Positions 1 to 64,000 of a DNA stretch of 64,000 nucleotides are shown here, piece after piece (within the stretch, counting starts at the first letter, position 1; each line of letters opens with the position of its first letter). The DNA comes from Candidatus Doudnabacteria bacterium (lineage in GTDB: Bacteria > Patescibacteriota > Doudnabacteria > UBA920 > O2-02-FULL-48-8): positions 26,047 through 90,046 of the forward strand of contig JAIFWV010000002.1 in NCBI GenBank assembly GCA_019659055.1, written 5' to 3'. The notes beneath the pieces were generated by a model that was not told where the DNA came from, ran no database searches, and was given only the letters and a program-made list of their open reading frames with translations. A program made the position numbers and the translations under genes.

Positions 1-446
1 GCAATAAGTTCTACGTTGTGGATGTTGGATCCAACTGGAATATTTTTGAGCATCATGCGGTTACCCGGCTTGATGTCGGCGCGTTCGGAGGTCATGAGGA
101 TTTCGCCCACTTTGATCCCGTCGGGTGCCAAAATATATCGCTTCTCCCCGTCTTTGTAGGCCAAAAGCGAGATGAAGGCTGATCGTCCTGGATCGTATTC
201 CATAGTTTGGACCTTGGCTGGGATGTTCATCTTGTCGCGCTTGAAATCTACAGAACGAGATTTGAGTCTGTGTCCGCCGCCGCGATGCCGGACTGTGATT
301 TTGCCTTGATTGTTGCGGCCGGCAGTGGTCTTATAAGACTTCAACAAACCGCGAGGGGTAGCCACGCGCTTGGAAAGAACCGAGTAATCGGTGACGGAGT
401 GGATTCTTCGTCCAGGTGAGGTTGGTTTGTAAATCTTGATAGCCAT
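1..446 (-). CDS. rplB: 50S ribosomal protein L2, N-terminal part (gene continues beyond window start)
   Basis: minus-strand translation from ATG(446) reads MAIKIYKPTSPGRR... and later MEYDPGRSAFISLLAYKDGEKRYIL, typical L2; no stop before coordinate 1; follows rplW as in S10 operon. Confidence 0.9.
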   Translation of the reverse strand, partial: MAIKIYKPTSPGRRIHSVTDYSVLSKRVATPRGLLKSYKTTAGRNNQGKITVRHRGGGHRLKSRSVDFKRDKMNIPAKVQTMEYDPGRSAFISLLAYKDGEKRYILAPDGIKVGEILMTSERADIKPGNRMMLKNIPVGSNIHNVELI

Positions 447-448
447 AA

Positions 449-895
449 TTAGATTCCTTCGGCCAGGCCGCTGATCTTCTCGCCGGCCTTAAGGGTAACA
501 TAAGCCTTCTTCCAGTTGCTGGTCTTGCCTGCGATTTTACCTGATCTGCGGGTCTTGCCTTTGATATTCATAATATTTACATCGGCAACATGCACGTCGT
601 AGACTTTTTCGATCGCCTTCTTGACTTCCAACTTATTGGTTGATTTCGAAACGCGGAAGACATAGCGTCCTGAGGCGGACAGTAAATTAGATTTTTCTGA
701 CAAATGATAGTTACGCAAAATGTCGTGGGCGCGGCCGGTGTCCTCTTTCAAAACAACCTGTTTCTTCTCAGAGGCTTCGACTGCAGGCTCTTGGACCATA
801 TCTAAGACATTCTCATCTTTCTGAGTCTTCTTTGAGGCCTTAGGCTTCTTGGCCTCGTCCTCTTTTTTGCCTTTGATGCGGTCTAAAATACTCAT
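449..895 (-). CDS. rplW: 50S ribosomal protein L23 with Lys-rich N-terminal extension
   Basis: C-terminal ~95 aa (YHLSEKS..YVFRVSKSTNKLEVKKAIEKVYDVHV..) match L23; ORF track starts at 943 but the first 48 nt overlap a repeated non-coding intercistronic element, so start at MSILDRI (895) preferred. Confidence 0.8.
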   Translation of the reverse strand: MSILDRIKGKKEDEAKKPKASKKTQKDENVLDMVQEPAVEASEKKQVVLKEDTGRAHDILRNYHLSEKSNLLSASGRYVFRVSKSTNKLEVKKAIEKVYDVHVADVNIMNIKGKTRRSGKIAGKTSNWKKAYVTLKAGEKISGLAEGI

Positions 896-953
896 AAATT
901 CGTGTATCTTGAATCGTGTAGCGTGAGGCGTTTCATGCTTCACGCTTCATGTT
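896..953 (-). repeat. conserved ~60-nt intercistronic element (rplD|rplW)
   Basis: minus strand TAAAACATGAAGCGTGAAGCATGAAACGCCTCACGCTACACGATTCAAGATACACGA.. aligns nearly position-for-position with 9899-9961. Confidence 0.6.
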
Positions 954-1595
954 TTAAGTCTTTAAGTAAGTCTTTTCAATTATATCTAAAGCGTCTTTCA
1001 TGATTATCGAATCGTATTTGAGCAAGTCCAAAATGTTGAGCTGGTTGGCCAAGATCACCTTGGCGTTGGACAGATTGCGTCCGGCGCGTTCGACTTCCCT
1101 GTTTGCAGTCGGGATAACCAATAAAAATTTCTTGCCCAATCCGGCGCGGTCGGCAACTCTGGTGAGCATACCGGACAATTCCTTGGATTTAGCGACGTTT
1201 TCCAATTTATCAACTATGACCAATTTCTTGTCTCGGATTTTATCGGACAAAACGGTAAACAATGCTTTGCGAAAAGCCGAGCGGTTCATCTTGAGCGACC
1301 AATCAACTTCGTTGCGCGGACCAAATGTGATGCCGCCATGGCGCCACAATGGTGAGCGGAAGGAGCCGGCGCGAGCGCGGCCCGTGCCTTTTTGCTTCCA
1401 TGGCTTCTTACCAGTACCTGCGACTTCGCCGCGGGTCTTGGTATGAGCAATAGAACGACGGGCATTGTTTCTCTGGGTGCGCACAGCGGCCCAAACCAGA
1501 TTTGCATCCAATTCTTCCAAACCAAAAATCTTTGGATTCAAATCCAGATCGGAAACTTTTTCGCCAGATTGATTATAAACTGCGGCTTTGTTCAT
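954..1595 (-). CDS. rplD: 50S ribosomal protein L4
   Basis: 213-aa translation with L4 motifs (GTGRARAGS.RSPLWRHGG, KFLLVIP); start ATG overlaps upstream stop (ATGA). Confidence 0.9.
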   Translation of the reverse strand: MNKAAVYNQSGEKVSDLDLNPKIFGLEELDANLVWAAVRTQRNNARRSIAHTKTRGEVAGTGKKPWKQKGTGRARAGSFRSPLWRHGGITFGPRNEVDWSLKMNRSAFRKALFTVLSDKIRDKKLVIVDKLENVAKSKELSGMLTRVADRAGLGKKFLLVIPTANREVERAGRNLSNAKVILANQLNILDLLKYDSIIMKDALDIIEKTYLKT

Positions 1596-2272
1596 AATTT
1601 CTCAAACTGCTTCATTAATTCCGGGTAGTCGGTAAAGATTCCATCGACTCCCAGTTTCCTCATTCGTTCGTACTCGTGCCTATCGTTGACTGTCCAAACC
1701 AAAACTTTTTTTGCCAAAAGTCTCAGGATGAGCATCGTGGCGTAAGAGACATATGTGCTCTGCGGATTTACAGAATAGAGTTTGTCTTTACGAGTCAGAA
1801 AACTAATTATAGTTCGGAGGCTCCATTCGCCTTTGGCGAATATGAGACCCAATTGGACGTTTCCGTCCAAAGTTCTGAACTTCTTCAATACTCCCGGATA
1901 AAACGAGGAGATCAGAACCTTGTGCGGAAAACTTTTTAATTTGGCAAAGACTTGTTCTTCGATGCCATGAACCTTGATCTCGATATTGAGATCGGTATGG
2001 ATCACTGCCAAAACTTCGTCGAGAGTCGGGATTTCGCGGCCGTGTTCGGCGCTGACCCGTTTGATTTCGGACAATACCGTGTCGCGAATCAATCGCGGAT
2101 CACCGAACAATCTCAGCATATCGTGATCGTGGACAACCACGAGTTCGCCGTCTGCCGACTTGCGAACATCGAGTTCCAACATATCGGCACCCATGCTCTC
2201 TGCTTTTTGAAAAGAACGGATTGTGTTCTCCGGTTCGGTACCCGAAGCGCCCCTGTGCGCTATAATCTGCAT
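1592..2272 (-). CDS. glycerophosphodiester phosphodiesterase (GDPD/UgpQ family)
   Basis: 226 aa; N-terminal IAHRGASG..PENT and ELDV..DGELVVVHD motifs typical of GDPD; lies between rplC and rplD with TAAATG and ATGA junctions. Confidence 0.8.
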   Translation of the reverse strand: MQIIAHRGASGTEPENTIRSFQKAESMGADMLELDVRKSADGELVVVHDHDMLRLFGDPRLIRDTVLSEIKRVSAEHGREIPTLDEVLAVIHTDLNIEIKVHGIEEQVFAKLKSFPHKVLISSFYPGVLKKFRTLDGNVQLGLIFAKGEWSLRTIISFLTRKDKLYSVNPQSTYVSYATMLILRLLAKKVLVWTVNDRHEYERMRKLGVDGIFTDYPELMKQFEKL

Positions 2273-2893
2273 TTACTTGATGACTAACTGGACCTTAACT
2301 ATGCCGCCGGGAGCTCCCGGGACTGCCCCTTTGACCGCAATCAGATTCCGCTTGGCGTCGATTTCGATGACTTCCAAGTTTTTCACAGTGCGGACGCCGG
2401 CCATGTGCCCGGCCATGCGCAAACCCTTGCGCACGTGCTGAGGAAACCGGCCGCCGATAGCCCCCACTGCTCGCGGGTGGTCATGGCCATGGGTTGCTGG
2501 TGCGCCGTGGAAACCATGCCGCTTGATAGGTCCGGCAAATCCCCGGCCCTTCATCTCGCCCGTGACTTTGACCATGTCGCCGACTGCAAACATATCGACT
2601 TTGATCTCTTGGCCGCGGCTAAATTTGGAAGCGTCTTCAACTCGGAATTCTATAAGTTTGGCGAAATTGCCCAATTCTTTGGTATGGCCGGCCAGAGATT
2701 TGGTGGCTTTCTTCCGGCGCCCAAAACCGACTTGCACTGCCTGATATTTATCTTTATCCGTAGTCCGGACTTGAGTAATCTTGTTCGGAGCAGCCTTGAG
2801 AATTGTAACAGGAATAACCTTACCATCCTTGGTAAAGATTTGGGACATATGCAATTTTTCAGCGATGATAAACTTGGACATAAGGGTAACCAT
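2273..2893 (-). CDS. rplC: 50S ribosomal protein L3
   Basis: 206 aa; HMSQIFTKDGKVIPVTIL matches L3 N-terminus (GMTQIF...), C-terminal KGKGFAG..HG motif; alternative ATG at 2881. Confidence 0.9.
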   Translation of the reverse strand: MVTLMSKFIIAEKLHMSQIFTKDGKVIPVTILKAAPNKITQVRTTDKDKYQAVQVGFGRRKKATKSLAGHTKELGNFAKLIEFRVEDASKFSRGQEIKVDMFAVGDMVKVTGEMKGRGFAGPIKRHGFHGAPATHGHDHPRAVGAIGGRFPQHVRKGLRMAGHMAGVRTVKNLEVIEIDAKRNLIAVKGAVPGAPGGIVKVQLVIK

Positions 2894-3018
2894 CGCGAGC
2901 GACGTGTTACTAAGAATTTATCTTAGCCGTCGCGTGGCGATCTTTTTTAATAGTTTGCTTCGTCGGTCACAATGCTAACGCTGTGTTTGACCTCCTCGCA
3001 ATGGGCATATTTAAGCTT

Positions 3019-3066
3019 TAAAAAAACCGTTCATGATCCCGAATTATTCAGAAGCCTGAACGGTTC
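3019..3066 (-). terminator. terminator-like hairpin between rpsJ and rplC
   Basis: minus strand: AACCGTTCA...TGAACGGTT 9-bp stem followed by TTTTTTTAAAGC, 50 nt after rpsJ stop. Confidence 0.5.
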
Positions 3067-3118
3067 TTCTAGATTGGCGATTTCCGGGAGGATCTATCCA
3101 ACCTGTATTAAATTGTGG

Positions 3119-3442
3119 TTACATCTTAATTTCAATATCAACCCCAGCAGGGAGATTGAGATTGCTCAGCGCGTCTATGGTTTTGGGTGTTGGGGAGGCA
3201 ATGTCGATTAATCGCTTATGGATGCGCATCTCGAATTGTTCTCGGGCATTTTTGTGCACGAAAGTCGAACGATTGACGGTATATTTGGACTTTTCGGTAG
3301 GCAAAGGGACTGGGCCGATAACCTCAGCACCAGTTCGTTTGGCCGTCTCCACAATCGAGCGGGCAGATTGATCAATAAGCTTATGGTCATAAGCTCTGAT
3401 TTTGATGCGGATTCTAGCTGAATCTATCTTTTCGGCAGGCAT
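3119..3442 (-). CDS. rpsJ: 30S ribosomal protein S10
   Basis: 107 aa; [39 protein letters not shown] is canonical S10. Confidence 0.92.
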
Positions 3443-3498
3443 TGAGATTTTAAAGGATAAGTTATAACGGATGTTTCCCGACTTGGGGCAACTGGTTT

Positions 3499-3527
3499 AA
3501 AATACACTATTTTTGGCAGTTTGTCAA
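3499..3527 (-). promoter_or_regulatory. sigma70-type promoter for rpsJ (TTGACA-17-TATTTT)
   Basis: minus strand reads TTGACAAACTGCCAAAAATAGTGTATTTT about 55 nt upstream of rpsJ ATG. Confidence 0.6.
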
Positions 3528-3558
3528 CTCCGGGGTTTGGGCGGCAAAGACCCAAAGG

Positions 3559-3586
3559 ACTACCCCGAGACCGGGGTAGTCCTAAG
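3559..3586 (-). terminator. rho-independent terminator downstream of tuf
   Basis: minus strand: GGACTACCCCG-GTC-TCGGGGTAGTCC hairpin followed by TTTGGGTCTTT. Confidence 0.7.
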
Positions 3587-3590
3587 TGGC

Positions 3591-4790
3591 TTATTTGGTG
3601 ATTTTGAGTACTACACCGGCACCGACTGTGTGTCCGCCTTCGCGGATAGCAAAGCGCTGTTTTTCTTCCAATGCAACCGGGGAAATCAGCTTAACTTTGA
3701 TAGAAACTGTATCGCCTGGCATGACCATTTCCTGGCCGGCTGGCAATTCAACTTCGCCTGTAACGTCTGTGGTTCGGATGTAGAATTGAGGCTTGTAGCC
3801 CTTGAAGAACGGAGTGTGTCGTCCGCCTTCTTCCTTGTTGAGGACATAGACTTCAGCGTCAAATTCGGTATGAGGAGTAACTGAGCCTGGCTTGCAGAGT
3901 ACTTGTCCGCGCTCGACTTCGTCCTTCTTGGTTCCTCGCAAAAGCACACCCGCATTGTCGCCTGCTCGGCCTTCGTCGAGTTGCTTGTTGAACATTTCGA
4001 TACCAGTGACTACGGTCTTGGCGGTTGGGCGCAAACCCATGATTTCGACTTCATCGGAAACTTTGACAATACCGCGCTCGATACGGCCAGTAACAACTGT
4101 GCCGCGGCCTTCTATGGAGAAGATGTCTTCGATAGCCATAAGGAATGGCTTGTCGATGTCGCGCACTGGTTCTGGGATTTGAGCATCCAAAGTTTCGAGA
4201 AGTTTAACAATGGAATCAACACCGGCCTGGTCGCCCTGAATCGCTTTGAGAGCGCTTCCGCGGACGATGGCAGTAGTTTTGCCGTCGAAACCGTATTTGG
4301 TGAGCAGGTCGCGGACTTCTTCTTCGACGAGGTCGAGAAGTTCCTGGTCTTCCACCATATCTACCTTGTTGAGGAAGACGACGATTGCTGGCACGCCAAC
4401 TTGCTTAGCCAAGAGGATGTGTTCGCGGGTCTGAGGCATTGGGCCGTCGACTGCGTTCACAACCAAAATTGCACCGTCCATCTGGGCGGCACCGGTGATC
4501 ATGTTTTTGACATAATCAGCGTGGCCCGGACAGTCGACGTGTGCGTAGTGTCTGTTTGGGGTTTCGTATTCGACGTGTGAGGTCGAGATGGTCAAGATCT
4601 TAGTTGGATCTCGGCGACCTTGTGATTCTGACGCCTTGGCGACTTCATCGTAAGGGACGAACTTTTTGGTCCAGCCCTTATCGAAGGAGACTTTGGTCAA
4701 AGCGGCAGTGAGAGTGGTTTTGCCGTGGTCGACGTGGCCGATTGTACCCACGTTGACGTGCGGCTTGGAACGTTCAAATTTGTCTGCCAT
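3591..4790 (-). CDS. tuf: elongation factor Tu
   Basis: [22 protein letters not shown] GTPase motifs; start taken at [15 protein letters not shown] (4790) rather than track 4808. Confidence 0.95.
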
Positions 4791-5050
4791 TTGTATAGCC
4801 TTTCGCAATTTTTAAGTGGTATCCAGTCAGTCCCGAGCCTTAACCGAAAGCCCTATCGACCAGGCTTTTAGCCAAGTTCAGGATGACGCCAATCTTAAAA
4901 AACGCTTAAAATTAATTTTAATGCCATAAGATTATAAAGGATTTGTGAGGCTTTGTAAAGGGTCAGAAGCCTTGTGGATAAGTGGCCAAAAACCAGCCAT
5001 TTCAACGGCTCACACCCCGTGTGAGCCGTTGAACCAAACTGCACCTATCA

Positions 5051-5079
5051 TTGACTTAGCAAAGAAATTCTGCTAAAAT
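5051..5079 (+). promoter_or_regulatory. sigma70-type promoter (TTGACT-17-TAAAAT) for gmk-like transcript
   Basis: TTGACTtagcaaagaaattctgcTAAAAT; about 250 nt upstream of the gmk ATG. Confidence 0.55.
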
Positions 5080-5085
5080 GTCTTC

Positions 5086-5328
5086 GATTCCTGATCCGCT
5101 CTCACGGACCGAGGAAGGGGGCTTTCTAACTACCGGGTGAAGCTACGAGACAGGGGGTATCGTAGCCGGATCTGGTTTTGGCACCAATGGTTGGTGTAGT
5201 TGGAAGTCTATAACCCCCTTCATTCTTTTCATGAGAATAAGGGTGTGAATCAGCCGTCTACTTCGATTAGTGACGGTCTTTTTTATGCCAATTTTGGTCC
5301 TCCCGACACTCGGACTACAGGTGCTTAA
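5086..5328 (+). ncRNA. long structured 5' leader ending in terminator-like hairpin (candidate riboswitch/attenuator, class unidentified)
   Basis: nested complementary segments (GGGGGTAT../..ATAACCCCC, ACCAATGG/TTGGT) and CCGTC..GACGG hairpin followed by TCTTTTTTAT at 5254-5290, between promoter and ATG 5329. Confidence 0.3.
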
Positions 5329-5912
5329 ATGCAATTTTTTTGCTATAAATACCTTACGGCAAAAACAAAACATTTGGTCTTTGGATTCGTGGGAGACTCC
5401 GGGTCTGGCAAATCCACTCTCATGATCGAACTTCTCAATTTCTTCCCGCATCTTGAGATAATCAAATCCACTTCCACCAGAGCGCGGCGCGACGACACTG
5501 ACGATTTGTTCTACAAGCTGGTCGGTATGGATTATATGGACAATCCCGAAAACCAGAAGAATTTCCTCAATCACGAAATCTATGCGGGCAATCATTACGT
5601 CTACGAGCGCTCTATCCTCGACCAGGTTCTGCGCTCACATTGCGGCATGTTTGCCATCATCGAATCCGCTGTGCCAAAAATCCAGAAAGCAGGATACGAT
5701 GTACGACTCATCAAAGTCGTCCCAATTGTGACTGGGATTTGGATCGGACTCGAGAGCGCCAGAGCGAAGACCAGCTTCGCGCCACGCAAGGCGGATTGGT
5801 TTTTGATCTCGTTATCGAAAACTCATTTCGGCCCGGCGGATTGGAACAATCAGTCGAGACTGCCGCAAAATTCATTCAGGACCAAATCCACGGGCACCAC
5901 CCCGGGAATTGA
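5329..5912 (+). pseudogene. gmk: guanylate kinase (gmk-like) with apparent +1/-1 frameshift near nt 5725-5745
   Basis: frame 1 gives P-loop GDSGSGKST and STSTRARR (TTRxPR motif); alignment to Gmk continues in another frame (track ORF 5640..5912: LDRTRERQSEDQLRATQGG..FDLVIEN..); frame-1 tail after the shift is low-complexity. Confidence 0.6.
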
Positions 5913-5960
5913 CAGAACCCCCCAGAACAGGTATAAATAGGAATCATTAACGGAGGATTC

Positions 5961-6227
5961 ATGAGTATCTTGGATCGACTCTTTGATTTTTTCCATCGTA
6001 CCGAGGACACCCGGGCCACTCCTGTCTTGGAATACGTGGCTCCTCCCCGCGAAGTCACCAAGTACCATCTGCACGACCACGAGTTCGAGGGTCTGGTCGA
6101 TCACTACTTGGCAGACGAGTACTACATCGACGTGGAGCGGGCGAAGCTCCACCTCAAAGACTGCAAGGAATGCACCGACGTTTTCTGCGGTTTCTGGAAT
6201 CGCATGAGACGGCAGAAGGTCGCCTAA
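5961..6227 (+). CDS. hypothetical small His/Cys-containing protein (88 aa)
   Basis: SD GGAGGA 7 nt before ATG; His-rich HLHDHEFEGLVDH and C-terminal CKECTDVFC; stop overlaps next start (TAATG). Confidence 0.55.
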   Translation: MSILDRLFDFFHRTEDTRATPVLEYVAPPREVTKYHLHDHEFEGLVDHYLADEYYIDVERAKLHLKDCKECTDVFCGFWNRMRRQKVA

Positions 6228-6502
6228 TGTCTCGCTACAGAGGACTAGGACGAGCTCGAACCCGGGCCAACCGGGGCGCGCGCGAGAGCGCAGACATACG
6301 GTTACTAGAGGAAGAATACCTGAGACTCCATCCCGAGATCCGGGGGTTCGAGGACAGAATCTGCTTAATAGCCCCGAACTGCCCTGATTTTGATCGCAGA
6401 CTCCCGTTCAGAATTCCGTACTGCGATCCCCATGTGCGTGAGTGCGAAAAATGCCAGGAAAAAATGGCAGCATCCGGATTCCCATATCCAAAGGAGCGTT
6501 AA
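6227..6502 (+). CDS. hypothetical Cys-rich small protein (91 aa, zinc-ribbon-like)
   Basis: ATG overlaps upstream stop (TAATG); Cys pattern C..NC...C..HVREC..EKC; basic Arg-rich N-terminus. Confidence 0.5.
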   Translation: MSRYRGLGRARTRANRGARESADIRLLEEEYLRLHPEIRGFEDRICLIAPNCPDFDRRLPFRIPYCDPHVRECEKCQEKMAASGFPYPKER

Positions 6503-6741
6503 TGCCAGTCACAAAACTTGCTTCGGCGGTAAACGCGATCACCATCCCAGCCGATGACCTGGTTCAGACGGTCAGTGAGCACGAGAGACTGGGCGAGCGC
6601 ATAATCGCTACAGTCCCAGGAGGACTTCAACTCAAAAGGACCGGAAGCGGGCGCAATAGCGTGATCGAAGTCATCCCGACTTCTTTCACCCTCATTCTCG
6701 GGCAAGAGAGACACCGCGACTACCGAAACGGTGAATCCTAA
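6502..6741 (+). CDS. hypothetical protein (80 aa)
   Basis: perfect AAGGAG 6 nt upstream, TAATG coupling to previous ORF; followed by terminator. Confidence 0.5.
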   Translation: MPVTKLASAVNAITIPADDLVQTVSEHERLGERIIATVPGGLQLKRTGSGRNSVIEVIPTSFTLILGQERHRDYRNGES

Positions 6742-6751
6742 TCGCTATCGC

Positions 6752-6786
6752 GGCGTGGACGTACATACGTCCCGCCGCTTTTTTTA
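6752..6786 (+). terminator. rho-independent terminator
   Basis: GGCGTGGACGT-ACAT-ACGTCCCGCC hairpin then TTTTTTTAT. Confidence 0.65.
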
Positions 6787-6854
6787 TTAATTGCTTGCGC
6801 TCGCTAGCATTATTTTTATTTGTTAAAATATTTTCAAACCCTACGGAGGCCCTA

Positions 6855-7076
6855 ATGGATTTTCAGGAGAAATCCGTCAGCTTTCATCAGTTCACTGCAG
6901 ACGTGGACAAGCTGAGAATTTTGATGATGTGCTATCGGACTTGCGAACAACCCAAAAACACCAACCCTGACACTGACGAGGTCGTAAACGCTTACAATCA
7001 TATGTTTGGGCATGGCGGACGATGCCAAGAATGCTTCCCCTATGCCGTCAAGCTACTCAGTCTCCTGGAAAATTAA
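6855..7076 (+). CDS. hypothetical zinc-ribbon-like small protein (73 aa)
   Basis: SD GGAGG 5 nt before ATG; CYRTC ... CQEC Cys pairs. Confidence 0.5.
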   Translation: MDFQEKSVSFHQFTADVDKLRILMMCYRTCEQPKNTNPDTDEVVNAYNHMFGHGGRCQECFPYAVKLLSLLEN

Positions 7077-7077
7077 A

Positions 7078-7112
7078 AACGGCGCGCCTCCTTTTTTGAA
7101 GGCCGCCGTTTT
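7078..7112. terminator. bidirectional terminator (small ORF on plus strand; fusA on minus strand)
   Basis: AACGGCGCGCC-loop-GGCCGCCGTT hairpin flanked by A-run upstream and TTTCGTTTTCC downstream. Confidence 0.6.
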
Positions 7113-7239
7113 CGTTTTCCAATTATTTATTTAGCGAGGCATTTGTAAAAGCAACCCGCGGAGGACGACGGTCCGAGCGCGTAGGCCGAAATTTTAGCAA
7201 AAATTTACGGCCGGTGCTTTTACAAATATGCCGAGCGCC

Positions 7240-9372
7240 TTATTGTCCGACTTGTCCCACGCGGACTTTGCCAGATTCGCCGATAATTTTCTCGGCCACA
7301 TTTCTTGGCACTTCCTCGTATTTGAGAAACTCCATAGTGTAGGAAGCCTGTCCCTGGGACATGGATCGGATTTGGGTGGCGTAGCCAAACATTTCCGCCA
7401 GCGGGACTTCTGCGTCAATTATTTTGAGGTTGCCGCGATCGGTCATTTCAAGGATTTTGCCGCGCTTGGCGTTGAGGTCGCCGATGACATCGCCCATGGC
7501 TGATTCCGGGGTCGTGACCTCGACTTTCATAATCGGTTCGAGAATGATTGGGTTGGCTTTTTTCACGGCGGACTGGAAAGCCATGGATCCGGCAATTTTG
7601 AAAGCGATTTCAGAAGAGTCAACCTCGTGGTAACTGCCATCGTAGAGCGTGGTTTTGACGTTGAGCACTGGGAATCCGGCAATAACGCCGCGATCCTCTG
7701 CTTCCGCAATACCTTTTTCTATCGGTTTGATATATTCCTTGGGTACGGTGCCGCCAACGATTTCATTTATAAATTCATTGCCTTTCTCTGGATCATCCTG
7801 CGGTTCGATTCGTATCCAGACGTGACCATACTGACCCTTACCGCCGGTCTGGCGGATGTATTTGCCTTCGGCATCAGCTTTACCGCGAATAGTTTCTTTG
7901 TAAGCAACTTGGGGTTTACCAACATTGGCCTCGACTTTGAATTCGCGCTTCATGCGGTCAACCAAAATTTCCAAGTGCAGTTCGCCCATACCCGCAATCA
8001 AAGTTTGCTGGACTTCTTCGTCAGTGCTGACTCGGAAAGTCGGATCCTCTTCTGCGAGTTTTTGCAAAGCCAAACCCATCTTTTCTTGATCGGCTTTGGT
8101 CTTTGGTTCGATAGCAACCGAAATAACCGGTTCTGGGAATTTGATCTTCTCAAGCATTACAGGGAAATCGACATCACAAAGCGTATCGCCAGTGAAGGTA
8201 TCTTTCGGCCCGACCAGGGCCGCGATATCGCCGGAATGAACTTCCTTAACCTCTTCGCGGGAATCGGCATGCAATCGGACCAAGCGGCCAACACGTTCTT
8301 TGTTTCCGGAACGGGCGTTTAGAATATATGAACCGGCTTGAAGGACTCCTGTGTAAACTCGGAAGAACGCCAATTTGCCGACAAAGGGGTCAGTTGCGAT
8401 TTTGAATGCCAAGGCTACAAACTTGTCGCTATCGTTTGGAGTCAGTAAAATTTCTTCTTGAGTCTTGGTATTGATAGCCTTAATCGGGGGCTTATCTAAC
8501 GGTGAGGGCAGGTAGTTCACTACCGCATCCAAGAGCGAAGTCACGATAAGTCCGCGTCCATCTCCGCCGAGGACTGGGAAAAACTTTCCCGACAAGGTCG
8601 AGGTTCGGATAGCTTTTATCAACTCCTGGTCGCTGATTTCCTCGCCGGCCAAATATTTTTCCATGAGAGCATCATCTGATTCGACAACTTTTTCTATGAG
8701 CTTCAACCGGTACTCGCGCGCTTTCTCAAGCATGTCGGCTGGGACTTCGCCTTCGGTAAAGGTCTTGTCCTTGTGCTCCTTGTATGTATAGGATTTCATC
8801 TTCACCAAATCGACAATGCCGTTGATGTCTTTTTCAAACCCAATCGGTAGTTGGATCGGGAAGGCGTTGGGCGACAAGCGCTTGTGAATCGCATCCAAAG
8901 ATTTATAAAAATCGCCGCCAGTCTGGTTGATCTTGTTTATAAAGCACATGCGGGGTACTGCGTATTTGTCGGCTTGGCGCCAGACGGTCTCGGACTGAGG
9001 TTCTACACCCATCTTACCGTCGAAGACCACGACTGCGCCGTCGAGCACGCGTAAAGATCGCTCGACTTCGACTGTGAAGTCCACGTGTCCGGGGGTGTCG
9101 ATGATGTTGATGCGGTGAGTGTCGGGAGATTTACCGCCAGATTGCAGTGTCCGCGACCAAAAGCTGGTGGTGGCCGCCGCGGTAATCGTGATGCCGCGTT
9201 CGCGTTCCTGCTCCATCCAGTCCATGGCAGTGTTGCCTTCGTGGACTTCGCCAATCTTGTGGATCTTGCCGGTATAAAACAAAATCGACTCGGTAGTGGT
9301 GGTCTTACCGGCATCGATGTGGGCAATAATCCCGATGTTTCTGGTTTGTTCTAGGCTGTATTCTCTAGGCAT
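7240..9372 (-). CDS. fusA: elongation factor G
   Basis: 710 aa; [21 protein letters not shown] motifs and full EF-G domain order. Confidence 0.95.
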
Positions 9373-9394
9373 TTAAAAAATTTTCAGTTGTAAA

Positions 9395-9898
9395 TTATCT
9401 TCGCTGGAATCGGGCAAAGTGGGCAAAAGCTTTATTGGCTTCGGCCATGCGGTGCACGTCTTCGCGCTTCTTGATAGCCGCACCCTGCTTGTTGAAGGCT
9501 TCCATAAGTTCGGTGGCCAGTTTTTGGGCCATGGGTTTGCCTTTTTTGCCGCGGGCGGCGTCGATAATCCATTTCATGCCGAGCGCGGTCTTCCGCGGCT
9601 CTTGCACTTCCATAGGCACTTGGTAGTTGGCACCGCCAATACGGCGGCCTTTGACTTCCAGAATCGGACAGACATTGCGTACTGCCTGCTCAAAAATCAT
9701 TTTGCCATCGGTTTTGACCCCGTCCTTGGCTGGCATTTCTTTTTCGATAATATCCAAAGCGCCATAGACGACTTTATTGGCAATAGTTTTCTTGCCGCGT
9801 TCCATGACGTAGTTTATAAACTTCGACAGCTTGACGCTGTTATACTTGTGGTCCGGATCCACCGGATGCTTCTTGTATGATCGTGCTTTTCGTGGCAT
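9395..9898 (-). CDS. rpsG: 30S ribosomal protein S7
   Basis: MPRKARSYKKHPVDPDHKYNS... canonical S7; track N-terminal 15 aa overlap the repeated intercistronic element so start at 9898 preferred. Confidence 0.88.
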   Translation of the reverse strand: MPRKARSYKKHPVDPDHKYNSVKLSKFINYVMERGKKTIANKVVYGALDIIEKEMPAKDGVKTDGKMIFEQAVRNVCPILEVKGRRIGGANYQVPMEVQEPRKTALGMKWIIDAARGKKGKPMAQKLATELMEAFNKQGAAIKKREDVHRMAEANKAFAHFARFQRR

Positions 9899-9961
9899 AT
9901 ATTTGGTCGTGATTCTTGAAACGTGGATCGTGAATCGCTTCACGTCTCACGCTTCACGTTT
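9899..9961 (-). repeat. conserved ~60-nt intercistronic element (rpsL|rpsG)
   Basis: minus strand ATAAAACGTGAAGCGTGAGACGTGAAGCGATTCACGATCCACGTTTCAAGAATCACGA.. Confidence 0.6.
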
Positions 9962-10374
9962 TATGGTCTCTTGGCTCCGTATTTAGATCGGGACCGCTTG
10001 CGGCCTTCGACGCCGCCGGCATCGAGCTTGCCGCGGACTATGTGATAGCGCATACCGGCCAAATCTTTGACGCGGCCGCCGCGAATCATGACCACCGAGT
10101 GCTCCTGTAAGTTGTGGCCGATGCCCGGGATATAGGCGTTGACTTCCATACCATTGCTCAGGCGGACCCGGGCAAATTTGCGGATAGCTGAGTTTGGTTT
10201 TCTCGGAGTCATGGTCGAGACTTTGATGCAGACCCCGCGCTTAAATGGGGATCCTTTGCGGATGGTATAGGTTTCTCCCTTAAGCGAATTGTAAACGCGC
10301 TCAAGTGCCGGAGACTTGGATTTATAAAATGACTTGGTTCGTCCTTTGCGGACTAATTGGTTGATTGTAGGCAT
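9961..10374 (-). CDS. rpsL: 30S ribosomal protein S12 (with a short internal insertion)
   Basis: [12 protein letters not shown]...PKKPNSA(I)[21 protein letters not shown] canonical S12. Confidence 0.92.
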
Positions 10375-10449
10375 GTGCGAAATTAAAACGGCAGATCTTG
10401 CCGTTGCAACTCAAACGGACTTAAATCTATTAAATATTTGTACCTGCAG

Positions 10450-10478
10450 ATAATAACAGGTTTTTTGCCTCCCGTCAA
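10450..10478 (-). promoter_or_regulatory. promoter for rpsL-rpsG-fusA (TTGACG-17-TATTAT)
   Basis: minus strand reads TTGACGggaggcaaaaaacctgtTATTAT about 75 nt upstream of rpsL ATG; 5' UTR then contains AACGGCAAGATCTGCCGTT hairpin plus TTTAATTT immediately before the ATG. Confidence 0.55.
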
Positions 10479-10502
10479 CCCTGTTTCCAATCCTCACTTC
10501 TA

Positions 10503-10531
10503 TTGACAAAATCACCAAAATGTTATATATT
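10503..10531 (+). promoter_or_regulatory. consensus sigma70 promoter (TTGACA-17-TATATT)
   Basis: TTGACAaaatcaccaaaatgttaTATATT, divergent from rpsL promoter. Confidence 0.6.
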
Positions 10532-10571
10532 TGTGAGTCGCAACGGAATTCTTTACAGTGGGAGGCTTAAG

Positions 10572-10793
10572 ATGCCAAAGAAGCAAAAGACCCTTCAGCA
10601 CAGTTTTCAAGTAAGATTCAGCGAAAAAACCATGGCGCAAATCATGGAACTCCAGGAGCATTACGGGGCGATTACAATCGCTGAAACAATCCGCCGTGCA
10701 GTCGAAGAACGTCACAAAGTAATGGAAAAGCAAACAAAAGGATTCTCAGTGTTCGGAAAGAGGGACTCCGAAACAATTGAATTCCTTCTCTAA
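10572..10793 (+). CDS. ribbon-helix-helix (CopG/Arc-like) DNA-binding protein, 73 aa
   Basis: SD GGGAGG; sequence ..FQVRFSEKTMAQIMELQEHYGAITIAETIRRAVEE.. fits the RHH beta-alpha-alpha pattern. Confidence 0.55.
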   Translation: MPKKQKTLQHSFQVRFSEKTMAQIMELQEHYGAITIAETIRRAVEERHKVMEKQTKGFSVFGKRDSETIEFLL

Positions 10794-10803
10794 CGGAGGG
10801 TTT

Positions 10804-11103
10804 ATGGGTGCCAAGAAAGGTTTGCTAAGTGGCAATAAATTTAATGGCAGGCATACTACAGTAATAGACGCTGCCATTCCGATGGTAATAGCGGCAAGCA
10901 AGCGGCCGGAAGTTACAAAGATCGTACTGAGCATCATCCGGCAAATTGGCCCAGGGCCGCAGAACCTAAAATTCAAACCAATACCAGCGGGACTTCAGAT
11001 GACCATCCGGAGTACCAACGCCAAGCAGGAATTTTATCTCTACACCTCAAGCCCCGACCTTACCAAGAAGGAATTGGAAAAAGCGTGGGCAAAGGAGGCC
11101 TAA
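10804..11103 (+). CDS. hypothetical protein (99 aa)
   Basis: SD GGAGGG 5 nt before ATG; followed by strong terminator. Confidence 0.5.
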   Translation: MGAKKGLLSGNKFNGRHTTVIDAAIPMVIAASKRPEVTKIVLSIIRQIGPGPQNLKFKPIPAGLQMTIRSTNAKQEFYLYTSSPDLTKKELEKAWAKEA

Positions 11104-11141
11104 CGGCAGATTCGCAGCAAATTGCGAAACTGCCTTTTTTA
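11104..11141 (+). terminator. rho-independent terminator
   Basis: GGCAGATTCGCAGCAAATTGCGAAACTGCC extended hairpin then TTTTTTA. Confidence 0.7.
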
Positions 11142-11172
11142 TTTGCTAAAAATCACCCAAATGGCCTAAGTC

Positions 11173-11201
11173 TTGACAAAATTGCCAAAAAGGAGTATAA
11201 T
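11173..11201 (+). promoter_or_regulatory. perfect consensus sigma70 promoter (TTGACA-17-TATAAT)
   Basis: TTGACAaaattgccaaaaaggagTATAAT. Confidence 0.65.
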
Positions 11202-11277
11202 TACTAGTTACGATCAAAACGGTTGTAACGCTTTAGAGTACAGCAAAGCCCACATATTTTGGGGCAAGGAGGACAGC

Positions 11278-11913
11278 ATGTCGTACATTGCAAACGTGTT
11301 CGGTGACCTGGACGATCAGAACAAGTACACCGACGACCTGTTGGCACAACTGCTTGCGCAACTCTTCGAGAAGCCGGCGGCGTGTGTCGATCAGGACGAC
11401 CGCTGCTCTTCCAAGCCCTTGAGCGACTCCGACACGAGCATCACGCTCGATTGCGGCAAGATCGTCAAGCGCTGCAGCTACCACACGAAGGTGTTGTCGG
11501 TGCTCGAGACGGAAGTCCGCACCGTCTTCGCGGGTGTCGCTGTCAAAGCCATCCGCGAAGTCCAGAACGCGCGGGCGGCTGAGAAGGCCCGGATCGCGGC
11601 CGAGAAGAAGCTCTTCCGCGACGAGATCCGCAAGCACCTGGCGCGCAGCGTCGGTGTCACGGTGGAAATCGTAACCGAGGAGGACGTGACCGCGAAGATC
11701 GCGGCGATGACCGAGGACCAGAAGTACAAGCTCCTCGACATCGTGCTCAAGCGCGACCAGCCGGCGAAACCCGTCGTCAATGCGACGACGAAGCCCGGCC
11801 AGAAAAACCAGAAGCCCGCGAGCCCGCGGCCGACCCTGGTTCACACCAATCGACCCATGGGTGACGTCGCGCACCCCGGCGATCTCCGCCTCACTCAGGC
11901 CGCGAATCGCTAA
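11278..11913 (+). CDS. hypothetical protein (211 aa), G+C-rich
   Basis: SD AAGGAGG 7 nt before ATG (track ORF starts earlier at 11173); Ala/Lys-rich helical central region; flanked by promoter and terminators. Confidence 0.55.
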   Translation: MSYIANVFGDLDDQNKYTDDLLAQLLAQLFEKPAACVDQDDRCSSKPLSDSDTSITLDCGKIVKRCSYHTKVLSVLETEVRTVFAGVAVKAIREVQNARAAEKARIAAEKKLFRDEIRKHLARSVGVTVEIVTEEDVTAKIAAMTEDQKYKLLDIVLKRDQPAKPVVNATTKPGQKNQKPASPRPTLVHTNRPMGDVAHPGDLRLTQAANR

Positions 11914-11990
11914 CCGCAACCCACCGTCAGGGCAAATGACGAGGTGGCGAAGGTACCAGTTACCTTCGCCATTTTTTTATTCCAAAAAGA

Positions 11991-12027
11991 AAAGGGCGGG
12001 TAGTTTTAGAACTACCTCGCCCTATTT
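11991..12027. terminator. bidirectional terminator
   Basis: GGGCGGGTAGTT-TTAG-AACTACCTCGCCC hairpin with T-runs on both sides; also GGCGAAGGTA..TACCTTCGCC hairpin at 11945-11978. Confidence 0.6.
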
Positions 12028-12357
12028 TTAATGCCGATTGAGTCGGTCGCGGCGGTCTGCTCGAAACTGTTCGAGCTTGTCGTGCAGTTCGCGCCGGCTT
12101 TCGGGGTCCGGAACACTTCCAGCCAAGAGCAGATCAATAGTCTGGAGCAAACCGTCAATCTGACTCCGGCGTACGACGTCTTTGAGGGCTGTCGAACTCC
12201 CCTCTTTGAGGCCAATCAGCAAATCGCGAAAGTCTTCGAACAACTCCTTCACCGAATCAATGGCTTCGCCGCGCTCCAAAACTTTGGCACAGCGATAAGC
12301 CGCTCGCTTTTGGAGGTAAAGCTGGCGCTTAAGCTCCACAATCTGTTCATTGACCAT
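12028..12357 (-). CDS. hypothetical helical protein (109 aa)
   Basis: SD AAGGAGGTGAG directly before ATG; no recognisable family. Confidence 0.5.
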   Translation of the reverse strand: MVNEQIVELKRQLYLQKRAAYRCAKVLERGEAIDSVKELFEDFRDLLIGLKEGSSTALKDVVRRSQIDGLLQTIDLLLAGSVPDPESRRELHDKLEQFRADRRDRLNRH

Positions 12358-12383
12358 CTCACCTCCTTGAGTTTGGTTTCGTT

Positions 12384-13019
12384 TTAGAGCTGAAAATCTG
12401 TTCCCAACAAAAATTTAACACATGCAGAGACGAGTGGCAAGAGGATAGACGAAAAAAGTCCGGTGAACAGGAATAAAAAAATCAAAATAAACCCAAAGCG
12501 CTCAAGTTCCAGGATCCAGTACATAAGACCGCGGTCCACAAACCCGAGCGCACTGGCCAAAACTTTGGATCCGTCCAAAGGCGGGATCGGTATGAGGTTA
12601 AAAATTCCCAAAATGAGGTTGAGGAGGATGATTTGAAATACCAGTGCTTGCCCTTGTTCGGAGATTCCGGGGAAAAACCGAAACACCAGGCTTGCCGCTC
12701 CGGCCAAAAGGAAATTAGTAGCCGGTCCGGCCAACGCCACGAGTATCATGTCGCGCCGGAAATTCCTAAGGTTCTGGTAATTTACAGGCACGGGCTTGGC
12801 CGCGCCAAATATAAACGGCGAACCGACCAGATACAAGATTGCAGGCAGGAGAATCGACCCAAACGGATCGATATGCGGGATCGGGTTGAGAGTGAGACGG
12901 CCCGAATACCTTGCCGTAGGATCACCGAGCCAATCGGCAACTAACCCGTGCGCCACTTCGTGGAAAATCACGGAAAACAGCAGGATGAAGATAAAAAATA
13001 TGACGCTAAATGGATCCAT
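12384..13019 (-). CDS. site-2 protease family (peptidase M50) membrane metalloprotease
   Basis: HEVAH zinc motif in first TM region, NLIPIPPLDG motif, multiple TM segments. Confidence 0.8.
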   Translation of the reverse strand: MDPFSVIFFIFILLFSVIFHEVAHGLVADWLGDPTARYSGRLTLNPIPHIDPFGSILLPAILYLVGSPFIFGAAKPVPVNYQNLRNFRRDMILVALAGPATNFLLAGAASLVFRFFPGISEQGQALVFQIILLNLILGIFNLIPIPPLDGSKVLASALGFVDRGLMYWILELERFGFILIFLFLFTGLFSSILLPLVSACVKFLLGTDFQL

Positions 13020-13110
13020 GGGATAGAATTATGAATTTCGAATTATGAATTATGCTTATATTACATAGCCATAATTCCTGATTCCAGATTCCTAATTCGG
13101 ACCCAAGGCA

Positions 13111-13139
13111 TTGACCAAAGCCTGTCCGTATGCTAAACT
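13111..13139 (+). promoter_or_regulatory. promoter for rpmB (TTGACC-17-TAAACT)
   Basis: TTGACCaaagcctgtccgtatgcTAAACT 27 nt upstream of rpmB ATG. Confidence 0.5.
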
Positions 13140-13165
13140 CTTTGGGTACCTTAATTGTAACACAT

Positions 13166-13351
13166 ATGAGAAAATGTACGATCTGCGGCAAAGGCTATAT
13201 GAATGCCATGAGACGATCACACTCGATGCGGGCGACGAAAGTCAAACTTTATCCCAATTTGCAATGGCTTAAGACCGAGCATGGCCGGATAAAAGCCTGT
13301 ACCAAGTGCATCAAGACTCAAGCCAAACGGTTAGCCGCTGTTACCGCATAA
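13166..13351 (+). CDS. rpmB: 50S ribosomal protein L28
   Basis: MRKCTICGKGYMNAMRRSHSMRATKVKLYPNLQ... matches L28 (C.ICGK..GN..SH..TKR..PNL), second Cys pair CTKC; followed by perfect hairpin terminator AAACCTCTTCA-GGAA-TGAAGAGGTTT at 13351-13388. Confidence 0.8.
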   Translation: MRKCTICGKGYMNAMRRSHSMRATKVKLYPNLQWLKTEHGRIKACTKCIKTQAKRLAAVTA

Positions 13352-13398
13352 AAAACCTCTTCAGGAATGAAGAGGTTTTTAAATTTCCGATTTACAAT

Positions 13399-14073
13399 TT
13401 ATTTTGTTACTGCAAATGTGTCTTGCCAGGCTTTTTGGCCTTCTTGATCGGCAAAGAGCGCATACTGGCCGATGCTAAAGAAGAAATATTTGTCGGGGTG
13501 ACTCTTGTCCATCCAGAAATAGCTGGCGCCGTTGCTGGCTGAATAAACCGGCGGGCATTTATCGGCGTTTTGCCAGAAAGGCGCGTTGGGATCGGTACTT
13601 TTGGGATATGCGATCACAGCGACTTCCTGATTCTCGGGGATGACCGGCGCGTCGGCGTCATAGCTTTTGTAATAATCAGCCAAAGTCAAAGGATAGCAAT
13701 CCTTGACTGAATAATTGGCCAGGAATTTCTTTTGGATTGATGCAATGAGAGTATCTTTCGGATCTTTGGTAAAACCCTGTACCCATTGCCCTTGTTCCAT
13801 AGGGTTTGCGGTATAGTAAACATAAATCTTGTCCCCGGCCTCTTTGGCGTCGGTGTCAGTTTTCCCGTCGCCATCCTGATCGGCGCTGTATGTAAACTTC
13901 ACTCCCAAGCTGTCTGAAGTAAAGGTTTTGACCGTGTCTTGATTATTATTGGAGTTGCCAGTGTTGGTTTGGGTGGTCCCCTGATCTTTAGGTTTAATCT
14001 TCACATACGGCAAGAGAAAATAACCTATTGCCAGCAGTACGACTACAAAAATGATCGTTTTGAGGGTTGTCAT
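13399..14073 (-). CDS. hypothetical membrane-anchored/secreted protein (224 aa)
   Basis: N-terminal TM helix, then Gln/Thr/Asn-rich linker and Asp-rich region; no family recognised. Confidence 0.55.
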   Translation of the reverse strand: MTTLKTIIFVVVLLAIGYFLLPYVKIKPKDQGTTQTNTGNSNNNQDTVKTFTSDSLGVKFTYSADQDGDGKTDTDAKEAGDKIYVYYTANPMEQGQWVQGFTKDPKDTLIASIQKKFLANYSVKDCYPLTLADYYKSYDADAPVIPENQEVAVIAYPKSTDPNAPFWQNADKCPPVYSASNGASYFWMDKSHPDKYFFFSIGQYALFADQEGQKAWQDTFAVTK

Positions 14074-14105
14074 TCGAGGAAAAATTAATAGTTAACCTGA
14101 TCTTA

Positions 14106-17100
14106 TCAGAATAACGCCGGCTTGCCTAGACTTGCCACCACCGAGACATAACGGTCCTCGTTGAGGATCTCAGACAGGGAATGCGCGGGCATTGCTCCAT
14201 TGAACAGATACCCTTGCGCGCGATTGCACATATTTTCCCGCAAAAACGCCAGCTGATTTTTGGATTCCACTCCTTCGGCTGTTATTTCCATGTTGAGACT
14301 GCGCCCGAGCGTGATAATTGATTTCGCAATTGCCGAATTTTGCATATCCATGGGGATACCCTTCATGAAAGTTCTCTCGATTTTGAGCATATCCACCGGA
14401 AAATGTTTGATGTAGCGCAAAGACGAATACCCGGTCGAAAAATCATCGAGGCAGAATCTGACTCCCCGTTCGCGCAAGGCATTCATGATGCTTGTAATAT
14501 TGTCTTCATTTTCGGCCAGGATTGATTCTGTAAGTTCGAGTTCCAGAAAACGAGCGTCAAATTTGGATTCTTCGATAGCGCCGATGAGGACATTCTCAAA
14601 ATTCTTCTGCTTGAATTGCCGGGCCGAAAGATTGATAGCCATAATCATTTTGTAGCCGGCATCGTGCCACATCTTCCCCTGCTTCAAGGCTTCTTTGAGT
14701 ATCCATTCGCCAATGGGTTCTATGAGTCCGTTGGCTTCTGCCAATGGGATAAACCGGTCAGGCAAAATCAGCGTCATATCCGGCCTCTGCCAACGGATAA
14801 GCTCTTCTGTCCCAACTATTTTACCTGTGGCGACATCTACTTGCGGCTGGTAAAACAGCACGAACTCCTGGTTTTCCAGAGCGTGTCGAAGCTTGGAATC
14901 CAGAGTTAGCCGTTCGTAGGCCGCCGAATTCATTGTGGTCGTATAGAACTGATAGGTATTGCGGCCGTATTCCTTGGCGCGATAAAGTGCGGCCTCGGCA
15001 TTTCTGAGCAGACTCGAGGCCTCTCTGCCGTCGTATGGATAAAGGCTGATACCAATACTCGGGCTGATAAACAGCTCGTGCTGGTCAAGGTAAAACGCGG
15101 GCCGGAAATCCTCCAAAATTTTATTGGCAAGCTTAGCCGCTTCTTCTTCGGTCTGGATATCGGCCATAAGGATTGCAAATTCATCACCGCCAAGCCGAGC
15201 TAAGACATAATCTTCTTTGACACAGCTGCGTACGCGCAAAGCGACTTCCTGAATCAGGCGATCGCCCAAAGCATGACCCAGAGATTCGTTTATTTGCTTA
15301 AATCGATCGAGATCGAGGAGCATAATTCCCAAATTCTGACCGTTGGCTTCGGCATCCGAAATAGCTTGCGCGAACCGTTCATTGAGGTAAGTCCGATTGG
15401 GCAGATCCGTGAGAGTGTCGTGATGGTACTGATACTGCAGGTTTTCTTCCGCGAGCCGGCGTTCGGTGATATCGCGAAAGTTTACAACCATGGCCCGAAT
15501 ACTCGGGTGGTGCAAAAGATTTGTACCTACTCCCTCAATCCAGCGATAGTTGCCATTGGCATGGCGGCAGCGGTATTGTGCGGTAATCGTCTGGTCCGGC
15601 TTGCGCAAGCTCGTGGCCAGAAGCTCGGCCACCAGCGGGGCGTCGTCGGGGTGCACTATATTTCTAATATTTACTCCGTGCATTTCTTCCGATGTGTATC
15701 CAAGCATACGCTGGACCGGCATGGTCGCAAATGTCAGGACACCGTTGGCATCGAGGAGTGCCACGCCGTCTGAGGTGTTATCGATAATAGCGCGGTACCG
15801 CTCTTCGCTGACCTGAAGTTTCTGTTCCATGAATTTACGCTCACGGATCTCTATCTGAGCTTCCCGATAGAGTAAGGCGTTGTCGATGGCCATGCCGGCG
15901 CGTCGGCCGAGCTCTTCGAAGAATTTAAGATCCTTCTCCTCATAGCGCTTGTTGGACTCTGCCCAGATCAAGGACATGACCCCGAAGACTTTATCGCGTG
16001 CGACCAAAGGCACCATAAGTGCGGACTTAATACCGAGCTTGGACGTGAGTTCATAATGCTCCGGATCGCGCGAACTGGCGCGGAGCATGTCGTCGGTAAT
16101 CTCCTTATAGATTTCAGCTTTTCCGGTGGTGATGATTTTCCAGGTCCCACGCTCCGGATCTTTGTGATTCGGATACTTTCTTGCCAATTCCACAGCAAAT
16201 TTTATTTTTTCCGGGTCCACGTGTTCTACTGCGACTTGCTTTGTGTTTTCGCCGTCAGGAGTGAGAATTTCGATTCCGCACCAATCGGCAAATTTGGGGA
16301 CGGCTAATTTCGCCACTCGCGCCAGTGTTGTCTCAAAATCCAAAGACGATGATAATAATTTCGTAGCTTCGGATAAAAACACGACCCCTTCGTCGGCTTG
16401 TTTGGATTTCGTAATGTCGCGAGCCACGGCCGAGGCACCCACGACTTTGCCGGAATTATTTTTTATTGGCGAGACCGCCACGGATATGTCCAAAATCCGT
16501 CCGTCTTTGGTTTTCCTTTTGGTCTCATAGTGATTAACACCCCTGCCGAGTCGGATCTGCGCCAAAAGCATTCTGGTGTCATCCGGAAAGCCTTCCGGAA
16601 CCAAGACTGAAACATTCTTGCCGAGAATTTCTTGTTCGGTATAGCCATATATCCTTACCGCTCCTTTATTCCAGCTCGTGATGTTGCCTTCTAGATCTTT
16701 GCCCATGATCGCGTCCTCAGACGATTCAACTATAGCTACAAGTTTGAGATTGGCCTCGAGGGCGGTTTTTTGAGGAGTGATGTCGCGCAGATACACAGCA
16801 AGGCCGTCTTTGGCGGGGTACACTGAGGATTCTATCCACTTCGGCATATTTCCCGGTTCAGAAAATTTTTCTTCGTAACGCAGGGATTTATTTTCCAACA
16901 AGGCTTCCTGCAGTTTGGAATAGGTCGCGGTCTGCATTGCGTTTGGAAATTCCTGAAAAATATTTTTTCCCAGAAGCTCGCTCCGGTTCCGCTGTAACAA
17001 CTGTTCGGCTTGGCGGTTGACGTATGTAAAGTTCCAATCTTTATCCAACGCAAAAAAGCCGTCAGTAATACTTTCGAGAATATGCTGGTTCCGGCGATTG

Positions 17101-17600
17101 ATTTTTTCGTATTCAGACTGTATATTTCTCTGCGCTGTGATATCTCGAAAAATACTCACAGCAAATCGGACCTTGCCCTCGCTGTCCCTGATGGGGCGAG
17201 CTTTGATTTCTGACCAAAACTCTGATCCCGTTTGCCGATTTCTGGAAAGTACAATCTTACTCGGTACCTCGAGCCCGTCCAGAGCAGATCTGGCTGGCAG
17301 GTCATTGAAGCTCACCGGGTTCCCGTTCTCATCAAAAATCTCAAACTTGTTTATGGCGTCGGAAACTAAATGATTTATAATCTCGGATTTATTATTGAAA
17401 TCCATAAGGGCGACCGCTGCGGCATTGGCAAAAACCACCCGGCGGCTTTCATCCTGAACGATTACGCCGTCGGCAATAGCCTGAAAAATTTCTTCTAAGT
17501 TTTGTTTCGCGTCGAGTTGCCCGAAAAGCCGCCCTAAAGTTACATCCGAATTTTGCTGATTAGTGTCTGAAATCATACGATAAACCTTCATTGTGGCCAC
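14106..17600 (-). CDS. multi-domain signalling protein: PAS/GAF sensor domains + GGDEF diguanylate cyclase + EAL phosphodiesterase
   Basis: 1164 aa; several PAS-like repeats, GAF-like segment, RLGGDEFAIL (GGDEF), EELIRWQ and downstream EAL-domain conserved blocks. Confidence 0.85.
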   Translation of the reverse strand: MATMKVYRMISDTNQQNSDVTLGRLFGQLDAKQNLEEIFQAIADGVIVQDESRRVVFANAAAVALMDFNNKSEIINHLVSDAINKFEIFDENGNPVSFNDLPARSALDGLEVPSKIVLSRNRQTGSEFWSEIKARPIRDSEGKVRFAVSIFRDITAQRNIQSEYEKINRRNQHILESITDGFFALDKDWNFTYVNRQAEQLLQRNRSELLGKNIFQEFPNAMQTATYSKLQEALLENKSLRYEEKFSEPGNMPKWIESSVYPAKDGLAVYLRDITPQKTALEANLKLVAIVESSEDAIMGKDLEGNITSWNKGAVRIYGYTEQEILGKNVSVLVPEGFPDDTRMLLAQIRLGRGVNHYETKRKTKDGRILDISVAVSPIKNNSGKVVGASAVARDITKSKQADEGVVFLSEATKLLSSSLDFETTLARVAKLAVPKFADWCGIEILTPDGENTKQVAVEHVDPEKIKFAVELARKYPNHKDPERGTWKIITTGKAEIYKEITDDMLRASSRDPEHYELTSKLGIKSALMVPLVARDKVFGVMSLIWAESNKRYEEKDLKFFEELGRRAGMAIDNALLYREAQIEIRERKFMEQKLQVSEERYRAIIDNTSDGVALLDANGVLTFATMPVQRMLGYTSEEMHGVNIRNIVHPDDAPLVAELLATSLRKPDQTITAQYRCRHANGNYRWIEGVGTNLLHHPSIRAMVVNFRDITERRLAEENLQYQYHHDTLTDLPNRTYLNERFAQAISDAEANGQNLGIMLLDLDRFKQINESLGHALGDRLIQEVALRVRSCVKEDYVLARLGGDEFAILMADIQTEEEAAKLANKILEDFRPAFYLDQHELFISPSIGISLYPYDGREASSLLRNAEAALYRAKEYGRNTYQFYTTTMNSAAYERLTLDSKLRHALENQEFVLFYQPQVDVATGKIVGTEELIRWQRPDMTLILPDRFIPLAEANGLIEPIGEWILKEALKQGKMWHDAGYKMIMAINLSARQFKQKNFENVLIGAIEESKFDARFLELELTESILAENEDNITSIMNALRERGVRFCLDDFSTGYSSLRYIKHFPVDMLKIERTFMKGIPMDMQNSAIAKSIITLGRSLNMEITAEGVESKNQLAFLRENMCNRAQGYLFNGAMPAHSLSEILNEDRYVSVVASLGKPALF

Positions 17601-17805
17601 AAAAAAATACGCCCAGCGTATTTACACTACTTTTAAGTATTTAGCAGTCGATTTATCTTGTGTTTCCTCATATCTTAGTTATTCTACCCCAATAGAGAAT
17701 TTTTTATCGAGCTCTACATGCACAAAAAATACTGGTATAACAACCACTTTATCGTATAAAGATCCAAATATTATTGCTTACGCTGAATTGTCTGTATAAA
17801 ACTAT

Positions 17806-18195
17806 TTAGTTTAACTGCGATGTGCAATGCGGACAGCGGGAAGCTTTGATAGGGATAAGAGTATGGCAAAATGCGCACTCTTTCTCACTTATGTCCGCCT
17901 CGGGCTTGCGGCGGAATCGGTTCATTTGTTTGACTACCAAAAAAATTGCGAAGGCGATAATCAAAAAGTTGATTATGCTATTGATAAACGCGCCGTAAGC
18001 CAACACTGCTCCGGAGGGAAAAGTCCACTTCAGGTTTGAGAAATCGATATTGCCCAAGATAAGTCCAAATGGCGGCAGGATAATGTCATGGACAAGCGAA
18101 TTAACTACTGCACCAAAAGCGGCGCCAATAATGACGCCGATTGCTAAGTCTATGGCATTGCCTTTGATGGCAAATTCTTTGAACTCCTTAAACAT
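17806..18195 (-). CDS. mscL: large-conductance mechanosensitive channel
   Basis: [39 protein letters not shown] canonical MscL. Confidence 0.88.
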
Positions 18196-18205
18196 CACTA
18201 AAGCA

Positions 18206-18892
18206 TTATAGAGTAAACTTGAATGTCGCCAGGATATCGGCGGAGGCGCCGGTCTTGTGAGTGATTTTGTAAGTCCCCCCGTTTTTGGAAATAAGTAAGA
18301 TCGATGTCCCTGACTTCAAAATAATTTCGCGCGCATCGTATCCGTTGAATTTAACATCTTGGGCGGAGGTGATATTGCCGTCTTCGGCGGATCCGATTTG
18401 TCCCCGGACCGAAGTTATGGCTTTGCTTACAAATTCAATAGTAACCGTTTCACCGGAATTATCTGCACCCGTAGATGCATCGTGAATAACTACGATCTTG
18501 CTCTTGTCGAAATCCCCAGTGGCTTCGTAACTCGGCGGGTACATAACGCTGAAGCTGGTACTGGTATAAGTTTTCCAAGTGTTGGCGTCCTGGCTCGGGC
18601 TTTGCTCTTGGGCTTTATGAATCACTGCCGGTGACCAACGAGCGTCATCGAAAACCATAAAGTCGCGCAGGCCATACACTGGCCAGTAGTAAACCGCAGC
18701 CCCGGCAATGGCCACTGCCAAAAGCAGGAGCAGAAATCCCGAAACATGAAACCGGCTGGGACGTTCGGTCTTGAGATTCATTTGTGGCATTATTCTTTCC
18801 GGTTTTCTAATTTCGGGTTCTGGCGCAAGCATTGGTTCTTCAACCGGTTCTAACGCTTGAGGTTGGATGTTGTTTATTTTCTTTCTTGGCAT
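18206..18892 (-). CDS. hypothetical membrane-anchored protein (228 aa)
   Basis: Pro/Glu-rich N-terminus, single TM helix, extracytoplasmic domain. Confidence 0.5.
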
Positions 18893-19007
18893 GGTTTTGT
18901 TTTAAATGTGTAGGTTAATCATAGCGCTATTAATTAATTTTGGCAATTCCGGCAGAAAAAAACCCGGTACAGCGCTCAAGAGCACTGCCGGGTTTGAGAT
19001 TTCGAGA

Positions 19008-19421
19008 CTACGAGGAAAGGAGACGATATCTGAGGAACACCACATGTTGAGATCCTCGCTGCATTTCAGATCGGCTAAACCTTTCGCCGTCCTGCAGTCT
19101 GCGCCTCCTTGGAAGTTTGGAGAACTGAGCCACGATCATGCCTCCGATTTCCTCATCGCTCGGAGGATTGTCGGGATCATAGAGGGGTATCATGAGCGAG
19201 TATTCGCTCCTGAGAATCCTCTGGACTTCGTGCTGGTCATTACGAATAACACTGAGAAGCCGATCGCCAGACGATAGAATTTGCACCTCCTGGACTGGGA
19301 TTTCGGATGGAGTACCCAAGTTGAACTTTTTTTGGAGCTCACCTGCATCCGAAGTGTTGCATCCGACGAGCATCAGCTGTTTAGGGCCGAGTCCGGTCCT
19401 CTGTCTTTTCGTTGTCAGCAC
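19008..19421 (-). CDS. hypothetical protein (track ORF; start is GTG at 19421, first ATG at 19373)
   Basis: ORF only; overlaps the next ORF in another frame, possible frameshifted single gene. Confidence 0.3.
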   Translation of the reverse strand: MLTTKRQRTGLGPKQLMLVGCNTSDAGELQKKFNLGTPSEIPVQEVQILSSGDRLLSVIRNDQHEVQRILRSEYSLMIPLYDPDNPPSDEEIGGMIVAQFSKLPRRRRLQDGERFSRSEMQRGSQHVVFLRYRLLSS

Positions 19422-19575
19422 TTTTCCCCTCCTCGGGCAATATCGTCCGGTAAGACTTCGCCTCTCCTTGCAAAAAAAGTTGGATGTTGTCTCCTGGATA
19501 GAGTGCCATCAACTCTTGGATCTTCTCGGACGGGATGGATCCCGCGAAAGGATGACAATATTTTACAAGTCCCAT
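19381..19575 (-). CDS. hypothetical small protein (64 aa)
   Basis: SD GAGGAGG directly upstream of ATG at 19575. Confidence 0.4.
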   Translation of the reverse strand: MGLVKYCHPFAGSIPSEKIQELMALYPGDNIQLFLQGEAKSYRTILPEEGKSADNEKTEDRTRP

Positions 19576-19669
19576 ATTCCTCCTCTTACGACTCCTAAGC
19601 TTATACTATATAAGAGCGTTTGTAAACCCTTGATGAATTAACAGTAAGCAACTATAATAATTCGGTCGG

Positions 19670-19743
19670 CGGGGTGTAGTATACCGGTAGTACGCGCCCA
19701 TGGGGTGGGTGTAGACAGGGTTCAATTCCCTGCACCCCGACCA
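19670..19743 (+). tRNA. tRNA-Pro (anticodon GGG)
   Basis: manual fold: acceptor CGGGGTG/CACCCCG (C1:G72), D-stem GTAT/GTAC, anticodon stem CGCCC/GGGTG with loop AUGGGGU (U33, GGG, G37), T-arm CAGGG-TTCAATT-CCCTG, discriminator A, encoded CCA. Confidence 0.8.
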
Positions 19744-20002
19744 AATAACGCTCGCATTGATTGTAAATCTACCGGCCGTAAATTTCTGGTGAAATTTCGG
19801 CCTACTCGCTCGGACCAGTCGTCCTGCGCGGGTTAGATTTACAACAAAGCTCGCTAATTTAATATTATTGTAATAAATAATTTAGAAAAAATCATCACTA
19901 TTTTGTGGTGATTTTTTCTTTGCAAAAAAAAGAGGCTCAAGACCTGCACGTATACCGTGCTAGATCGTGAGCCCCGCTTCTGGCCGAGGTGACCAGAGAT
20001 TG

Positions 20003-20185
20003 CTAACTTCCAAGAGGTGGCGCATCCATCCAGTAGTCTCCGACGTATTTCTTGCGCGGCGGCTTTTCCTGGATCGATCCGGGAGAGTTGATTTCCTCGG
20101 TCCGATACGCGAGCTGGTTTCCATCGCGAACCTTGCTACACTGCCGAATCGGAGGATCGTCGCTCTTCTTGTCAGTCTCGTCCAT
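20003..20185 (-). CDS. hypothetical small protein (60 aa), G+C-rich islet
   Basis: SD AAAGGAG 6 nt before ATG at 20185. Confidence 0.4.
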   Translation of the reverse strand: MDETDKKSDDPPIRQCSKVRDGNQLAYRTEEINSPGSIQEKPPRKKYVGDYWMDAPPLGS

Positions 20186-20386
20186 ACACACTCCTTTGGT
20201 GGAAACGTTGTCAGTCGTCGTCGAATGATTCTCCGCGACGGGGGTCGTCCTCACGCAACAGATTGGGATGAATGCGGCATGGCTTGCTGAAAGCGGAGAT
20301 ATCGGTCCTCGCAGACCGGCGGGTCGGTTTCGCCTCAGCCGATCGATGATCCGGAGGTGGTGAGTCTTTTTCTCTCATACTGCTCC

Positions 20387-20644
20387 TTAATCGTCATGAG
20401 GATGACGAAATCCTTCCGGGGGGCTTCGGCGCTGTCTCTTCGGTTTGGGTTCGCCGTCGCGCCGCCGTTTGAGATGTTCGATCCGCAAGCTATAGACCCG
20501 GACGACATCGTCCTGGCCGAGCTTGCCGGCTCGCAAGATTTTCCTCGCCAGCCGTTCGATCTGCGGCTGAATACCGCGGACGGTGTTCAATGACGGCCTG
20601 CGGCGGCCATCTGATTCGAGCGTATGCGCTGACCAGCAGCTCAT
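20387..20644 (-). CDS. hypothetical small basic protein (85 aa), G+C-rich islet
   Basis: SD AAAGGAGA 8 nt before ATG; Arg/Lys-rich, possible nucleic-acid binding. Confidence 0.45.
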   Translation of the reverse strand: MSCWSAHTLESDGRRRPSLNTVRGIQPQIERLARKILRAGKLGQDDVVRVYSLRIEHLKRRRDGEPKPKRQRRSPPEGFRHPHDD

Positions 20645-20646
20645 CC

Positions 20647-20946
20647 TTAGATCTCCTTTTGCGGGATTATCCGAACCAGATCAAACTTGCAGTCCTCGTC
20701 GTCTACCAGCAGCGGTTCGTACCGGAAGAATTCTCCTTGCAGGTACAGTTGCGTATGACCTCCTGGGTCTGAGGCCAGGATGAGGATTTCACCCGGCCGG
20801 CAAAAACGGTTCAGTTCAGTGTGGCAGGTGTAGTTGAGCCCTCTGTTTGATTTGCGTATGCCGTCTGCGGCAATCGCAAGCTGTCGCGAGCGCGTTTCGT
20901 TCTCGTTTGCCGTCTGGCGCGCTAGTCGATCTTGTCGGACAACCAT
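20647..20946 (-). CDS. hypothetical protein (99 aa), G+C-rich islet
   Basis: SD AAGGAGG 8 nt before ATG at 20946 (track ORF begins at TTG 20988). Confidence 0.45.
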   Translation of the reverse strand: MVVRQDRLARQTANENETRSRQLAIAADGIRKSNRGLNYTCHTELNRFCRPGEILILASDPGGHTQLYLQGEFFRYEPLLVDDEDCKFDLVRIIPQKEI

Positions 20947-21294
20947 TGCAGAATCCTCCTTGGACTCGTTTCGAATTTGTAGGTTCAAATTTTGTAAGAC
21001 AAAAATTTATCTCACAGAGTTTGGACCACAAGCGATAAAAAATCCGACCAGGTGGTCGGTTCATCATAGTTTTCGCTTTAAGCTTGGCAATTAGCGTTTT
21101 CTATATGAACCGACATGCACGGGGACGTAATCAAACTTAACCATGCCCAAAATAATTTGGGTGAGTCGAGTCAATGCGTTGTGCAGAAGGTTTTTCATAT
21201 AGTTATCAACAAACCTAGTATAAGTTTAACAATAATAATGCTCTGCGTCAAATGAAAAGACCAAGAACTTGAGTGTTCCTGGTCTTTTTAGCTC

Positions 21295-21492
21295 TCAGAG
21301 CCAAAGCGATTCCGATTTGGGTAGTTGCGCCAACCCGGTCTTGTTTGCAGAAACCGTACCGGCGCTGGGACACCTGGTTTCGTTCATCTGCTCGGCGCTC
21401 TCGTGAACGTCGCCGCAAGCCAGACATTTACGCTTGCCGCTGTCTCCAACCTTGATACTTCCCTTGAGCGTACCACAACTTTGAGCAACCAT
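21295..21492 (-). CDS. hypothetical zinc-ribbon-like small protein (65 aa)
   Basis: SD AAGGAGG 4 nt before ATG; CGTLKG...CLACGDVHE...C; terminator-like hairpin at 21256-21290. Confidence 0.45.
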   Translation of the reverse strand: MVAQSCGTLKGSIKVGDSGKRKCLACGDVHESAEQMNETRCPSAGTVSANKTGLAQLPKSESLWL

Positions 21493-21662
21493 GACTCCTC
21501 CTTAATTCTGACACTTCGTTTCGACTTCCAAGACATGGCAGAAATTTTGTCTCTGACAAGTCATGCAAAGCCAGTAGCGGCCGATCTTTACGCAATTTTT
21601 ATGTGGGCCGATTTCGATGATCCGAATCTCATCTCGTGTCTTCAATCTCCTCCTCCTCTTAA

Positions 21663-21854
21663 TTATTCTTTGTAAGCTTGAACCGCAAGATTGGCTGACC
21701 TTTGAGCATTCTTATCGGACAACCCGACTGATCGCTCGTGGTTGTAGAGCAGCAACCACAAGTCTTTCTTTTTCCCGGACAAGTAATTAGGCGGCCAAGT
21801 TCGGCTCTCACTGACCGAGTTGTTCATTACTCGGAGCGTTGCTAAATCCCACAT
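21663..21854 (-). CDS. hypothetical small protein (63 aa)
   Basis: SD AAGGAGG 6 nt before ATG. Confidence 0.4.
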   Translation of the reverse strand: MWDLATLRVMNNSVSESRTWPPNYLSGKKKDLWLLLYNHERSVGLSDKNAQRSANLAVQAYKE

Positions 21855-21989
21855 CCATGTCCTCCTTACCAGCCGTTTCCGAGATAAATGTTCACCGGCA
21901 GACGATCCGGGTTAAATCGAATTAGATTGTAATCGCCGTACTGACCCTTGCCGAGTTTGTGTATGAGTTTCATCAGATCTCTGGCTAAA

Positions 21990-22109
21990 TTACGGGCGCC
22001 AAAGATCCTCCTGGGCCACGAAATCCAAAAACTCTTCGCAATCGGCGTATTGGGGCGGGCCACACCTTGAACTTGCCATAATCCTAAAAAACGTTAGACG
22101 GTAATGCAT
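21990..22109 (-). CDS. hypothetical micro-protein (39 aa)
   Basis: perfect SD AAGGAGG + 4 nt + ATG at 22109; not in ORF track because <60 aa; overlaps track ORF 21866..22063 (GTG start) in another frame. Confidence 0.3.
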   Translation of the reverse strand: MHYRLTFFRIMASSRCGPPQYADCEEFLDFVAQEDLWRP

Positions 22110-22282
22110 AGTTCCTCCTTGTAAACAAAAACACCGGCCGCAATGGTCGGTGTGAAGTTTCAATTTCAAATGAAAACTTACCCGGCCAGTGCGTCGGTAT
22201 AAAAGTAAAACCAGAATGAATTAGCCGAATGAATTTTCATAGTATAGTAATTATACACCCAAGTGCTGTCGCTTGTCAAAAA

Positions 22283-23167
22283 TTATTCCAATTTATGGAC
22301 CTTGTCCATGAATGCATCCAATTCTTCTTTGCTGAAAAATTCAATCATGATTTTGCCGGACTCACCCGTTTTCTGGACTTTGACCTTGGTTCCCAATTTC
22401 CCGCGGAGTTCGTTCTCTATAGCCATTGTTTCCGGATCACTGGAAGTCTTCGGGGCTTTGATCATTTTGGGCCTCTGCATGATTTCGCGGGCTTTTTCTT
22501 CTACTTGCCGGACTGTAAGCATATCGGAAACCACCAACTCAAACAGTGCCAGCTGTTTTTCCATTCCGACCACTCCCAGGATTGCCCGGCCGTGCCCTTC
22601 GGAGATAATTCCTTCGGCTATCGCCCTCTGGATTTTGAGCGGCAGGTTGAGCAAACGCAAAGTGTTGGCGACTGTCGTACGGTTTTTCCCCATTTTCTGC
22701 GCCACTTGCTCTTGCGTCATACTATATGCCTCCATGAGCTGTTTGTATGCCGTCGCCTCTTCGATCGGGTCGAGATTGTGTCTCTGAATGTTCTCAATCA
22801 GCGCTAGCTCCAGCTGGAGCTGTTCGGTCATGGCATCGCGCACGATTGCGGGGACTTTCGCAAGGCCTGCAATCTTAGACGCCCGCAAGCGGCGCTCCCC
22901 GACTATCAATTGATAATTACCATCTCCCGTCGGGATGACCACGAGGGGCTGGAGGATACCGTGTTGCTTGATCGAAGTCGCCAGTTCATCAAGATTTTCC
23001 TCGCGGAAAATCTTACGCGGTTGCCACGGATTAGGTTTGATGAGGTTTATGTCGATTTCGGTAAAATGCTCGGGCAAAAGCGCCACCGGCGTCCCCGGCG
23101 GGTCAGTAACCGGCAAGCTTGCCGAAAGTTCATTTGAAAGTATTGATTGTGGGGTGTTTTCTTCCAT
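22283..23167 (-). CDS. parB: ParB/Spo0J-family partition protein (orphan, no adjacent parA)
   Basis: 294 aa; ParB N-terminal box (GILQPLVV..GDGNYQLIVGERRLRASKIAG) and HTH (TQEQVAQKMGKNRTTVANTLRLL). Confidence 0.85.
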   Translation of the reverse strand: MEENTPQSILSNELSASLPVTDPPGTPVALLPEHFTEIDINLIKPNPWQPRKIFREENLDELATSIKQHGILQPLVVIPTGDGNYQLIVGERRLRASKIAGLAKVPAIVRDAMTEQLQLELALIENIQRHNLDPIEEATAYKQLMEAYSMTQEQVAQKMGKNRTTVANTLRLLNLPLKIQRAIAEGIISEGHGRAILGVVGMEKQLALFELVVSDMLTVRQVEEKAREIMQRPKMIKAPKTSSDPETMAIENELRGKLGTKVKVQKTGESGKIMIEFFSKEELDAFMDKVHKLE

Positions 23168-23190
23168 CAGGATTCCTTATAACGATTATA

Positions 23191-23934
23191 TCACGTCGGC
23201 TTCAAAAGCGAATAAATCTTATCCTCAAGTTTGTAGAATTCAGGAGACCTTAGGTTTCTGGGTCGAGGCAGAGTGTTATTTATAATCTTAAGCACGTGCC
23301 CCGGCCGTCCGGATAAAACTGCAATCCGATCGGACAGCTCCAATGCTTCCTGAATGATATGTGAGACCATAATGATGGTAAGCTTGCGTTTATGCCATAT
23401 CTCAAGTAATTCCCGGCGGAGGGTTTCCGCGCTGAAGTAATCGAGCTCCGAGAACGGTTCGTCCAAAAACAAAATTTTGGGATCTGTGGCCATGGCCCGG
23501 GCAATTCCCACGCGCTGGCGCATACCTCCCGAAAGTTCGTGCGGAAAAGATTCCGAAAATTTCTGCAAACCAAACTGCTCGAGTTCCCGCCGAACTACTT
23601 CCTTGCGTTCGGCTTCGGGAATATTGCGGCCAATCAATCCGAGCTCGATATTCTCATAAACTGTCAGCCAAGGCAGAAGCGCAAACTGTTGGAAGACAAA
23701 GCCAAGATCAGACGGATTAATACTCGGCAAGGTGTAGACTTGCCCTTCGAAATCCGTATCCAATCCCGAGAGGGCACGCAAAATCGTCGACTTGCCTGAA
23801 CCAGAAGGGCCGACAATTACAAAAAACTCGCCTTCAGTAATGGACAGGTCGATGTTCTCGAGCGCCAAAAGATGCTTCCCTGGAGCCTCTTGGTAAAATT
23901 TAGTCAGATTGGTTGTTTTGATTATGGGTTTCAT
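23191..23934 (-). CDS. ABC transporter ATP-binding protein (NitT/TauT-like)
   Basis: Walker A GPSGSGKST, signature LSGGMRQR, Walker B ILFLDEP. Confidence 0.88.
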   Translation of the reverse strand: MKPIIKTTNLTKFYQEAPGKHLLALENIDLSITEGEFFVIVGPSGSGKSTILRALSGLDTDFEGQVYTLPSINPSDLGFVFQQFALLPWLTVYENIELGLIGRNIPEAERKEVVRRELEQFGLQKFSESFPHELSGGMRQRVGIARAMATDPKILFLDEPFSELDYFSAETLRRELLEIWHKRKLTIIMVSHIIQEALELSDRIAVLSGRPGHVLKIINNTLPRPRNLRSPEFYKLEDKIYSLLKPT

Positions 23935-24639
23935 TTATTCCTCGAGCATGACATGACTCTTCTCAAGCAAAGGCGTCCAAATAATTTTATTTATAGAAAA
24001 CACGATCAAGAGCAGGCCGAGAATACCAAAAAAAGTGATCGTTGGATGTGTGCTGAATCTTTGAAAAAAAGTTCCCAACCCCGGTTTGACGTTCACGATA
24101 ATTTCTGTGGCGATCAGGGCCTCCCAGCCTTCGCCGAGGCTTATAATCGATCCGGTGATCAAACCCGGTACGGTTACTGGCCAGAGAAAATATCGAAAAT
24201 AATTCCATCCGGATAATCTCGACATCTCAGCCGCTTCCACCCAATCTTTGCGTACGAGCTTCAAGGATGAGATGACATTGAAACAAATCGGCCAGACGAT
24301 AGTGATCGTGAGAAAAAAAATGACGGTAAAATTCGTAGCCCCCCAATAATAAGCAGCAAACGGGACTGCGGCAAAAATCGGAAAGCTCTGCAGGACATCA
24401 AAAAGCGGCAAGGCCACATGAGAACGGGAACCCCGATAAAACAACGCCGCTAAACACCAGCCCAACGCGGCGGCAAGAATGTATGCGGCCAAAAGCCGGA
24501 AAATCGAGATGAAAACATCATAGAATAGCTCCCCTGTGGCAATCTTTACGACTTTAGAGAAAAATAGCAAAAATAAAAAAGGCAGAGCGACAATTAAGAT
24601 CGTAGCCACCAAATGTGCCCGGCTCCGGTAAATTTTCAT
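23935..24639 (-). CDS. ABC transporter permease (NitT/TauT-like)
   Basis: multi-TM permease abutting ATPase gene; track N-terminus (to 24729) is read-through of the tRNA fragment, start at MKIYRS (24639) preferred. Confidence 0.75.
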   Translation of the reverse strand: MKIYRSRAHLVATILIVALPFLFLLFFSKVVKIATGELFYDVFISIFRLLAAYILAAALGWCLAALFYRGSRSHVALPLFDVLQSFPIFAAVPFAAYYWGATNFTVIFFLTITIVWPICFNVISSLKLVRKDWVEAAEMSRLSGWNYFRYFLWPVTVPGLITGSIISLGEGWEALIATEIIVNVKPGLGTFFQRFSTHPTITFFGILGLLLIVFSINKIIWTPLLEKSHVMLEE

Positions 24640-24683
24640 TCGATTTCGGTTTCTATGATTTTGCATTTTTTGTCCCGTACAAA

Positions 24684-24747
24684 TGGTGCCGCTGGTCGGA
24701 ATCGAACCGACATGGCCGTAAGGCCACACGATTTTGAGTCGTGCGTG
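24684..24747 (-). pseudogene. partial duplicate of tRNA-Leu(CAA): 3' 64 nt only (anticodon arm to CCA), no matching 5' half
   Basis: 64-nt segment identical to the corresponding part of the full tRNA-Leu 88 nt away; upstream sequence cannot pair as acceptor stem. Confidence 0.6.
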
Positions 24748-24771
24748 CCCCGCACCAGCAATCTATACAAA

Positions 24772-24858
24772 TGGTGCCGCTGGTCGGAATCGAACCGACA
24801 TGGCCGTAAGGCCACACGATTTTGAGTCGTGCGTGTCTGCCAGTTCCACCACAGCGGC
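24772..24858 (-). tRNA. tRNA-Leu (anticodon CAA), type II with long variable arm
   Basis: acceptor GCCGCTG/CAGCGGC, anticodon stem CACGA/TCGTG with loop CUCAAAA, variable arm TGGCCTTACGGCCAT, T-arm GTCGG-TTCGATT-CCGAC, A73, encoded CCA. Confidence 0.8.
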
Positions 24859-24868
24859 CCCATTTGAA

Positions 24869-24960
24869 TACATTGTATTTGCGGTGCGGGGTAAATCTGC
24901 CAGCCTGCCCCGTAGTGAAGCTTTGCTTCTACTACCAGGGTTCCACTTACCGCGGCCCCA
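24869..24960. other. unexplained structured non-coding segment adjacent to tRNA-Leu (long imperfect hairpins; not foldable as tRNA)
   Basis: GTAGTGAAGC-TTT-GCTTCTACTAC hairpin, CGGGG..CCCCG pairing, GGGGCCGCGG palindrome; 9-bp GGTGCGGGG inverted copy of sequence at 24748-24756. Confidence 0.3.
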
Positions 24961-24980
24961 TCTGTAAACGACAACCTATT

Positions 24981-25487
24981 CTAACTCGAAATGGGTTTTT
25001 TGAAAAGGCCGCGCAAAGCGGCGGCAATGACCGCGGCGATGATAACACTGGCCGCAATATCAATAGGAAAATGTACGCCGACATATACCCGCGCCAGCGA
25101 GCCCAATGACGCCAGGATTATAAACGGCCAAAAATATTTTGTGCCGTAGAATGCAAACGCAAAACTAAAATAAATTACTGTATGACCGGAGGGAAAAGAC
25201 ATGCCATGCTCATTGTCTGCTAAGAGCTGATGAATATTGGCCACGATTTCATAGGGTCTGGGATGATTTACGATCCTTTTGATGACCTCCACGATAAAAA
25301 GACGGGAAACCGCAGCGGCCAATACCGCCAAATAAACATGGGTTCTAAGTCGCTTATCCAGCCACAAGGCCACAATGATAATGGCAAAAACATATAAAAA
25401 TTTCTCAGCAAAAAAGACTCCCAATGTATCGAAGAATTGGGATCGGCCGGCTAATCCATTGATTGCAAGAAAAATTTGTTGGTTCAT
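24981..25487 (-). CDS. PAP2-family phosphatase (undecaprenyl-diphosphatase-like)
   Basis: KRIVNHPRP, SFPSGH, GVHFPIDIAAS = PAP2 motifs; track start 25499 is GTG, ATG at 25487. Confidence 0.75.
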   Translation of the reverse strand: MNQQIFLAINGLAGRSQFFDTLGVFFAEKFLYVFAIIIVALWLDKRLRTHVYLAVLAAAVSRLFIVEVIKRIVNHPRPYEIVANIHQLLADNEHGMSFPSGHTVIYFSFAFAFYGTKYFWPFIILASLGSLARVYVGVHFPIDIAASVIIAAVIAAALRGLFKKPISS

Positions 25488-25494
25488 ATACGGA

Positions 25495-25566
25495 ACCACT
25501 TCGAGCGATTAGCGAGAAGTCTAGGTGTTAAATACCGAGATCTCTCACGTTCGTTCGAGATGGGCT
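25495..25566. repeat. 72-nt conserved intergenic element, copy 1 (ends 8 nt upstream of PAP2 ATG)
   Basis: ~93% identical to 32179-32248; contains GAGATCTC palindrome and terminal complementary arms CCACTTCGAG / TTCGAGATGG. Confidence 0.7.
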
Positions 25567-25571
25567 TAATG

Positions 25572-26807
25572 CTATAGACCAGGTGCTGGGAAATTCTTAG
25601 CAAATCTCTTGACCTCGTCTTTCACTTGCAATGCTATTGAGTGATCAGTAATCACAGCGGCAATCCACGAGGCGATCTTGCTCATTTCTTTTTCTTTCAT
25701 GCCGCGGCTCGTGACTGCGGCTGTCCCTAACCGCAGACCAGAAGGATCCATGGGCGACCGCTTATCAAAAGGAATCATATTGCGATTAAGTACGATCCCG
25801 GCCGATTCCAAAAGATTCTGAGCATCTTTGCCGCCAATATTTTTGTTGGTCAGATCCATCAGGATCAGATGGTTATCGGTCCCGTCGGAAACGAGTCGGA
25901 ACCCAAAATCCTGCAGGCTTCTGGCTAAGGCGCGGCTGTTTTTGACGATTTGTTCTGCATATTTGCGGAAACCGGCACTGCGCGCCTCCTTCATGGCGAC
26001 TGCAATTCCAGCAATAGCATTTTCATGAGGACCGCCCTGCATGCCAGGGAACACGGCCTTATCAATAGAGGTTGCAAATTTATCTTTGCACATGATTATG
26101 CCGGCGCGCGGACCGCGGAGCGTTTTATGGGTAGTCGTAGTTACGACATCGAAAAACGGAATTGGCGACTGATGGACGCCAGCCGCAACCAATCCCGCGA
26201 TATGGGAAATATCCGCCATCGAAATGGCATTGACCTTCTCGGCTATCTCGTGAAATTTTTTGAAATCAATTTCACGCGGGTAGGCTGTGAACCCGGATAG
26301 AATTAAACGCGGACGAGTCCGGTCTGCAAGCTTTAGGATCTCAACGTAGTCCAAGCGTTCAGTTTTGGGATTGACGCCATAATGAACAAAGTTATATTGC
26401 TTTCCCGAAAAATTAACTTTGGAACCATGCGTAAGGTGCCCACCATGAGCCAAATCCAAAGCTAGAATCGTATCTCCAGGATTGAGCAGGCCCGCATAAA
26501 CTTCCAAGTTCATAGGACTGCCCGAGTACGGCTGGACATTTACATGCCAATCGATAGGTAATTCAAAGCCTTCTTTTACACGTTCAATTGCCAGACGCTC
26601 GACATCGTCGATAACTTCGTTGCCGGCATAATATCTTTTGCCCGGGTAGCCTTCGGCGTATTTGTTATTGAGCACCGACCCGAGGGCTTCCAGGACTTCA
26701 TCCGAAACATAATTTTCCGAAGCGATCAATTCCAAAACTTCGGATTGCCTTTTCCGTTCTCTTTGGATGAGATCATAAACTTGTGGATCAGACTTTTTTA
26801 AACCCAT
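25572..26807 (-). CDS. glyA: serine hydroxymethyltransferase
   Basis: 411 aa; GSPMNLEVYAGL, HGGHLTHG, TTTTHKTLRGPR(AG) PLP-Lys motif. Confidence 0.93.
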   Translation of the reverse strand: MGLKKSDPQVYDLIQRERKRQSEVLELIASENYVSDEVLEALGSVLNNKYAEGYPGKRYYAGNEVIDDVERLAIERVKEGFELPIDWHVNVQPYSGSPMNLEVYAGLLNPGDTILALDLAHGGHLTHGSKVNFSGKQYNFVHYGVNPKTERLDYVEILKLADRTRPRLILSGFTAYPREIDFKKFHEIAEKVNAISMADISHIAGLVAAGVHQSPIPFFDVVTTTTHKTLRGPRAGIIMCKDKFATSIDKAVFPGMQGGPHENAIAGIAVAMKEARSAGFRKYAEQIVKNSRALARSLQDFGFRLVSDGTDNHLILMDLTNKNIGGKDAQNLLESAGIVLNRNMIPFDKRSPMDPSGLRLGTAAVTSRGMKEKEMSKIASWIAAVITDHSIALQVKDEVKRFAKNFPAPGL

Positions 26808-27978
26808 TGGCTTTTATCTTAGTGGTTAGTAAAGCGTAAAAAAGCGTGAGGACTCCTGCAAACACGAACACTAAATAAATATTATGCGTCAATTTGAGAA
26901 TGATAATAGAGGCTAAAGCCGTAACGATTTTACCCATCGATAAACTAAATTCGACAAAAGTCGAATAGACCAAGGTGAACGCTTTATCTCTTTGCCTGGC
27001 CGTCTCGAAAGTTAGGCTCACCAGAGGTATATTGATCAGGCCCTTGCCGATCTTGGTCATAGTGTCAAAAATCAGAACAGACACTGCGTTGATTGCCGTA
27101 AACCGGAAAAACCAGGTCAGGGCATAAAAAAATGAAACTTCGCCGGTGAGCTTGCTCTTATCCGTATGATCGGCGAGCCTGCCTATGTACAACATTAGCA
27201 CGCAGGCAACCAGACTGGCAAATGTCGTAATCAACCCGACTCCGAAGAGTTGGCCTAAGATAATATACATCAGAACCGGCCATAAACTCATGAGCATCAG
27301 ATCTTCGGCATACCCAAAGTAACCAAAAAAATTCCGGGGATTTTGGGTAACAAAATACAAGAGCTGGCGTACGCGAAAGCTTCCGCTAAATTTGACTTCG
27401 CTGGTAAAAAATAGTGGGATCGAAGAGAGAATCATCATCGTCCCCGCGGCAAGGAACAAATAATAAAATCCGAAACTCTGGGAAATAATTCCACCCAAGA
27501 ACGGTCCGACTATATAAGCCAAATCAACTAAAACCATAATCATCCCCACTTGCCGGCCACGTTCACTGCGATTACTGGCAAGCGAAGTCAAAGTATTGAA
27601 CGCGGGCCAGAGAAAAGATTTTTGGATCGCAAATAAGATTGGGGTTGCGATAAACAACCATGGGTGATTACCAATCAGGAATAATCCAATCCAGTACAAA
27701 AGGTAAAAACAATTTCCCAAAAGGATTGAATGCTTGAGTCCGAAGCGATGAGCAAATTTTGCCCCAAGCATCATGAGCACGCAGTACCAGCAATAGACCT
27801 GAACATAAAACCACATGAGTGAGACAAGATTGAACCCTAGATGGTAAAGATAAATTGGTTCAAAGATGTACGCCAGCGATAACCCAAAACCATTGAGCAT
27901 GGTAAACCAGTAGATCTGTTTGACCTCGCGGTTGGGTTTATATGAAAAATAGTGCGGGTGCGGAATTGAAAAAAACAT
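26788..27978 (-). CDS. MFS-type transporter
   Basis: 12 predicted TM segments, MFS-like loop motif (G.D..GR) not verified. Confidence 0.6.
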   Translation of the reverse strand: MFFSIPHPHYFSYKPNREVKQIYWFTMLNGFGLSLAYIFEPIYLYHLGFNLVSLMWFYVQVYCWYCVLMMLGAKFAHRFGLKHSILLGNCFYLLYWIGLFLIGNHPWLFIATPILFAIQKSFLWPAFNTLTSLASNRSERGRQVGMIMVLVDLAYIVGPFLGGIISQSFGFYYLFLAAGTMMILSSIPLFFTSEVKFSGSFRVRQLLYFVTQNPRNFFGYFGYAEDLMLMSLWPVLMYIILGQLFGVGLITTFASLVACVLMLYIGRLADHTDKSKLTGEVSFFYALTWFFRFTAINAVSVLIFDTMTKIGKGLINIPLVSLTFETARQRDKAFTLVYSTFVEFSLSMGKIVTALASIIILKLTHNIYLVFVFAGVLTLFYALLTTKIKANGFKKV

Positions 27979-27981
27979 TTA

Positions 27982-28593
27982 TTAGAGCGCTTTTTTTATT
28001 TCTTTTTCGCTAATGGGTCCTTCTCTTAATATTTTAACACGATTATTGACAATAGCCACTATTGTCGAAGGCGCAACCCTTTTGAGTTTGCCCCCGTCCA
28101 AATAAAAATCTGGTTTGAGTTTATATTTAGCAAACTGTTTTTTGACTTCTGAAACTGAATATGTGGTGGATTGGCCGCTGACATTTGCCGAAGTCGTGGT
28201 AATGGGCTTGCCTAAGGCCTCGCATAGTATTTGTGCCGGTGGATGATTGGGGTATCGGATCCCAATCGTTTTCGTACCTGCCGAAAGCATTTTCCAAGAT
28301 GCTCCGCGGGCTTTGAGCGGGACTATGATTGTCAGCGGCCCTGGCCAAAATTTGTTGATCAGTTTCAGCACGGCACGATTCAGACTGTAATACGGTACAG
28401 TAAGTAAGTCTGTACTCGGGACTATTACATGAGTAGGCTTTTTGAAATCGCGTCCTTTAAGCGTATAGAGTTTTTTTACCGCGGCTAGATTGGTCGCGTC
28501 CACGGCCAAACCATAAGCGGTGTCGGTGGGATAAACCACGACACCGCCTGCTTTGAGAACTTTGATTGCTTGTTCTATTGAAGAGATCCTCAT
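27982..28593 (-). CDS. tsaC: L-threonylcarbamoyladenylate synthase (TsaC/YrdC family)
   Basis: VYPTDTAYGLAVDA, GPLTII..., KPITTTSANVSG motifs of YrdC/Sua5. Confidence 0.82.
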   Translation of the reverse strand: MRISSIEQAIKVLKAGGVVVYPTDTAYGLAVDATNLAAVKKLYTLKGRDFKKPTHVIVPSTDLLTVPYYSLNRAVLKLINKFWPGPLTIIVPLKARGASWKMLSAGTKTIGIRYPNHPPAQILCEALGKPITTTSANVSGQSTTYSVSEVKKQFAKYKLKPDFYLDGGKLKRVAPSTIVAIVNNRVKILREGPISEKEIKKAL

Positions 28594-30965
28594 TCTTTGA
28601 CTACAAAATTTACAAGCCTATCGGGTACGAACACAACTTTCATTATTTTCTTATTTGCCAAATCAAGCTTGGCAAACAGCTCTGAGGAATCAATCAAGTT
28701 CTTGGTTTGCTTTTCGGATAATCCGGCATCAGCTTCAATCATCCCTCTTTTCTTGCCGTTGATCGAGATTACTATCTCAACTTTATCATCACGGGCAAGA
28801 CTTTCGTCGAACTCCGGCCATTTCTCCAAGTGGATAGATTCTTTGTGCCCAAGCTTTTGCCAGAGCTCTTCGGTAAGATGCGGAGCAAACGGGGCCAAGA
28901 GTTTCAAAAAACTTTCCCAGTCAGACTGACTCAAATTCTTATTCTCGTTTAAGAATTCCATGAATGCCGCTACTGCCGTATTGAATTTAAAATTCTCAAT
29001 GTCGGAGGTGATTCTTTTTATAAGTTTGTGGATATTTTTATTACTTGAGGCAAACTCACCCGCTTCAGAGAACCTGATTACTTTTTCGAGGAATCTGGAT
29101 AACCCGACCATCCCTTGGGTACTCCAGGGTTTCGCATCTTCAAGCGGACCCATGAACATTTCGTACATGCGGAATACATCCGCTCCATATTGTTCGATGA
29201 TTTCATCAGGGTTTACGACATTGCCGCGCGATTTACTCATTTTTTCTCCATCTGGTCCTAAAATAAGTCCTTGATTACGGAGCTGCTTAAATGGTTCATT
29301 AAAGCTGATATACTCCAACTTATTTAAAACCTTAGTAAAAAACCGCGCGTAGAGTAAATGCAAAACCGCGTGCTCAGCGCCGCCAACATAAGTATCAACC
29401 GGTAACCATTTCTGCATTTGTTCTTTGGATGCGAATTCTTCCAAATTATTTGGATCGGTAAACCTAAAGAAGTACCAAGACGAATCCACAAAGGTATCCA
29501 TCGTATCCGAATCCCTGCGGGCGGGTTCGTTGCACTTGGGACACTTTACATCGTGAAATGATTTGGACCTTGTTAATGGCGACTCACCTGTTGGCAGAAA
29601 ATCAACATCGGTGGGTAGCTTTACAGGCAAATCTTGTTCTGGTACTGATTGCATACCACATTTGTCACAATAAATTATAGGGATGGGTGACCCCCAATAC
29701 CTTTGTCGCGAGACAAGCCAATCTCTGAGTTTATATTGAATTTTTTCCGTCCCGAATCTCTCGGCCATCTCCGACCGAGCTGTGGAAGAACTCTCACCAG
29801 TAAAGTCACCAGAATTAATAAGCATCCCTTCGCCTTCATAACAATCATCGATTTCGTGATCAGGTTTTATAACTTTAACAATTCCTAAATCGTATTTTTT
29901 GGCAAAAACATAATCGCGCTCATCATGAGCAGGCACAGCCATAATTGCGCCGGTGCCGTAACTACCCAAAACATAGTCAGCAATCCAAACTGCTATTTTT
30001 TCTTTTGTTGCCGGATTGATAGCATGTATTTTGGTATCAACACCGGTTTTATCTTTGGTCTCTGCAATCCGGACGAGTTCCGTCTTCTTAGACGCCTGAC
30101 TAATGTATGCCACAACCTCCTGTGGCGCGCGCCAACCGACATCTATCCATTTCTGAGCCAATTCAGGAGAGATCACCAAAAAAGTGGCTCCGAATATCGT
30201 ATCAGGCCTGGTAGTAAATACTTCTACAAAATGTTTGGCATCTTCTTGACCTGGAATATCTGTCAGAGAAAATTCTATTAGAGCCCCTTCGGACCGGCCA
30301 ATCCAATTTCGTTGCATTTGCTTGATTGGTTCCGGCCAATCGAGTGTATCGAGACTCGTAAGTAAATCTTCAGTAAAATCAGTGATCTTAAAAAACCATT
30401 GCGATAAAAGTTTTTGCTCAACCACGGTCCCACATCTCTCGCAAGCACCGTTTACCACTTGTTCATTTGCCAGAACAGTTTGATCTTTGGGACACCAGTT
30501 CACTGAAGCTTCTTTCTTATATGCGAGGCCGTTCTTATATAGCAATAAGAATAACCACTGAGTCCATTTATAATAATCTGGGCTCGAAGTATTTACTTCT
30601 CGTTCCCAGTCATATGAAAAACCAAAAGATTTAATTTGGTTCCGGAAACGCTCAATATATTTAGGAGTAGTCTCCCAAGGAGGATTCCCAGTTTTGATAG
30701 CAAAATTCTCAGTCGGCAAACCAAAAGCATCCCAACCTAGAGGATGGAGTACGTCGTAACCTCTCATTCTGTTCATCCGAGATAAGATATCTGTTGCTGT
30801 GTATCCTTCCGGGTGGCCAACATGAAGACCGGATCCAGAAATATATGGGAACATATCCAAAATATATCTCTTCTTTGCAGGGTCAGGATTCTTGGGAGTC
30901 TTGTATATTTTTTCCTGCTCCCATTTCTCCTGCCACTTTTTTTCTATCTCTTTATGATCGTACAT
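28590..30965 (-). CDS. leuS: leucyl-tRNA synthetase
   Basis: HVGHPEGY (HIGH), class I LeuRS architecture incl. CP1 editing region and KMSKS (KMSKSRGN); start at MYDHKEIEKKW. Confidence 0.93.
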   Translation of the reverse strand: MYDHKEIEKKWQEKWEQEKIYKTPKNPDPAKKRYILDMFPYISGSGLHVGHPEGYTATDILSRMNRMRGYDVLHPLGWDAFGLPTENFAIKTGNPPWETTPKYIERFRNQIKSFGFSYDWEREVNTSSPDYYKWTQWLFLLLYKNGLAYKKEASVNWCPKDQTVLANEQVVNGACERCGTVVEQKLLSQWFFKITDFTEDLLTSLDTLDWPEPIKQMQRNWIGRSEGALIEFSLTDIPGQEDAKHFVEVFTTRPDTIFGATFLVISPELAQKWIDVGWRAPQEVVAYISQASKKTELVRIAETKDKTGVDTKIHAINPATKEKIAVWIADYVLGSYGTGAIMAVPAHDERDYVFAKKYDLGIVKVIKPDHEIDDCYEGEGMLINSGDFTGESSSTARSEMAERFGTEKIQYKLRDWLVSRQRYWGSPIPIIYCDKCGMQSVPEQDLPVKLPTDVDFLPTGESPLTRSKSFHDVKCPKCNEPARRDSDTMDTFVDSSWYFFRFTDPNNLEEFASKEQMQKWLPVDTYVGGAEHAVLHLLYARFFTKVLNKLEYISFNEPFKQLRNQGLILGPDGEKMSKSRGNVVNPDEIIEQYGADVFRMYEMFMGPLEDAKPWSTQGMVGLSRFLEKVIRFSEAGEFASSNKNIHKLIKRITSDIENFKFNTAVAAFMEFLNENKNLSQSDWESFLKLLAPFAPHLTEELWQKLGHKESIHLEKWPEFDESLARDDKVEIVISINGKKRGMIEADAGLSEKQTKNLIDSSELFAKLDLANKKIMKVVFVPDRLVNFVVKE

Positions 30966-31020
30966 TTTGCTTATATGCGTATTTAAGATTATTATGTAAT
31001 CAACTGCCAAGGAGGGTCAA

Positions 31021-31395
31021 ATGCCTGTTCTGCCCATTCCCGAGAAACTCGACAACTTTCGCGACCTTCTCAGCACTGCCATTTTTCACAGCTATCAGGC
31101 TGCCGCTTCCGGGAAACTTGCGGCTCCCGCATTTTCGCGAATTGTACCGATTGTCACATCAGATCCAGTTGCGTACGAGATCCATTCTTACGAAGATGCT
31201 CCCTATGCGGAGTTCATCTGGAGTCTCTGGTTTCTCATAGCCTCAGACCATGAAGTCTTCGGACAGCTTCAGGCGATGCGTTCGGATCTACAGCAACAGA
31301 ATTTCCGTGTCTGGGTCGGCATAGGCGTTTCGCCAAATATTTTCTCTGAAGCCGATTTCGGTCTTCTCCAAGGATCCGGGATAATGCAGATCTAA
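31021..31395 (+). CDS. hypothetical protein (124 aa)
   Basis: strong SD AAGGAGGG 5 nt before ATG; lone plus-strand gene between leuS and tatD. Confidence 0.5.
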   Translation: MPVLPIPEKLDNFRDLLSTAIFHSYQAAASGKLAAPAFSRIVPIVTSDPVAYEIHSYEDAPYAEFIWSLWFLIASDHEVFGQLQAMRSDLQQQNFRVWVGIGVSPNIFSEADFGLLQGSGIMQI

Positions 31396-32171
31396 GTCCT
31401 CAAGCCAGTGCTTGGGGACTTTTCTAATTGGTAGATCCGGCAAGCATTGGTAAAGGTCAGGTCTGAAACTTCTTCAAGGCTTACTTCTCTGATTTCGGCA
31501 ATCCGCTCGGCGACCCGCTTCACATTTGCAGGCTCGTTGCGCTTGCCGCGGTTGGGCGAGAGAAACGGCGCATCCGTTTCTATGAGTATTCTATCAGACG
31601 GCAGATTCTTTGCCACTTCGGCCAGTCTACCAGTTTTATCGAAAATCAGGATGGCATTCAGGGCAATATAGTATCCCAGGTCCAAAAACTTTTTCGCGGT
31701 GTCCCCAGAATCAGTAAACGAATGGATGATCGCCTGTCCCGTATATTCGGCTTGCAAAATTTCTATCAAATCATGGTAAGCGTCTCGGCAATGAATCACA
31801 AGCGGTAACCCTAGCTTTTGCGCAAAATGAATTTGCTTGATAAATTCGGCTTTTTGCTTATTGATCCCTGCTTCCTCTTTTTGGTGATAATAGTCCAATC
31901 CGCACTCCCCAATTGCTACGACTTTATCTGTGATCAGAGCAGAGTAAATCTCTTCATCGAAATGTTCTTTGCTGTCTGTGGGATGCTGACCGACAGTGGC
32001 ATACACTCCATCTTTAAATTTCGAAGCCAGTTCAACTGCGGATTTGGATGATTTATAGTCGCAACCGACGTTGGTCATCCAAAGCCCTTGGTCTTGTGCG
32101 TCTTTGAGGATTTGCTCCCGGTCAGGATCAAATTCGGGAAAGTTTACGTGTGTGTGAGTATCAAATAGCAT
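31392..32171 (-). CDS. tatD: TatD-family metal-dependent deoxyribonuclease/hydrolase
   Basis: LFDTHTHV, IGECGLDY, conserved His/Asp/Glu ligands of TatD. Confidence 0.85.
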   Translation of the reverse strand: MLFDTHTHVNFPEFDPDREQILKDAQDQGLWMTNVGCDYKSSKSAVELASKFKDGVYATVGQHPTDSKEHFDEEIYSALITDKVVAIGECGLDYYHQKEEAGINKQKAEFIKQIHFAQKLGLPLVIHCRDAYHDLIEILQAEYTGQAIIHSFTDSGDTAKKFLDLGYYIALNAILIFDKTGRLAEVAKNLPSDRILIETDAPFLSPNRGKRNEPANVKRVAERIAEIREVSLEEVSDLTFTNACRIYQLEKSPSTGLRT

Positions 32172-32178
32172 TATAGTG

Positions 32179-32248
32179 ACCACTTCGAGCGATTAGCGAG
32201 AAGTCTGGGTGTTATTACCGAGATCTCTCACGTCCGTTCGAGATGGGG
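32179..32248. repeat. 72-nt conserved intergenic element, copy 2 (ends 8 nt upstream of tatD ATG)
   Basis: see copy 1; identical placement relative to start codon. Confidence 0.7.
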
Positions 32249-33685
32249 TTATTCAATTTTCTGAAACAATGGTTCGGGTTTCTTGATGTCGCCGGATTCA
32301 ATAATCTTTCGGATTTTGTTGGCAGTATCCGGCATCACGGGTGCAAGCTTCCCCGCAATATCATAAAGCAACCCAGTAAGGTTTAAGAGCAGCTCCTTCA
32401 CTTTTTCAGGTTCAGTCTTTACCAATTCCCATGGTTTGGCCTTATCAATCAACTGATTGGCCCAGGCAATTTCTTCCCAGATTTTCACCAGGCCTTCAGA
32501 AAAATTGAGAGTACTAAATGCATCCCAGGCTGCCGATAGATCTTTGGGTGAAACCGCAAAGTCGGCAACATCACCATCAAGATATTTTTCGATCATATTA
32601 GTTGTGCGCGAGAAAAGATTGCCGAGACCATTGGCCAAATCGCCGTTGTAGCGGATCTTGAGTTTTTCTTCCGAGACATCGCCGTCTTGGCCAAACGGCA
32701 CTTCCCGCAATAGAAAATACCGGACCGCGTCGGCGCCGTATTTGGCCACCCAATCGTTGGGATCGATAACGTTACCGATAGTCTTGCTGATTTTTTGGCC
32801 GCCAATGGTAAAAAATCCATGCGCAAAAATCGCGTGCGGTAATGGTAAATCCACGGCCAGCAACAACGCCGGCCAAATTATGCAATGAAATTTGATAATG
32901 TCTTTGGCCATGACCTGAATATCGGCCGGCCAGTAGTTGCGGAACTTTTCTTCGTCTTCTCCAAAACCAATTATCGAACAGTAATTAAACAATGCTTCGA
33001 CCCAGACGTAAACGGTTTGTTCCGGATCCCACGGCAAAGGGATTCCCCATTTGACGTTTGGCCTGGAAATAGCAATATCTTCCAAACCTTGTTTGATAAA
33101 CGACAACACTTCGTTTTGTCTCGTGTACGGCCGAATCCGGAATTCATCCGTCTCAATCCGTTCTTTGAGTATGTCGCCGTATTCCGAGAGTTTAAAGAAC
33201 CAATTTTTTTCCTTGATTAATTCAGGCTTGGTCTTATGATCCGGGCACACGCCGTCCACTAAATCTGATTCTTTGATAAATGCCTCGTGACCTACGCAAT
33301 AGAGTCCTTCGTATTCGCCTTCGTAAATCTTCCCCGAATCTTTGAGCATGGTGAGAAATTTCGCCACGGCTTGCTTGTGCCGCGGCTCTGTGGTGCGGAT
33401 AAAGTCATCTGAGCTGATATCGAGCTGGTCCCAAGCAAAAGAGAATTTAGCGGAGATTTCATCAACAAATTCTTGCGGGGTCTGTTTGGCTTTCTCCGCG
33501 GCTTGGGCGATTTTTGCCCCATGCTCGTCGGTCCCTGTTTGGAAAAACACATCCTCGCCCAAAAGCCGATGCAGGCGGGCCACCACATCTGCGGCAATGG
33601 TCGTATAAGCATGACCAATATGCGGTTTATCGTTTACATAATAAATCGGGGTGGTGATATAAAATTTTTGACGAACTGTGTCCAT
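32249..33685 (-). CDS. metG: methionyl-tRNA synthetase (short form)
   Basis: PIYYVNDKPHIGHAYTT (HIGH), KISKTIGN (KMSKS-like), MetRS anticodon-binding region. Confidence 0.92.
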   Translation of the reverse strand: MDTVRQKFYITTPIYYVNDKPHIGHAYTTIAADVVARLHRLLGEDVFFQTGTDEHGAKIAQAAEKAKQTPQEFVDEISAKFSFAWDQLDISSDDFIRTTEPRHKQAVAKFLTMLKDSGKIYEGEYEGLYCVGHEAFIKESDLVDGVCPDHKTKPELIKEKNWFFKLSEYGDILKERIETDEFRIRPYTRQNEVLSFIKQGLEDIAISRPNVKWGIPLPWDPEQTVYVWVEALFNYCSIIGFGEDEEKFRNYWPADIQVMAKDIIKFHCIIWPALLLAVDLPLPHAIFAHGFFTIGGQKISKTIGNVIDPNDWVAKYGADAVRYFLLREVPFGQDGDVSEEKLKIRYNGDLANGLGNLFSRTTNMIEKYLDGDVADFAVSPKDLSAAWDAFSTLNFSEGLVKIWEEIAWANQLIDKAKPWELVKTEPEKVKELLLNLTGLLYDIAGKLAPVMPDTANKIRKIIESGDIKKPEPLFQKIE

Positions 33686-33699
33686 AGCTTTATAGATTC

Positions 33700-33790
33700 G
33701 TCTTCTACAAAATTACGAAATTTTACGAACATACGAACGAGTAGCCTTTTCGTATTTTCGTACTTTTTTCGTAGTTCGTAGTTATTAAAA
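33700..33790. promoter_or_regulatory. array of TACGAA (x3) and inverted TTCGTA (x4) hexamers in metG / 33890 divergent region
   Basis: ..ATTACGAAATTTTACGAACATACGAACG.. then ..TTTTCGTATTTTCGTACTTTTTTCGTAGTTCGTAG.. Confidence 0.4.
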
Positions 33791-33889
33791 AAGCCCTTTC
33801 GGCTTGGGTATTATACCACAAGCGGGAACTTTTGGCTTTATTCATTAATTTGCTATACTGGGTATGCAGAAGCCCGTTAGGAGGACCGT

Positions 33890-34168
33890 ATGCACTCAGT
33901 TTGGATCGAGCACAAGGGCAATCAAATTTATCTCAAGAGCTCAGACGACTTCGAGCTCAGCCAGGTAGGGGCTATAACCGAAGCCGAATCCTCGATCGAC
34001 GGTGATGTCGCAGTGGTGTCATTCCCCCACGGCCACGAAACCCAGGCTGCCACTTTCTTCCGGCGGCTTGTAGAAAGATTCCGAAGGCAGGGATTTGAGG
34101 TCAATCGCGGCGTCTATATCTCGCCTTACATCATCACCGACGACGGTCTCTACATGACTGTCCAGTAG
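33890..34168 (+). CDS. hypothetical protein (92 aa)
   Basis: SD AGGAGG 6 nt before ATG; terminator AACCGGACTC..GAGTCCGGT + T-run at 34188-34235. Confidence 0.5.
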   Translation: MHSVWIEHKGNQIYLKSSDDFELSQVGAITEAESSIDGDVAVVSFPHGHETQAATFFRRLVERFRRQGFEVNRGVYISPYIITDDGLYMTVQ

Positions 34169-34237
34169 ATCAGAGCTTCGCAAACAAAACCGGACTCATT
34201 CCGCAAGGAAAGAGTCCGGTATTTTATTTTTATAAAT

Positions 34238-35242
34238 TTAAGTGTACTGCTCTAAGACGTCATTTACAAATACAGAAACTCCAGACGCGATTGGGACCGC
34301 AATCAGGGCGCCGACAATTCCTCCCAGCGTGCCTCCGACAAGAATCGCCAGGATAATCATGACGGGATTTAGTCCGACACTCTTGCTCATGATGATCGGT
34401 ACCAAAACGTGGCCTTCCAATTCCTGCACGACTATAAAAAATATAACCGCGGCTAGAGCCAACCCTGGGCTTTGCAAAAATGCAAAAAATGCAGTGATGC
34501 CGCCGGCGATAAACGGACCAATATACGGGATGATCTCAAGCACACCGGCAATAAGCGCCAGGACCAGAGCGTAATCAACTTTGAGTATAGTCAAGCCTAC
34601 ATAGACGACGCCAAAGACTACAACTGACAAAATCAGCTGACCCAAAAGCCAGTAGCCCATCTTGCGCTGAATTTTGGTGACGAGGTTCATGACGTAAGCC
34701 TGGTGTTTGTAGGGCGAGAGATGCCGGATGAAATTTTTCATACCGTTCTCTTCCGCGGTCAGGTAGAACGAAATGACTAATACTGTAATAAACGAGACTA
34801 CGCCGGTGGCGACACCTTTGGTGGTTTGGAAAATATTCCCCGCAAGGCCCGATCGGAAGTGCTCAACTGTATTCGTAACACTCTTATCGATCCCGAAACG
34901 CGCCAGAGCATCTTTGTAGGGGCCAATTTTTTCTTGGAAATGAGACACGAAATTGTTTGACTGCAAGGATTGGAATTGATCAATCATAGTCGGGACCAGG
35001 AGGAATCCGACCAAAGCGATGAGACCCAGGAAAAGCACATAAACCAAAAGTACGCTTATCCCCCGCGGAATGCGGTATTTGCGGAAAAAATCTGCGACCG
35101 GGTCCATGGCAGCCGAAACTATGATGGCAATGACGAACAGCAGGACGATTTCCCGGATGGCAAATAAAAACCACACCAAAAGCGCGATAAACAGGATTTT
35201 GAGTATGGTAATCGAAGAGATATTTATAGTGTTGTGATCCAT
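34238..35242 (-). CDS. AI-2E family transporter (PerM/YhhT-like permease)
   Basis: 334 aa, 8 TM segments with the AI-2E layout and conserved C-terminal GxxAxxP-rich region. Confidence 0.7.
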   Translation of the reverse strand: MDHNTINISSITILKILFIALLVWFLFAIREIVLLFVIAIIVSAAMDPVADFFRKYRIPRGISVLLVYVLFLGLIALVGFLLVPTMIDQFQSLQSNNFVSHFQEKIGPYKDALARFGIDKSVTNTVEHFRSGLAGNIFQTTKGVATGVVSFITVLVISFYLTAEENGMKNFIRHLSPYKHQAYVMNLVTKIQRKMGYWLLGQLILSVVVFGVVYVGLTILKVDYALVLALIAGVLEIIPYIGPFIAGGITAFFAFLQSPGLALAAVIFFIVVQELEGHVLVPIIMSKSVGLNPVMIILAILVGGTLGGIVGALIAVPIASGVSVFVNDVLEQYT

Positions 35243-35553
35243 AGCTAAATTCTAAAGAATTGCTAGCGAATAAGCAATAGCTTAGAAGCTGGGAAGCTGG
35301 AATCTAGAATCTAGGAATAAACCAGGCTGCGGCCTGGTTTTGGTTTTCCCGACACTCGGAAAAATTTTGTCGGAATTTCAATCGAGCATATGTCCCATTG
35401 CGAGGAGTCCCGCCTACCACAAAAAAATTAATAGCCGGGGTGGGACGACGCGGCAATCTTTTTTAAGAGAGCTCGCCACGCGGCCTACTAGATTTAAGCT
35501 TAAGCAAACGGCCGCTCGCGATGGACAGATATATTCAGGATGACGGCGCATGG

Positions 35554-35580
35554 AACACCCGACACCCCGTCCCGGGTGTT
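35554..35580. repeat. 27-nt hairpin repeat AACACCCG-R-GACGGGGT-S-TCGGGTGTT (copy, reverse orientation)
   Basis: identical (as reverse complement) to 55131-55157; just downstream of nfo stop. Confidence 0.6.
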
Positions 35581-35591
35581 CAAGGATAGCC

Positions 35592-36434
35592 TTATCCCCG
35601 AAGCTTCTTTAGAATAGCAATATTTTTGGGATCGTCTTGGGGGTCATCCTTGGGTGTTTCGAGGATCCAGTCCATCTTGCCCAAAACTTTGTGGGCGGCC
35701 ATGGCCTTAAATCCCTCTAACCCAATCTTCCCCTGCCCGATATTTTCGTGGCGATCGAGATGTTTGCCGTATTCGGCTTTGGAATCATTGGCGTGCATCA
35801 CCACGAGCCGGTCCAATCCTATAACCTTGTCGAATTTCTTCATCATTGCATCCACACCTTTTTTGGTCCGGAGATCGTAACAAGATTGGAACGCGTGGCA
35901 AGAGTCCATGCAGACGCCAATGTCATATTTTTTCAGTCGCTTGTCGTCCAAAATCCATGCCAGCTCTTCGAAAGTATCACCCACGACGCGTCCAGCGCCT
36001 GCGGAAATCTCAAGCAGGAGCTGAGTGCTGCCTTTGTATCCATCCATAACTTTGGCGATAGCCTTAACCTCGCGTTCAATACCCTCCTCGTCTGTGAGTT
36101 CACCAAAACTTCCGAGGTGGGTCATGAGCGCCTTACATCCGAGCAACGAACCGCGTTCAAGCTCTTCGCGGATCACGGAAATCGAGCCGTAATAAATATT
36201 GCCCTTCACCGAAGCAAAGTTTATAAAATAAGGAGCATGGATATAGAAGGTATCAAACCCGTGTTTGTCCATCTCTTCGCGGAATTTCTTCTGGGTTTCC
36301 GGTGTAATTGGCTGGACCGGTCCGCCATGAGGCGACCGCGAAAAAATCTGGAAGACCTCGGCGCCGACCTTGGCGGCATTGCCCGGTGCATTCCAGATTC
36401 CCTTGGCTATTGAAACATGTGTACCTATTCGCAT
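35592..36434 (-). CDS. nfo: endonuclease IV (AP endonuclease family 2)
   Basis: 280 aa; HAPYFINFAS, (L)MTHLGS, ILETP..D motifs of Nfo. Confidence 0.85.
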   Translation of the reverse strand: MRIGTHVSIAKGIWNAPGNAAKVGAEVFQIFSRSPHGGPVQPITPETQKKFREEMDKHGFDTFYIHAPYFINFASVKGNIYYGSISVIREELERGSLLGCKALMTHLGSFGELTDEEGIEREVKAIAKVMDGYKGSTQLLLEISAGAGRVVGDTFEELAWILDDKRLKKYDIGVCMDSCHAFQSCYDLRTKKGVDAMMKKFDKVIGLDRLVVMHANDSKAEYGKHLDRHENIGQGKIGLEGFKAMAAHKVLGKMDWILETPKDDPQDDPKNIAILKKLRG

Positions 36435-36462
36435 ATACTTAGTCTATCAAATTGGAGGACAA

Positions 36463-36729
36463 ATGAGTATCAAGTACCGATACCCGATCTATTTCTGGTC
36501 AGTCATCCTCGGAGCCGTGATGTTCTTTGTATGCCTGGCATACCCGAGGAGATTCGTTGTAACCCTCATGGTTATCGATTGGATAGTCATCGTGCTTGCT
36601 GCAATTTTCGAGCGGGACCATACTCCTCAGTTCGTGAAGGGTCACCCGGAAATCTTTCAACACGATGCGGCGTACTACATGGCCAATCCGCCAAAATTTC
36701 CCAAACTCGAAAAACCAGATGCAAAGTAG
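36463..36729 (+). CDS. small membrane protein (88 aa)
   Basis: SD GGAGG; two TM helices; terminator AACCGCGGCTGT-GTAAA-CAGCTCGCGGTT at 36738-36768. Confidence 0.5.
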   Translation: MSIKYRYPIYFWSVILGAVMFFVCLAYPRRFVVTLMVIDWIVIVLAAIFERDHTPQFVKGHPEIFQHDAAYYMANPPKFPKLEKPDAK

Positions 36730-36768
36730 TTCAAAAACCGCGGCTGTGTAAACAGCTCGCGGTTTTTT

Positions 36769-37314
36769 CTATATTTCAAATTCGATTAGTTTGGCGTTGG
36801 TGGTGGGAATATAGCCTTCCTTGTTTTGGGGCTTGAGCGCATGCATAACTTTCATAGTGCCGCCGTGGGTAACCACCAGAAGCTTTTTGTCCTTGTAATT
36901 TTTCTCAACGTCGTCAAAAAATTTGTTTACTCGCTGGCGGACCTGTTCTATACTCTCGCCACCGTAGGGTGAAAAATCAAAATCCAAATTTTTCTCAAAA
37001 GTGCTCAAGGACAAATTATACTTGGCCACAGTATCCTTCCAAAGCATGCCCGATAATTCGCCTCCATCGCGCTCGATGAGCTCCCTTTTTATTTCTACCG
37101 GGATGTTGAGCTTTTTGGAAATGATTTGTGCAGTCTCAAAAGCGCGTTTGAGCGGCGAACATAAAATCAGGTTGAAATCGGGCGACAAATGCAACGCCAA
37201 TTTCTCTACCTGCTGGACTCCGGTCTCATTTAAACTCTCATCGATTTTTTGACCCATATAGCGGTGCTCGATATTTGAGTCTGTCTCACCATGTCTGACT
37301 ATGGTTATTTTCAT
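36769..37314 (-). CDS. histidine phosphatase family protein (phosphoglycerate-mutase-like)
   Basis: N-terminal IVRHGETD..N catalytic motif, later THGG. Confidence 0.75.
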   Translation of the reverse strand: MKITIVRHGETDSNIEHRYMGQKIDESLNETGVQQVEKLALHLSPDFNLILCSPLKRAFETAQIISKKLNIPVEIKRELIERDGGELSGMLWKDTVAKYNLSLSTFEKNLDFDFSPYGGESIEQVRQRVNKFFDDVEKNYKDKKLLVVTHGGTMKVMHALKPQNKEGYIPTTNAKLIEFEI

Positions 37315-38585
37315 ATCTTCAGTTTCTTTTCGAAAACTTTTTTATCTGTGAATGGTCCGACGAGCGCCAGGTTCAGGCATTCGGTGCGGATGATTTGGCT
37401 GGCTACGCGGGAGACATCTTCGAGCGTGACTTTTTCGAATTCCTCAAATGTCTGCTTGATCGTCCGCACCCGGCCCATAAACGCTTCCTGCCCCAAGTAC
37501 CATTCGAGTTTGTCGTGCGGGTCTTCCATGGCCAAAGCAATTTTGCCTTTGATGTATTCCTTGGCTTTGGATAATTCGGCTTTGCTGATACCCTGAGTTT
37601 TAACTTTGCGCAATTCTTCCAAAATTATATCCAGTGCCTGATTAACATTCTGGATTTTGAGTCCGGCCGAAACGGCAAAATTGCCGGCATCAAGATAATT
37701 ATTAAATGACGTGCTGACATAATAAGCCAACCCTAGGCGTTCGCGGATACGCAAAAACAGCCGCGAGCTCATACCGCCGCCGAGCACTGCAGACATAAGC
37801 CTCAAGGCTTGATTGTTTTTGTTGCGGTAGGCATAGCCCTGGAAGCCGAGCATCATGTAGGCCTGCTCAGTCTGTTTGGTCTGAATGCTCACCCGCGACG
37901 ATTTCTGATTGATATTTATAGCTGCATACGTTCCGTGTTTTCGATTGGCAAGCTTGCCCCAGTTTTTCTCAACCAAACTCTCGAGTTTGCCTTGGTCAAA
38001 GTGCCCCGCCACAGCGATGATAGTATTGCTCGGGGTATAATATTTTTCGCGATAAGCGAGAATGTCTTTACGCGAAATTCTCTGGATGACTTCCGCGGTA
38101 CCCGGGATATCGCGTCCGAGCGGCTGGTTGGGCCAGAGTGTTTCCTCAAACAAGGCATCCACTGAAAACTGCGGATTGTCCTTGTACATATTTATCTCTT
38201 CGATAATCACGCCCCGCTCGCGGTTGATTTCTTTTTCGGCAAACAGCGGATTCTGGACCATGTCTGTAAGCACGCCAAAAACCAGATCCAAATGCTCATA
38301 CGCGGCCCGGATGTAATATTGCGTATGCTCTTTGCCTGTATTGGCATTGAATTCACCGCCGATAGAGTCTACGACCTCTGACAATTTTTTGGCTGTCGGA
38401 AATTTTTTGGAACCCTTGAAATGCAGGTGTTCCAAAAAATGCGACACGCCCGCCAGACGTTCTTCTTCGTAGCGCGATCCAGCTTTCACAAAAATTGACA
38501 TGGTCACAGACGCCGCGGTATCAATCGGCACCAGAAGCAGAGTCAGACCGTTTGGTAGAACTTTTTTAGTATATAACGATTGCAT
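37311..38585 (-). CDS. M16-family zinc peptidase (insulinase-like)
   Basis: HFLEHLHFKG inverted zinc-binding HxxEH motif, downstream Glu; 424 aa. Confidence 0.82.
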   Translation of the reverse strand: MQSLYTKKVLPNGLTLLLVPIDTAASVTMSIFVKAGSRYEEERLAGVSHFLEHLHFKGSKKFPTAKKLSEVVDSIGGEFNANTGKEHTQYYIRAAYEHLDLVFGVLTDMVQNPLFAEKEINRERGVIIEEINMYKDNPQFSVDALFEETLWPNQPLGRDIPGTAEVIQRISRKDILAYREKYYTPSNTIIAVAGHFDQGKLESLVEKNWGKLANRKHGTYAAININQKSSRVSIQTKQTEQAYMMLGFQGYAYRNKNNQALRLMSAVLGGGMSSRLFLRIRERLGLAYYVSTSFNNYLDAGNFAVSAGLKIQNVNQALDIILEELRKVKTQGISKAELSKAKEYIKGKIALAMEDPHDKLEWYLGQEAFMGRVRTIKQTFEEFEKVTLEDVSRVASQIIRTECLNLALVGPFTDKKVFEKKLKI

Positions 38586-38588
38586 ACT

Positions 38589-39923
38589 TTAGCAGTTCAG
38601 ATTTTCTTTAAAATAATTCACTAATTCAGAAATTTTAACCCGATCTTGTTTCATAGTGTCGCGGTCGCGCACGGTCACGGATTTATCATTGGCGGTCTCA
38701 AAATCGACAGTGATGCAATACGGCGTACCGATTTCGTCCTGGCGCCGGTAGCGCTTGCCGATTGAACCACTTGTATGATACTCAAGCATCCAGTGTTTGG
38801 AAAGCATTGACCGAATTTCTATTGCCGGCCCTGTGAGTTCTTCCTTTTTGGACAAAGGCAGAATCGCGATTTTGATTGGAGCTATTTCTTTGGGCAGACG
38901 CAATGTAACCTCGGTCTCGTGAACCGCATCGTCCTTGCCGGAACGCGCTTCGGTCTCGGTATAGCAAGAAAGCAATACTGCCAAAACTGTCCGATCAACT
39001 CCCCAGGTCGGTTCGATAACATGGGGTAAATATTCTTCGTTCGTTATTGGATCCCGGTACTTCATATTCTTGCCTGACATCTTTTCATGATTACTCAGAT
39101 CAAAGTCAGTCCGATAAGCAAGACCGTACAATTCTTTCTGTCCAAATGGATAATCAAATTCGATATCGATTGTTCTTTTTGAATAAAAGGCTCTATCCTC
39201 CTCACTGATTTCAACCTCATGGATTTTCTTTCTATCGATTCCCACTCGATCCAACCAAATGCGCATTTGATCAAGCCATATATCAAAATGCTTTTCCCAG
39301 CCGTCGGACGGATTTATGAAGTACTCAATCTCCATCTGTTCGAATTCTCGCAGGCGGAAAATAAAATTTCCCGGAGTAATTTCGTTGCGGAAAGCCTTCC
39401 CTATCTGGGCAACACCAAATGGCACTCTCATGCTAGAGCTTTCGACAATTTGCTTAAAATCAACGAACATTGCCTGCGCCGTTTCTGGACGTAGATATGC
39501 GATATTTGCTTTTTCTTCTGCTGGACCCAAAAAAGTTTTAAGCATTAAATTAAATTGCTTGGCTTCGGTGAATACGGTACCACCACAAACAGGACATTCA
39601 TCTGGTTTTTGATCTTCCCTGTATCTTGTGTGGCATTTCTTGCACTCAACCAATGGGTCGTTGAAAGTTGTGAGATGCGTAGAAGCTTCCCAAACTTTGG
39701 GATTCATAAGCAAAGCGGCATCGAGGCCCACCATATCAAATCGCTCCTGTACAAACATTTTCCACCAGAGTTTCTTGATATTATTCTTGAGCTCGACTCC
39801 AAGCGGGCCGTAGTCCCAAGAGTTGGCGAGGCCGCCATAGATTTCGGAGCCCGGAAAAATAAAACCCCGCCTTTTGCTGAGCGAGATAACTTTATCCATG
39901 AGATCAAATTTTGATTCTTGCAT
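38589..39923 (-). CDS. glyQS: glycyl-tRNA synthetase (alpha2 dimeric type)
   Basis: class II motifs, insertion with CKKCHTRYRED..C zinc knuckle, anticodon-binding C-terminal domain; start at MQESKFDL preferred. Confidence 0.88.
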   Translation of the reverse strand: MQESKFDLMDKVISLSKRRGFIFPGSEIYGGLANSWDYGPLGVELKNNIKKLWWKMFVQERFDMVGLDAALLMNPKVWEASTHLTTFNDPLVECKKCHTRYREDQKPDECPVCGGTVFTEAKQFNLMLKTFLGPAEEKANIAYLRPETAQAMFVDFKQIVESSSMRVPFGVAQIGKAFRNEITPGNFIFRLREFEQMEIEYFINPSDGWEKHFDIWLDQMRIWLDRVGIDRKKIHEVEISEEDRAFYSKRTIDIEFDYPFGQKELYGLAYRTDFDLSNHEKMSGKNMKYRDPITNEEYLPHVIEPTWGVDRTVLAVLLSCYTETEARSGKDDAVHETEVTLRLPKEIAPIKIAILPLSKKEELTGPAIEIRSMLSKHWMLEYHTSGSIGKRYRRQDEIGTPYCITVDFETANDKSVTVRDRDTMKQDRVKISELVNYFKENLNC

Positions 39924-40056
39924 GTATTTTAATTGATGGCGCTGGATGCCTGGGATTAGCCCCACGCTGGCTGCGTCACCCCTTTCTTTAATCTAAGATT
40001 ATCACAAACCGGGAAATAAAAAAAGCCGCTCCCATCCATCCTCAAGATGGGAGCGG

Positions 40057-40410
40057 CTATAGATCTGCGATGAGCATTTTGTACCCATCGATTACGCTAT
40101 CGCATAACTCAAGCATCGCGATGATTCCCGAACTAGTCAGCTTGCCCATGACCTGCGTCTGCTTGGGTGAGACGATCCAGCAAGCTCTGCCCGCAGCCTT
40201 CTGGATATCCCTCTGAGAGAAAGCAATCTGACCAAGACCCTTGGTATCCATGTGGGTCACGCCCGTGAGGTCGATGAGAATCAGCCGTTTGTCTTCAGCG
40301 GGAAGACTTTGGACAACCTGTTCGAGCTCATCGCCCGTCGAGCTATCCAAACGACCGCTGACCGTTAGACTATAGACGCCGTTTAGCCGTTCTGAACCTA
40401 TTTTCAGCAT
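40057..40410 (-). CDS. STAS-domain protein (anti-sigma-factor antagonist-like)
   Basis: 117 aa; SpoIIAA-like pattern with conserved Ser/Thr region (LTGVTHMDTKGLG). Confidence 0.6.
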   Translation of the reverse strand: MLKIGSERLNGVYSLTVSGRLDSSTGDELEQVVQSLPAEDKRLILIDLTGVTHMDTKGLGQIAFSQRDIQKAAGRACWIVSPKQTQVMGKLTSSGIIAMLELCDSVIDGYKMLIADL

Positions 40411-40453
40411 GGCGTCCTCCTTATCTGCATACTATACCTAAAAACCAGGCGTT

Positions 40454-41614
40454 TCAAGCCTGGTTTTTGGTCTGATCTCTGTATGTTTTCTGGAGGGTGC
40501 CAAACGATCCGGACTCAATCGATTGCCGAACTCGGACCATGAGGTTTAGATAAAAACGCAGATTATGCATTGTCGCCAGGCGTATCCCGAGCGGCTCTTT
40601 GGATGCAAACAAATGACGCAGGTAGGCGCGGGTAAAATTGGCACAGCAGTAGCAGTTGCAGGTGTTATCAAGCGGCGTGAAGTCTTCTTTGAATTTTTCG
40701 TTATCAATATTTACAGTGACATAGCCTTTGCCTTCACCCGGCTTAAGATTTATATATAGTTTCCCATGACGCGCCTCACGGGTAGGGATGACACAGTCAA
40801 AGCTATCACAGCCAAGTGCTACGGCACCGACAATCTGTGCCGGTGTACCCACCCCTAACAAATGTTTGGGCGCGTCTTCCGGCAAATAAGACTGAGCATA
40901 AGATACACCTTCATACATCTTGTCTTCCGGCTCGCCCACGGCTACGCCGCCAATGGCAAACCCCGGAAAGCCCAAGCTTGAGATTTCTTCTGCCGACTGC
41001 TGACGCAATTTTTTGTAAGTTGATCCTTGGATGATTCCCCAAAGCATCTGCCCGGGGTTCACGGAAGAACCCGCGAGCTTGTTGTGTTCGAGTGCGGCGC
41101 GTTTGGCCCACATGGTCGTACGATCCACTGTATCTTTGACTTGCTGTGCCGTCGCCGGGAATCCCGGAAACTCATCCAGTACCAAAGCAATGTCTGATCC
41201 CAAGTTGAGCTGGATTTGGACTGAGGATTCGGGCGTGAGCGTGTGGGTACTGCCGTCGATATCCGATTGGAACGTAACGCCAAGGTCTGAGACTTTCACC
41301 ATCTTGGCCAAAGAAAAAACCTGGAAGCCGCCCGAATCCGTGAAGATGCTTCCCTTCCAATTCATAAACTTGTGCAAGCCGCCGGCTTTGGCGATGAGAG
41401 CATCGCTCGGCCTCTGCCAAAGATGGTAAGTATTGGCCAGAATCATCTCGGCGCCCCAGAACCGGAGCTCTTCGGCCGCTATGGATTTGATAGCGCCCTT
41501 GGTCCCAATAGGCAAAAACACCGGCGTATGGACATCTCCATGTGCGGTTTTTATAATCCCGGTCCGAGCCTTGGACTCCGGATCCTTTTTTATAATTTGA
41601 AAAATATCGGACAT
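40454..41614 (-). CDS. tgt: queuine tRNA-ribosyltransferase
   Basis: FLPIGTKG, NTYHLWQRP, DCVIPTR, zinc site CxCxxC...H (CNCYCC..H). Confidence 0.9.
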   Translation of the reverse strand: MSDIFQIIKKDPESKARTGIIKTAHGDVHTPVFLPIGTKGAIKSIAAEELRFWGAEMILANTYHLWQRPSDALIAKAGGLHKFMNWKGSIFTDSGGFQVFSLAKMVKVSDLGVTFQSDIDGSTHTLTPESSVQIQLNLGSDIALVLDEFPGFPATAQQVKDTVDRTTMWAKRAALEHNKLAGSSVNPGQMLWGIIQGSTYKKLRQQSAEEISSLGFPGFAIGGVAVGEPEDKMYEGVSYAQSYLPEDAPKHLLGVGTPAQIVGAVALGCDSFDCVIPTREARHGKLYINLKPGEGKGYVTVNIDNEKFKEDFTPLDNTCNCYCCANFTRAYLRHLFASKEPLGIRLATMHNLRFYLNLMVRVRQSIESGSFGTLQKTYRDQTKNQA

Positions 41615-41744
41615 AATTTGTTCTGTGACTTGTTTGGCATCAAAAAAGTAGCTAAAAAGAAATAGATCCTGAAACAAGTTCAGGATGACTTACTGATGAG
41701 TATAGCTTAGCAAATTTGCAGATCTTATGCTAATATGACGCAGT

Positions 41745-44087
41745 ATGAAAAATGAAAACTCTCCTACAATCCTAGCGGTTTTTGGCGCAACCGGCGATCT
41801 CGTATCGCGCAAACTTTTGCCGGCCATCTATCATCTTTACCGAAACAAACAGCTCCCGAACAAATTTAAAGTCATAGGTGTTGCCCGCCGTCCGTTTTCC
41901 GACGACGAATTTCGCAAGCTTATGAAAAAAGCGCTGGTGGCCAAAATCCGCCGGCCCGAGAAACTCGACGAATTTCTCAAACTCTTCAGCTATCATCAGG
42001 GCCAGTTTGATCAAGACGCAACATACACCTCGCTGAAAAAAGTATTAAATGCTCAGGATACCAAATGGAAAACTCGGGCCAATAAACTTTTTTACCTGGC
42101 CACACCCCCTAATTTCTATGATAATCTCCTACACAAACTTGCCGGCACGGGACTAGCCAAGCAAACCGGAAAAACCTGGGCGCGGATCATTGTCGAGAAA
42201 CCTTTTGGCAAAGACCTAGACCACGCCGAACATCTCGATGTGCTTTTGGGCAAACTATTCGACGAATCGCAAGTCTATCGCATCGACCATTACCTGGCCA
42301 AAGAAGTTTTGCAAAACATCATGGCGTTTCGGTTTGCCAACAATCTTCTGGAAGACGTCTGGAACCGCAAGTACGTGGAAAAGATTGAAATCAAACTCCT
42401 GGAAGAAATCGATGTCGAAGGCCGCGGGGAATTCTATGACGGCGTGGGCGCTCTGCTCGATGTCGGCCAAAACCACCTCCTCCAGGAATTGGCGCTCGTG
42501 ACCATGGATAAACCCGAAAGTTTCCGCACGGTCGATATCCATGCCCGCCGCGCCGAAATCCTGAAAAATCTGCGGCTCATGAATGCTGAGACTGTAAAGA
42601 GTGATACTATGCGCGCACAATACACAGGTTACACGCGGGAACCAGGGGTGGCCCGAAATTCCAACACGGAAACTTATTTCAAGCTTGAGACTTATATCGA
42701 CAACCCTCGCTGGCAAGATGTCCCGATCTACCTGGAAGCGGGAAAAAAATTCCCGGCCAACGAAAAATCAGTCACGGTGACATTCAAGCATCCCGAGCCA
42801 TGCTTGTGCCCACCCGGTGTACATTACCAAAACCGAGTTATCTTCCGCATCCAGCCCACCCCGGGAATCGAAATCGAATTTTGGAGCAAGAAACCCAACT
42901 CCTCGGGCATGGAACTCGAGAAACGCCTTTTGCACTTCAACTACGAATCCGACCCAAGCACGAGATATTTGGCCGAATACGCCAAGCTCATCTCCGACAG
43001 TCTCGCCGGAGATCAGACTTTGTTTGTCTCAAGCCGCGAAGCGATTTCATCGTGGAGATTTATAGACCCGATCGTTAAGGCGTGGAAAGCCAAACTCACT
43101 CCGTTACTCACGTATAAAAAAGATTTTAAAATCCTGTCCGAATTTGATCGACGAATCCGGCCTCAGCGGCCATTTACGAAATTGGCCATGGTCGGCTTGG
43201 GTAAGATGGGCAAGAGCCTCTCGCTGCAACTTTTGGAAAAAGGATTTTCGCTTGTAGCGGCCAATACTCATTCCAAAGACGCGGTGAGCGAACTCTCGCG
43301 CCACTCAAACTTCCACGCTTACCCAACCGACCAGCAAATGCTGGCCAGTCTCCCTAAGCCCCGGCTGGTCTGGCTCATGGTCCCGCACGCGCAAGTCGAT
43401 GAAGTTTTATTTGGCAAAGACGGGTTGGCCAAAATCCTCGACCGCGGCGATATCGTCATCGACTCGGGGAATTCATATTTCAAAGACACTATACGCCGGG
43501 GACGCCTGCTTACGCGCCGCGGCATCGAATTTATGGACCTCGGCTTTTCTGGTGGACCGGGAGGCGCGCGCCGCGGCGGCTGTCTCATGATCGGCGGCAA
43601 AAAATCTCTCTACCAAAAACTCGAGCATGTCTTTGCGAGTATGGCGGCTGACGGCGCCTATAATTATTTCGGCAAGATCGGCGCCGGCCATTTCGTGAAG
43701 ATGGTCCACAACGGCATCGAATACGGCATGATGCAATCGCTGGCGGAAGGCTTTGGCATCCTCAAAGCGTCTCCGTTTCGCCTCAATCTCATCGACGTTG
43801 CGGATATCTATAACCACGGCAGTGTTATAGAGTCGCGGCTCGTGGGCTGGCTTAAGGATGGATTTGAGATGCGCGGCCAAAACCTTAAGGGCATTACCGG
43901 GGTGGTGGGCTACACCGGCGAAGGCGAATGGACTGCCAAGACTGCCAAACAGCTCCGCGTGCCGGCCAAAATTATCGAAGAATCATTTCTCTTCCGGGTG
44001 AAATCAAAAAAGACACAAAGTTTCGTGAGTAAACTTGTGTCATCTATGCGCGAACAATTCGGAGGCCACAGTGTGCGCTCGGTTTGA
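41745..44087 (+). CDS. zwf: bifunctional fusion: glucose-6-phosphate dehydrogenase (N-terminal ~480 aa) + 6-phosphogluconate dehydrogenase, short NAD(P)-binding form (C-terminal ~290 aa)
   Basis: single 780-aa ORF; G6PD motifs VFGATGDL, RIDHYLAKE, EKPFG; after WRFIDPIVKAW a ~30-aa linker then 6PGDH motifs MVGLGKMG, GxAGxGHFVKMVHNGIEYGMMQ. Confidence 0.8.
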   Translation: MKNENSPTILAVFGATGDLVSRKLLPAIYHLYRNKQLPNKFKVIGVARRPFSDDEFRKLMKKALVAKIRRPEKLDEFLKLFSYHQGQFDQDATYTSLKKVLNAQDTKWKTRANKLFYLATPPNFYDNLLHKLAGTGLAKQTGKTWARIIVEKPFGKDLDHAEHLDVLLGKLFDESQVYRIDHYLAKEVLQNIMAFRFANNLLEDVWNRKYVEKIEIKLLEEIDVEGRGEFYDGVGALLDVGQNHLLQELALVTMDKPESFRTVDIHARRAEILKNLRLMNAETVKSDTMRAQYTGYTREPGVARNSNTETYFKLETYIDNPRWQDVPIYLEAGKKFPANEKSVTVTFKHPEPCLCPPGVHYQNRVIFRIQPTPGIEIEFWSKKPNSSGMELEKRLLHFNYESDPSTRYLAEYAKLISDSLAGDQTLFVSSREAISSWRFIDPIVKAWKAKLTPLLTYKKDFKILSEFDRRIRPQRPFTKLAMVGLGKMGKSLSLQLLEKGFSLVAANTHSKDAVSELSRHSNFHAYPTDQQMLASLPKPRLVWLMVPHAQVDEVLFGKDGLAKILDRGDIVIDSGNSYFKDTIRRGRLLTRRGIEFMDLGFSGGPGGARRGGCLMIGGKKSLYQKLEHVFASMAADGAYNYFGKIGAGHFVKMVHNGIEYGMMQSLAEGFGILKASPFRLNLIDVADIYNHGSVIESRLVGWLKDGFEMRGQNLKGITGVVGYTGEGEWTAKTAKQLRVPAKIIEESFLFRVKSKKTQSFVSKLVSSMREQFGGHSVRSV

Positions 44088-44104
44088 TTGCAAAATTAAA
44101 TGAG

Positions 44105-44371
44105 TTATTTCTGCAGCTGTTGGGCTTTTGTTTGAGCCGAGCGATAATTTACCCCCGTCCCGGAATCTAAATTTGCCTCGCCTTGAAGCGTGGCGTTATA
44201 TTCGTTTTGTTGTTCTGCGGCGTCTTTGGCGGCCTGGATCTGATCCTGGCCCTGCTCAATTTGGTTTTGCTTATTGCCGTCCCGTCCGACATAAAACGCG
44301 CCATAAACAATTACAGCAATAATAGCTAGAGTAATAATGAACCCTATAATCCCAAATCCGTTTTTATTCAT
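44105..44371 (-). CDS. small membrane protein (88 aa)
   Basis: N-terminal TM helix, Gln-rich tail. Confidence 0.45.
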   Translation of the reverse strand: MNKNGFGIIGFIITLAIIAVIVYGAFYVGRDGNKQNQIEQGQDQIQAAKDAAEQQNEYNATLQGEANLDSGTGVNYRSAQTKAQQLQK

Positions 44372-44472
44372 GCATACATTTTATACTCTTCAAAAATTTC
44401 TGGCAAAAAAAGAAGGCCCAGTCCGACGTTAGTCAGAACCGAGCCCTTGTCCCGTTCACCAGATTGGTTGGG

Positions 44473-45183
44473 CTACAGCCTTTCGAGAGCTTCCTCGAAG
44501 CGATCGCGAGGCGCATCGTAATTTTTTAATTTTCTGCGCTTGCCCATAAAGAAAGCAATGCAGACAAACGATACGGCGAGCGCAAAATCGAATGCCGTGT
44601 CGCCGTTGCCGAACACGGCTCGAGCAAGACCCCAAACGACCTTCCCGCCATCCAAGACAAAAATCGGAAGGATGTTCAATTTGCCGAGCCGGTAATTCAT
44701 GTACGCCACGAATTGAATCGTGTTCTCGGTCACCGATTCGTCGAGCAGTGACACCACACCCATCGCAATGAGTGAAATGGCAAAGTTCGTAAACGGTCCA
44801 GCCAGGGACACGGCGATCATCGCTAGTGGTCTCCCCTGAACGTAGGCGTCAGGCAAACTCACGTAAGCACCCCACCACGAGATGCCGGCACCAGTGATCT
44901 GGTAGTTGAAGTAGTACGCTGTGATCGCGTGTCCGATTTCGTGGGCAGCGATGGAAATCACCATGAGTACCGCGCCAACCAGCGAACCCGTCACCAGCGC
45001 CGAAGTGCTGCAGTTGAGTTTTCGGCGCAGGGAATAAAGCTGGCGGTGGATATACGAATGGGCGCTCATCGTAAGCAGCACTGCCATCGCCACGGTCCAG
45101 AAGCTGATGTACACCGGGATTCCAAACACCTGCGTCCCGTACCCAAACGATGCGAGAACTTCTCCCATCTGCATGAGATTCAT
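44473..45183 (-). CDS. second peptidase-M50/site-2-protease-like membrane metalloprotease (G+C-rich, SD-bearing)
   Basis: AAHEIGHAITA HExxH in TM helix, NILPIFVLDGGKV motif; SD TAGGAGGAG before ATG. Confidence 0.7.
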   Translation of the reverse strand: MNLMQMGEVLASFGYGTQVFGIPVYISFWTVAMAVLLTMSAHSYIHRQLYSLRRKLNCSTSALVTGSLVGAVLMVISIAAHEIGHAITAYYFNYQITGAGISWWGAYVSLPDAYVQGRPLAMIAVSLAGPFTNFAISLIAMGVVSLLDESVTENTIQFVAYMNYRLGKLNILPIFVLDGGKVVWGLARAVFGNGDTAFDFALAVSFVCIAFFMGKRRKLKNYDAPRDRFEEALERL

Positions 45184-45431
45184 TTACTTCTCCTCCTAAA
45201 CAGCCTCCGAACCTTTCAGAGACTCATTTAAACCAACAATGATTATTATGGGCTTAAAAAGAAATGGGTTAAGCAATTTTTCATGTATTCAGAATAGATT
45301 ACCAATGGTTAATTATACTCCTTTTTCGGGATTTTGTCAATACTTACGCTCCTTGGGCAAAAAAAACAGGACCGCACCTAGTATGGGCGGTCCTTCCTAA
45401 ATATCTTCGGGGCTGTAAAACCCCAGAAGGT

Positions 45432-46022
45432 CTACTGAATGAACTTTTTGCCGATCGAAGCGTTGGGTACGATTCCGCGGTCTACGAGCTGCTTGGCAGC
45501 ACGCGGACTTTGTGTCCGTAGCCATTTCTCGTACAACCGAAGCAGATCCGTGCTCGTGGTTACTCCCGTGCGTTCACTGATGTCCGCAAGGACGTCTGTA
45601 TAACAAACGAACTTGCGGGAGAGTTCTGCAAAAACATCTGAAAACGCATCGACCTCGTGCCGACTCAACGAACCATAGGCATACTCGCCCATGGAAACGT
45701 AGTAGTCCACGTCTATAGACCTACGCCTCAAACTGTCCGAGAAGAAGCCTGAGACAAACAGCGAAAAATCACCGAGACTGCGGAGCAGTGCTCTTTGCTC
45801 GGGCCCGTTGCTGTTGATGGCAGTGGTAAGCCGTACAGCCAGAGGAAGATTGTGTCCGGCGTACGGGCCGGAAGCGTCCGGCCGCACGAAAGCGCAAAGC
45901 AAATTCACCAGGTAATACCCCGTAAACTCGCTGGCACTCACATGCTGGCGAGCAAGAGCGCTTTCCACCAAGTCCTTGAAGTACTCGGCGGGTGCCTGAT
46001 TACGAATAGGAATCAGATCCAT
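45432..46022 (-). CDS. hypothetical protein (197 aa), G+C-rich
   Basis: SD AGGAGG 6 nt before ATG at 46022; preceded by TTGACA-17-TACGAT and ArsR-site palindrome; terminator AGGACCGC..GCGGTCCT + T8 at 45375-45410. Confidence 0.5.
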   Translation of the reverse strand: MDLIPIRNQAPAEYFKDLVESALARQHVSASEFTGYYLVNLLCAFVRPDASGPYAGHNLPLAVRLTTAINSNGPEQRALLRSLGDFSLFVSGFFSDSLRRRSIDVDYYVSMGEYAYGSLSRHEVDAFSDVFAELSRKFVCYTDVLADISERTGVTTSTDLLRLYEKWLRTQSPRAAKQLVDRGIVPNASIGKKFIQ

Positions 46023-46094
46023 GCTTTTCCTCCTGGAAAACATTGTTGACCGAATCGTAGCAATATAAAAATATGGTGTCAAAAACCTTATAGG

Positions 46095-46112
46095 CTAATT
46101 CGTGCGAATTAG
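46095..46112. promoter_or_regulatory. 18-bp palindrome CTAATTCGTGCGAATTAG (copy 1), putative ArsR-like operator upstream of 45432..46022
   Basis: perfect 8-bp arms; three copies in window, all in promoter regions flanking the ArsR gene or nearby operon. Confidence 0.5.
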
Positions 46113-46366
46113 ACCAATGTCAGACAGTGCTTTATGGCTGGGTGAAGGGCGTTCAAACAATAAAAAACAGACAAACCCCTCTGGTCGCGATCGATAATTT
46201 CTGAAGTACGCAATACAGCAAGATGCCTGGATGTGGCTCGGAAAGACAGGTGCAAATACGCAGCAATGTCGGTGACGCTTGCCTCTCTGTGCTGTTTGAG
46301 ATATTTGATTATCAAAAGCCTCCTCCTGTTTGCCAGTGCCTTATATATTTTCTCCAAATCTTTCAT
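46109..46366 (-). CDS. ArsR/SmtB-family HTH transcriptional regulator
   Basis: 85 aa; LANRRRLLIIKYL..ASVTDIAAYLHLSFRATSRHLAVLRTSEII winged-HTH of ArsR family; no CVC metal motif. Confidence 0.75.
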   Translation of the reverse strand: MKDLEKIYKALANRRRLLIIKYLKQHREASVTDIAAYLHLSFRATSRHLAVLRTSEIIDRDQRGLSVFYCLNALHPAIKHCLTLV

Positions 46367-46368
46367 AG

Positions 46369-46386
46369 GCTAATTCGTGCGAATAA
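46369..46386. promoter_or_regulatory. palindrome copy 2 (CTAATTCGTGCGAATAAG, 1 mismatch) abutting ArsR-like gene start: putative autoregulatory operator
   Basis: starts 3 nt after the ArsR ATG on the opposite strand. Confidence 0.5.
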
Positions 46387-46398
46387 GTCTTAGACTAT

Positions 46399-48528
46399 CT
46401 ATAAAGCGCCGATCTCGAGAGTCTTGTCATGTTTGTTGGCGCGTACAAGATCTTTGAGATTCAATCCCATTGAGCGGAAAATATTCATATTGAGAATCGG
46501 GAAGCGCTTACCTTGGCTTATGAGCGAAACAGTCTGCCCATCCTGGACTATGCTCCCGTCTGGATGCGCCCGATCAATGCTGTCAATTACTGCGCCAGTG
46601 TCGACGATGGTTAGATCATTTTTTACTAAATTAGAAAACTTATATCCCAAACCAAGGAAAACCTTGTCAGATACAAATCCATATTTTTTGGCTTTGTACA
46701 CCAGGTACACGGTGCGGCCATCATTTGAATCCAAGACCAACGATCCATCCTGGAAAGTATTTGCCCCGAGAACCTTACCTGGATTTTCTGTCACAGGCAA
46801 GATAGTTACTGCTGGCGAACCGCCGCCGCCGGAAGGCGCTGGAGTTGGTTCTGGATCGGGTTTGGGAGCTGGAACTATATGTTCAGGATTCTCGGGAGTG
46901 AATAATTGGTCAACGCTCCCGTCCCCATCATAATCGGCAGCCATTTCGGTCAGGCCATCGGCCAGAATTATAGATCCCTGGAATTTTTCGGTCACCGGAA
47001 TATTTTCATAAATTTGAAAAAGCTGGGCATCTGATCCGCTCACATCATATTCTTTAAAAGTAAAATTACCTTCTCCTGTGCCTTGCAGTTTAACGGTATA
47101 TGTTTGGCCTTGATCCTGTGGGACGTACACATATTTATGGTCACCAAAAATTTCCATATCCGATCCAGGAATACCGTTCTCGACGCTCCCATTCTCTGCT
47201 AGACCTGTCCGATGTCCCTCGGCATCCGTTACCTCGATATTGACAGGACTAAGTATGTGCCACCACTTACCTTTCAAATCACAGACTTTTTGATTCTCAT
47301 TAAAAGCATCCTCGTCGAGCACGGCATTGCCGGTATCCAGTTGGCTCCCAGAAATGAGGTTTACTATATGCTGGCGGATGCCATCTGCGGACAAAAGCTG
47401 GCCGTGGCTGGTTTTGAGCGCCCAATATAAATGATTGGCTGGCACAATAATGCCGCCGGAGCTATCTGTCGGTACAGTGCCGTCCCCGGTGATCAATTTG
47501 GGAAAATCAAAAGCCGGTTCAGAAAATTTACTAATCGTTTCTGTAATACCACCCAATGTGGCCGTAGCACAGCCATTGATCGTGTACAGGTCAGCATATG
47601 TTTTGTAGGGTACCGAAAAAGAATCGAGAGTCCCATGGTAAACTTCACTGGCGGCCAACGCTTTGTCATTAATCAAATTTAGTTTTTTAAATTCAGCAAT
47701 TGCCTGGTCATAAGTTGGCTGGCTATCCACTTCCTCAGGTGTACTCGCAAGCGGGTTATGGATCTTGAGAAATGATCCCTCGTAATAATTCCGGGTTGGT
47801 GCAAGATCGTAAAGAACCGGCATATTCTGGGCCAGCTTTTTCATTTCCTTGGGATTTAATCCCGGCACATCGAAATTATCGCCCTCGATAATGACTTTGT
47901 AGGCTTTGGGTGCTCCCGAGTTGGGAACTCCAACCATAACCGTCTTTCCCAGTTTGCTATTGAGTTTATTTGTATATAGGTATTGCTTTACTAGAAGACC
48001 TCCGGTGGAGTGAGCGACGATATTTACCTTGCCAGCCGCCTTGCCACTTTCGGTCTGAGTAAGAATGTAATCTATCTGGCCTTGGAAAGCATTGAGATTT
48101 ACCAAATTACCTTCGGCATCCACACCCGAAATCCCATATCTCCAATCATATGGAAACGTAAATAGATCTTGACCCTCTAGATATCCCTGCTTCACAAACT
48201 CATTTATAAGACCATCAGTGTAATCAAGACCGTGTCCAAGGAATGTTGTTTTTCTAATTACTTCGCTTGTTAAGATATCGTTGTCGGTAGGTTGAAGATC
48301 TTCACTAAACGACAATGGATCCATAAAACTATCGGGTAAAATAGTCATTTTGGAGTTAGCCCAGAGCAGGTCATCTCCTTTTTTTAAGTTTGTTCCTAGA
48401 ACACCCGGTACAATTAAGACTGGAGTTTTTAAACTGGTCATTGACCCTTGAGCTCGCGGGTACCAAAAAGGAGCTATCAAAAATATTATAATTCCAATCG
48501 TAAGAGATTTAAACCCAGTCAAAAACAT
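46399..48528 (-). CDS. secreted alpha/beta-hydrolase (lipase/esterase-like, GxSxG = AHSTGG) with large C-terminal beta-rich extension
   Basis: 709 aa; N-terminal signal/TM, VAHSTGGLLVKQYL nucleophile elbow, Pro/Gly-rich linker PTPAPSGGGGSP then extra domain. Confidence 0.65.
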   Translation of the reverse strand: MFLTGFKSLTIGIIIFLIAPFWYPRAQGSMTSLKTPVLIVPGVLGTNLKKGDDLLWANSKMTILPDSFMDPLSFSEDLQPTDNDILTSEVIRKTTFLGHGLDYTDGLINEFVKQGYLEGQDLFTFPYDWRYGISGVDAEGNLVNLNAFQGQIDYILTQTESGKAAGKVNIVAHSTGGLLVKQYLYTNKLNSKLGKTVMVGVPNSGAPKAYKVIIEGDNFDVPGLNPKEMKKLAQNMPVLYDLAPTRNYYEGSFLKIHNPLASTPEEVDSQPTYDQAIAEFKKLNLINDKALAASEVYHGTLDSFSVPYKTYADLYTINGCATATLGGITETISKFSEPAFDFPKLITGDGTVPTDSSGGIIVPANHLYWALKTSHGQLLSADGIRQHIVNLISGSQLDTGNAVLDEDAFNENQKVCDLKGKWWHILSPVNIEVTDAEGHRTGLAENGSVENGIPGSDMEIFGDHKYVYVPQDQGQTYTVKLQGTGEGNFTFKEYDVSGSDAQLFQIYENIPVTEKFQGSIILADGLTEMAADYDGDGSVDQLFTPENPEHIVPAPKPDPEPTPAPSGGGGSPAVTILPVTENPGKVLGANTFQDGSLVLDSNDGRTVYLVYKAKKYGFVSDKVFLGLGYKFSNLVKNDLTIVDTGAVIDSIDRAHPDGSIVQDGQTVSLISQGKRFPILNMNIFRSMGLNLKDLVRANKHDKTLEIGAL

Positions 48529-48532
48529 AAAT

Positions 48533-48829
48533 TTAGAGAATAAAATCGGCGCGAACCCATGAATAAGCTAAATAAAAGTATATTGATAACAAAATGATCA
48601 GAAATAAAGAAAGTGCTTGCCAAAAATATCTAATTTTTATATTTTCGGAATTACGAGATCCAAAGAAAATAAGCGCGCTGAAAATTATAGCGACTATAAT
48701 CAACCCAAGTTTAATAGCATTTCCATAGCCCGAAATTCCGGCACCTGCATGAGGGTAAACGTAGTTATATACCGGTATCAGCGCGAGTGCTAAAACAGCG
48801 ATAAGCATCAAGTATAAATTCTTTTTCAT
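48533..48829 (-). CDS. small membrane protein (98 aa)
   Basis: three TM helices; promoter TTGACAAACGTAAGCAAT..TATTTT upstream. Confidence 0.5.
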   Translation of the reverse strand: MKKNLYLMLIAVLALALIPVYNYVYPHAGAGISGYGNAIKLGLIIVAIIFSALIFFGSRNSENIKIRYFWQALSLFLIILLSIYFYLAYSWVRADFIL

Positions 48830-48924
48830 ATTTGTATTTTAATTAATTGCAAAATATACCTATTGCTTACGTTTGTCAAACTTTCAAGAAATTTAAAAAA
48901 ATAGCCTTGACTATTATCGTAAGG

Positions 48925-49254
48925 CTAGCCGATGCGGTTTCTAATTGCTATAGCCATATAAATTAACAATAGACAATTGAAGCTTAATAAAAAAATAAAC
49001 CAACGGAACCACTTTACTCCAACGAAGTAAGCTTTCATATTATTTGCAATAAAGATCAGCCCAATCAGCTGGATGACCAAAACCACAAACGTCATCAAAA
49101 TATGCCCACTATCAGTAATTCGATTGACCCTTAACAAATTATGGTTTGGATTTAGTAACTGATAATCATAACTTGAAACAGGGCCCCAGATAAGCTCGGG
49201 TATCAAAAACATCGCTAAGCCTATTGCAAACCAGATCTTTTGTTTTGTTGTCAT
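48925..49254 (-). CDS. small membrane protein (109 aa)
   Basis: three TM helices; ArsR-site palindrome copy 3 and TTGACAAGCCTGAGCAAT motif upstream. Confidence 0.5.
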   Translation of the reverse strand: MTTKQKIWFAIGLAMFLIPELIWGPVSSYDYQLLNPNHNLLRVNRITDSGHILMTFVVLVIQLIGLIFIANNMKAYFVGVKWFRWFIFLLSFNCLLLIYMAIAIRNRIG

Positions 49255-49321
49255 ACGTTAATTTAATTGATTATAAAGTAATAGCGATTGCTCAGGCTTG
49301 TCAAATTTTTAGTCTTATAGG

Positions 49322-49339
49322 CTAATTCGTGCGAATTAG
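49322..49339. promoter_or_regulatory. palindrome copy 3 (extended AGGCTAATTCGTGCGAATTAGCCT)
   Basis: 11-bp arms; upstream of -35 of the 48925..49254 promoter. Confidence 0.5.
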
Positions 49340-49363
49340 CCTCAGATTAAGCGCGGGTAGTTT

Positions 49364-49849
49364 TTAGAAAAGTTTTATCAAGAAGTATATGAACATAGTG
49401 GTGCCGATGAGGAGTTTGAACAACGAACCTATGACCAGGCCGAGCATGGAGGCCCATGCGACTTTGAGCGCATGTTCCCTGGAGGCGTTGTTCAGAATCT
49501 CCCCGATGTAGGCTCCCACAAACGGTCCAAACAATATCCCGAGCGGGCCGAGAAAAAATATTCCGGCGAATCCTCCAATGGTAGCCCCAAGTATTCCAAA
49601 TCGCGAGGCCTTGCCGCCGCCAGCGGCCATAATAGCTGGTGCAAACAGATCCACAAGCATCGTAAGCCCGATGAGAATTCCAAATACCACAAGACCCCAA
49701 ACGCCCACATAGGCAAAATGCGTGTACCAAGCAAAGAGCAGGAGCCCCAGCCACGCCACAGGCAATCCGGGAAGGAGCGGCAACACGGCCCCGAGAGTGC
49801 CCATGATTATGAGAAAACCAGAGATTAGATTGATAGCAAGGTTATTCAT
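49364..49849 (-). CDS. DUF456-like membrane protein
   Basis: 161 aa, four TM helices, Gly-rich GxxxG packing motifs. Confidence 0.5.
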   Translation of the reverse strand: MNNLAINLISGFLIIMGTLGAVLPLLPGLPVAWLGLLLFAWYTHFAYVGVWGLVVFGILIGLTMLVDLFAPAIMAAGGGKASRFGILGATIGGFAGIFFLGPLGILFGPFVGAYIGEILNNASREHALKVAWASMLGLVIGSLFKLLIGTTMFIYFLIKLF

Positions 49850-49914
49850 AAGTTTAGTTTAGCAATAAAAAAAGGCGAGTGCATAGTAACACTCGCCCTA
49901 GTACTTGCCGACAC

Positions 49915-50397
49915 CTAGAAGTAGACGGAACCGATGAGGATCGCGATGGTCACCATGAGGCGGCCAGCTGTGACCAGGACTCCCTGAGGAGCCTGTGTCT
50001 TGATGGGATCGGAGATGTCTTCGTCTTCGGGAGGAATCTCGACCACCTGCCGCGAGATGAAAGCCATGAACCATGAGCGATCCTCGTTGTTGAGGCGATC
50101 CCACTCGATCCAGCACAGACGCACGCTTTCGCTCTTGATCATGAGCATCTCGGCTATGTGCGGCTGAATCTTTCTAGCCACAAGGATATCTCGGATTTCC
50201 TGAGCCCGGATGGGCCGCTGGGCTGCTGCGTACGCTGCGACCAACATGAGACATCCATCGTCCTCATCTGAATGCGCGTTGTTATTGATCCACTGCCCCA
50301 CCAGGATCCGGTCTCCGCGCGACACGATGCCCTCGTACACGGAGCGACGCAATTCCGGCGGAATCTCTTGCGTGAATGTGCGCAACAAGTTCTGCAT
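49915..50397 (-). CDS. hypothetical protein with C-terminal TM helix (160 aa), G+C-rich
   Basis: SD CAGGAGG 4 nt before ATG at 50397 (track start 50439 unsupported by SD). Confidence 0.45.
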   Translation of the reverse strand: MQNLLRTFTQEIPPELRRSVYEGIVSRGDRILVGQWINNNAHSDEDDGCLMLVAAYAAAQRPIRAQEIRDILVARKIQPHIAEMLMIKSESVRLCWIEWDRLNNEDRSWFMAFISRQVVEIPPEDEDISDPIKTQAPQGVLVTAGRLMVTIAILIGSVYF

Positions 50398-50459
50398 TTG
50401 TCCTCCTGACCGAGTTGTCGAATAGAGCAAGCATACCAATTGCCGCAGGCGAGGTCAAA

Positions 50460-50987
50460 TCACCGAAACGAGTAGTTCCTGAGTTCGTTTTTGATTTCTC
50501 GATAGTTTGGGATTGTTTCCGCGACCAATGCCCAAAATTTCTTTGAGTGATTGAATTCCTTGAGATGACAAAGCTCGTGGACGATGATGTAGTCGGCCTG
50601 CACCAGCGGCAGTTCGACTATTTTGTGGTTGAAATTGAGATTCTTACGAGCCGAACAACTCCCCCACAAACTCTTGTGATTTTTGATGCTGACCTTGCCG
50701 TGAGTCAACCCATAGTGCTGATTATAATATTCGATACGGGACTTCACGAACGCCAAAGCTTCTGCCAGCGTCTTACTTCGCACCGGCCCCAGAGGCTGGA
50801 CTTCGCGGTTTTTATAATACTCCAATTTTTTCTGGATCCAAGCAGACTTACGGTCCACAAAATCTTGCGCCGCAGACCGGGGAGCCCGCACTGGTTTGGT
50901 CACCACCACTCGCCCATCCGGGTATAACGTAATCCGGATATGCCGAGCTTTGGTGCTTTGTTTTATTTCATATCGGATTGAAGACAT
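50460..50987 (-). CDS. YgjP-like metal-dependent hydrolase (DUF45/WLM-like, HExxH)
   Basis: IVHELCHLKEFNHSKKFW zinc motif near C-terminus, typical YgjP length. Confidence 0.7.
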   Translation of the reverse strand: MSSIRYEIKQSTKARHIRITLYPDGRVVVTKPVRAPRSAAQDFVDRKSAWIQKKLEYYKNREVQPLGPVRSKTLAEALAFVKSRIEYYNQHYGLTHGKVSIKNHKSLWGSCSARKNLNFNHKIVELPLVQADYIIVHELCHLKEFNHSKKFWALVAETIPNYREIKNELRNYSFR

Positions 50988-51268
50988 TATTTGATAAATG
51001 CCAAACCCACGGCCACGCAGTGTTGGCAGAAATAATTTTTCTTGGAGGTGCAGGTGCATTTCCAGCGCAAGCCCTTGGGTGTGGATTCCAGATGCACAGT
51101 GCGTTTCTCATGGTGTCCTTGCTTCACCTGAGCAATATGGTTGTATGTGTTTGATTTCACAAGCGTAAACTCCCCGTCCTTGGCAATCCCTTTGCCATAG
51201 CGAAAGTTGGATCTGGTCGCCAGATCCTCCAAGGCGTCTTCGGAAATATATTCTCTAAGCGGCTTCAT
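50987..51268 (-). CDS. SWIM zinc-finger protein (93 aa)
   Basis: WKCTCTSKKNYFCQHCVA = CxCx(n)CxH SWIM signature. Confidence 0.6.
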   Translation of the reverse strand: MKPLREYISEDALEDLATRSNFRYGKGIAKDGEFTLVKSNTYNHIAQVKQGHHEKRTVHLESTPKGLRWKCTCTSKKNYFCQHCVAVGLAFIK

Positions 51269-52280
51269 TTGAGGCGTCTCTATTCTCGTTATCCAGTTCA
51301 GCTTGGTATTGTTTTTGTTGCGCTCTTTTTACGGTATCCACGTGTTGTTGGACCCTCTTCCAGAGTTCGGGATTTATTTCATTTATATCCATGCTCTCCA
51401 TGAGTCCCACCATTACCATTTGATTATATTCTTCGTTTACTTTGAAAAGCCCTTCCAACATGCTCTTGCCCAGTACTTCAGCGGCAAGTTCACGGAAATC
51501 TTCATTTGCTAAATTCTCCCCTTCTAATTTACCTCGAATTATAGCACCCCAGACTGTATCTCTCGATACTCCGGTTTCGTGTACAATCTTCTCTATTAAA
51601 GCTTCTACAAAAAACACAGGTATTTGATAAGGGCGGTTATTGGCGGGATCAAAATATCTTTTTATTTCGTTGCCGTTCTCAAATTCGGGATGAGATTTAA
51701 GGTAATCCCGGGTGACTTCCCGGGCCAGCAATTCTGTCACCCCTTCATCAAAAAGTGCGAATGCTCTGTCTCGTCTCTCCTCATCATTTGTTCTTTCAAA
51801 AGTTTCCAGACCATATCCCGCTTGTCTGAATAACATTCCGAATTCTTCGCCATTATCATATTCCAGAAATCCTTGGCAATTGAATTTAGAAACTGCGTGG
51901 ACCTCCTCGTGTATGAGAGTTTCTAAAAAAAACAATTTTTCGGAAACTCCATTATCCTTCCCATATGCTTCAATGACTTCTGGATTTAGGGTGATCATAT
52001 TTTGCATCATCATATATGTACCACCATCCTCCAGGTCACGAGAAGAAAAAATAATATCATCAGCGAACACCATATTTATACTCTCTGGCGCGACGTCTGT
52101 CTTTTTCAAAAGGCTGATAAAAGATGATTTTAGAGATTCAAAATCAACATCCCCAAGATAGCCCTCGAATTCCGGAGAGGATTCATGTAATTCTTTATAT
52201 TCAGGATTACCCTTCTGTATCCCTTGGTCTACTCCTTCCTCAAGCTCACCATTTAAACTGAAAAATTCTCTGCTTTTCAT
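51255..52280 (-). CDS. hypothetical HExxH-motif protein (putative metalloprotease-like, 341 aa)
   Basis: TLIHEEVHAVS motif; acidic, A+T-rich gene. Confidence 0.45.
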   Translation of the reverse strand: MKSREFFSLNGELEEGVDQGIQKGNPEYKELHESSPEFEGYLGDVDFESLKSSFISLLKKTDVAPESINMVFADDIIFSSRDLEDGGTYMMMQNMITLNPEVIEAYGKDNGVSEKLFFLETLIHEEVHAVSKFNCQGFLEYDNGEEFGMLFRQAGYGLETFERTNDEERRDRAFALFDEGVTELLAREVTRDYLKSHPEFENGNEIKRYFDPANNRPYQIPVFFVEALIEKIVHETGVSRDTVWGAIIRGKLEGENLANEDFRELAAEVLGKSMLEGLFKVNEEYNQMVMVGLMESMDINEINPELWKRVQQHVDTVKRAQQKQYQAELDNENRDASNEAA

Positions 52281-52292
52281 GGGTGGATTATA

Positions 52293-52571
52293 TCATTTTT
52301 TAATTAGTTTCAATTTTTCTGTCCGCGGAAGTTGTTTGATCCGATACTCTTCCCTGGAGGCATTGGCGCGGTTGCGGAATCTGCTCGAGAAGATCAGTCT
52401 CACCGGCCGGCGGGCGGAAGTATATCTGGCCCCAAGCTTGGACGAATTATGCTCGGCAATCCTGCGAGTAAGATCAGTGGTGATCCCCGTATAGAGTGTC
52501 CCGTCCTTACACTTGAGCATATAAACATAGTACATATAGTAAGTATAACAAAAAGGCCTGACTGTTTGCAC
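52293..52571 (-). CDS. GIY-YIG nuclease-family small protein (UPF0213/YhbQ-like)
   Basis: YVYMLKCKDGTLYTGITTDLTRRIAEHN = GIY-YIG core; true start may be the internal Met (MYYVYML). Confidence 0.7.
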   Translation of the reverse strand: MQTVRPFCYTYYMYYVYMLKCKDGTLYTGITTDLTRRIAEHNSSKLGARYTSARRPVRLIFSSRFRNRANASREEYRIKQLPRTEKLKLIKK

Positions 52572-52593
52572 AGCAGGTCGTTGGGACAGTTTA

Positions 52594-53187
52594 CTAATCT
52601 AGTTTATCGGCGAAGACAACGAGCCTCTGCGTATAACTCTGGGCGGATTTATCCCAAATACCTTGGCAGGTAATCAGGTTCAAATGCGCTATGCCATCCG
52701 CCGAAGTAAATATTTCTGTAGCGTCTGCATCCGGCGCATAAATCCGGGATTCCCTCACCGCAAATGTGACGACTCCGCCTTGTCCGTCGTGGACCCGAAT
52801 CTGGTCGCCAGGTTTGAGATTATGTAAATTGGCAAACACGGCTGTGGTATTATTTTCTCCATCGACATGGCCGTCGATGACTGCACTACCAATTTCCCCT
52901 GGTCGCGGCCCCAAGCTATACCACGCGGTATCGTCTTGGTCGGCAGGTACATCCATGGACCCGTTTGGTAATATCCCTACTCGTTCGACTGCCGCATCCA
53001 CGCCGATGCTTGGAATGACAATTCGCGCTGGAGCAAGAAATTTCTCTTTGGCCGCGGCATCACTCCATGAGTAGTTAGTGGTAAACTTGATCTTGATGTT
53101 TGGCAAAAACAGCCAGCCGGTTACGGCAATTGCCGCAACCAAAAACCCAAATACTATCAAGCGGGTCTGCAAAAGTCTATTTCTCAC
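52594..53187 (-). CDS. sortase-family transpeptidase
   Basis: N-terminal TM anchor, catalytic His region (IDGHVDG), TLxTC active-site motif (LNLITCQG), conserved Arg downstream. Confidence 0.75.
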   Translation of the reverse strand: MRNRLLQTRLIVFGFLVAAIAVTGWLFLPNIKIKFTTNYSWSDAAAKEKFLAPARIVIPSIGVDAAVERVGILPNGSMDVPADQDDTAWYSLGPRPGEIGSAVIDGHVDGENNTTAVFANLHNLKPGDQIRVHDGQGGVVTFAVRESRIYAPDADATEIFTSADGIAHLNLITCQGIWDKSAQSYTQRLVVFADKLD

Positions 53188-54085
53188 TCGGTACTAGTTT
53201 GCGTGTTTTTATAAGGGCAAAGAGGATGATCGCACCCGTAATTGCAAGCATAGGCAATTGCCATGGGAGTGTGACAACTTGTGTCCCCAATCCTGTGCTG
53301 GGCAAAGTCGGGACCGGTGTAACTGCAGGACTTACTGGGGCCGGTGTAGGCGTTGGAGTTGGAGTTGGTGACGGGGTCGGAGTCACAGCTACCGCACATG
53401 TCGGCCGATTGATGGTATTGGTATCCAGAGTTACCGCGCCGTTGCGGGCCAGTAGTCGGCCGTTGATAAGCGCACCGTTTGTGGCGGTAACGGAAGTCAG
53501 AGCCAAGACACTGCCGGAAAAATTCGAATTAGTACCAAGGGTCGCGGACGAACCGACCTGCCAGAAAACATTGCAGGCTTGCGCGCCATTCACCAGATTT
53601 ACGGAACTCCCGGAAGCTGTGGTCAGAGACGACCCGGACTGGAATACGAATACCGAGTTTGGATTGCCTTGTCCATCCAAAGTCAGAGCGCCGGTAAGTC
53701 CAAGCGACGAAGCAGAATTATATACGCCCGAAACCAGAGTTTGTCCACCCAGATCTCCGGAAACCGTGACAGTGACCGATTGGCCAGCGGCGGCGTTGTA
53801 GGCAGTCGAAAGATCAACTTCGGCTTGAGCAGCGGCGCTATCGGTAATGTGCTGTGTACCGTTAATAGTGCCTGGTGGGAATCCCGTCACCGAAGTTCCT
53901 GGAGACAAACCCAAGTCACCATTTACGATAGTCGAACCTGTGTTTGTGATTGTCGTGGCCCCAAGAACGGCAAAGCTATTGCTCGATCCAAGGTTCAGCG
54001 CCGTGGCGGCCATAGCCTGTCCGGTATTGCCGAATGCAAACGTAAATGCAACCAAAACCATCAAAACCTTGATCATCTTTTTCAT
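53177..54085 (-). CDS. LPXTG-anchored surface protein with ice-binding-like (DUF3494) beta-solenoid domain
   Basis: signal peptide, SNSFAVLGATTITNTG..DLGLSPG..TGFPPG and NVFWQVGSSATLG signature of DUF3494, PT-repeat linker, LPSTG + TM + basic tail; overlaps sortase gene by 11 nt. Confidence 0.7.
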   Translation of the reverse strand: MKKMIKVLMVLVAFTFAFGNTGQAMAATALNLGSSNSFAVLGATTITNTGSTIVNGDLGLSPGTSVTGFPPGTINGTQHITDSAAAQAEVDLSTAYNAAAGQSVTVTVSGDLGGQTLVSGVYNSASSLGLTGALTLDGQGNPNSVFVFQSGSSLTTASGSSVNLVNGAQACNVFWQVGSSATLGTNSNFSGSVLALTSVTATNGALINGRLLARNGAVTLDTNTINRPTCAVAVTPTPSPTPTPTPTPAPVSPAVTPVPTLPSTGLGTQVVTLPWQLPMLAITGAIILFALIKTRKLVPSEK

Positions 54086-54313
54086 ATCCATGCTTTTCTT
54101 TCGTTAATATGCTCTATAAAAAGCAAAAAACCGGACAATTCCGGTCAAAACATAGAATGGGTTCTTGAATGGATTTGGAAGCAGTTTGCTAAATGTATAT
54201 TCATTATACTCCTAGTCGCGATTAAAAGCAAATCGATTAGGTGATCCCAATGGATGAGAGTATAATGAATACAGTCAAAGGTCTAGGAAATGTATTAAAT
54301 AAGGAAAATTTTT

Positions 54314-54670
54314 ATGGATGCAAGTAATTCACCTAGCACCAAACCGCTGTATCGCGGCACCCAAATCGTGTGGTATGTCGTCGGGATCCTCGAAGCGCTC
54401 CTGGCTTTCCGCTTTGTGCTCAAACTTCTGGGCGCCAACCCAAACGCCGGATTCTCGAGCTTTATCTACTCCGTGAGCAAACCGTTTGCCGCGCCGTTTC
54501 TCAACGTCTTCAAAATAAGCAAAGTCGAAGGCAGTGTCCTCGAATGGACAACCCTGCTGGCGATGATTGTTTATTGGCTCATAGCGTTTGCCATTGCCAA
54601 GATGTTTGTCATGGGCAAAACCGTCTCCACCCCTGAAGCCGCAGTCAAACTCGACGACCAGGCCAAATAA
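54314..54670 (+). CDS. YggT-like small membrane protein
   Basis: 118 aa, two TM helices, LLAFRFVLKLLG motif reminiscent of YggT family. Confidence 0.45.
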   Translation: MDASNSPSTKPLYRGTQIVWYVVGILEALLAFRFVLKLLGANPNAGFSSFIYSVSKPFAAPFLNVFKISKVEGSVLEWTTLLAMIVYWLIAFAIAKMFVMGKTVSTPEAAVKLDDQAK

Positions 54671-54759
54671 CTTTTCGTACAACTGTACGCAACAAAAAAA
54701 GCCCCTGCCACTTACGGCTGGGCTTTTTTTCTCTGCCCCTGACCCCTGGGCGCTGACCC

Positions 54760-55062
54760 CTATTCTATTATCTGATAAATTTCTCGTCGGCCTTCTACAT
54801 ACCAATCATTGTAGTTGGCCATTTCTTTCATAACTTCTTCGTCCATGTTTGGGTCTGGTTTCCCTGCCTTATAATCCTTCATGGTCTGCTCCCAGGCAGC
54901 CAGACTCTCTACTTCGGTCTCGATGACGACTGTGTGGTAAGGCCCAACCATATCGGTCATCACCCGCGCAGATTTATCGGACTTAAATGCTTTCTTCATG
55001 AGCTTGGCCATCTTGCCGGCATTCCCCGGCTTGGCCCTAAAAATTTCCCTAACTATGTACAT
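54760..55062 (-). CDS. hypothetical protein (100 aa)
   Basis: promoter TTGACAAGCCTTAGCAAT-..TAGTTT and SD-like ACAGGAG upstream. Confidence 0.45.
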   Translation of the reverse strand: MYIVREIFRAKPGNAGKMAKLMKKAFKSDKSARVMTDMVGPYHTVVIETEVESLAAWEQTMKDYKAGKPDPNMDEEVMKEMANYNDWYVEGRREIYQIIE

Positions 55063-55130
55063 ATATTTTCTCCTGTTAATTTAACTTTAAACTAGACCCA
55101 TTGCTAAGGCTTGTCAATTAGGCAAAATTA

Positions 55131-55157
55131 AACACCCGGGACGGGGTGTCGGGTGTT
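55131..55157. repeat. 27-nt hairpin repeat copy
   Basis: between methyltransferase stop and 54760..55062 promoter. Confidence 0.6.
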
Positions 55158-55175
55158 CCTTCTTAGGAAATATAG

Positions 55176-55796
55176 TTATTTTTCGGCAACTCCCCAAATA
55201 TGAGGCCAAGGTAACAAAAAAAGTTTTTCTTTACCCTCTGTGATCGAAACATTCTTGAATCCTGTGGCTTGTATATATTTCGCGGTTTCGCGATTTATAT
55301 TGCAATTTCCAGCATACAGCCTATGAAAAGGATTCGCGGCATTCTGATATAAACGTAACAGGCTCCCTCGAGGTGCGGCTACGTGCTCTATAAATAAATA
55401 TCGACCCCCGGGTTTGAGCACTCGGAATATCTCTGCCAGCACTTTCTTTTGATCTAATACTGAACAAAGCACAAAAGTGGCAATAACAGCATCGCAGCTA
55501 TCCGATTCCAAGGGCAATTGTTCTGCCTGGCTATTTTTTATTTCGATGTTCGTAAGACCTTGCCTCTGTGCTTCTTTGATTAGTTCCTGATTGATAACCT
55601 CGTTTGGCTCGATACCAATCCAGTGTATTTCTTTTGGAAAATATTTAAAGTTCGTCCCAGCACCGGGACCGATCTCCAATACCTTACCAGACAATTGCGA
55701 AAAATATTTCTGCTTGAAACCCAAACTACGAGCGTCTTCTTCCTCGTCTTTCCACTTTTTTTGCAATCGGGAATAGAAATTCTTGTATATGCTCAA
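55176..55796 (-). CDS. class I SAM-dependent methyltransferase
   Basis: VLEIGPGAGTNFKYF motif I, downstream acidic motif II (VIATFVLCSV), post-I motif. Confidence 0.75.
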   Translation of the reverse strand: MSIYKNFYSRLQKKWKDEEEDARSLGFKQKYFSQLSGKVLEIGPGAGTNFKYFPKEIHWIGIEPNEVINQELIKEAQRQGLTNIEIKNSQAEQLPLESDSCDAVIATFVLCSVLDQKKVLAEIFRVLKPGGRYLFIEHVAAPRGSLLRLYQNAANPFHRLYAGNCNINRETAKYIQATGFKNVSITEGKEKLFLLPWPHIWGVAEK

Positions 55797-55797
55797 G

Positions 55798-56124
55798 CTA
55801 AACCTTCTTGTAGATTACACTTTGGCCTGTCTTACCTATCTGCACGAGCTTGCTGCGCTTTTCCAATTCATCCAAATAACTCTCAGCGCTCGTATTAGAC
55901 ACATGTAGCAGATGCTCTACTTTGTCGTTGGTAATCTCTTCCCCGGGATTAAAAATCGCCAGGATCTGGTCCATGTGTTTCTGCCGCTCCTCTGCCCGAC
56001 GTTCATTGAGCTCATTGAATTCCTGTTTCTTCTCGAGCCTCACCTGCCCACCCTTCCGCCCAATCACAAATCCAACAACCCCTCCGACCACAAACCCTAT
56101 AAACATATAAATTAACGTGTTCAT
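55798..56124 (-). CDS. hypothetical membrane-anchored protein with possible winged-helix C-terminus
   Basis: N-terminal TM (IGFVVGGVVGFVIG), charged coiled region, C-terminal wHTH-like segment. Confidence 0.4.
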   Translation of the reverse strand: MNTLIYMFIGFVVGGVVGFVIGRKGGQVRLEKKQEFNELNERRAEERQKHMDQILAIFNPGEEITNDKVEHLLHVSNTSAESYLDELEKRSKLVQIGKTGQSVIYKKV

Positions 56125-56280
56125 ATTTTTTTAAAAAATAGCGGCTGGTGCCGCGTGTTTCCAATATAAAACTAAAAATTACCCCTGTCAAATCCTTTCA
56201 GGATTTCGGAATTACGCAACCACTTGACGACTTTAATTTTTTAACCTGTATGAAAGAATCCTCAGAAGTGGTTAGTTCCT

Positions 56281-58743
56281 TTATTTAAGCAATTCATATC
56301 GGAAAAGTTTAGGCTGTATTGCAGTTTCATAATATTTGGCTACTGTTGTCCTTAAACCAATTATTGCCGTATTTAACTGAGGATTATCGTAAATTATTTC
56401 ATCGTTTTCATTTTTATGATATGTATTAAGTTCGGTATCAATTTGGTAAGTACCATATTTATATTCTGGGTTATATCCTTTTGTTCTTTTAGCTTTCTTT
56501 AGAACATCTTTAAACAAGTATAATAATTCCTCTTCTTCTTTTGTGAGTTTATAAGCTTTCAAATAGTTACTCGCTATCGTTGAGCTATCAAAACAGAGTT
56601 CGTTCCTATAAAATCTCCCATCGCTCCCATGAAAGCTTCGACAATGATTACGTCGACTTAAACAGGTGAATATAAAACAGCTTTTCAGAAAATCCTTATC
56701 CTTCAGGTAACGATCTTTTCCATCAGCGGTAGTAAAAAATAAATCACGTTCAAACCAATTTTTTTGTGGATAAAGTTTGGCGGCAAAAAGCGGCAATTTA
56801 TCTATGAAATTGTCAGTGCGTAAATAGAAGCCATTTTTTCTAGCATTTAATGTTGTCCTCACCAATGCTTGCTTTGGAGCTCCCAATGTATAGCCAACCA
56901 AATATTCGTACCCTAGAATATTTTCATTGAATACTTTTTCAGTACTTGTTGCCCCCGTTCTCTCTGCTTCATTTCCACTACTATCACAGTAGATACCATC
57001 TAGGCTGTCATCATTGAATTTCCGCTTATCAAAGTAAAACTCGTTGAAAGTGGTGTGAACTTTTTTCACCAAGATATCTTTTACAAATAAGGTACGATCA
57101 TCTTCTTGTTGCGGAGTATTTTTCGTGTCTATGTCAAAAGCTTTAAGCGACAGCTCTTCTTTACTTTCTGGCAAATTTTGCCACAAAATACAACTAATTG
57201 CAGACTTAGAAGCATGGAAATGTTCTCGATTAAATAAAAACCCTTCTATAAATTGATGTTCCCCCAGGCCGTGTGATTTCCAATATTTTATCGGGGAGAA
57301 AAGAATGAAAGCATCATGGGGTTTTGTCAAATAATATTTCCAACCAGACCAGATAAATAAATTGGCAATATCCTTAGACGGGATCATGCCTTTTATTTTC
57401 GAAGTAAAAAACTTTTTAAATTCGTTCGCAATAAAACTATCTTTTTTAACATCTCGAGTTAAGCCTTCCAGTCTAACCTTATCAGCACTCGTATCACTAT
57501 ATGGTGGATTTTCATATAAAATAATATTTGTCTTTGGATCTTTGATATACCTTAAAAGTGTTGCGATACTGTCACTGTATTCTGAAGTCATTCCTAGTGA
57601 CTTTTGGCCTGTGACAAATTCTAAACTGAGTGCATCGCCTCCTTCCACCAAAGCTTTTCTACTGCTAACTTCTTGTGGTGGTGGAATAATTAGTTTGACT
57701 CGATCTCCAATTCTTTCATTCAAAACTACCCACTCTTTCAATTCATAAGTATTTACTATTGTATGGGATAACTCATTATCAAAAATGTAGTCGCGTATTT
57801 TTATTGTTGTCTCGTATTTCTTTATTTCCTTAAGAGTGATTTCGTTTATTTTCTTACTTGCCCTTCCAAGAATAATATCAATACCAATACCTGTACTAGA
57901 AATGTACTCTTTCTGAAAGCTTTCATCGATATATTTACTAAGCTCACCAATTGTGATATCGTCTACTTTTTTATCAGTCAGAAACTCTTCTAGATTTCCG
58001 GTTCCTGCACAACGATCAAGAATTATATAATCATGGCCTGTGGGTATCCTTTTAATAGCTTTTCGAACTAATCCCGTAGCTTTGAGACAATATGCAGGTG
58101 GAGTATAAAAAGCTCCAAGTTCTTTTTTATGTTGCTTATCATTAAGCAAGTCCATAATATATTTAAAATCTGGCTCATCTCCTTTCCATGGATATATAAA
58201 ATGTACGAAATGCTTAGGCTCACGGAATTCCTTAAACAGTTTAATTTTGCTGGCATCCGGATTTTCGCGATAAAATCTGTTAGCCCAGCCAACAACGTCG
58301 AATACATCAATGTGAACTTTCGTATAATCTTCTCTCTCTAAAATTTCTGTAATTCTTCTTAGCCCTAATAATTTACTGTAATCAATCTTTTCGGGTTGAA
58401 TTTTAGTGTTAAATTCAGTATTATTTCTGCTAGCTGCCCCAGCGTATATTTTTTCTATATCTTTTAAAAAGTCACCTGAACTAAAAAGGTAAGCATTCTC
58501 CTCATTTAGCGCGACCAACAATATTTGAGCTGGGATAGGATCACCCTTTATTCTGCGGTGACTTAAATATTTGATGGCTTGAAGCAGGACTCTATTAATA
58601 TCTGGTATAGTTAATTTAAACTCAAAAAGAGTACCTTTATATACACCATCGGTATTATTTGTAAGCTCGATATCGGTACTAATTTTCAAATCAGTAAAAA
58701 ATCTGACTTGGCCTTCACGTTCTGATAAGAATTTATTACTCAT
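56281..58743 (-). CDS. MmeI-like Type IIL/IIG restriction-modification enzyme (N-terminal PD-ExK nuclease + gamma-class N6-adenine DNA methyltransferase + C-terminal target-recognition region)
   Basis: 820 aa in A+T-rich DNA; D-x8-EFK near N-terminus; motif X GAFYTPPAY, motif I ILDRCAGTGN, motif IV ENPPYSD in gamma-class order. Confidence 0.65.
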   Translation of the reverse strand: MSNKFLSEREGQVRFFTDLKISTDIELTNNTDGVYKGTLFEFKLTIPDINRVLLQAIKYLSHRRIKGDPIPAQILLVALNEENAYLFSSGDFLKDIEKIYAGAASRNNTEFNTKIQPEKIDYSKLLGLRRITEILEREDYTKVHIDVFDVVGWANRFYRENPDASKIKLFKEFREPKHFVHFIYPWKGDEPDFKYIMDLLNDKQHKKELGAFYTPPAYCLKATGLVRKAIKRIPTGHDYIILDRCAGTGNLEEFLTDKKVDDITIGELSKYIDESFQKEYISSTGIGIDIILGRASKKINEITLKEIKKYETTIKIRDYIFDNELSHTIVNTYELKEWVVLNERIGDRVKLIIPPPQEVSSRKALVEGGDALSLEFVTGQKSLGMTSEYSDSIATLLRYIKDPKTNIILYENPPYSDTSADKVRLEGLTRDVKKDSFIANEFKKFFTSKIKGMIPSKDIANLFIWSGWKYYLTKPHDAFILFSPIKYWKSHGLGEHQFIEGFLFNREHFHASKSAISCILWQNLPESKEELSLKAFDIDTKNTPQQEDDRTLFVKDILVKKVHTTFNEFYFDKRKFNDDSLDGIYCDSSGNEAERTGATSTEKVFNENILGYEYLVGYTLGAPKQALVRTTLNARKNGFYLRTDNFIDKLPLFAAKLYPQKNWFERDLFFTTADGKDRYLKDKDFLKSCFIFTCLSRRNHCRSFHGSDGRFYRNELCFDSSTIASNYLKAYKLTKEEEELLYLFKDVLKKAKRTKGYNPEYKYGTYQIDTELNTYHKNENDEIIYDNPQLNTAIIGLRTTVAKYYETAIQPKLFRYELLK

Positions 58744-58900
58744 AGGATCTCATATTATTTAAAAGATATTCGGTATCCTAAGCATACCAAAAAGCCGCCT
58801 TTTTGGCGACTTCAGTGATTACGTAATAAAAAAGTACCTCAATTATTACACAGCTTGCTTCAAAAAGCAAAAAGTTCGTACTCCCTCTCAATGAACCAAA

Positions 58901-59362
58901 TTAAGCTTTATTTTTAGCTTCTTGGATAATAATATTTACTAAGTCATTCAGTAATATATATCCGTAAATAAAATTTAATAAAACTATTCCTGAGAATGGT
59001 AGTATATAATAATTTGATAATAATAATTCATTGCTTAATGTCTGTTTTATAAAAAAATTAATTAATAATAAATACAAAACAGTTATTAATATCAAATCAA
59101 GACCAAATTTAAACCTTTTCATCAAAGTGTGGAGTAAAGTCAGGCTTGGATTCTTGTTATCAATAGTTTTATACAGGTCAGATACATATTTTGACGTTAC
59201 AAAAATCGCTAGACTGGTAATATAAAACCCAAAAACAATCGAAAGAAAGATTATTACATTATCAACCACCTCTGTGTGTAACTTCATACCGCCATAAGTC
59301 CAGTATTGTAACAAACACATTATTAATAAAAATAGAACTACATAGATTTTCTTTTTATTCAT
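58901..59362 (-). CDS. hypothetical 4-TM membrane protein (153 aa), A+T-rich
   Basis: four hydrophobic helices; start overlaps upstream gene stop by 8 nt. Confidence 0.5.
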   Translation of the reverse strand: MNKKKIYVVLFLLIMCLLQYWTYGGMKLHTEVVDNVIIFLSIVFGFYITSLAIFVTSKYVSDLYKTIDNKNPSLTLLHTLMKRFKFGLDLILITVLYLLLINFFIKQTLSNELLLSNYYILPFSGIVLLNFIYGYILLNDLVNIIIQEAKNKA

Positions 59363-60167
59363 GAATTTTTTTGATTAATTCGGAGACCAATTCTTTATTA
59401 ATAAATTTTCCATTCTTTCTATTCATTGGTGCCAGCAATGTTATTTTACTAATTACTTCCTGAGTATTGAAAATGCTTTCAAAATCCTCTGAGGTGCGAC
59501 CTATCACCGTAATATTTTTATATTCTGTTTTATTTTTTATAATATCTTTCACTTTTTCATATAATTGTTTTCCGATCTTCTTCTTGTTTTTATAAACCAA
59601 CTTAATAATAGCCTCTGTCGCACCAAATCCAAAAATATCTTCCCTTAGTCTTGCAGGCAACCCTATGCTAGCGGAATTCAGTAAATCCGGTTCTACCGTA
59701 AAGCATATTTCTTTTATAGATTCTATCTTATCAATAAATTCGCGTTGAGCTATCAGAGGCTTGACGGCAATTTCCTTTTTTATTTTATCCTCAAGCCAGT
59801 TTATAAGAAAGCCCTTTTTTCTGAGATCTGAAATATAAATTCTAGAGGTCAGTAAGTCGACGAGCACATAAAATTGCTCATTTAATTCAACCTTGTCAAT
59901 TGATCTGGGATTGAGGCTCTCTTTGAGCTTAGAATCAATAACTTTCTCAGAATAAGGAAACTTATTACCTTCCTCAAAACAAAGTGCAATAAACCGTTCT
60001 GGAATATACTCCTTTTCAATTTTTTTAATATTGAGAAGATCTTCTCCGATTGTTTGCTTTTCAAAATTGGCTTCGTCGATAGCGGCAAAGTTAGCCAATT
60101 CGGGCTTTTTGCCACCGATTATTAGTTGAAAAATGGAAAATTGTATCTCTTTTAGATGCTTCTTCAT
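59355..60167 (-). CDS. hypothetical protein (270 aa), A+T-rich, no recognisable domain
   Basis: long ORF in ~30% GC DNA, Lys/Glu/Ile-rich; preceded by hairpin AAAGACGGC..GCCGTCTTT. Confidence 0.5.
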   Translation of the reverse strand: MKKHLKEIQFSIFQLIIGGKKPELANFAAIDEANFEKQTIGEDLLNIKKIEKEYIPERFIALCFEEGNKFPYSEKVIDSKLKESLNPRSIDKVELNEQFYVLVDLLTSRIYISDLRKKGFLINWLEDKIKKEIAVKPLIAQREFIDKIESIKEICFTVEPDLLNSASIGLPARLREDIFGFGATEAIIKLVYKNKKKIGKQLYEKVKDIIKNKTEYKNITVIGRTSEDFESIFNTQEVISKITLLAPMNRKNGKFINKELVSELIKKIHE

Positions 60168-60323
60168 GCCGTATTCTTAATAAAAAGACGGCAAAGAGCC
60201 GTCTTTTGTTTGATTCTATTATAAGACTCTAACAATAGCTTTGCAAGACCTTAGGATAAAATGATCTGCGGGTACAGCCATGGTCTATCAATAGGCAAAG
60301 ACACTTACGCCGCCTTTCTTAAT

Positions 60324-60554
60324 CTAACCTCGGGGAGGGTATGGGTCTTTCCCATAGGTCCACTCTGCCCTATACTGGCCATTTTGCCCTTGTATAAGGA
60401 TCTGTGAGAGTGCGCCTGCTGGAAATCGAGCCACATGTTGCTTAGCCAATTTTATGGCTTCGGCTTGCGTGGAGGTGATTTGCTCATAATTGCAATGTTC
60501 ACACCTAACTTTCCACTGAAAGCCATGTGAAAGAACATAGATCTTATTCCTCAT
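60324..60554 (-). CDS. DUF2188-family small protein
   Basis: 76 aa; HGFQWKV...TQAEAIKLAK...DPYPPRG C-terminal signature typical of DUF2188. Confidence 0.55.
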   Translation of the reverse strand: MRNKIYVLSHGFQWKVRCEHCNYEQITSTQAEAIKLAKQHVARFPAGALSQILIQGQNGQYRAEWTYGKDPYPPRG

Positions 60555-60834
60555 TGATTCGAATTTTCCGTCTTGTAGTCAGCCGACTCTGATTTATTCA
60601 AATTTAGTCTGGGTTTCGTACTCAGTAGATCTGCAGAATCTGTACCTCCACCGCAAATTTCCTTCTGAACTCCGTCCAAAATATTTGAAAAAGACATTAA
60701 TGACGCAAAAAGCGGCCCTGTTGGCCGCCTAACAAAAACAGTATGCGCCTCTCAAAAAAGGCTGTCAAATATTTCCGTAAGTGTTTGATGTTTTAAAAAA
60801 CAGGGTCTCAGAAGTTCTGAAACCCGAGTTTATA

Positions 60835-61092
60835 CTACCCGGTAAAGATTCCTTTCCCGGTTAAGATGGTGTGAATCGCCATCTCCAAGTTCACTGGCTC
60901 TGGCCAATGCTTCACGGGGTTGAGGCTGTGCCGCAGATGCACCACCAACATTCCGAGAGCAATGTCCTCACCTACGAGCGTCGCTGCCCTCCGGAACCCT
61001 TCCTCACCGTCGGTCGTGATGATCTTGGCCGCCCGCTGTATTTTGGAAAACTCCACTATGCCCTCCTTGATGATGACTTGTGAGTGTAACAA
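60835..61092 (-). CDS. hypothetical protein (85 aa)
   Basis: ORF with terminator hairpin GGTCTCAGAA..TTCTGAAACC + T6 at 60790-60825. Confidence 0.4.
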   Translation of the reverse strand: MLHSQVIIKEGIVEFSKIQRAAKIITTDGEEGFRRAATLVGEDIALGMLVVHLRHSLNPVKHWPEPVNLEMAIHTILTGKGIFTG

Positions 61093-61109
61093 ACTCGGGA
61101 GGGAACGTC

Positions 61110-61136
61110 AACACCCGAGACGGGGTCTCGGGTGTT
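61110..61136. repeat. 27-nt hairpin repeat copy (perfect 11-bp stem AACACCCGAGA/TCTCGGGTGTT)
   Basis: downstream of 61198 gene stop, followed by A-rich run. Confidence 0.6.
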
Positions 61137-61197
61137 AAAAATAAAAAAAGGCTGGGTGAGTTCCGTAAAGAACTACACCCAAGCCTTGTGCTTCGAT

Positions 61198-62763
61198 TTA
61201 CCAGCCGAAAGCGTGACGGTACCCGACTGACACGCTCTGTCTGAACCCTCGTGAGGTATTGGATTGCCCGACCACCGGCACCGAAGCGCTCCACCCGAGG
61301 TAAGCGCCTTTGTACCCAGCTTCGGCCGTATAGAACCCAACCATAGTGATCCCGTGCCCGAGCCCGAACGGATTGTTGTCCGTGCCGAGCGCGAACCGGT
61401 GCGCCAGTCGCAGGTCTTTCCCCAAGCCCGCCGAATGGTTGAACCCGGTTGCGAGCTTGAGTATGGTACCGACTGGGGGACTTGAGCCGTTGGTGCGGAA
61501 ATAATGCAACAACGTCGCACCCAATGGCAATTTACGTTTGCCGAGCTTCACCGAGCCCGATTTGGATCCTCCGAACTGGATGACGTCCCCGCCACGAATG
61601 AAAAATTTCGTGAGAGAAAAGTTCCAACCCGATCTGGCCCACCCAACCCCGAGATCTGACTCCATGTTGAATCCCAAACCAAACGAGTTCCAGGAATCCA
61701 CATAGAAATCACCCGCGGACGTCAAGCGCGTGTACCTCGCAAGCACCCGAGGTGCCGGCTTGGGCGCGAAGATCTCGCCTACTGCCATGCCATGGTACTT
61801 GTTCACACCCTCGAATGAAAGCGCAAACGAGTTCTTCGGCTTTTCCGGCGCATCGGACACCGACTGGTTTACAATCAGCGTATGTTCGCTGTCGCGCTTC
61901 TTCTGGTTGTCAGCCTTGCCGGACTGAGCCAACGCCATGTTGGGCACAGCCACGGTAAAGAAGAACGACACGGCCATGGCCACCTGGCGCATGAACAACC
62001 GGGCCAGTTCCTTGAATCCTTTAGGTGAAGGGAATCGCCAGAACATCACCGGCCAGCATGCGACCGCAAAGATTGCCTGGAGCGCAAACATGGCTCTGGG
62101 ACCGAAACCACGCAGCTGCGAAGGATCGATTTCTAATGCCAAAATGCCTGCCCAGAACATCATCGCGGCGCCAAGCATGGTCCAAAGGTACATCTGGCCC
62201 AAGAACAATGCCAGCGGAGCAAAGTCCCAATGCCAGACTTGCGGTTCGAAACTCTCGTACTCCCGAAGCTGTGGATCTGCTGCAGCCAGCTTTTCGTACT
62301 CCTGCTTCAGGCTGGGGCTATTCCAGTATGACCCTTCTTCGAAGTACCTCGTCAGCTCGACTTTGGCGTTCTGGATCTTCCTGAGCGCTGCCTTCGAGTC
62401 GTTGCGAGGAGTTGGCGGACCGCCAATGCCAGGCTTATCCAAGTATTGACCCTTGTTGACCGGCTCCCAATCCATGGCAACCGATTTCTCAAGCAGGGTC
62501 AGTTGGCGCATATGCTCTAGATGCTTCTGCGCCGTGTACGGAAACGATGGACCCATGGGGCCGCCGGAACTGCCCAGCTTTTTGGCCTCGCCCATGATGA
62601 TGTCGACTTGCGAGTCGGCGTAAGACGGCGCGATCGATGACATGATTCGGGAGTCCCTGGCCAACCAATGAGTCTTGTCCATGATGGCGCGGCTGGGAAT
62701 CAGCAACGCAAACATGGCGGCATACAGGACGTACGCCGTGACAGAGTAAACCTTCTTCTTCAT
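61198..62763 (-). CDS. hypothetical secreted/outer-membrane-like protein (signal peptide, internal TM-like stretch, C-terminal beta-rich domain ending ...RHAFGW)
   Basis: SD AAGGAGG before ATG at 62763 (MKKKVYS.. signal peptide); G+C-rich; aromatic C-terminal residue pattern like OMP barrels. Confidence 0.5.
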   Translation of the reverse strand: MKKKVYSVTAYVLYAAMFALLIPSRAIMDKTHWLARDSRIMSSIAPSYADSQVDIIMGEAKKLGSSGGPMGPSFPYTAQKHLEHMRQLTLLEKSVAMDWEPVNKGQYLDKPGIGGPPTPRNDSKAALRKIQNAKVELTRYFEEGSYWNSPSLKQEYEKLAAADPQLREYESFEPQVWHWDFAPLALFLGQMYLWTMLGAAMMFWAGILALEIDPSQLRGFGPRAMFALQAIFAVACWPVMFWRFPSPKGFKELARLFMRQVAMAVSFFFTVAVPNMALAQSGKADNQKKRDSEHTLIVNQSVSDAPEKPKNSFALSFEGVNKYHGMAVGEIFAPKPAPRVLARYTRLTSAGDFYVDSWNSFGLGFNMESDLGVGWARSGWNFSLTKFFIRGGDVIQFGGSKSGSVKLGKRKLPLGATLLHYFRTNGSSPPVGTILKLATGFNHSAGLGKDLRLAHRFALGTDNNPFGLGHGITMVGFYTAEAGYKGAYLGWSASVPVVGQSNTSRGFRQSVSVGYRHAFGW

Positions 62764-62918
62764 AACTTTCTGCCTCCTTGATTTTCGCGAATGTACGCAA
62801 CCGAAACTGAACTGCAAAGTATAACAAATTGCTGACGTTTCGTCAACCCGGTTAGCCCTCGGCTTATTTCCTACACGCTCTCACCTTTTATGTTAAACTG
62901 AATGCAAAGGGAGGAAGC

Positions 62919-63158
62919 ATGGAAAAAATATATGACTTGGTACTCTTCTGTCCCAACTGTCGTAAGTGTTTCAATCCGGGAGAAGTGGGAATGTCTCTGG
63001 CGGAAGATGTCTGCATGACGGGCAATTGCCCGAGTTGCGACACGTCCGTCTTTTCCCAAACGACAATCAAAAAACTCAAGGAGGATATCCAGGTTTACGT
63101 AAACGAACAGACGAAAAAACAACTCAGGTTGGTTGCAGTAAACGGCAGAGCGGTGTAG
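62919..63158 (+). CDS. zinc-ribbon small protein (79 aa)
   Basis: CPNCRKC ... CPSCDTS two CxxC pairs; SD GGGAGG. Confidence 0.5.
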   Translation: MEKIYDLVLFCPNCRKCFNPGEVGMSLAEDVCMTGNCPSCDTSVFSQTTIKKLKEDIQVYVNEQTKKQLRLVAVNGRAV

Positions 63159-63304
63159 CTATGCAGAGAACAAACTAAAACGCCTCATCTCCAAACGGAA
63201 TGAGGCGTTTCTATTTCTAACTATTTAGTGTCGGGCAAACCAGGAAGTAGAAATTTTTTGTTATTTTGTATGCAAAATAACAATCGGCGAAGCCGAAAAA
63301 ATTT

Positions 63305-64000
63305 TCACTTCCTGGCAAAGTGCCGGCCGCCGTTGTCGCGGCGCGGACCACCGTGTCCGCCGCCATCTCGTGGTGGGCGCGGGCGGTCATCGATAGTGCC
63401 GCCCTCTGGACGAGGGAGGAGAATTTTGTGCGAAAGGTTGATCCGGCCCATGTGGTCGATCTCGACAACTTTGACTTCGAGCTCGTCGCCGATTTTGACG
63501 ACGTCTTCAACTTTGCCGACGTGAGTCCAGGCCAGTTCCGAGACATGGCAGAGACCGTCTTTACCGCCGGCTAGTTCCACAAACGCGCCAAAGTCCATGA
63601 TCCGGACAACTTTGCCTTTGAAGACTTCGCCGACTTTGATGTCGCGAGTGAGATTATGGATGATCTCGAGCGCCTTCTTCATGCCTTCGGCGTTGTTGCT
63701 GGCGACCATCACCAGTCCCGAATCTTCAATATCGATCTTCACACCGGTGTCGGCAATGATTTTGTTGATAATCTTACCGCCCGAACCAATGACGTCGCGG
63801 ATTTTATCCGGATTGATCTGCATGGTTTCAATGCGGGGTGCCAGAGGTGACATTTCGGGCCGCGGGGCGGAAATAGTTTTCTTCATGACGTCGAGGATGT
63901 GCATACGTCCTTCGCGGGCTTGCGTGAGAGCTTGCTCGAGAATTTCGACAGTGAGGCCGCGGGTTTTGTTGTCCATCTGCAGGGCGGTAATTCCCTTTTC
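63305..64000 (-). CDS. pnp: polynucleotide phosphorylase, C-terminal KH + S1 domains (gene continues beyond window end)
   Basis: KH motif [13 protein letters not shown]1 domain [30 protein letters not shown], Arg/Gly-rich tail; ORF open at 64000. Confidence 0.85.

Follow-up and report, generated by a model that had tools for sequence, protein, structure and literature searches.

We propose, with a probability of roughly 0.6, that a short inverted repeat present three times in the 64-kb stretch of DNA analysed here (the window) is the cognate site of the minimal (85-86 aa) ArsR/SmtB-fold protein encoded beside it, and that both site and protein are conserved across Patescibacteria. Judged by their sequence, the three repeats are copies of a 22-bp palindrome that hardly varies and occurs throughout Patescibacteria (CPR). 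These bacteria are mostly uncultured and have tiny genomes that encode very few regulators, and to our knowledge the control of their transcription and chromosomes has hardly been described. The protein-site pair, of which no description was found in the literature searched, offers a directly testable entry point into this control, and a search with a 20-mer alone finds it from Doudnabacteria to many Paceibacteria groups. It is also a ready-made candidate for an orthogonal repressor/operator pair and a case of a DNA element kept intact in coding sequence under dual constraint.

A motif scan confirmed that three repeats, all on the plus strand, are present within 3.3 kb of the window. The three matches to ATAGGCTAATTCGTGCGAAT[T/A]AG (Table 1) compare with 0.02 expected by chance, and none of 100 shuffles reached 6 strand-matches. 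The 18-bp core CTAATTCGTGCGAATTAG is exact at 46095-46112 and 49322-49339 and carries one mismatch at 46370-46387, for which the original prediction had given 46369 as the start. The description of the repeat as a perfect palindrome had to be given up. The central TG is not self-complementary and breaks the symmetry, with 2 mismatches between the 18-bp core and its own reverse strand, and the repeat has the shape of an 8-2-8 inverted repeat which reaches 10-2-10 in copy 3 (GGCTAATTCG TG CGAATTAGCC). The shared unit is longer than 18 bp and direct, and 26 identical bases are common to copies 1 and 3 (CTTATAGG...TTAG). A search of the 64-kb window with ATTCGNNCGAAT, one mismatch being allowed, found no fourth copy.

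The ArsR-like gene is bracketed exactly by copy 2 at its 5' end and copy 1 over its TAA stop codon (46109-46111, minus strand). Copy 2, 11 bp past the lipase stop, overlaps the AT of the start codon. It abuts the ATG as predicted, with 3 bp from its 18-bp core to the ATG at 46366, and it is flanked by this ATG on one side and by a TATAGA -10-like box on the other; no Shine-Dalgarno (SD) sequence is present ahead of the ATG. Copy 1 had likewise been correctly placed upstream of the -35 element of the 196-aa gene, 12 bp from its promoter. Copy 3 follows the stop codon of the DUF456 gene at 25 bp and precedes a TTGACA hexamer (49304..49299) by 17 bp; its predicted position before a promoter of the 109-aa gene stands as far as this hexamer is concerned, but a full promoter was not called by the scan. 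The centres of copies 1 and 3 fall near -57 and -62, upstream of the -35 element and without overlap. A tie of the lipase and the small membrane proteins to the regulator or its site was borne out in comparison loci of 8 kb each, among which LCAT-like hydrolase homologues adjoin the ArsR gene or a site in L119, L040, L114 and L099 and the small membrane proteins recur in the same loci. A DUF456 gene directly follows the ArsR gene in L120/L121, and the 196-aa protein has a homologue in L119, though away from the regulator there.

Table 1. Repeat copies, genes and promoter around the ArsR-like gene (positions in the window)
Feature	Position	Strand	Remarks
Copy 1 (downstream 'D' bracket site)	46090..46112	.	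ATAGGCTAATTCGTGCGAATTAG
Copy 2 (upstream 'U' bracket site)	46365..46387	.	ATAGGCTAATTCGTGCGAATAAG, one arm mismatch
Copy 3	49317..49341	.	ATAGGCTAATTCGTGCGAATTAGCC, full 10-2-10 core
Gene for 85-aa minimal ArsR/SmtB-family winged-helix protein	46109..46366	-	Pfam HTH_5, NCBIfam NF033788
Sigma-70-like promoter of 196-aa gene	46054..46082	-	TTGACA-17-TACGAT, TG-extended
196-aa protein	45432..46022	-	family not assigned; good SD; 53.8% GC
709-aa LCAT-like alpha/beta hydrolase (lipase)	46399..48528	-	N-terminal hydrophobic segment; Pfam LCAT 1.4e-17
98-aa small membrane protein	48533..48829	-	homologue upstream of lipase in L119
109-aa small membrane protein	48925..49254	-	homologues beside lipase in L040, L114, L099
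DUF456 membrane protein	49364..49849	-	just upstream of copy 3

In agreement with its prediction as an ArsR-like regulator, the 85-aa protein scored 36.7 bits against Pfam HTH_5 (cut-off 22) and 64.6 bits against NCBIfam NF033788 (cut-off 55). The AF2 model (pLDDT 88.7) has the a1-a2-a3-aR-wing-a5 topology that is canonical for ArsR/SmtB proteins (H2-11, H14-26, H31-38, H42-54, E58-63/E66-71, H76-84). When the model was submitted to Foldseek, CzrA, CadC, HlyU, NolR and PagR were the top structural matches, and SqrR and SmtB were also recovered (TM 0.78-0.87 for all, and 0.8-0.87 for CzrA, CadC, HlyU and PagR). The window protein and its CPR counterparts are 85-86 aa long. A CXC motif was looked for in the regulator and is absent, as the original prediction had stated for the metal-binding CVC motif. 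Homologue alignments contained no conserved metal or thiol ligands; Cys70, Cys81, His75 and His80 vary, and the sole invariant His (H48) belongs to the recognition helix. The metalloregulator and thiol-sensor subclasses (alpha3/alpha3N CXC, alpha5 D/H/H/E, BigR/SqrR Cys pair) were rejected because their ligand residues are not conserved. Profile scores, predicted structure and alignments thus describe a minimal ArsR/SmtB-fold protein without a conserved metal or thiol sensor. Its recognition helix, LSFRATSRHL in the window protein, is nearly invariant among homologues (LSF[RK]STS[RK]HL), paralleling the invariance of the half-site, and there is weak covariation between a wing residue and half-site base -7.

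The association of gene and site extends well beyond the window. We picked 80 metagenome loci by protein homology only, ignoring the motif. Within 160 bp upstream of the ArsR-like gene the motif was present in 62 of 75 of these loci; it was found downstream in 65 of 76, about 26 of which have their stop codon within the site. Both sides carried a site in 51/71 loci and neither side in 4/71, and site density near the gene was ~36-fold that of the rest of the loci. Flanking sites were also seen in 19/19 close-homologue loci that had been found via the motif and on three contigs to which the protein had led. The site contains the -35 (TTCGCA) or the -10 of the ArsR-like promoter in many relatives. 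The -10-like hexamers begin 18-21 bp from the site centre, so that, with a 17-bp spacer, the -35 TTCGCA coincides with the centre; elsewhere TAGAAT is located at +8, with the ATG 6 nt on. Because the upstream copy commonly overlaps the promoter of the gene, autorepression is the best-supported mechanism and the autoregulation through copy 2 that had been suggested for the window is probable. The gene after the downstream bracket site is convergent in 12/72 loci and starts <35 bp away in 31/60, so that this copy is in many cases ruled out as a promoter operator. The pairing indicates that the adjacent ArsR-type protein very probably has its cognate site in the palindrome.

In the mechanism we favour, the site core would consist of two ATTC/GAAT half-sites in a 10-2-10 palindrome, GGCTAATTCG-NN-CGAATTAGCC, the geometry one would expect if an ArsR-type homodimer, or two dimers, bound there, and since the central two bases are free the orientation of the site would be immaterial. 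Protein bound at the 5' site would repress transcription of its own gene, and the same protein would bind the 3' site and roughly 5-15 further sites per genome, including copy 3 in the window. For the 3' site and these further sites, the most likely function would be that of an operator close to a promoter or of a protein roadblock from one cistron to the next. Two units in the window may be gated in this way, the 196-aa gene and the gene string for the small membrane proteins, the LCAT-like hydrolase and ArsR.

The distribution of the palindrome bears on this reading from both sides. The exact 20-mer was found in >118 stretches of CPR genomes, with at least 4-12 exact copies per MAG on different contigs beside unrelated genes, and the same core recurs in class-level lineages from Doudnabacteria to many Paceibacteria-type groups. 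The operator reading is supported because sites are mostly intergenic (119 of 139 exact copies, or 86%, although the DNA is ~87% coding), because promoter hexamers <=30 bp from the sites more often face outward than inward (TTGACA 11 vs 0, TATAAT 18 vs 4) and because LCAT-like, membrane and DUF456 neighbours recur. It is weakened because distant sites show no preference for promoter-containing regions. Away from the ArsR gene, 68 sites were co-directional, 17 convergent and 18 divergent, as compared with 60-64, 19-20 and 21-23 expected (p = 0.3-0.8); intergenic types match the background, promoter-less convergent ones included, and some sites are inside ORFs (~10%), which makes the reading as a compact local regulon too narrow. 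Further points that weaken the operator reading are the sites, several in number, between two convergent terminators, the heterogeneity of the neighbours, which are housekeeping genes with no coherent theme, and the position of window copies 1 and 3 upstream of the -35. Mismatch classes are all-or-none (107 exact, 29 with 1, 10 with 2 and 0 with 3 mismatches), in contrast to the graded sites of ordinary regulons.

A possible, if tentative, alternative is that palindrome and winged-helix (wHTH) protein make up a DNA-element system of the whole superphylum, an insulator/roadblock or chromosome-organising device with self-maintaining symmetry in which promoter control is not the main role. Each chromosome would then carry about ten invariant, hairpin-capable palindromes, the symmetry of which would be kept or extended by arm-to-arm conversion or by copy-paste spread, strong enough to write ANS[H/C]ELA or LFARIS, the translations of the in-ORF sites, into housekeeping ORFs. 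Should the sites prove architectural or self-propagating rather than operators, the superphylum would have a genome feature of a new kind.

As to chromosome architecture, the wHTH protein could mark about ten near-perfect palindromes for segregation, compaction or insulation, on the models of parS/ParB, KorB OB, matS/MatP and NBS/Noc; autoregulation would be a side effect and most sites would have no promoter role. The near-perfect, all-or-none sites that are the same across class-level lineages are in line with this idea, as are their placement independent of intergenic type, including terminator-flanked convergent spacers, the presence of a site at or within the gene of the binder itself, which recalls parS and parB, and the retention of sites in ORFs, for instance at one and the same position of miaA in 4 lineages or more, where the sole variant that avoids a stop codon is used. 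We nevertheless consider it unlikely, since neither a partner NTPase (ParA, TubZ) nor another conserved neighbour is found beside the ArsR-like gene, the protein is a bare 85-aa wHTH without spreading or bridging domain, and 86% of the sites keep out of coding DNA.

A simple operator does not predict the complementarity of the variable flanks, which match arm to arm at each site beyond the genome-specific consensus (0/2000 shuffles match) and thereby also weaken the operator reading. Two sub-families of whole 36-bp palindromes occur in the JAUSFV genome, mixed arms being absent, and outside the 8-2-8 core perfect palindromy continues for as much as 14 bp. This coupling would suit a self-propagating or conversion-driven dispersed repeat (REP/REPIN- or RPE-like) that forms a cruciform or, in single-stranded DNA, a hairpin, with most copies neutral or selfish and the bracketed ArsR-like gene an associated binder analogous to REP-flanked RAYT genes. 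Two copies bracket the gene in nearly all loci; in-ORF copies occupy loops or linkers (the RNase HII domain is split at its site, and those of MnmA and UvrC are in linkers); and synteny either side of sites differs among relatives (neighbours of the trmD 3' site; window vs L119), all of which speaks for such a repeat. We regard it as quite improbable, however, because exact copies per MAG are few, the core is invariant across lineages, the bracketed gene encodes neither nuclease nor transposase, the in-ORF copies of Fmt, TatD and an aminotransferase replace native residues with length unchanged, orthologous sites are kept between related genomes (L040/L114, L009/L063, L047/L090), and no copies were found when viral contigs were searched. 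The original prediction had set itself against a generic REP-like repeat present dozens of times per genome irrespective of promoters; the sites are indeed placed irrespective of promoters, but number only about ten per genome.

It is highly improbable that the palindrome acts at the RNA level, as an mRNA hairpin serving as terminator, 3'-end stabiliser or RNase III site. Copy 3 folds as a hairpin (predicted at -14 to -15 kcal/mol), many sites follow a stop codon by 8-40 bp or occupy short gaps between cistrons, and the flanks covary with pairing preserved; on the other hand, the predicted fold of copy 2 is weak (-3.2 kcal/mol on the sense strand), the window copies are not followed by a U-tract, no palindrome copy coincides with a terminator-like site called in the window, and the sense strand has no G.U bias (9 G.U (G.T) vs 7 A.C). 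An Rfam search gave no match at E <= 1, a canonical terminator already ends 9-66 nt before the site at at least 23 flanks, 18 sites are between divergent genes, and the exact sequence, not structure alone, is conserved across lineages. Equally little can be said for a private, organism-specific regulon of three operators confined to the 3.3-kb locus, the strict version of the original prediction, which could point to three copies there with none elsewhere in 64 kb and to recurring lipase/membrane neighbours and is refuted by the 20-mer in the other CPR stretches, several per genome, beside unrelated genes. Integron attC and other tyrosine-recombinase cores have an adjacent integrase and arms one 6-8 bp overlap region apart; this candidate was rejected as no integrase is among the top 25 Pfam families of 90 neighbours or among the ArsR neighbours, and as the centre, when read as 8-6-8, differs between sites of one locus.

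The preferred reading, a cognate site of the ArsR-type protein, can be set beside several known systems. ArsR/SmtB autorepressors have imperfect inverted-repeat operators, typically 12-2-12, over their own promoter. The CPR protein shares fold and Pfam/NCBIfam family with SmtB, CzrA, CadC, PagR, HlyU, NolR, SdpR and BigR/SqrR, and its site resembles their operators in being a dyad with a 2-bp centre that overlaps the regulator's own promoter. At 85-86 aa it is shorter than these regulators, and no alpha3N, alpha5 or Cys-pair sensor is conserved in it; its site is 10-2-10, all-or-none and near-invariant among class-level lineages; a pair of sites brackets the gene, the second containing the stop codon; and the extra sites are independent of promoter context, some being in ORFs. 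HrcA-CIRCE likewise combines a palindrome that is near base-for-base the same over distant lineages with one conserved repressor and few sites per genome, but CIRCE is 9-N9-9 and restricted to chaperone promoters in a coherent regulon, whereas the CPR sites have heterogeneous neighbours and are not specific to promoters. The 16-bp palindrome parS is conserved across phyla and often intragenic, KorB sites comprise operators as well as promoter-distal sites, and TubR is a centromere binder with an ArsR-like fold. With parS/ParB and KorB-OB the CPR system shares near-perfect cross-phylum palindromes, a handful per replicon, intergenic and intragenic, with one at the binder gene; in contrast to them, its candidate binder is not ParB-like and has no conserved partner ATPase among its neighbours. 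As in REP/REPIN-RAYT systems and the Rickettsia palindromic elements, dispersed palindromes flank an associated gene and some are in-frame in ORFs. The gene flanked by REPs encodes an IS200/IS605-like HUH tyrosine transposase, that flanked by the CPR palindrome an 85-aa wHTH protein, and while REPs are species-specific and number tens to hundreds of copies, the CPR palindrome is present in about ten and is the same across lineages.

The 18-mer CTAATTCGTGCGAATTAG was found three times in the window against 0.02 occurrences expected by chance, and the three repeats reported in the original prediction are therefore present. They had been described as a perfect palindrome. The sequence is instead an 8-2-8 inverted repeat, imperfect because its central TG is not self-complementary; at copy 3 the inverted repeat reaches 10-2-10 (GGCTAATTCG-TG-CGAATTAGCC), and a longer unit, ATAGGCTAATTCGTGCGAAT[T/A]AG, is a direct repeat in all three copies. 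Even a relaxed search of the 64-kb window turned up no further copies. All genes around the three copies lie on the - strand, and the stop codon of the ArsR-like gene falls inside copy 1, a feature absent from the original prediction, so that the gene is exactly bracketed by copies 2 and 1. These two copies are the conserved upstream and downstream bracket of the regulator gene, and copy 3 belongs among the dispersed ones. Use of the outer flank TATAAG as a -10 element with a -35 inside the core was rejected since the implied -35, TAGGCT, is poor and separate TTGACA boxes lie further on at the window copies. A genomic island or cassette reaching from copy 1 to copy 3 was also rejected: its G+C content, 41.5% versus a window value of 46.9%, is not exceptional, 8% of 3.2-kb segments being as low, and one related stretch (L119) has no site at the far end.

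Coordinates of features in the window (in gene order, then other repeats) and in stretches of other genomes compared with it (L numbers)
Feature	Sequence	Coordinates	Strand	Remark
DUF456 gene	window	49849..49364	-	precedes copy 3
18-mer, copy 3	window	49322	+	exact
TTGACA	window	49304	-	between copy 3 and 109-aa gene
109-aa membrane protein gene	window		-	after TTGACA
98-aa membrane protein gene	window		-	between 109-aa and hydrolase genes
709-aa LCAT-like hydrolase gene	window	48528..46399	-	before copy 2
18-mer, copy 2	window	46370	+	one mismatch
85-aa ArsR-type gene	window	46366..46109	-	between copies 2 and 1
18-mer, copy 1	window	46095	+	exact
Promoter TTGACA-17-TACGAT	window	46082..46054	-	between copy 1 and 196-aa gene
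196-aa gene	window		-	last in order, after promoter; family not recognised
42-nt element	window	48838-48879; 49263-49304; 55076-55117	-	promoter-like
32-nt G+C-rich sequence	window	35552-35583; 55128-55159		inverted pair
tRNA-like 70-nt segments	window	24678-24747; 24766-24835		identical
36-nt repeats, two pairs	window	25495-25568; 32179-32251		94-97% identical
780-aa ORF	window	41745-44087	+	
In-ORF exact copies, fmt	L047; L090	3279-3298; 2978-2997		
In-ORF exact copies, tatD	L002; L100	1112-1131; 1550-1569		
In-ORF exact copies	L030; L112; L101; L029	7024-7043; 2550-2569; 6258-6277; 7281-7300		
In-ORF exact copies	L051	2350-2369; 5243-5262		
miaA sites	L007; L073; L076; L009; L063	2616-2635; 819-838; 2075-2094; 2547-2566; 7747-7766		
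Cys-rich family members	L035; L038; L095; L159	1161-2942; 151-5687; 5355-6932; 2378-4240		L038, three tandem paralogues
trmD 3' sites	L013; L050; L058; L115	140-159; 267-286; 1312-1331; 3090-3109		
20-mer match	L089	7135-7154		Pseudoalteromonas sp. P1-25

Other repeats were also seen in the window. Two copies of the 42-nt element (TTGACAAGCCTNAGCAAT... on the - strand) precede the two small membrane-protein genes and the third is 6 kb off. The 32-nt sequence GGAACACCCGACACCCCGTCCCGGGTGTTCAA forms its inverted pair with 97% complementarity, and its second copy adjoins the promoter-like element at 55117. The tRNA-like segments are 88 nt apart and the 36-nt pairs 6.7 kb apart. From inspection by eye, the 780-aa ORF may be a fusion of glucose-6-phosphate dehydrogenase (N-terminal GATGDL...) and a 6-phosphogluconate-dehydrogenase-like NAD-binding half.

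Both fold and sequence place the ArsR-like protein in the ArsR/SmtB family. Its scores exceed the curated cut-offs for Pfam HTH_5 and NCBIfam NF033788, and a confident structure model (pLDDT 88.7) shows the canonical alpha1-alpha2-alpha3-alphaR-wing-alpha5 topology, with CzrA, CadC, HlyU, NolR, PagR, SqrR and SmtB as top structural matches (TM 0.78-0.87) and PagR and HlyU as the closest by sequence. The family alignment showed a nearly invariant recognition helix, LSF[RK]STS[RK]HL, and no conserved set of Cys/His ligands; the protein lies outside the metal- and persulfide-sensing subclasses. Alignment column 64 in the wing (the L of RGL in the window protein) covaries weakly with half-site base -7, Leu pairing with TAATTCG and Ser with TCATTCG or TTATTCG, kinship being ignored in this comparison. 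A link to defence systems was discarded, as PADLOC gave only generic HTH similarity to Csa3/CasR.

The association of site and regulator gene held in other genomes, for which our own crude ORF calls were used. A phmmer search detected the window protein's homologues in 23 of the loci that had been located through the motif. In the 19 closest of these the site lies 18-90 bp upstream of the gene start, usually with a second site at or just past the stop. Since such loci are pre-selected by the motif, the test was repeated on loci picked by protein alone. Flanking sites were present on 3/3 contigs reached through the protein, and a protein-pattern scan gave 80 metagenome loci in which TAATTCGNNCGAATTA, with at most three mismatches and within 160 bp of the gene, was scored as a site. 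It occurred upstream in 62 of 75 and downstream in 65 of 76 loci; 51 of 71 had both sites and only 4 had neither. In about 26 of the protein-ascertained loci the site's TAA serves as the ArsR stop codon, as in the window. ATTC-N4-GAAT, mostly ATTCG-NN-CGAAT, is invariant across all lineages, and the orientation is not fixed because the centre is CG, TA or TG/CA. A protein-to-contig search found no record encoding the exact ArsR protein of the window.

That the ArsR-like protein binds the palindrome, probably as one dimer or as two, is thus very probable from comparative sequence evidence. At many loci -10-like hexamers begin 18-21 bp from the site centre, so that a TTCGCA -35 coincides with the site's exact middle; other loci have TAGAAT at +8 with ATG 6 nt later, a leaderless arrangement, and in the window a TATAGA box stands on one side of the site and the ATG of the ArsR gene on the other. 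Judged by these positions in the relatives and the window, repression of its own gene at copy 2, as originally proposed, is the mechanistic step with the best support. Copy 1, centred near -57, may gate the 196-aa gene, and copy 3, near -62, the string from the membrane proteins through the hydrolase to ArsR, in each case as a roadblock or through binding close to the promoter. Promoter hexamers facing outward are enriched beside the sites, perhaps simply because of where a 34-bp palindrome can be accommodated.

The original prediction of a compact local regulon proved too narrow. A scan for GGCTAATTCGTGCGAATWAG across bacteria and archaea, with each species represented by a single genome, gave more than 118 stretches, and all but one of the matches listed are from Patescibacteria/CPR MAGs or unclassified "bacterium" MAGs. 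The groups named among them are Giovannoni-, Jorgensen-, Kaiser-, Wolfe-, Nomura-, Taylor-, Sung-, Harrison-, Lipton- and Doudnabacteria, together with MAGs labelled Saccharibacteria, some taxon labels being automatic, in particular "uncultured Candidatus Saccharibacteria". The sole non-CPR 20-mer match among those listed, in Pseudoalteromonas (L089), forms the centre of a bidirectional terminator, AAAAAAGC...GCTTTTTT, between convergent genes and is compatible with the approximately 2 chance matches expected for the 20-mer pattern. A generic repeat present dozens of times irrespective of promoters would speak against a regulon. The sites do lie irrespective of promoters, but exact copies are few, 4-12 or more per single MAG on different contigs, counts that are lower bounds.

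Among the exact copies in the matches listed, 119 of 139 are intergenic. Co-directional, convergent and divergent sites numbered 68, 17 and 18 versus 60-64, 19-20 and 21-23 predicted from the background of the same loci (p = 0.3-0.8), and several sites in convergent regions are flanked by two canonical terminators. The next gene after the downstream site of the ArsR bracket is convergent at 12 of 72 loci, and at 31 of 60 it starts less than 35 bp away, an approximate figure as gene start calls were crude; this site is often unable to serve a downstream promoter. The neighbours of sites (including purD, DinB, dUTPase, ECF sigma, SpoU, PolA, DnaE, TGT, QueA and the trmD 3' end) have no functional theme. 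An SOS-like regulon was considered, given DinB, DnaE, PolA, dUTPase and alkylation-repair genes among them, and was dropped because tRNA-modification and other housekeeping neighbours are equally frequent and placement follows the background of intergenic regions. Recurrent partners of the ArsR gene are a family of Cys-rich proteins of about 600 aa without Pfam match (at 16 loci), LCAT-like hydrolases accompanied by small membrane proteins, NUDIX, ExoX-like exonuclease and DUF456. The hydrolase and small membrane proteins originally named as targets, and likewise DUF456, thus recur beside the regulator in other lineages, which lends the proposal some comparative support.

The Cys-rich family (16 members), the commonest gene immediately downstream of the ArsR-like gene, is rich in CxxC pairs, carries ...YCEQCY as a C-terminal motif and is covered by neither a Pfam nor an NCBIfam model; palindrome copies occupy the 5-50 bp gaps separating its paralogues. 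In four MAGs a palindrome lies 10-15 bp past the trmD stop (...NEWKLKRKK*), and the gene across the site differs among the four and is convergent in one (L115). The site may be linked to the trmD 3' end, or else it may be a point at which rearrangements break.

Sites are all-or-none: in 849 kb the 107 exact copies are joined by 29 sites at one mismatch and 10 at two, by none at three and by 11 at four or five. Approximately 12-15 copies lie within real genes, where they are translated as ANSHELA or ANSCELA, in the identical frame from either strand of the palindrome. The hosts are Fmt, class I/II and class V aminotransferases, TatD, RNase HII, MnmA, UvrC and a YggS-like gene. The motif takes the place of native residues, with length unchanged, in Fmt, TatD and the aminotransferase; some copies fall in loops or linkers, and the Pfam match of RNase HII is split at the site. 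Copies in miaA read LFARIS, lack palindromic flanks and always carry the variant GAATAAG, the sole change that removes the TAA stop in this frame. One mid-gene position keeps the motif in at least four lineages with otherwise diverged MiaA proteins, indicating that the DNA motif is selected inside coding sequence.

Outside the 22-bp core the flanks are variable, yet complementary between arms. Of 139 sites, 90 are perfectly palindromic for at least 5 bp past the 8-2-8 core, the maximum being 14 bp, and the observed symmetry was reached in 0 of 2000 shufflings of right arms between sites within a genome. One genome has two sub-families of whole palindromes and no mixed arms. This symmetry could reflect a cruciform or single-stranded-DNA function, a mutational process of template switching on the hairpin, or copy-paste spread. 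It is not an RNA signature; the sense strand showed no bias of G.U over A.C (9 versus 7), in at least 23 flanks a terminator ends ahead of the site, and an Rfam search (E <= 1) of window positions 45000-50000 gave only a chance suhB-like match away from the palindrome. Origin from phage was rejected, there being no exact copies in viral contigs. We put the probability of the overall repressor/operator account, including the roadblock, at roughly 0.6; an architectural role, a spreading REP-like palindrome and an RNA element jointly hold the remainder.

The literature searched yielded no paper mentioning the palindrome sequence or a CPR ArsR regulon, and no Rfam family was found. Autorepressors of the ArsR family and dyad operators are familiar as components; new are the invariance throughout the superphylum, the bracket whose second site contains the stop codon, the copies within ORFs and the arm-coupled palindromy.

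What the first reader, a model, noticed from the sequence alone, without database searches (positions are those of the whole stretch)
56281..60167. A+T-rich defence island: MmeI-like Type IIL RM enzyme plus an uncharacterised overlapping gene pair (270-aa protein + 4-TM membrane protein)
The block 56.2-60.2 kb is much more A+T-rich by eye than its flanks, the usual signature of acquired defence DNA. Its large gene has a D-x8-ExK nuclease motif followed by gamma-class methyltransferase motifs in order X (GAFYTPP), I (DRCAGTGN), IV (NPPY). That order and the 820-aa length fit single-chain RM enzymes of the MmeI family. Directly upstream in the same orientation, two ORFs overlap by 8 nt in operon-like fashion: a 270-aa protein with no recognisable domain and a 153-aa four-helix membrane protein. 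A cytoplasmic unknown protein paired with a small multi-TM partner next to an RM gene resembles the layout of abortive-infection or sensor/effector defence pairs. This pair could be a new defence module, or an accessory or regulatory part of the RM system.
Basis: partly seen in the sequence, partly recalled or inferred. Interest (0 to 1): 0.72.

Follow-up and report, generated by a model that had tools for sequence, protein, structure and literature searches.

The report
Rex-like abortive pair beside solo restriction enzyme
The A+T-rich block holds two separately mobile anti-phage modules: a single-chain nuclease-methyltransferase from a large unnamed family, and a two-gene cassette whose soluble protein has the fold of phage lambda RexA, whose partner is a four-helix membrane protein, and which in other genomes is repeatedly wedged inside restriction-modification operons.

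Summary
Region 56125-60210 has GC 0.329 against 0.469 for the window, the lowest 4-kb stretch. All three ORFs and all quoted motifs are present.

The 820-aa protein is a PD-(D/E)XK plus gamma-class N6-adenine DNA methyltransferase fusion. This is Type IIG/IIL architecture, but it matches no Pfam, NCBIfam or PADLOC model, so it is not a sequence-level MmeI-family member. Its family has more than 3,100 homologues, which occur as solo genes in varied sites and on small plasmids, almost never with the pair.

The 270-aa protein (A) and the 153-aa four-helix membrane protein (B) form a strictly conserved, overlapping cassette. A's family has 359 representative clusters and no annotation. A's AlphaFold model (pLDDT 92.8) matches only lambda RexA and RdgC strongly in the PDB. 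Neither A nor B shows sequence similarity to RexA or RexB.

Of about 25 distinct loci, 14 have restriction-modification genes within three genes of the pair, and 7 have type I hsd genes abutting it. The pair is more A+T-rich than its flanks in 19 of 19 other loci.

My best reading is a RexAB-type abortive-infection cassette that inserts into restriction-modification loci and sits here next to an independent Type IIG-like enzyme. It is a new variant of a known kind. All functions are inferred; nothing was tested experimentally.

The parts
56281..58743 (-). 820-aa single-chain protein: N-terminal PD-(D/E)XK-type motif (D32-x8-E41-x-K43), gamma-class N6-adenine DNA methyltransferase (motif X 210-215, motif I 243-249, motif IV 412-415), a variable segment at about 541-640 (candidate specificity region), and a conserved C-terminal domain. 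Type IIG/IIL-like; from an unannotated family.
   Evidence: ORF. Motif residues invariant in 30 homologues. More than 3,124 homologues, all 'hypothetical', none with a Pfam domain. No Pfam, NCBIfam, PADLOC or PDB-sequence match. All top Foldseek matches are DNA adenine methyltransferases or Type IIG/IIL/IIB/I enzymes. Conservation profile. Solo gene in other genomes and on plasmids.
58794..58810 (-). Terminator-like hairpin (GUCGCC-AAAAA-GGCGGC followed by UUUUU) in the 157-nt spacer between gene B and the 820-aa gene. It suggests separate transcription units.
   Evidence: Sequence. Fold of 58780-58830(-): -17.2 kcal/mol, z = -4.2, 0 of 200 shuffles as stable.
58901..59362 (-). Gene B: 153-aa protein with four predicted transmembrane helices and a near-invariant TM2 motif FLSIxFGFYITSLAIFVTS. 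Proposed RexB-like membrane effector.
   Evidence: ORF. Hydropathy. 22-sequence alignment with invariant S41, G45, F46, T49, S57, D68. It follows gene A in all 8 loci that were found by searching with A. No Pfam, PADLOC or PHROG match. No sequence similarity to lambda RexB.
59355..60167 (-). [quoted passage not shown] Beta-rich split globular domain (about 4-129 plus 230-269) with an inserted alpha/beta domain (about 133-225). Conserved loop motif N86-P-R88...E94. Proposed RexA-like DNA-binding sensor.
60183..60207 (-). Terminator-like hairpin with a U-run 15 nt upstream of gene A's ATG. It may end the DUF2188 transcript or lie in the A-B leader.
   Evidence: Consensus scan. Fold of 60175-60215(-): -15.0 kcal/mol, z = -6.1.
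60218..60246 (-). Sigma-70-like promoter match TTGCAA-17 nt-TATAAT upstream of A-B. Consensus match only.
   Evidence: The number of promoter-like sites in the region is not above the shuffle expectation, so this is weak evidence.
60324..60554 (-). Flanking gene outside the A+T-rich block (GC 0.468): 76-aa DUF2188 protein that matches the PADLOC phage-defence candidate PDC-S16.
   Evidence: Pfam DUF2188 E 6e-8. PADLOC PDC-S16 E 7e-13, full length. GC.
55798..56124 (-). Flanking gene outside the A+T-rich block (GC 0.465): 108-aa protein with an N-terminal TM helix and a C-terminal wHTH-like domain. A related domain ends the gene directly after B in L016/L017.
   Evidence: 48% identity over 62 aa to L017:3509-4207.

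Best explanation
The A+T-rich block is horizontally acquired DNA made of two independent defence modules placed side by side.

**Module 1: the 820-aa protein.** It is a self-contained nuclease-methyltransferase of Type IIG/IIL design. An N-terminal PD-(D/E)XK nuclease would cut unmodified foreign DNA. A gamma-class N6-adenine methyltransferase in the same chain would mark host DNA. A variable segment at about 541-640 would set sequence specificity.

**Module 2: the overlapping A-B pair.** It is a RexAB-type abortive-infection cassette.
- A is a soluble protein with the RexA/RdgC DNA-clamp fold and probably forms a dimer. It would sense an infection-associated DNA or DNA-protein state.
- A would then activate B, a small four-helix inner-membrane protein. 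B would permeabilise or depolarise the membrane and stop growth of the infected cell.

**How the cassette behaves.** It is itself mobile and preferentially lands in, and is co-transcribed with, restriction-modification operons. There it would act as a second line of defence when restriction fails.

**Shown here:** the ORFs, motifs, composition, folds, strict A-B pairing, and neighbourhood statistics.

**Inferred:** nuclease and methyltransferase activity, DNA binding by A, the A-B interaction, membrane damage by B, and anti-phage function.
For: **820-aa protein**
- Catalytic-type residues are invariant across 30 homologues and kept at 31-35% identity in Limosilactobacillus plasmid homologues.
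- All top Foldseek matches are DNA N6-adenine methyltransferases, including single-chain DrdV, BpuSI and MmeI.
- It is a solo gene with changing neighbours: AAA_15/21 ATPase, Mrr, HD, and a site inside the S10 operon. It also sits on a 9-kb mobilizable plasmid with no separate methyltransferase.
- The gene is more A+T-rich than its flanks in 6 of 6 loci.
- The variable block at 541-640 lies between conserved domains.

**A-B pair**
- A's model has pLDDT 92.8.
- The only strong PDB matches by two methods are lambda RexA and RdgC, followed by IML3, CHL4 and CENP-L/N. That is exactly the fold group described for RexA in PMC11077077.
- The domain plan matches RexA's split globular domain plus inserted domain.
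- B has four TM segments. The sizes (270 and 153 aa) and the soluble-then-membrane order mirror RexA (279 aa) and RexB (144 aa, four TM helices).
- B follows A in 8 of 8 loci found by searching with A. A precedes B in every locus found by searching with B where the contig allows, except L022.
- The two genes overlap by 4-26 nt in 20 of 22 loci, and their divergence is correlated, r = 0.72.
- Restriction-modification genes lie within 3 genes in 14 of about 25 distinct loci. Type I hsd genes abut the pair in 7, for example HsdM-A-B-HsdS-HsdR in L021 and HsdS-A-B-HsdR in L032 and L043.
- Other neighbours include AbiEii, a reverse transcriptase, MazE/PIN, Fic, RhuM and an integrase.
- The pair's GC is below its flanks in 19 of 19 other loci, including when it sits inside hsd operons.

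**Precedents**
- Genes embedded in type I restriction-modification operons are often defence systems (PMC11411939; preprint 10.1101/2024.01.29.577857).
Against: - There is no sequence-level link to RexA or RexB: hhalign E = 0.26 for both, and no hit to Pfam RexA or RexB, although the lambda proteins hit them at about 1e-97 and 1e-92.
- Known Rex systems sit in prophage immunity regions. This family was not found in any phage collection.
- About 7 of 25 loci show no defence neighbours (for example L014, L045, L046).
- The 820-aa model is only moderate (pLDDT 63), and its nuclease-domain fold is poorly resolved.
- The 62-74% full-length identity across Patescibacteria lineages is unusually high for a restriction enzyme.
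- PADLOC finds nothing for A, B or the 820-aa protein.
- No activity of any kind was tested.
Confidence: 0.6

Rival explanations
1. The A-B pair is functionally coupled to restriction-modification rather than merely sitting next to it. In this reading it guards the RM system. A would sense restriction-generated DNA ends, stalled restriction complexes, or phage anti-restriction activity, and would then trigger B. This resembles the way the PrrC anticodon nuclease is held latent by the EcoprrI type I enzyme.
For: - The operon packing with hsd genes is tight: gaps of 1-12 nt to HsdM, HsdS or HsdR in L021, L032, L030, L043 and L047.
- RM genes lie within 3 genes in 14 of about 25 loci, and the association spans the whole divergence range of family A.
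- A has a DNA-clamp fold suited to sensing DNA states.
- PrrC is cited as almost exclusively embedded in type I RM systems.
Against: - The partner RM type varies without pattern: type I, II, IIG-like, III and IV.
- Several loci have no RM genes at all (L014, L045, L046).
- The pair's GC differs sharply from the surrounding hsd genes, which points to recent insertion rather than co-evolution.
- In this window a terminator-like hairpin separates the pair from the 820-aa gene.
Confidence: 0.2
2. A is an RdgC-like modulator of recombination or DNA uptake that B tethers to the membrane. In this reading the pair is not an abortive-infection system. It would control what happens to incoming or restricted DNA, for example by limiting RecA-dependent recombination of fragments.
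For: - RexA and RdgC share a non-specific DNA-binding fold (PMC11077077).
- One locus has a DprA-like fragment nearby (L017).
- Some loci have housekeeping neighbours.
Against: - No member hits the Pfam RdgC model in the 74-member scan.
- From established knowledge, RdgC is a stand-alone gene, whereas A is strictly paired with an overlapping 4-TM gene.
- The cassette is compositionally foreign in 19 of 19 loci and patchily distributed, which is the behaviour of mobile defence cargo and not of a housekeeping gene.
- Its neighbours are enriched for RM, Abi and toxin-antitoxin genes.
Confidence: 0.1
3. A-B is an addiction-type (toxin-antitoxin-like) module. B would be the membrane toxin and A its regulator, and the pair would stabilise the mobile islands or RM operons it rides in. 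It would have no direct antiviral sensing role.
For: - The pair is small, overlapping and consistently foreign in composition.
- It is found beside other toxin-antitoxin pairs: a HEPN/MNT pair in L043, MazE/PIN in L044 and AbiEii in L019.
- Membrane-toxin modules are a common design (established knowledge).
Against: - A is large (270 aa) and has a DNA-clamp fold, unlike typical antitoxins.
- The Rex-type architecture has two experimentally supported antiviral precedents.
- The boundary between a toxin-antitoxin module and an abortive-infection system is itself blurred, so this rival overlaps the main explanation.
Confidence: 0.07
4. The 820-aa protein is not an active restriction enzyme. It could be an orphan or regulatory DNA adenine methyltransferase, or another DNA-modifying enzyme, whose N-terminal D-x8-ExK region does not cut DNA. 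Its high conservation would then reflect a conserved epigenetic or housekeeping role in Patescibacteria.
For: - Full-length identity of 62-74% across several candidate phyla is unusual for restriction enzymes.
- The top structural match is the orphan methyltransferase CamA.
- The N-terminal region is modelled with low confidence.
- No restriction-enzyme model in any library matches it.
Against: - D32, E41 and K43 are invariant and are retained in plasmid homologues of 31-35% identity.
- The predicted secondary-structure order around them, alpha-beta-beta-alpha-beta, fits a PD-(D/E)XK core.
- The gene is patchy, occupies variable sites, is more A+T-rich than its hosts, and occurs on small mobilizable plasmids next to an IS element or a relaxase. 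That is mobile defence behaviour, not housekeeping.
- It has a variable block at 541-640, as expected of a diversifying specificity region.
Confidence: 0.2

Closest known systems
Phage lambda RexA/RexB exclusion system, and RexAB-type systems of actinophages (Sbash, CarolAnn, Toast) and of a Pseudomonas putida prophage (PP_5643/5644)
   Same: - A two-gene operon with the soluble gene first and the small membrane gene second.
- Similar sizes: 270 and 153 aa here, 279 and 144 aa in lambda.
- The membrane partner has four TM helices.
[quoted passage not shown]
   Different: - There is no detectable sequence similarity to RexA or RexB, and no Pfam RexA or RexB hit.
- The pair is not in prophage immunity regions and is absent from the phage collections searched.
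- It is instead embedded in or beside restriction-modification operons and defence islands of Patescibacteria and other uncultured bacteria.
- A-B overlap, implying translational coupling, is the rule.
RdgC (E. coli recombination-associated DNA-binding protein, PDB 2OWL)
   Different: No member of family A hits a Pfam RdgC model. From established knowledge, RdgC is a stand-alone chromosomal gene, whereas A is always coupled to a 4-TM partner and behaves as mobile cargo.
Defence genes embedded in type I restriction-modification operons (PrrC/EcoprrI, TgvAB of Vibrio cholerae VPI-2, the PADLOC 'guilt-by-embedding' candidates)
   Same: The genomic position is the same: inserted between hsdM, hsdS and hsdR with very short intergenic gaps (L021, L032, L043, L047, L030). 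Published work treats such embedded genes as likely defence systems.
   Different: The proteins are unrelated. PrrC is an anticodon nuclease and TgvAB is GmrSD-like. No PADLOC v2.0.0 model matches A or B. A-B also occurs with type II, III, IV and IIG-like systems, and alone.
MmeI-family Type IIL and other single-chain Type IIG enzymes (MmeI 5HR4, DrdV 7LO5, BpuSI 3S1S)
   Same: - One polypeptide with an N-terminal D-x(n)-ExK nuclease motif.
- Gamma-class methyltransferase motifs in the order X, I, IV.
- A downstream variable region and a C-terminal domain.
- A solo gene with no partner methyltransferase.
- These enzymes are among the top structural matches.
   Different: - No sequence-level membership: there are no Pfam hits of any kind, including N6_Mtase, Eco57I and the MmeI-domain models, and no NCBIfam, PADLOC or PDB-sequence hits.
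- The structural match to MmeI is weak (rank 24, TM about 0.18).
- It is shorter than MmeI or DrdV (target lengths).
- It is unusually conserved across hosts.
Kiwa (KwaA four-TM protein plus KwaB DUF4868 protein)
   Same: It is a two-gene defence system that pairs a small multi-TM protein with a soluble protein of about 300 aa (resemblance recalled from established knowledge).
   Different: In Kiwa the membrane gene comes first, so the gene order is reversed. There is no PADLOC or Pfam (DUF4868) hit for A or B. A's fold matches RexA/RdgC instead.

Membership tests
Lambda RexAB family (sequence family) | The soluble component matches Pfam RexA (PF15969) | tested here: not met
   A and all 74 aligned family members give no RexA hit. 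Lambda RexA hits the model at 1e-97 as a positive control. hhalign of the family profile against lambda RexA gives E 0.26.
Lambda RexAB family (sequence family) | The membrane component matches Pfam RexB (PF15968) | tested here: not met
   B gives no RexB hit. Lambda RexB hits the model at 8.5e-92. hhalign of the 22-sequence B profile against RexB gives E 0.26.
RexAB-type systems (architecture and fold class, as applied to P. putida PP_5643/5644) | The soluble component has the RexA/RdgC fold | tested here: met
RexAB-type systems (architecture and fold class, as applied to P. putida PP_5643/5644) | An adjacent, co-oriented small inner-membrane partner with four TM helices | tested here: met
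   Four hydrophobic segments in B and its relatives. B lies directly downstream of A in 8 of 8 loci found by searching with A, and the two genes overlap in 20 of 22 loci.
RexAB-type systems (architecture and fold class, as applied to P. putida PP_5643/5644) | Located in a prophage, typically next to the cI-like repressor | tested here: not met
   No relatives in IMG/VR or INPHARED. The contexts are RM operons, defence islands or housekeeping genes.
RexAB-type systems (architecture and fold class, as applied to P. putida PP_5643/5644) | Phage exclusion through membrane depolarisation or permeabilisation on activation; the soluble component binds DNA and interacts with the membrane component | not testable with these tools
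   This needs phage challenge, membrane-potential or dye-uptake assays, EMSA and two-hybrid experiments.
MmeI-family Type IIL restriction-modification enzymes | Sequence membership (Pfam MmeI-domain models, or any RM methyltransferase model such as N6_Mtase or Eco57I) | tested here: not met
   Zero Pfam families at E<=1 for the 820-aa protein and for its plasmid homologue. Zero NCBIfam and PADLOC hits. The family profile against PDB sequences, which include MmeI, gives zero hits at E<=10.
MmeI-family Type IIL restriction-modification enzymes | An N-terminal PD-(D/E)XK nuclease motif followed in the same chain by gamma-class N6-adenine methyltransferase motifs X, I, IV | tested here: met
   D32-x8-E41-x-K43, GAFYTP 210-215, DRCAGTG 243-249 and NPPY 412-415. 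These are invariant in 30 homologues and kept in homologues of 31-35% identity. The methyltransferase fold is confirmed by Foldseek. This is evidence at motif and fold level only.
MmeI-family Type IIL restriction-modification enzymes | Whole-chain structural similarity to MmeI (5HR4) | tested here: inconclusive
   5hr4_J is at rank 24 with E 2.7e-4, probability 0.77 and TM 0.17-0.19. The query model is only pLDDT 63.
MmeI-family Type IIL restriction-modification enzymes | A self-sufficient solo gene with no separate methyltransferase or specificity subunit | tested here: met
   It is a solo gene in five chromosomal contexts and on a 9-kb plasmid that has no annotated methyltransferase.
MmeI-family Type IIL restriction-modification enzymes | Cleaves about 20 nt from an asymmetric site and methylates one strand only | not testable with these tools
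   This needs biochemistry and a SMRT methylome.
RdgC family | Sequence membership (Pfam RdgC model) | tested here: not met
   RdgC is not among the Pfam families hit by any of the 74 members at E<=0.01.
Kiwa (KwaAB) | KwaA/KwaB models (PADLOC) or DUF4868 (Pfam) | tested here: not met
   There are no such hits for A, B or the 74 family members.

The most novel reading that the evidence does not exclude
The A-B family would be a previously unrecognised, widespread branch of Rex-type abortive infection that has specialised as a guard of restriction-modification systems.

- A, the DNA-clamp-like protein, would read out a DNA state created when restriction is under way or is being subverted. Examples are cleaved ends, stalled translocating Hsd complexes, or the action of an anti-restriction protein.
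- A would then open the B channel.

This would give the long-unknown trigger of Rex-type systems a concrete, testable candidate. It would also show programmed membrane collapse in ultra-small Patescibacteria.
Probability: 0.2. Interest if true: 0.82.

Novelty: new variant of a known kind. Interest (0 to 1): 0.62.

Why it matters
**The Rex question.** RexAB is the oldest known phage-exclusion system, yet its trigger and mechanism remain unresolved (PMC11077077). Recognised relatives are few and are carried by prophages.
- This work finds a sequence-unrelated family with the same fold and architecture: 359 representative clusters at 50% identity.
- It lives in bacterial chromosomes and is repeatedly inserted inside type I and other restriction-modification operons.
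- That widens the known reach of Rex-type defence. It also points to a specific testable context for its trigger, namely DNA states produced during restriction.
- It adds an abortive-infection candidate to the defence repertoire of Patescibacteria.

**The 820-aa family.** It has more than 3,100 members, no model in Pfam, NCBIfam or PADLOC, and is annotated 'hypothetical' everywhere. It is probably a large unannotated class of single-chain restriction-modification enzymes. Current defence-annotation tools miss both modules.

Tried and rejected
**Sequence-library scans.** I ran Pfam, NCBIfam, PADLOC and PHROGs on all three proteins. Nothing useful came back for A, B or the 820-aa protein. The weak hits (C-5 DNA_methylase for A at E 0.003, TMEM70 for B) did not recur across family members, and I treated them as noise.

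**PDB sequence searches.** A single sequence and family profiles gave nothing for either protein.

**Word-indexed homologue search for A.**
- It found only one relative and only four with a family profile. This at first made A look like an orphan.
- The exhaustive HMMER search corrected this, finding 359 clusters.

**Scans for related loci.**
- The metagenome scan with the A alignments failed or found nothing, because the patterns were too degenerate.
- Switching to the invariant TM2 motif of B worked.
- Three scans of viral contigs found nothing.

**Ideas considered and rejected**
- That the pair is a specific accessory of the 820-aa enzyme. I rejected this because the two co-occur only in this window. 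In L001 the pair sits next to a remote homologue of the enzyme (hhalign probability 90.5%), and elsewhere next to unrelated systems.
- Kiwa, because the gene order is reversed and there are no model hits.
- That the 108-aa downstream gene is a third component. It shares only a wHTH domain with one other locus, which is too little evidence.
- Island-flanking direct repeats. Only short, terminator-like matches were found, and there is no tRNA or integrase at the borders.
- Structured RNAs in the region. Rfam at gathering threshold found none.

Full report
**1.

- 820 aa at 56281..58743(-)
- 153 aa at 58901..59362(-)
- 270 aa at 59355..60167(-), overlapping the 153-aa ORF by 8 nt

The window as a whole has GC 0.469. 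The block 56125-60210 has GC 0.329. It is the lowest 4-kb stretch in the 64 kb, about 3.7 SD below the mean of all 4-kb windows. The three genes have GC 0.340, 0.247 and 0.326. The genes on either side have GC 0.465 and 0.468.

The source is a Candidatus Doudnabacteria (Patescibacteria) metagenome-assembled genome. I found no tRNA, integrase or convincing flanking repeats at the borders.

**2. The 820-aa protein**

*Motifs and fold*
- All quoted motifs are present: D32-x8-E41-x-K43, GAFYTP 210-215, DRCAGTG 243-249 and NPPY 412-415.
- They are invariant in 30 homologues and survive in Limosilactobacillus plasmid homologues of 31-35% identity.
- An AlphaFold2 model of moderate quality (pLDDT 63) matches only DNA N6-adenine methyltransferases in the PDB: CamA, DrdV, BpuSI, MmeI, M.TaqI, M.BseCI, type I HsdM and BsaXI.
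- The predicted secondary structure around D32, E41 and K43 runs alpha-beta-beta-alpha-beta, which fits a PD-(D/E)XK core.

*No sequence-level family assignment*
- The protein matches no model in Pfam, NCBIfam or PADLOC, even at E<=1.
- It matches no PDB sequence, alone or as a family profile.
- So the Type IIG/IIL architecture is supported, but membership of the MmeI family is not.

*The family it does belong to*
- It has more than 3,124 homologues, and the best 120 are 62-74% identical over the full length. They come from Zambryski-, Gribaldo-, Buchanan- and Doudnabacteria, and all are annotated 'hypothetical'.
- In five other chromosomal contexts the gene is solo with different neighbours: AAA_15/21 ATPase plus HTH, Mrr, HD, and an insertion that splits the S10 ribosomal operon.
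- It also sits on a 9-kb mobilizable plasmid with no separate methyltransferase.
- It is more A+T-rich than its flanks in 6 of 6 loci.
- Conservation is uniform except at residues 421-460 and about 541-640. The latter is a plausible specificity region.

I read the 820-aa protein as a self-contained, mobile restriction-modification enzyme of an unnamed family. Its activity is inferred, not shown.

**3. The 270-aa (A) and 153-aa (B) pair is a conserved cassette**

*Finding the family*
- The word-indexed search found one relative of A.
- The exhaustive HMMER search found 359 representative clusters at E<=1e-3 and 226 at E<=1e-10, nearly all 260-285 aa.
- None has a consistent Pfam, PADLOC or PDB-sequence match. 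Source names are 'hypothetical protein', including one from a gammaproteobacterial mussel symbiont.

*Pairing of A and B*
- Probing metagenomes with B's invariant TM2 motif gave 24 loci.
- In these, A lies directly upstream of B wherever the contig allows. The one exception is L022.
- All 8 loci found by searching with A have a family-B gene directly downstream.
- The two genes overlap by 4-26 nt in 20 of 22 non-duplicate loci. Their divergence from the window copies is correlated, r = 0.72.
- B has four hydrophobic segments in all relatives checked.

**4. The fold of A**

With the 74-sequence alignment, AlphaFold2 gave a confident model (pLDDT 92.8, pTM 0.78).

I had predicted RexA from gene sizes and order before running the fold search (note). 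The searches gave:
- **Foldseek against 350,542 PDB chains:** only three matches at E<=1e-3. These are lambda RexA 8twq_B (2.7e-5), RdgC 2owl (1.6e-4) and RexA 8twq_A.

The domain plans also agree. RexA has a split globular domain (1-139 and 248-279) interrupted by a domain of four strands plus helices (143-234). A has a beta-rich 4-129, an inserted alpha/beta 133-225, and then 230-269.

Sequence-level links are absent:
- hhalign gives E 0.26 for A against RexA and for B against RexB.
- There are no Pfam RexA or RexB hits, although the lambda proteins hit those models at 1e-97 and 8.5e-92.

**5. Genomic context of the pair**

Of about 25 distinct loci with readable flanks, 14 have restriction-modification genes within three genes of the pair. 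In 7 of them type I hsd genes abut it.

| Locus | Arrangement |
|---|---|
| L021 | HsdM-A-B-HsdS-(249 aa)-HsdR |
| L032 | HsdS-A-B-HsdR |
| L043 | HsdM-(HEPN/MNT pair)-HsdS-A-B-HsdR |
| L030, L047, L029 | A-B-HsdR |
| L022 | B-HsdS |
| L016/L017 | D12 and N6_N4 methyltransferases-A-B |
| L018 | type III Mod/Res |
| L020 | reverse transcriptase plus DpnII R-M |
| L013 | Dam-GmrSD-PD-(D/E)XK-N6_N4 |
| L035 | N6_N4 methyltransferase-A-B |
| L001 | A-B, then a 793-aa remote homologue of the 820-aa protein (hhalign probability 90.5%) |

Other points about context:
- Other neighbours are AbiEii (L019) and an integrase, MazE/PIN, Fic and RhuM (L044).
- About seven loci show no defence genes (for example L014, L045, L046).
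- The pair has lower GC than its flanks in 19 of 19 other loci. This holds even inside hsd operons, where it is 0.24-0.30 against 0.40-0.44. It therefore behaves as a mobile cassette that inserts into restriction-modification operons.
- It was not found in any phage or plasmid collection.
- None of the pair-bearing loci other than the window carries the 820-aa family.

**6. Local organisation in the window**
- A stable terminator-like hairpin with a U-run lies in the 157-nt spacer between B and the 820-aa gene (-17.2 kcal/mol, z = -4.2).
- Another lies 15 nt upstream of A's start (-15.0 kcal/mol, z = -6.1).
- A TTGCAA-17-TATAAT match lies upstream of the second hairpin. This is weak evidence.
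- The arrangement fits two transcription units placed side by side.

**7. Interpretation**

My best-supported account is this. The island joins an independent Type IIG/IIL-like enzyme to a RexAB-type abortive-infection cassette. In the cassette a DNA-clamp-like sensor (A) controls a four-helix membrane effector (B). Published work shows that genes embedded in type I restriction-modification operons are frequently defence systems (PMC11411939; preprint 10.1101/2024.01.29.577857).

*What is shown:* the sequence features, the folds, the pairing and the neighbourhood statistics.

*What is inferred:* all biochemical activities and the antiviral role.

*Rivals I kept open:*
- functional coupling to restriction (a guard model);
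- an RdgC-like role in recombination or DNA uptake;
- an addiction module;
- for the 820-aa protein, an orphan methyltransferase.

**8. Novelty and score**
- Rex-type systems and Type IIG enzymes are both known kinds.
- Three things appear new. The first is a large, sequence-unrelated Rex-like family. The second is its chromosomal habitat embedded in restriction-modification operons, rather than in prophages. The third is its presence in Patescibacteria.
- Current annotation and defence-finding models miss both this family and the 820-aa family.
- I rate this a new variant of a known kind, with interest 0.62.
- The more novel reading, in which restriction-generated DNA states trigger the Rex-like sensor, gets probability about 0.2.

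Noticed in passing
window 60324..60554 (-): A 76-aa DUF2188 protein directly upstream of the island matches the PADLOC phage-defence candidate PDC-S16 over its full length (E 7e-13), and also phrog_3220. Its GC is host-like (0.468), so the A+T-rich block landed next to an existing candidate defence gene.
   Followed up: partly
window 55798..56124 (-); L017:3509-4207: The 108-aa gene just downstream of the 820-aa gene has an N-terminal TM helix and a C-terminal wHTH-like domain, with weak matches to Ren-like exclusion proteins and DUF977. That domain is 48% identical over 62 aa to the C-terminus of the gene directly after B in L016/L017. It could be an occasional third partner or regulator of the cassette.
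   Followed up: partly
window 60183..60246 (-): The promoter-like TTGCAA-17-TATAAT match lies upstream of the strong terminator-like hairpin that sits 15 nt before A's ATG. An A-B transcript starting there would carry the hairpin in its leader. This could be an attenuator, or simply the terminator of the upstream gene. I cannot explain it.
   Followed up: no
L008:7049-15805 (also L009): In another Patescibacteria genome the 820-aa family gene is part of an insertion between ribosomal protein genes S10 and L3. The insertion also carries a 23S_rRNA_IVP four-helix-bundle gene and a PD-(D/E)XK gene. It is a defence-like islet that splits the normally contiguous S10 operon.
   Followed up: no
window 56281..58743 (-), residues 262-313 and 689-717: The Patescibacteria clade of the 820-aa family has a helical insertion of about 50 aa between methyltransferase motifs I and IV that the Limosilactobacillus plasmid homologues lack. 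It also has invariant C689, C694, H700, C701 and C717, of which only C694 and C717 are kept in the plasmid homologues. This may be a clade-specific metal site.
   Followed up: partly
L022:161-1679: This is the only locus where a family-B membrane gene lacks an upstream A. An unrelated 333-aa protein with a predicted membrane or secreted character precedes it, and an HsdS-like gene follows. It may be a decayed cassette or one with an alternative partner.
   Followed up: partly
L026:1114-1958 and L037:179-979: Gene A is split into two ORFs (a frameshift or stop codon) upstream of an intact B in two metagenomic loci. These may be pseudogenised sensors or assembly errors.
   Followed up: no
window 48000..49300: The only other low-GC patch in the window (about 0.31-0.36) encodes two small multi-TM proteins (48533..48829 and 48925..49254, both on the - strand) next to a 709-aa LCAT-like lipase. 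It is unrelated to the island.
   Followed up: no
L043:5163-5755: The type I restriction-modification operon that hosts A-B on a 2.3-Mb contig also carries an embedded HEPN/MNT-type pair (NTase_sub_bind plus NTP_transf_2) between hsdM and hsdS. Two different cassettes are therefore embedded in one hsd operon.
   Followed up: no
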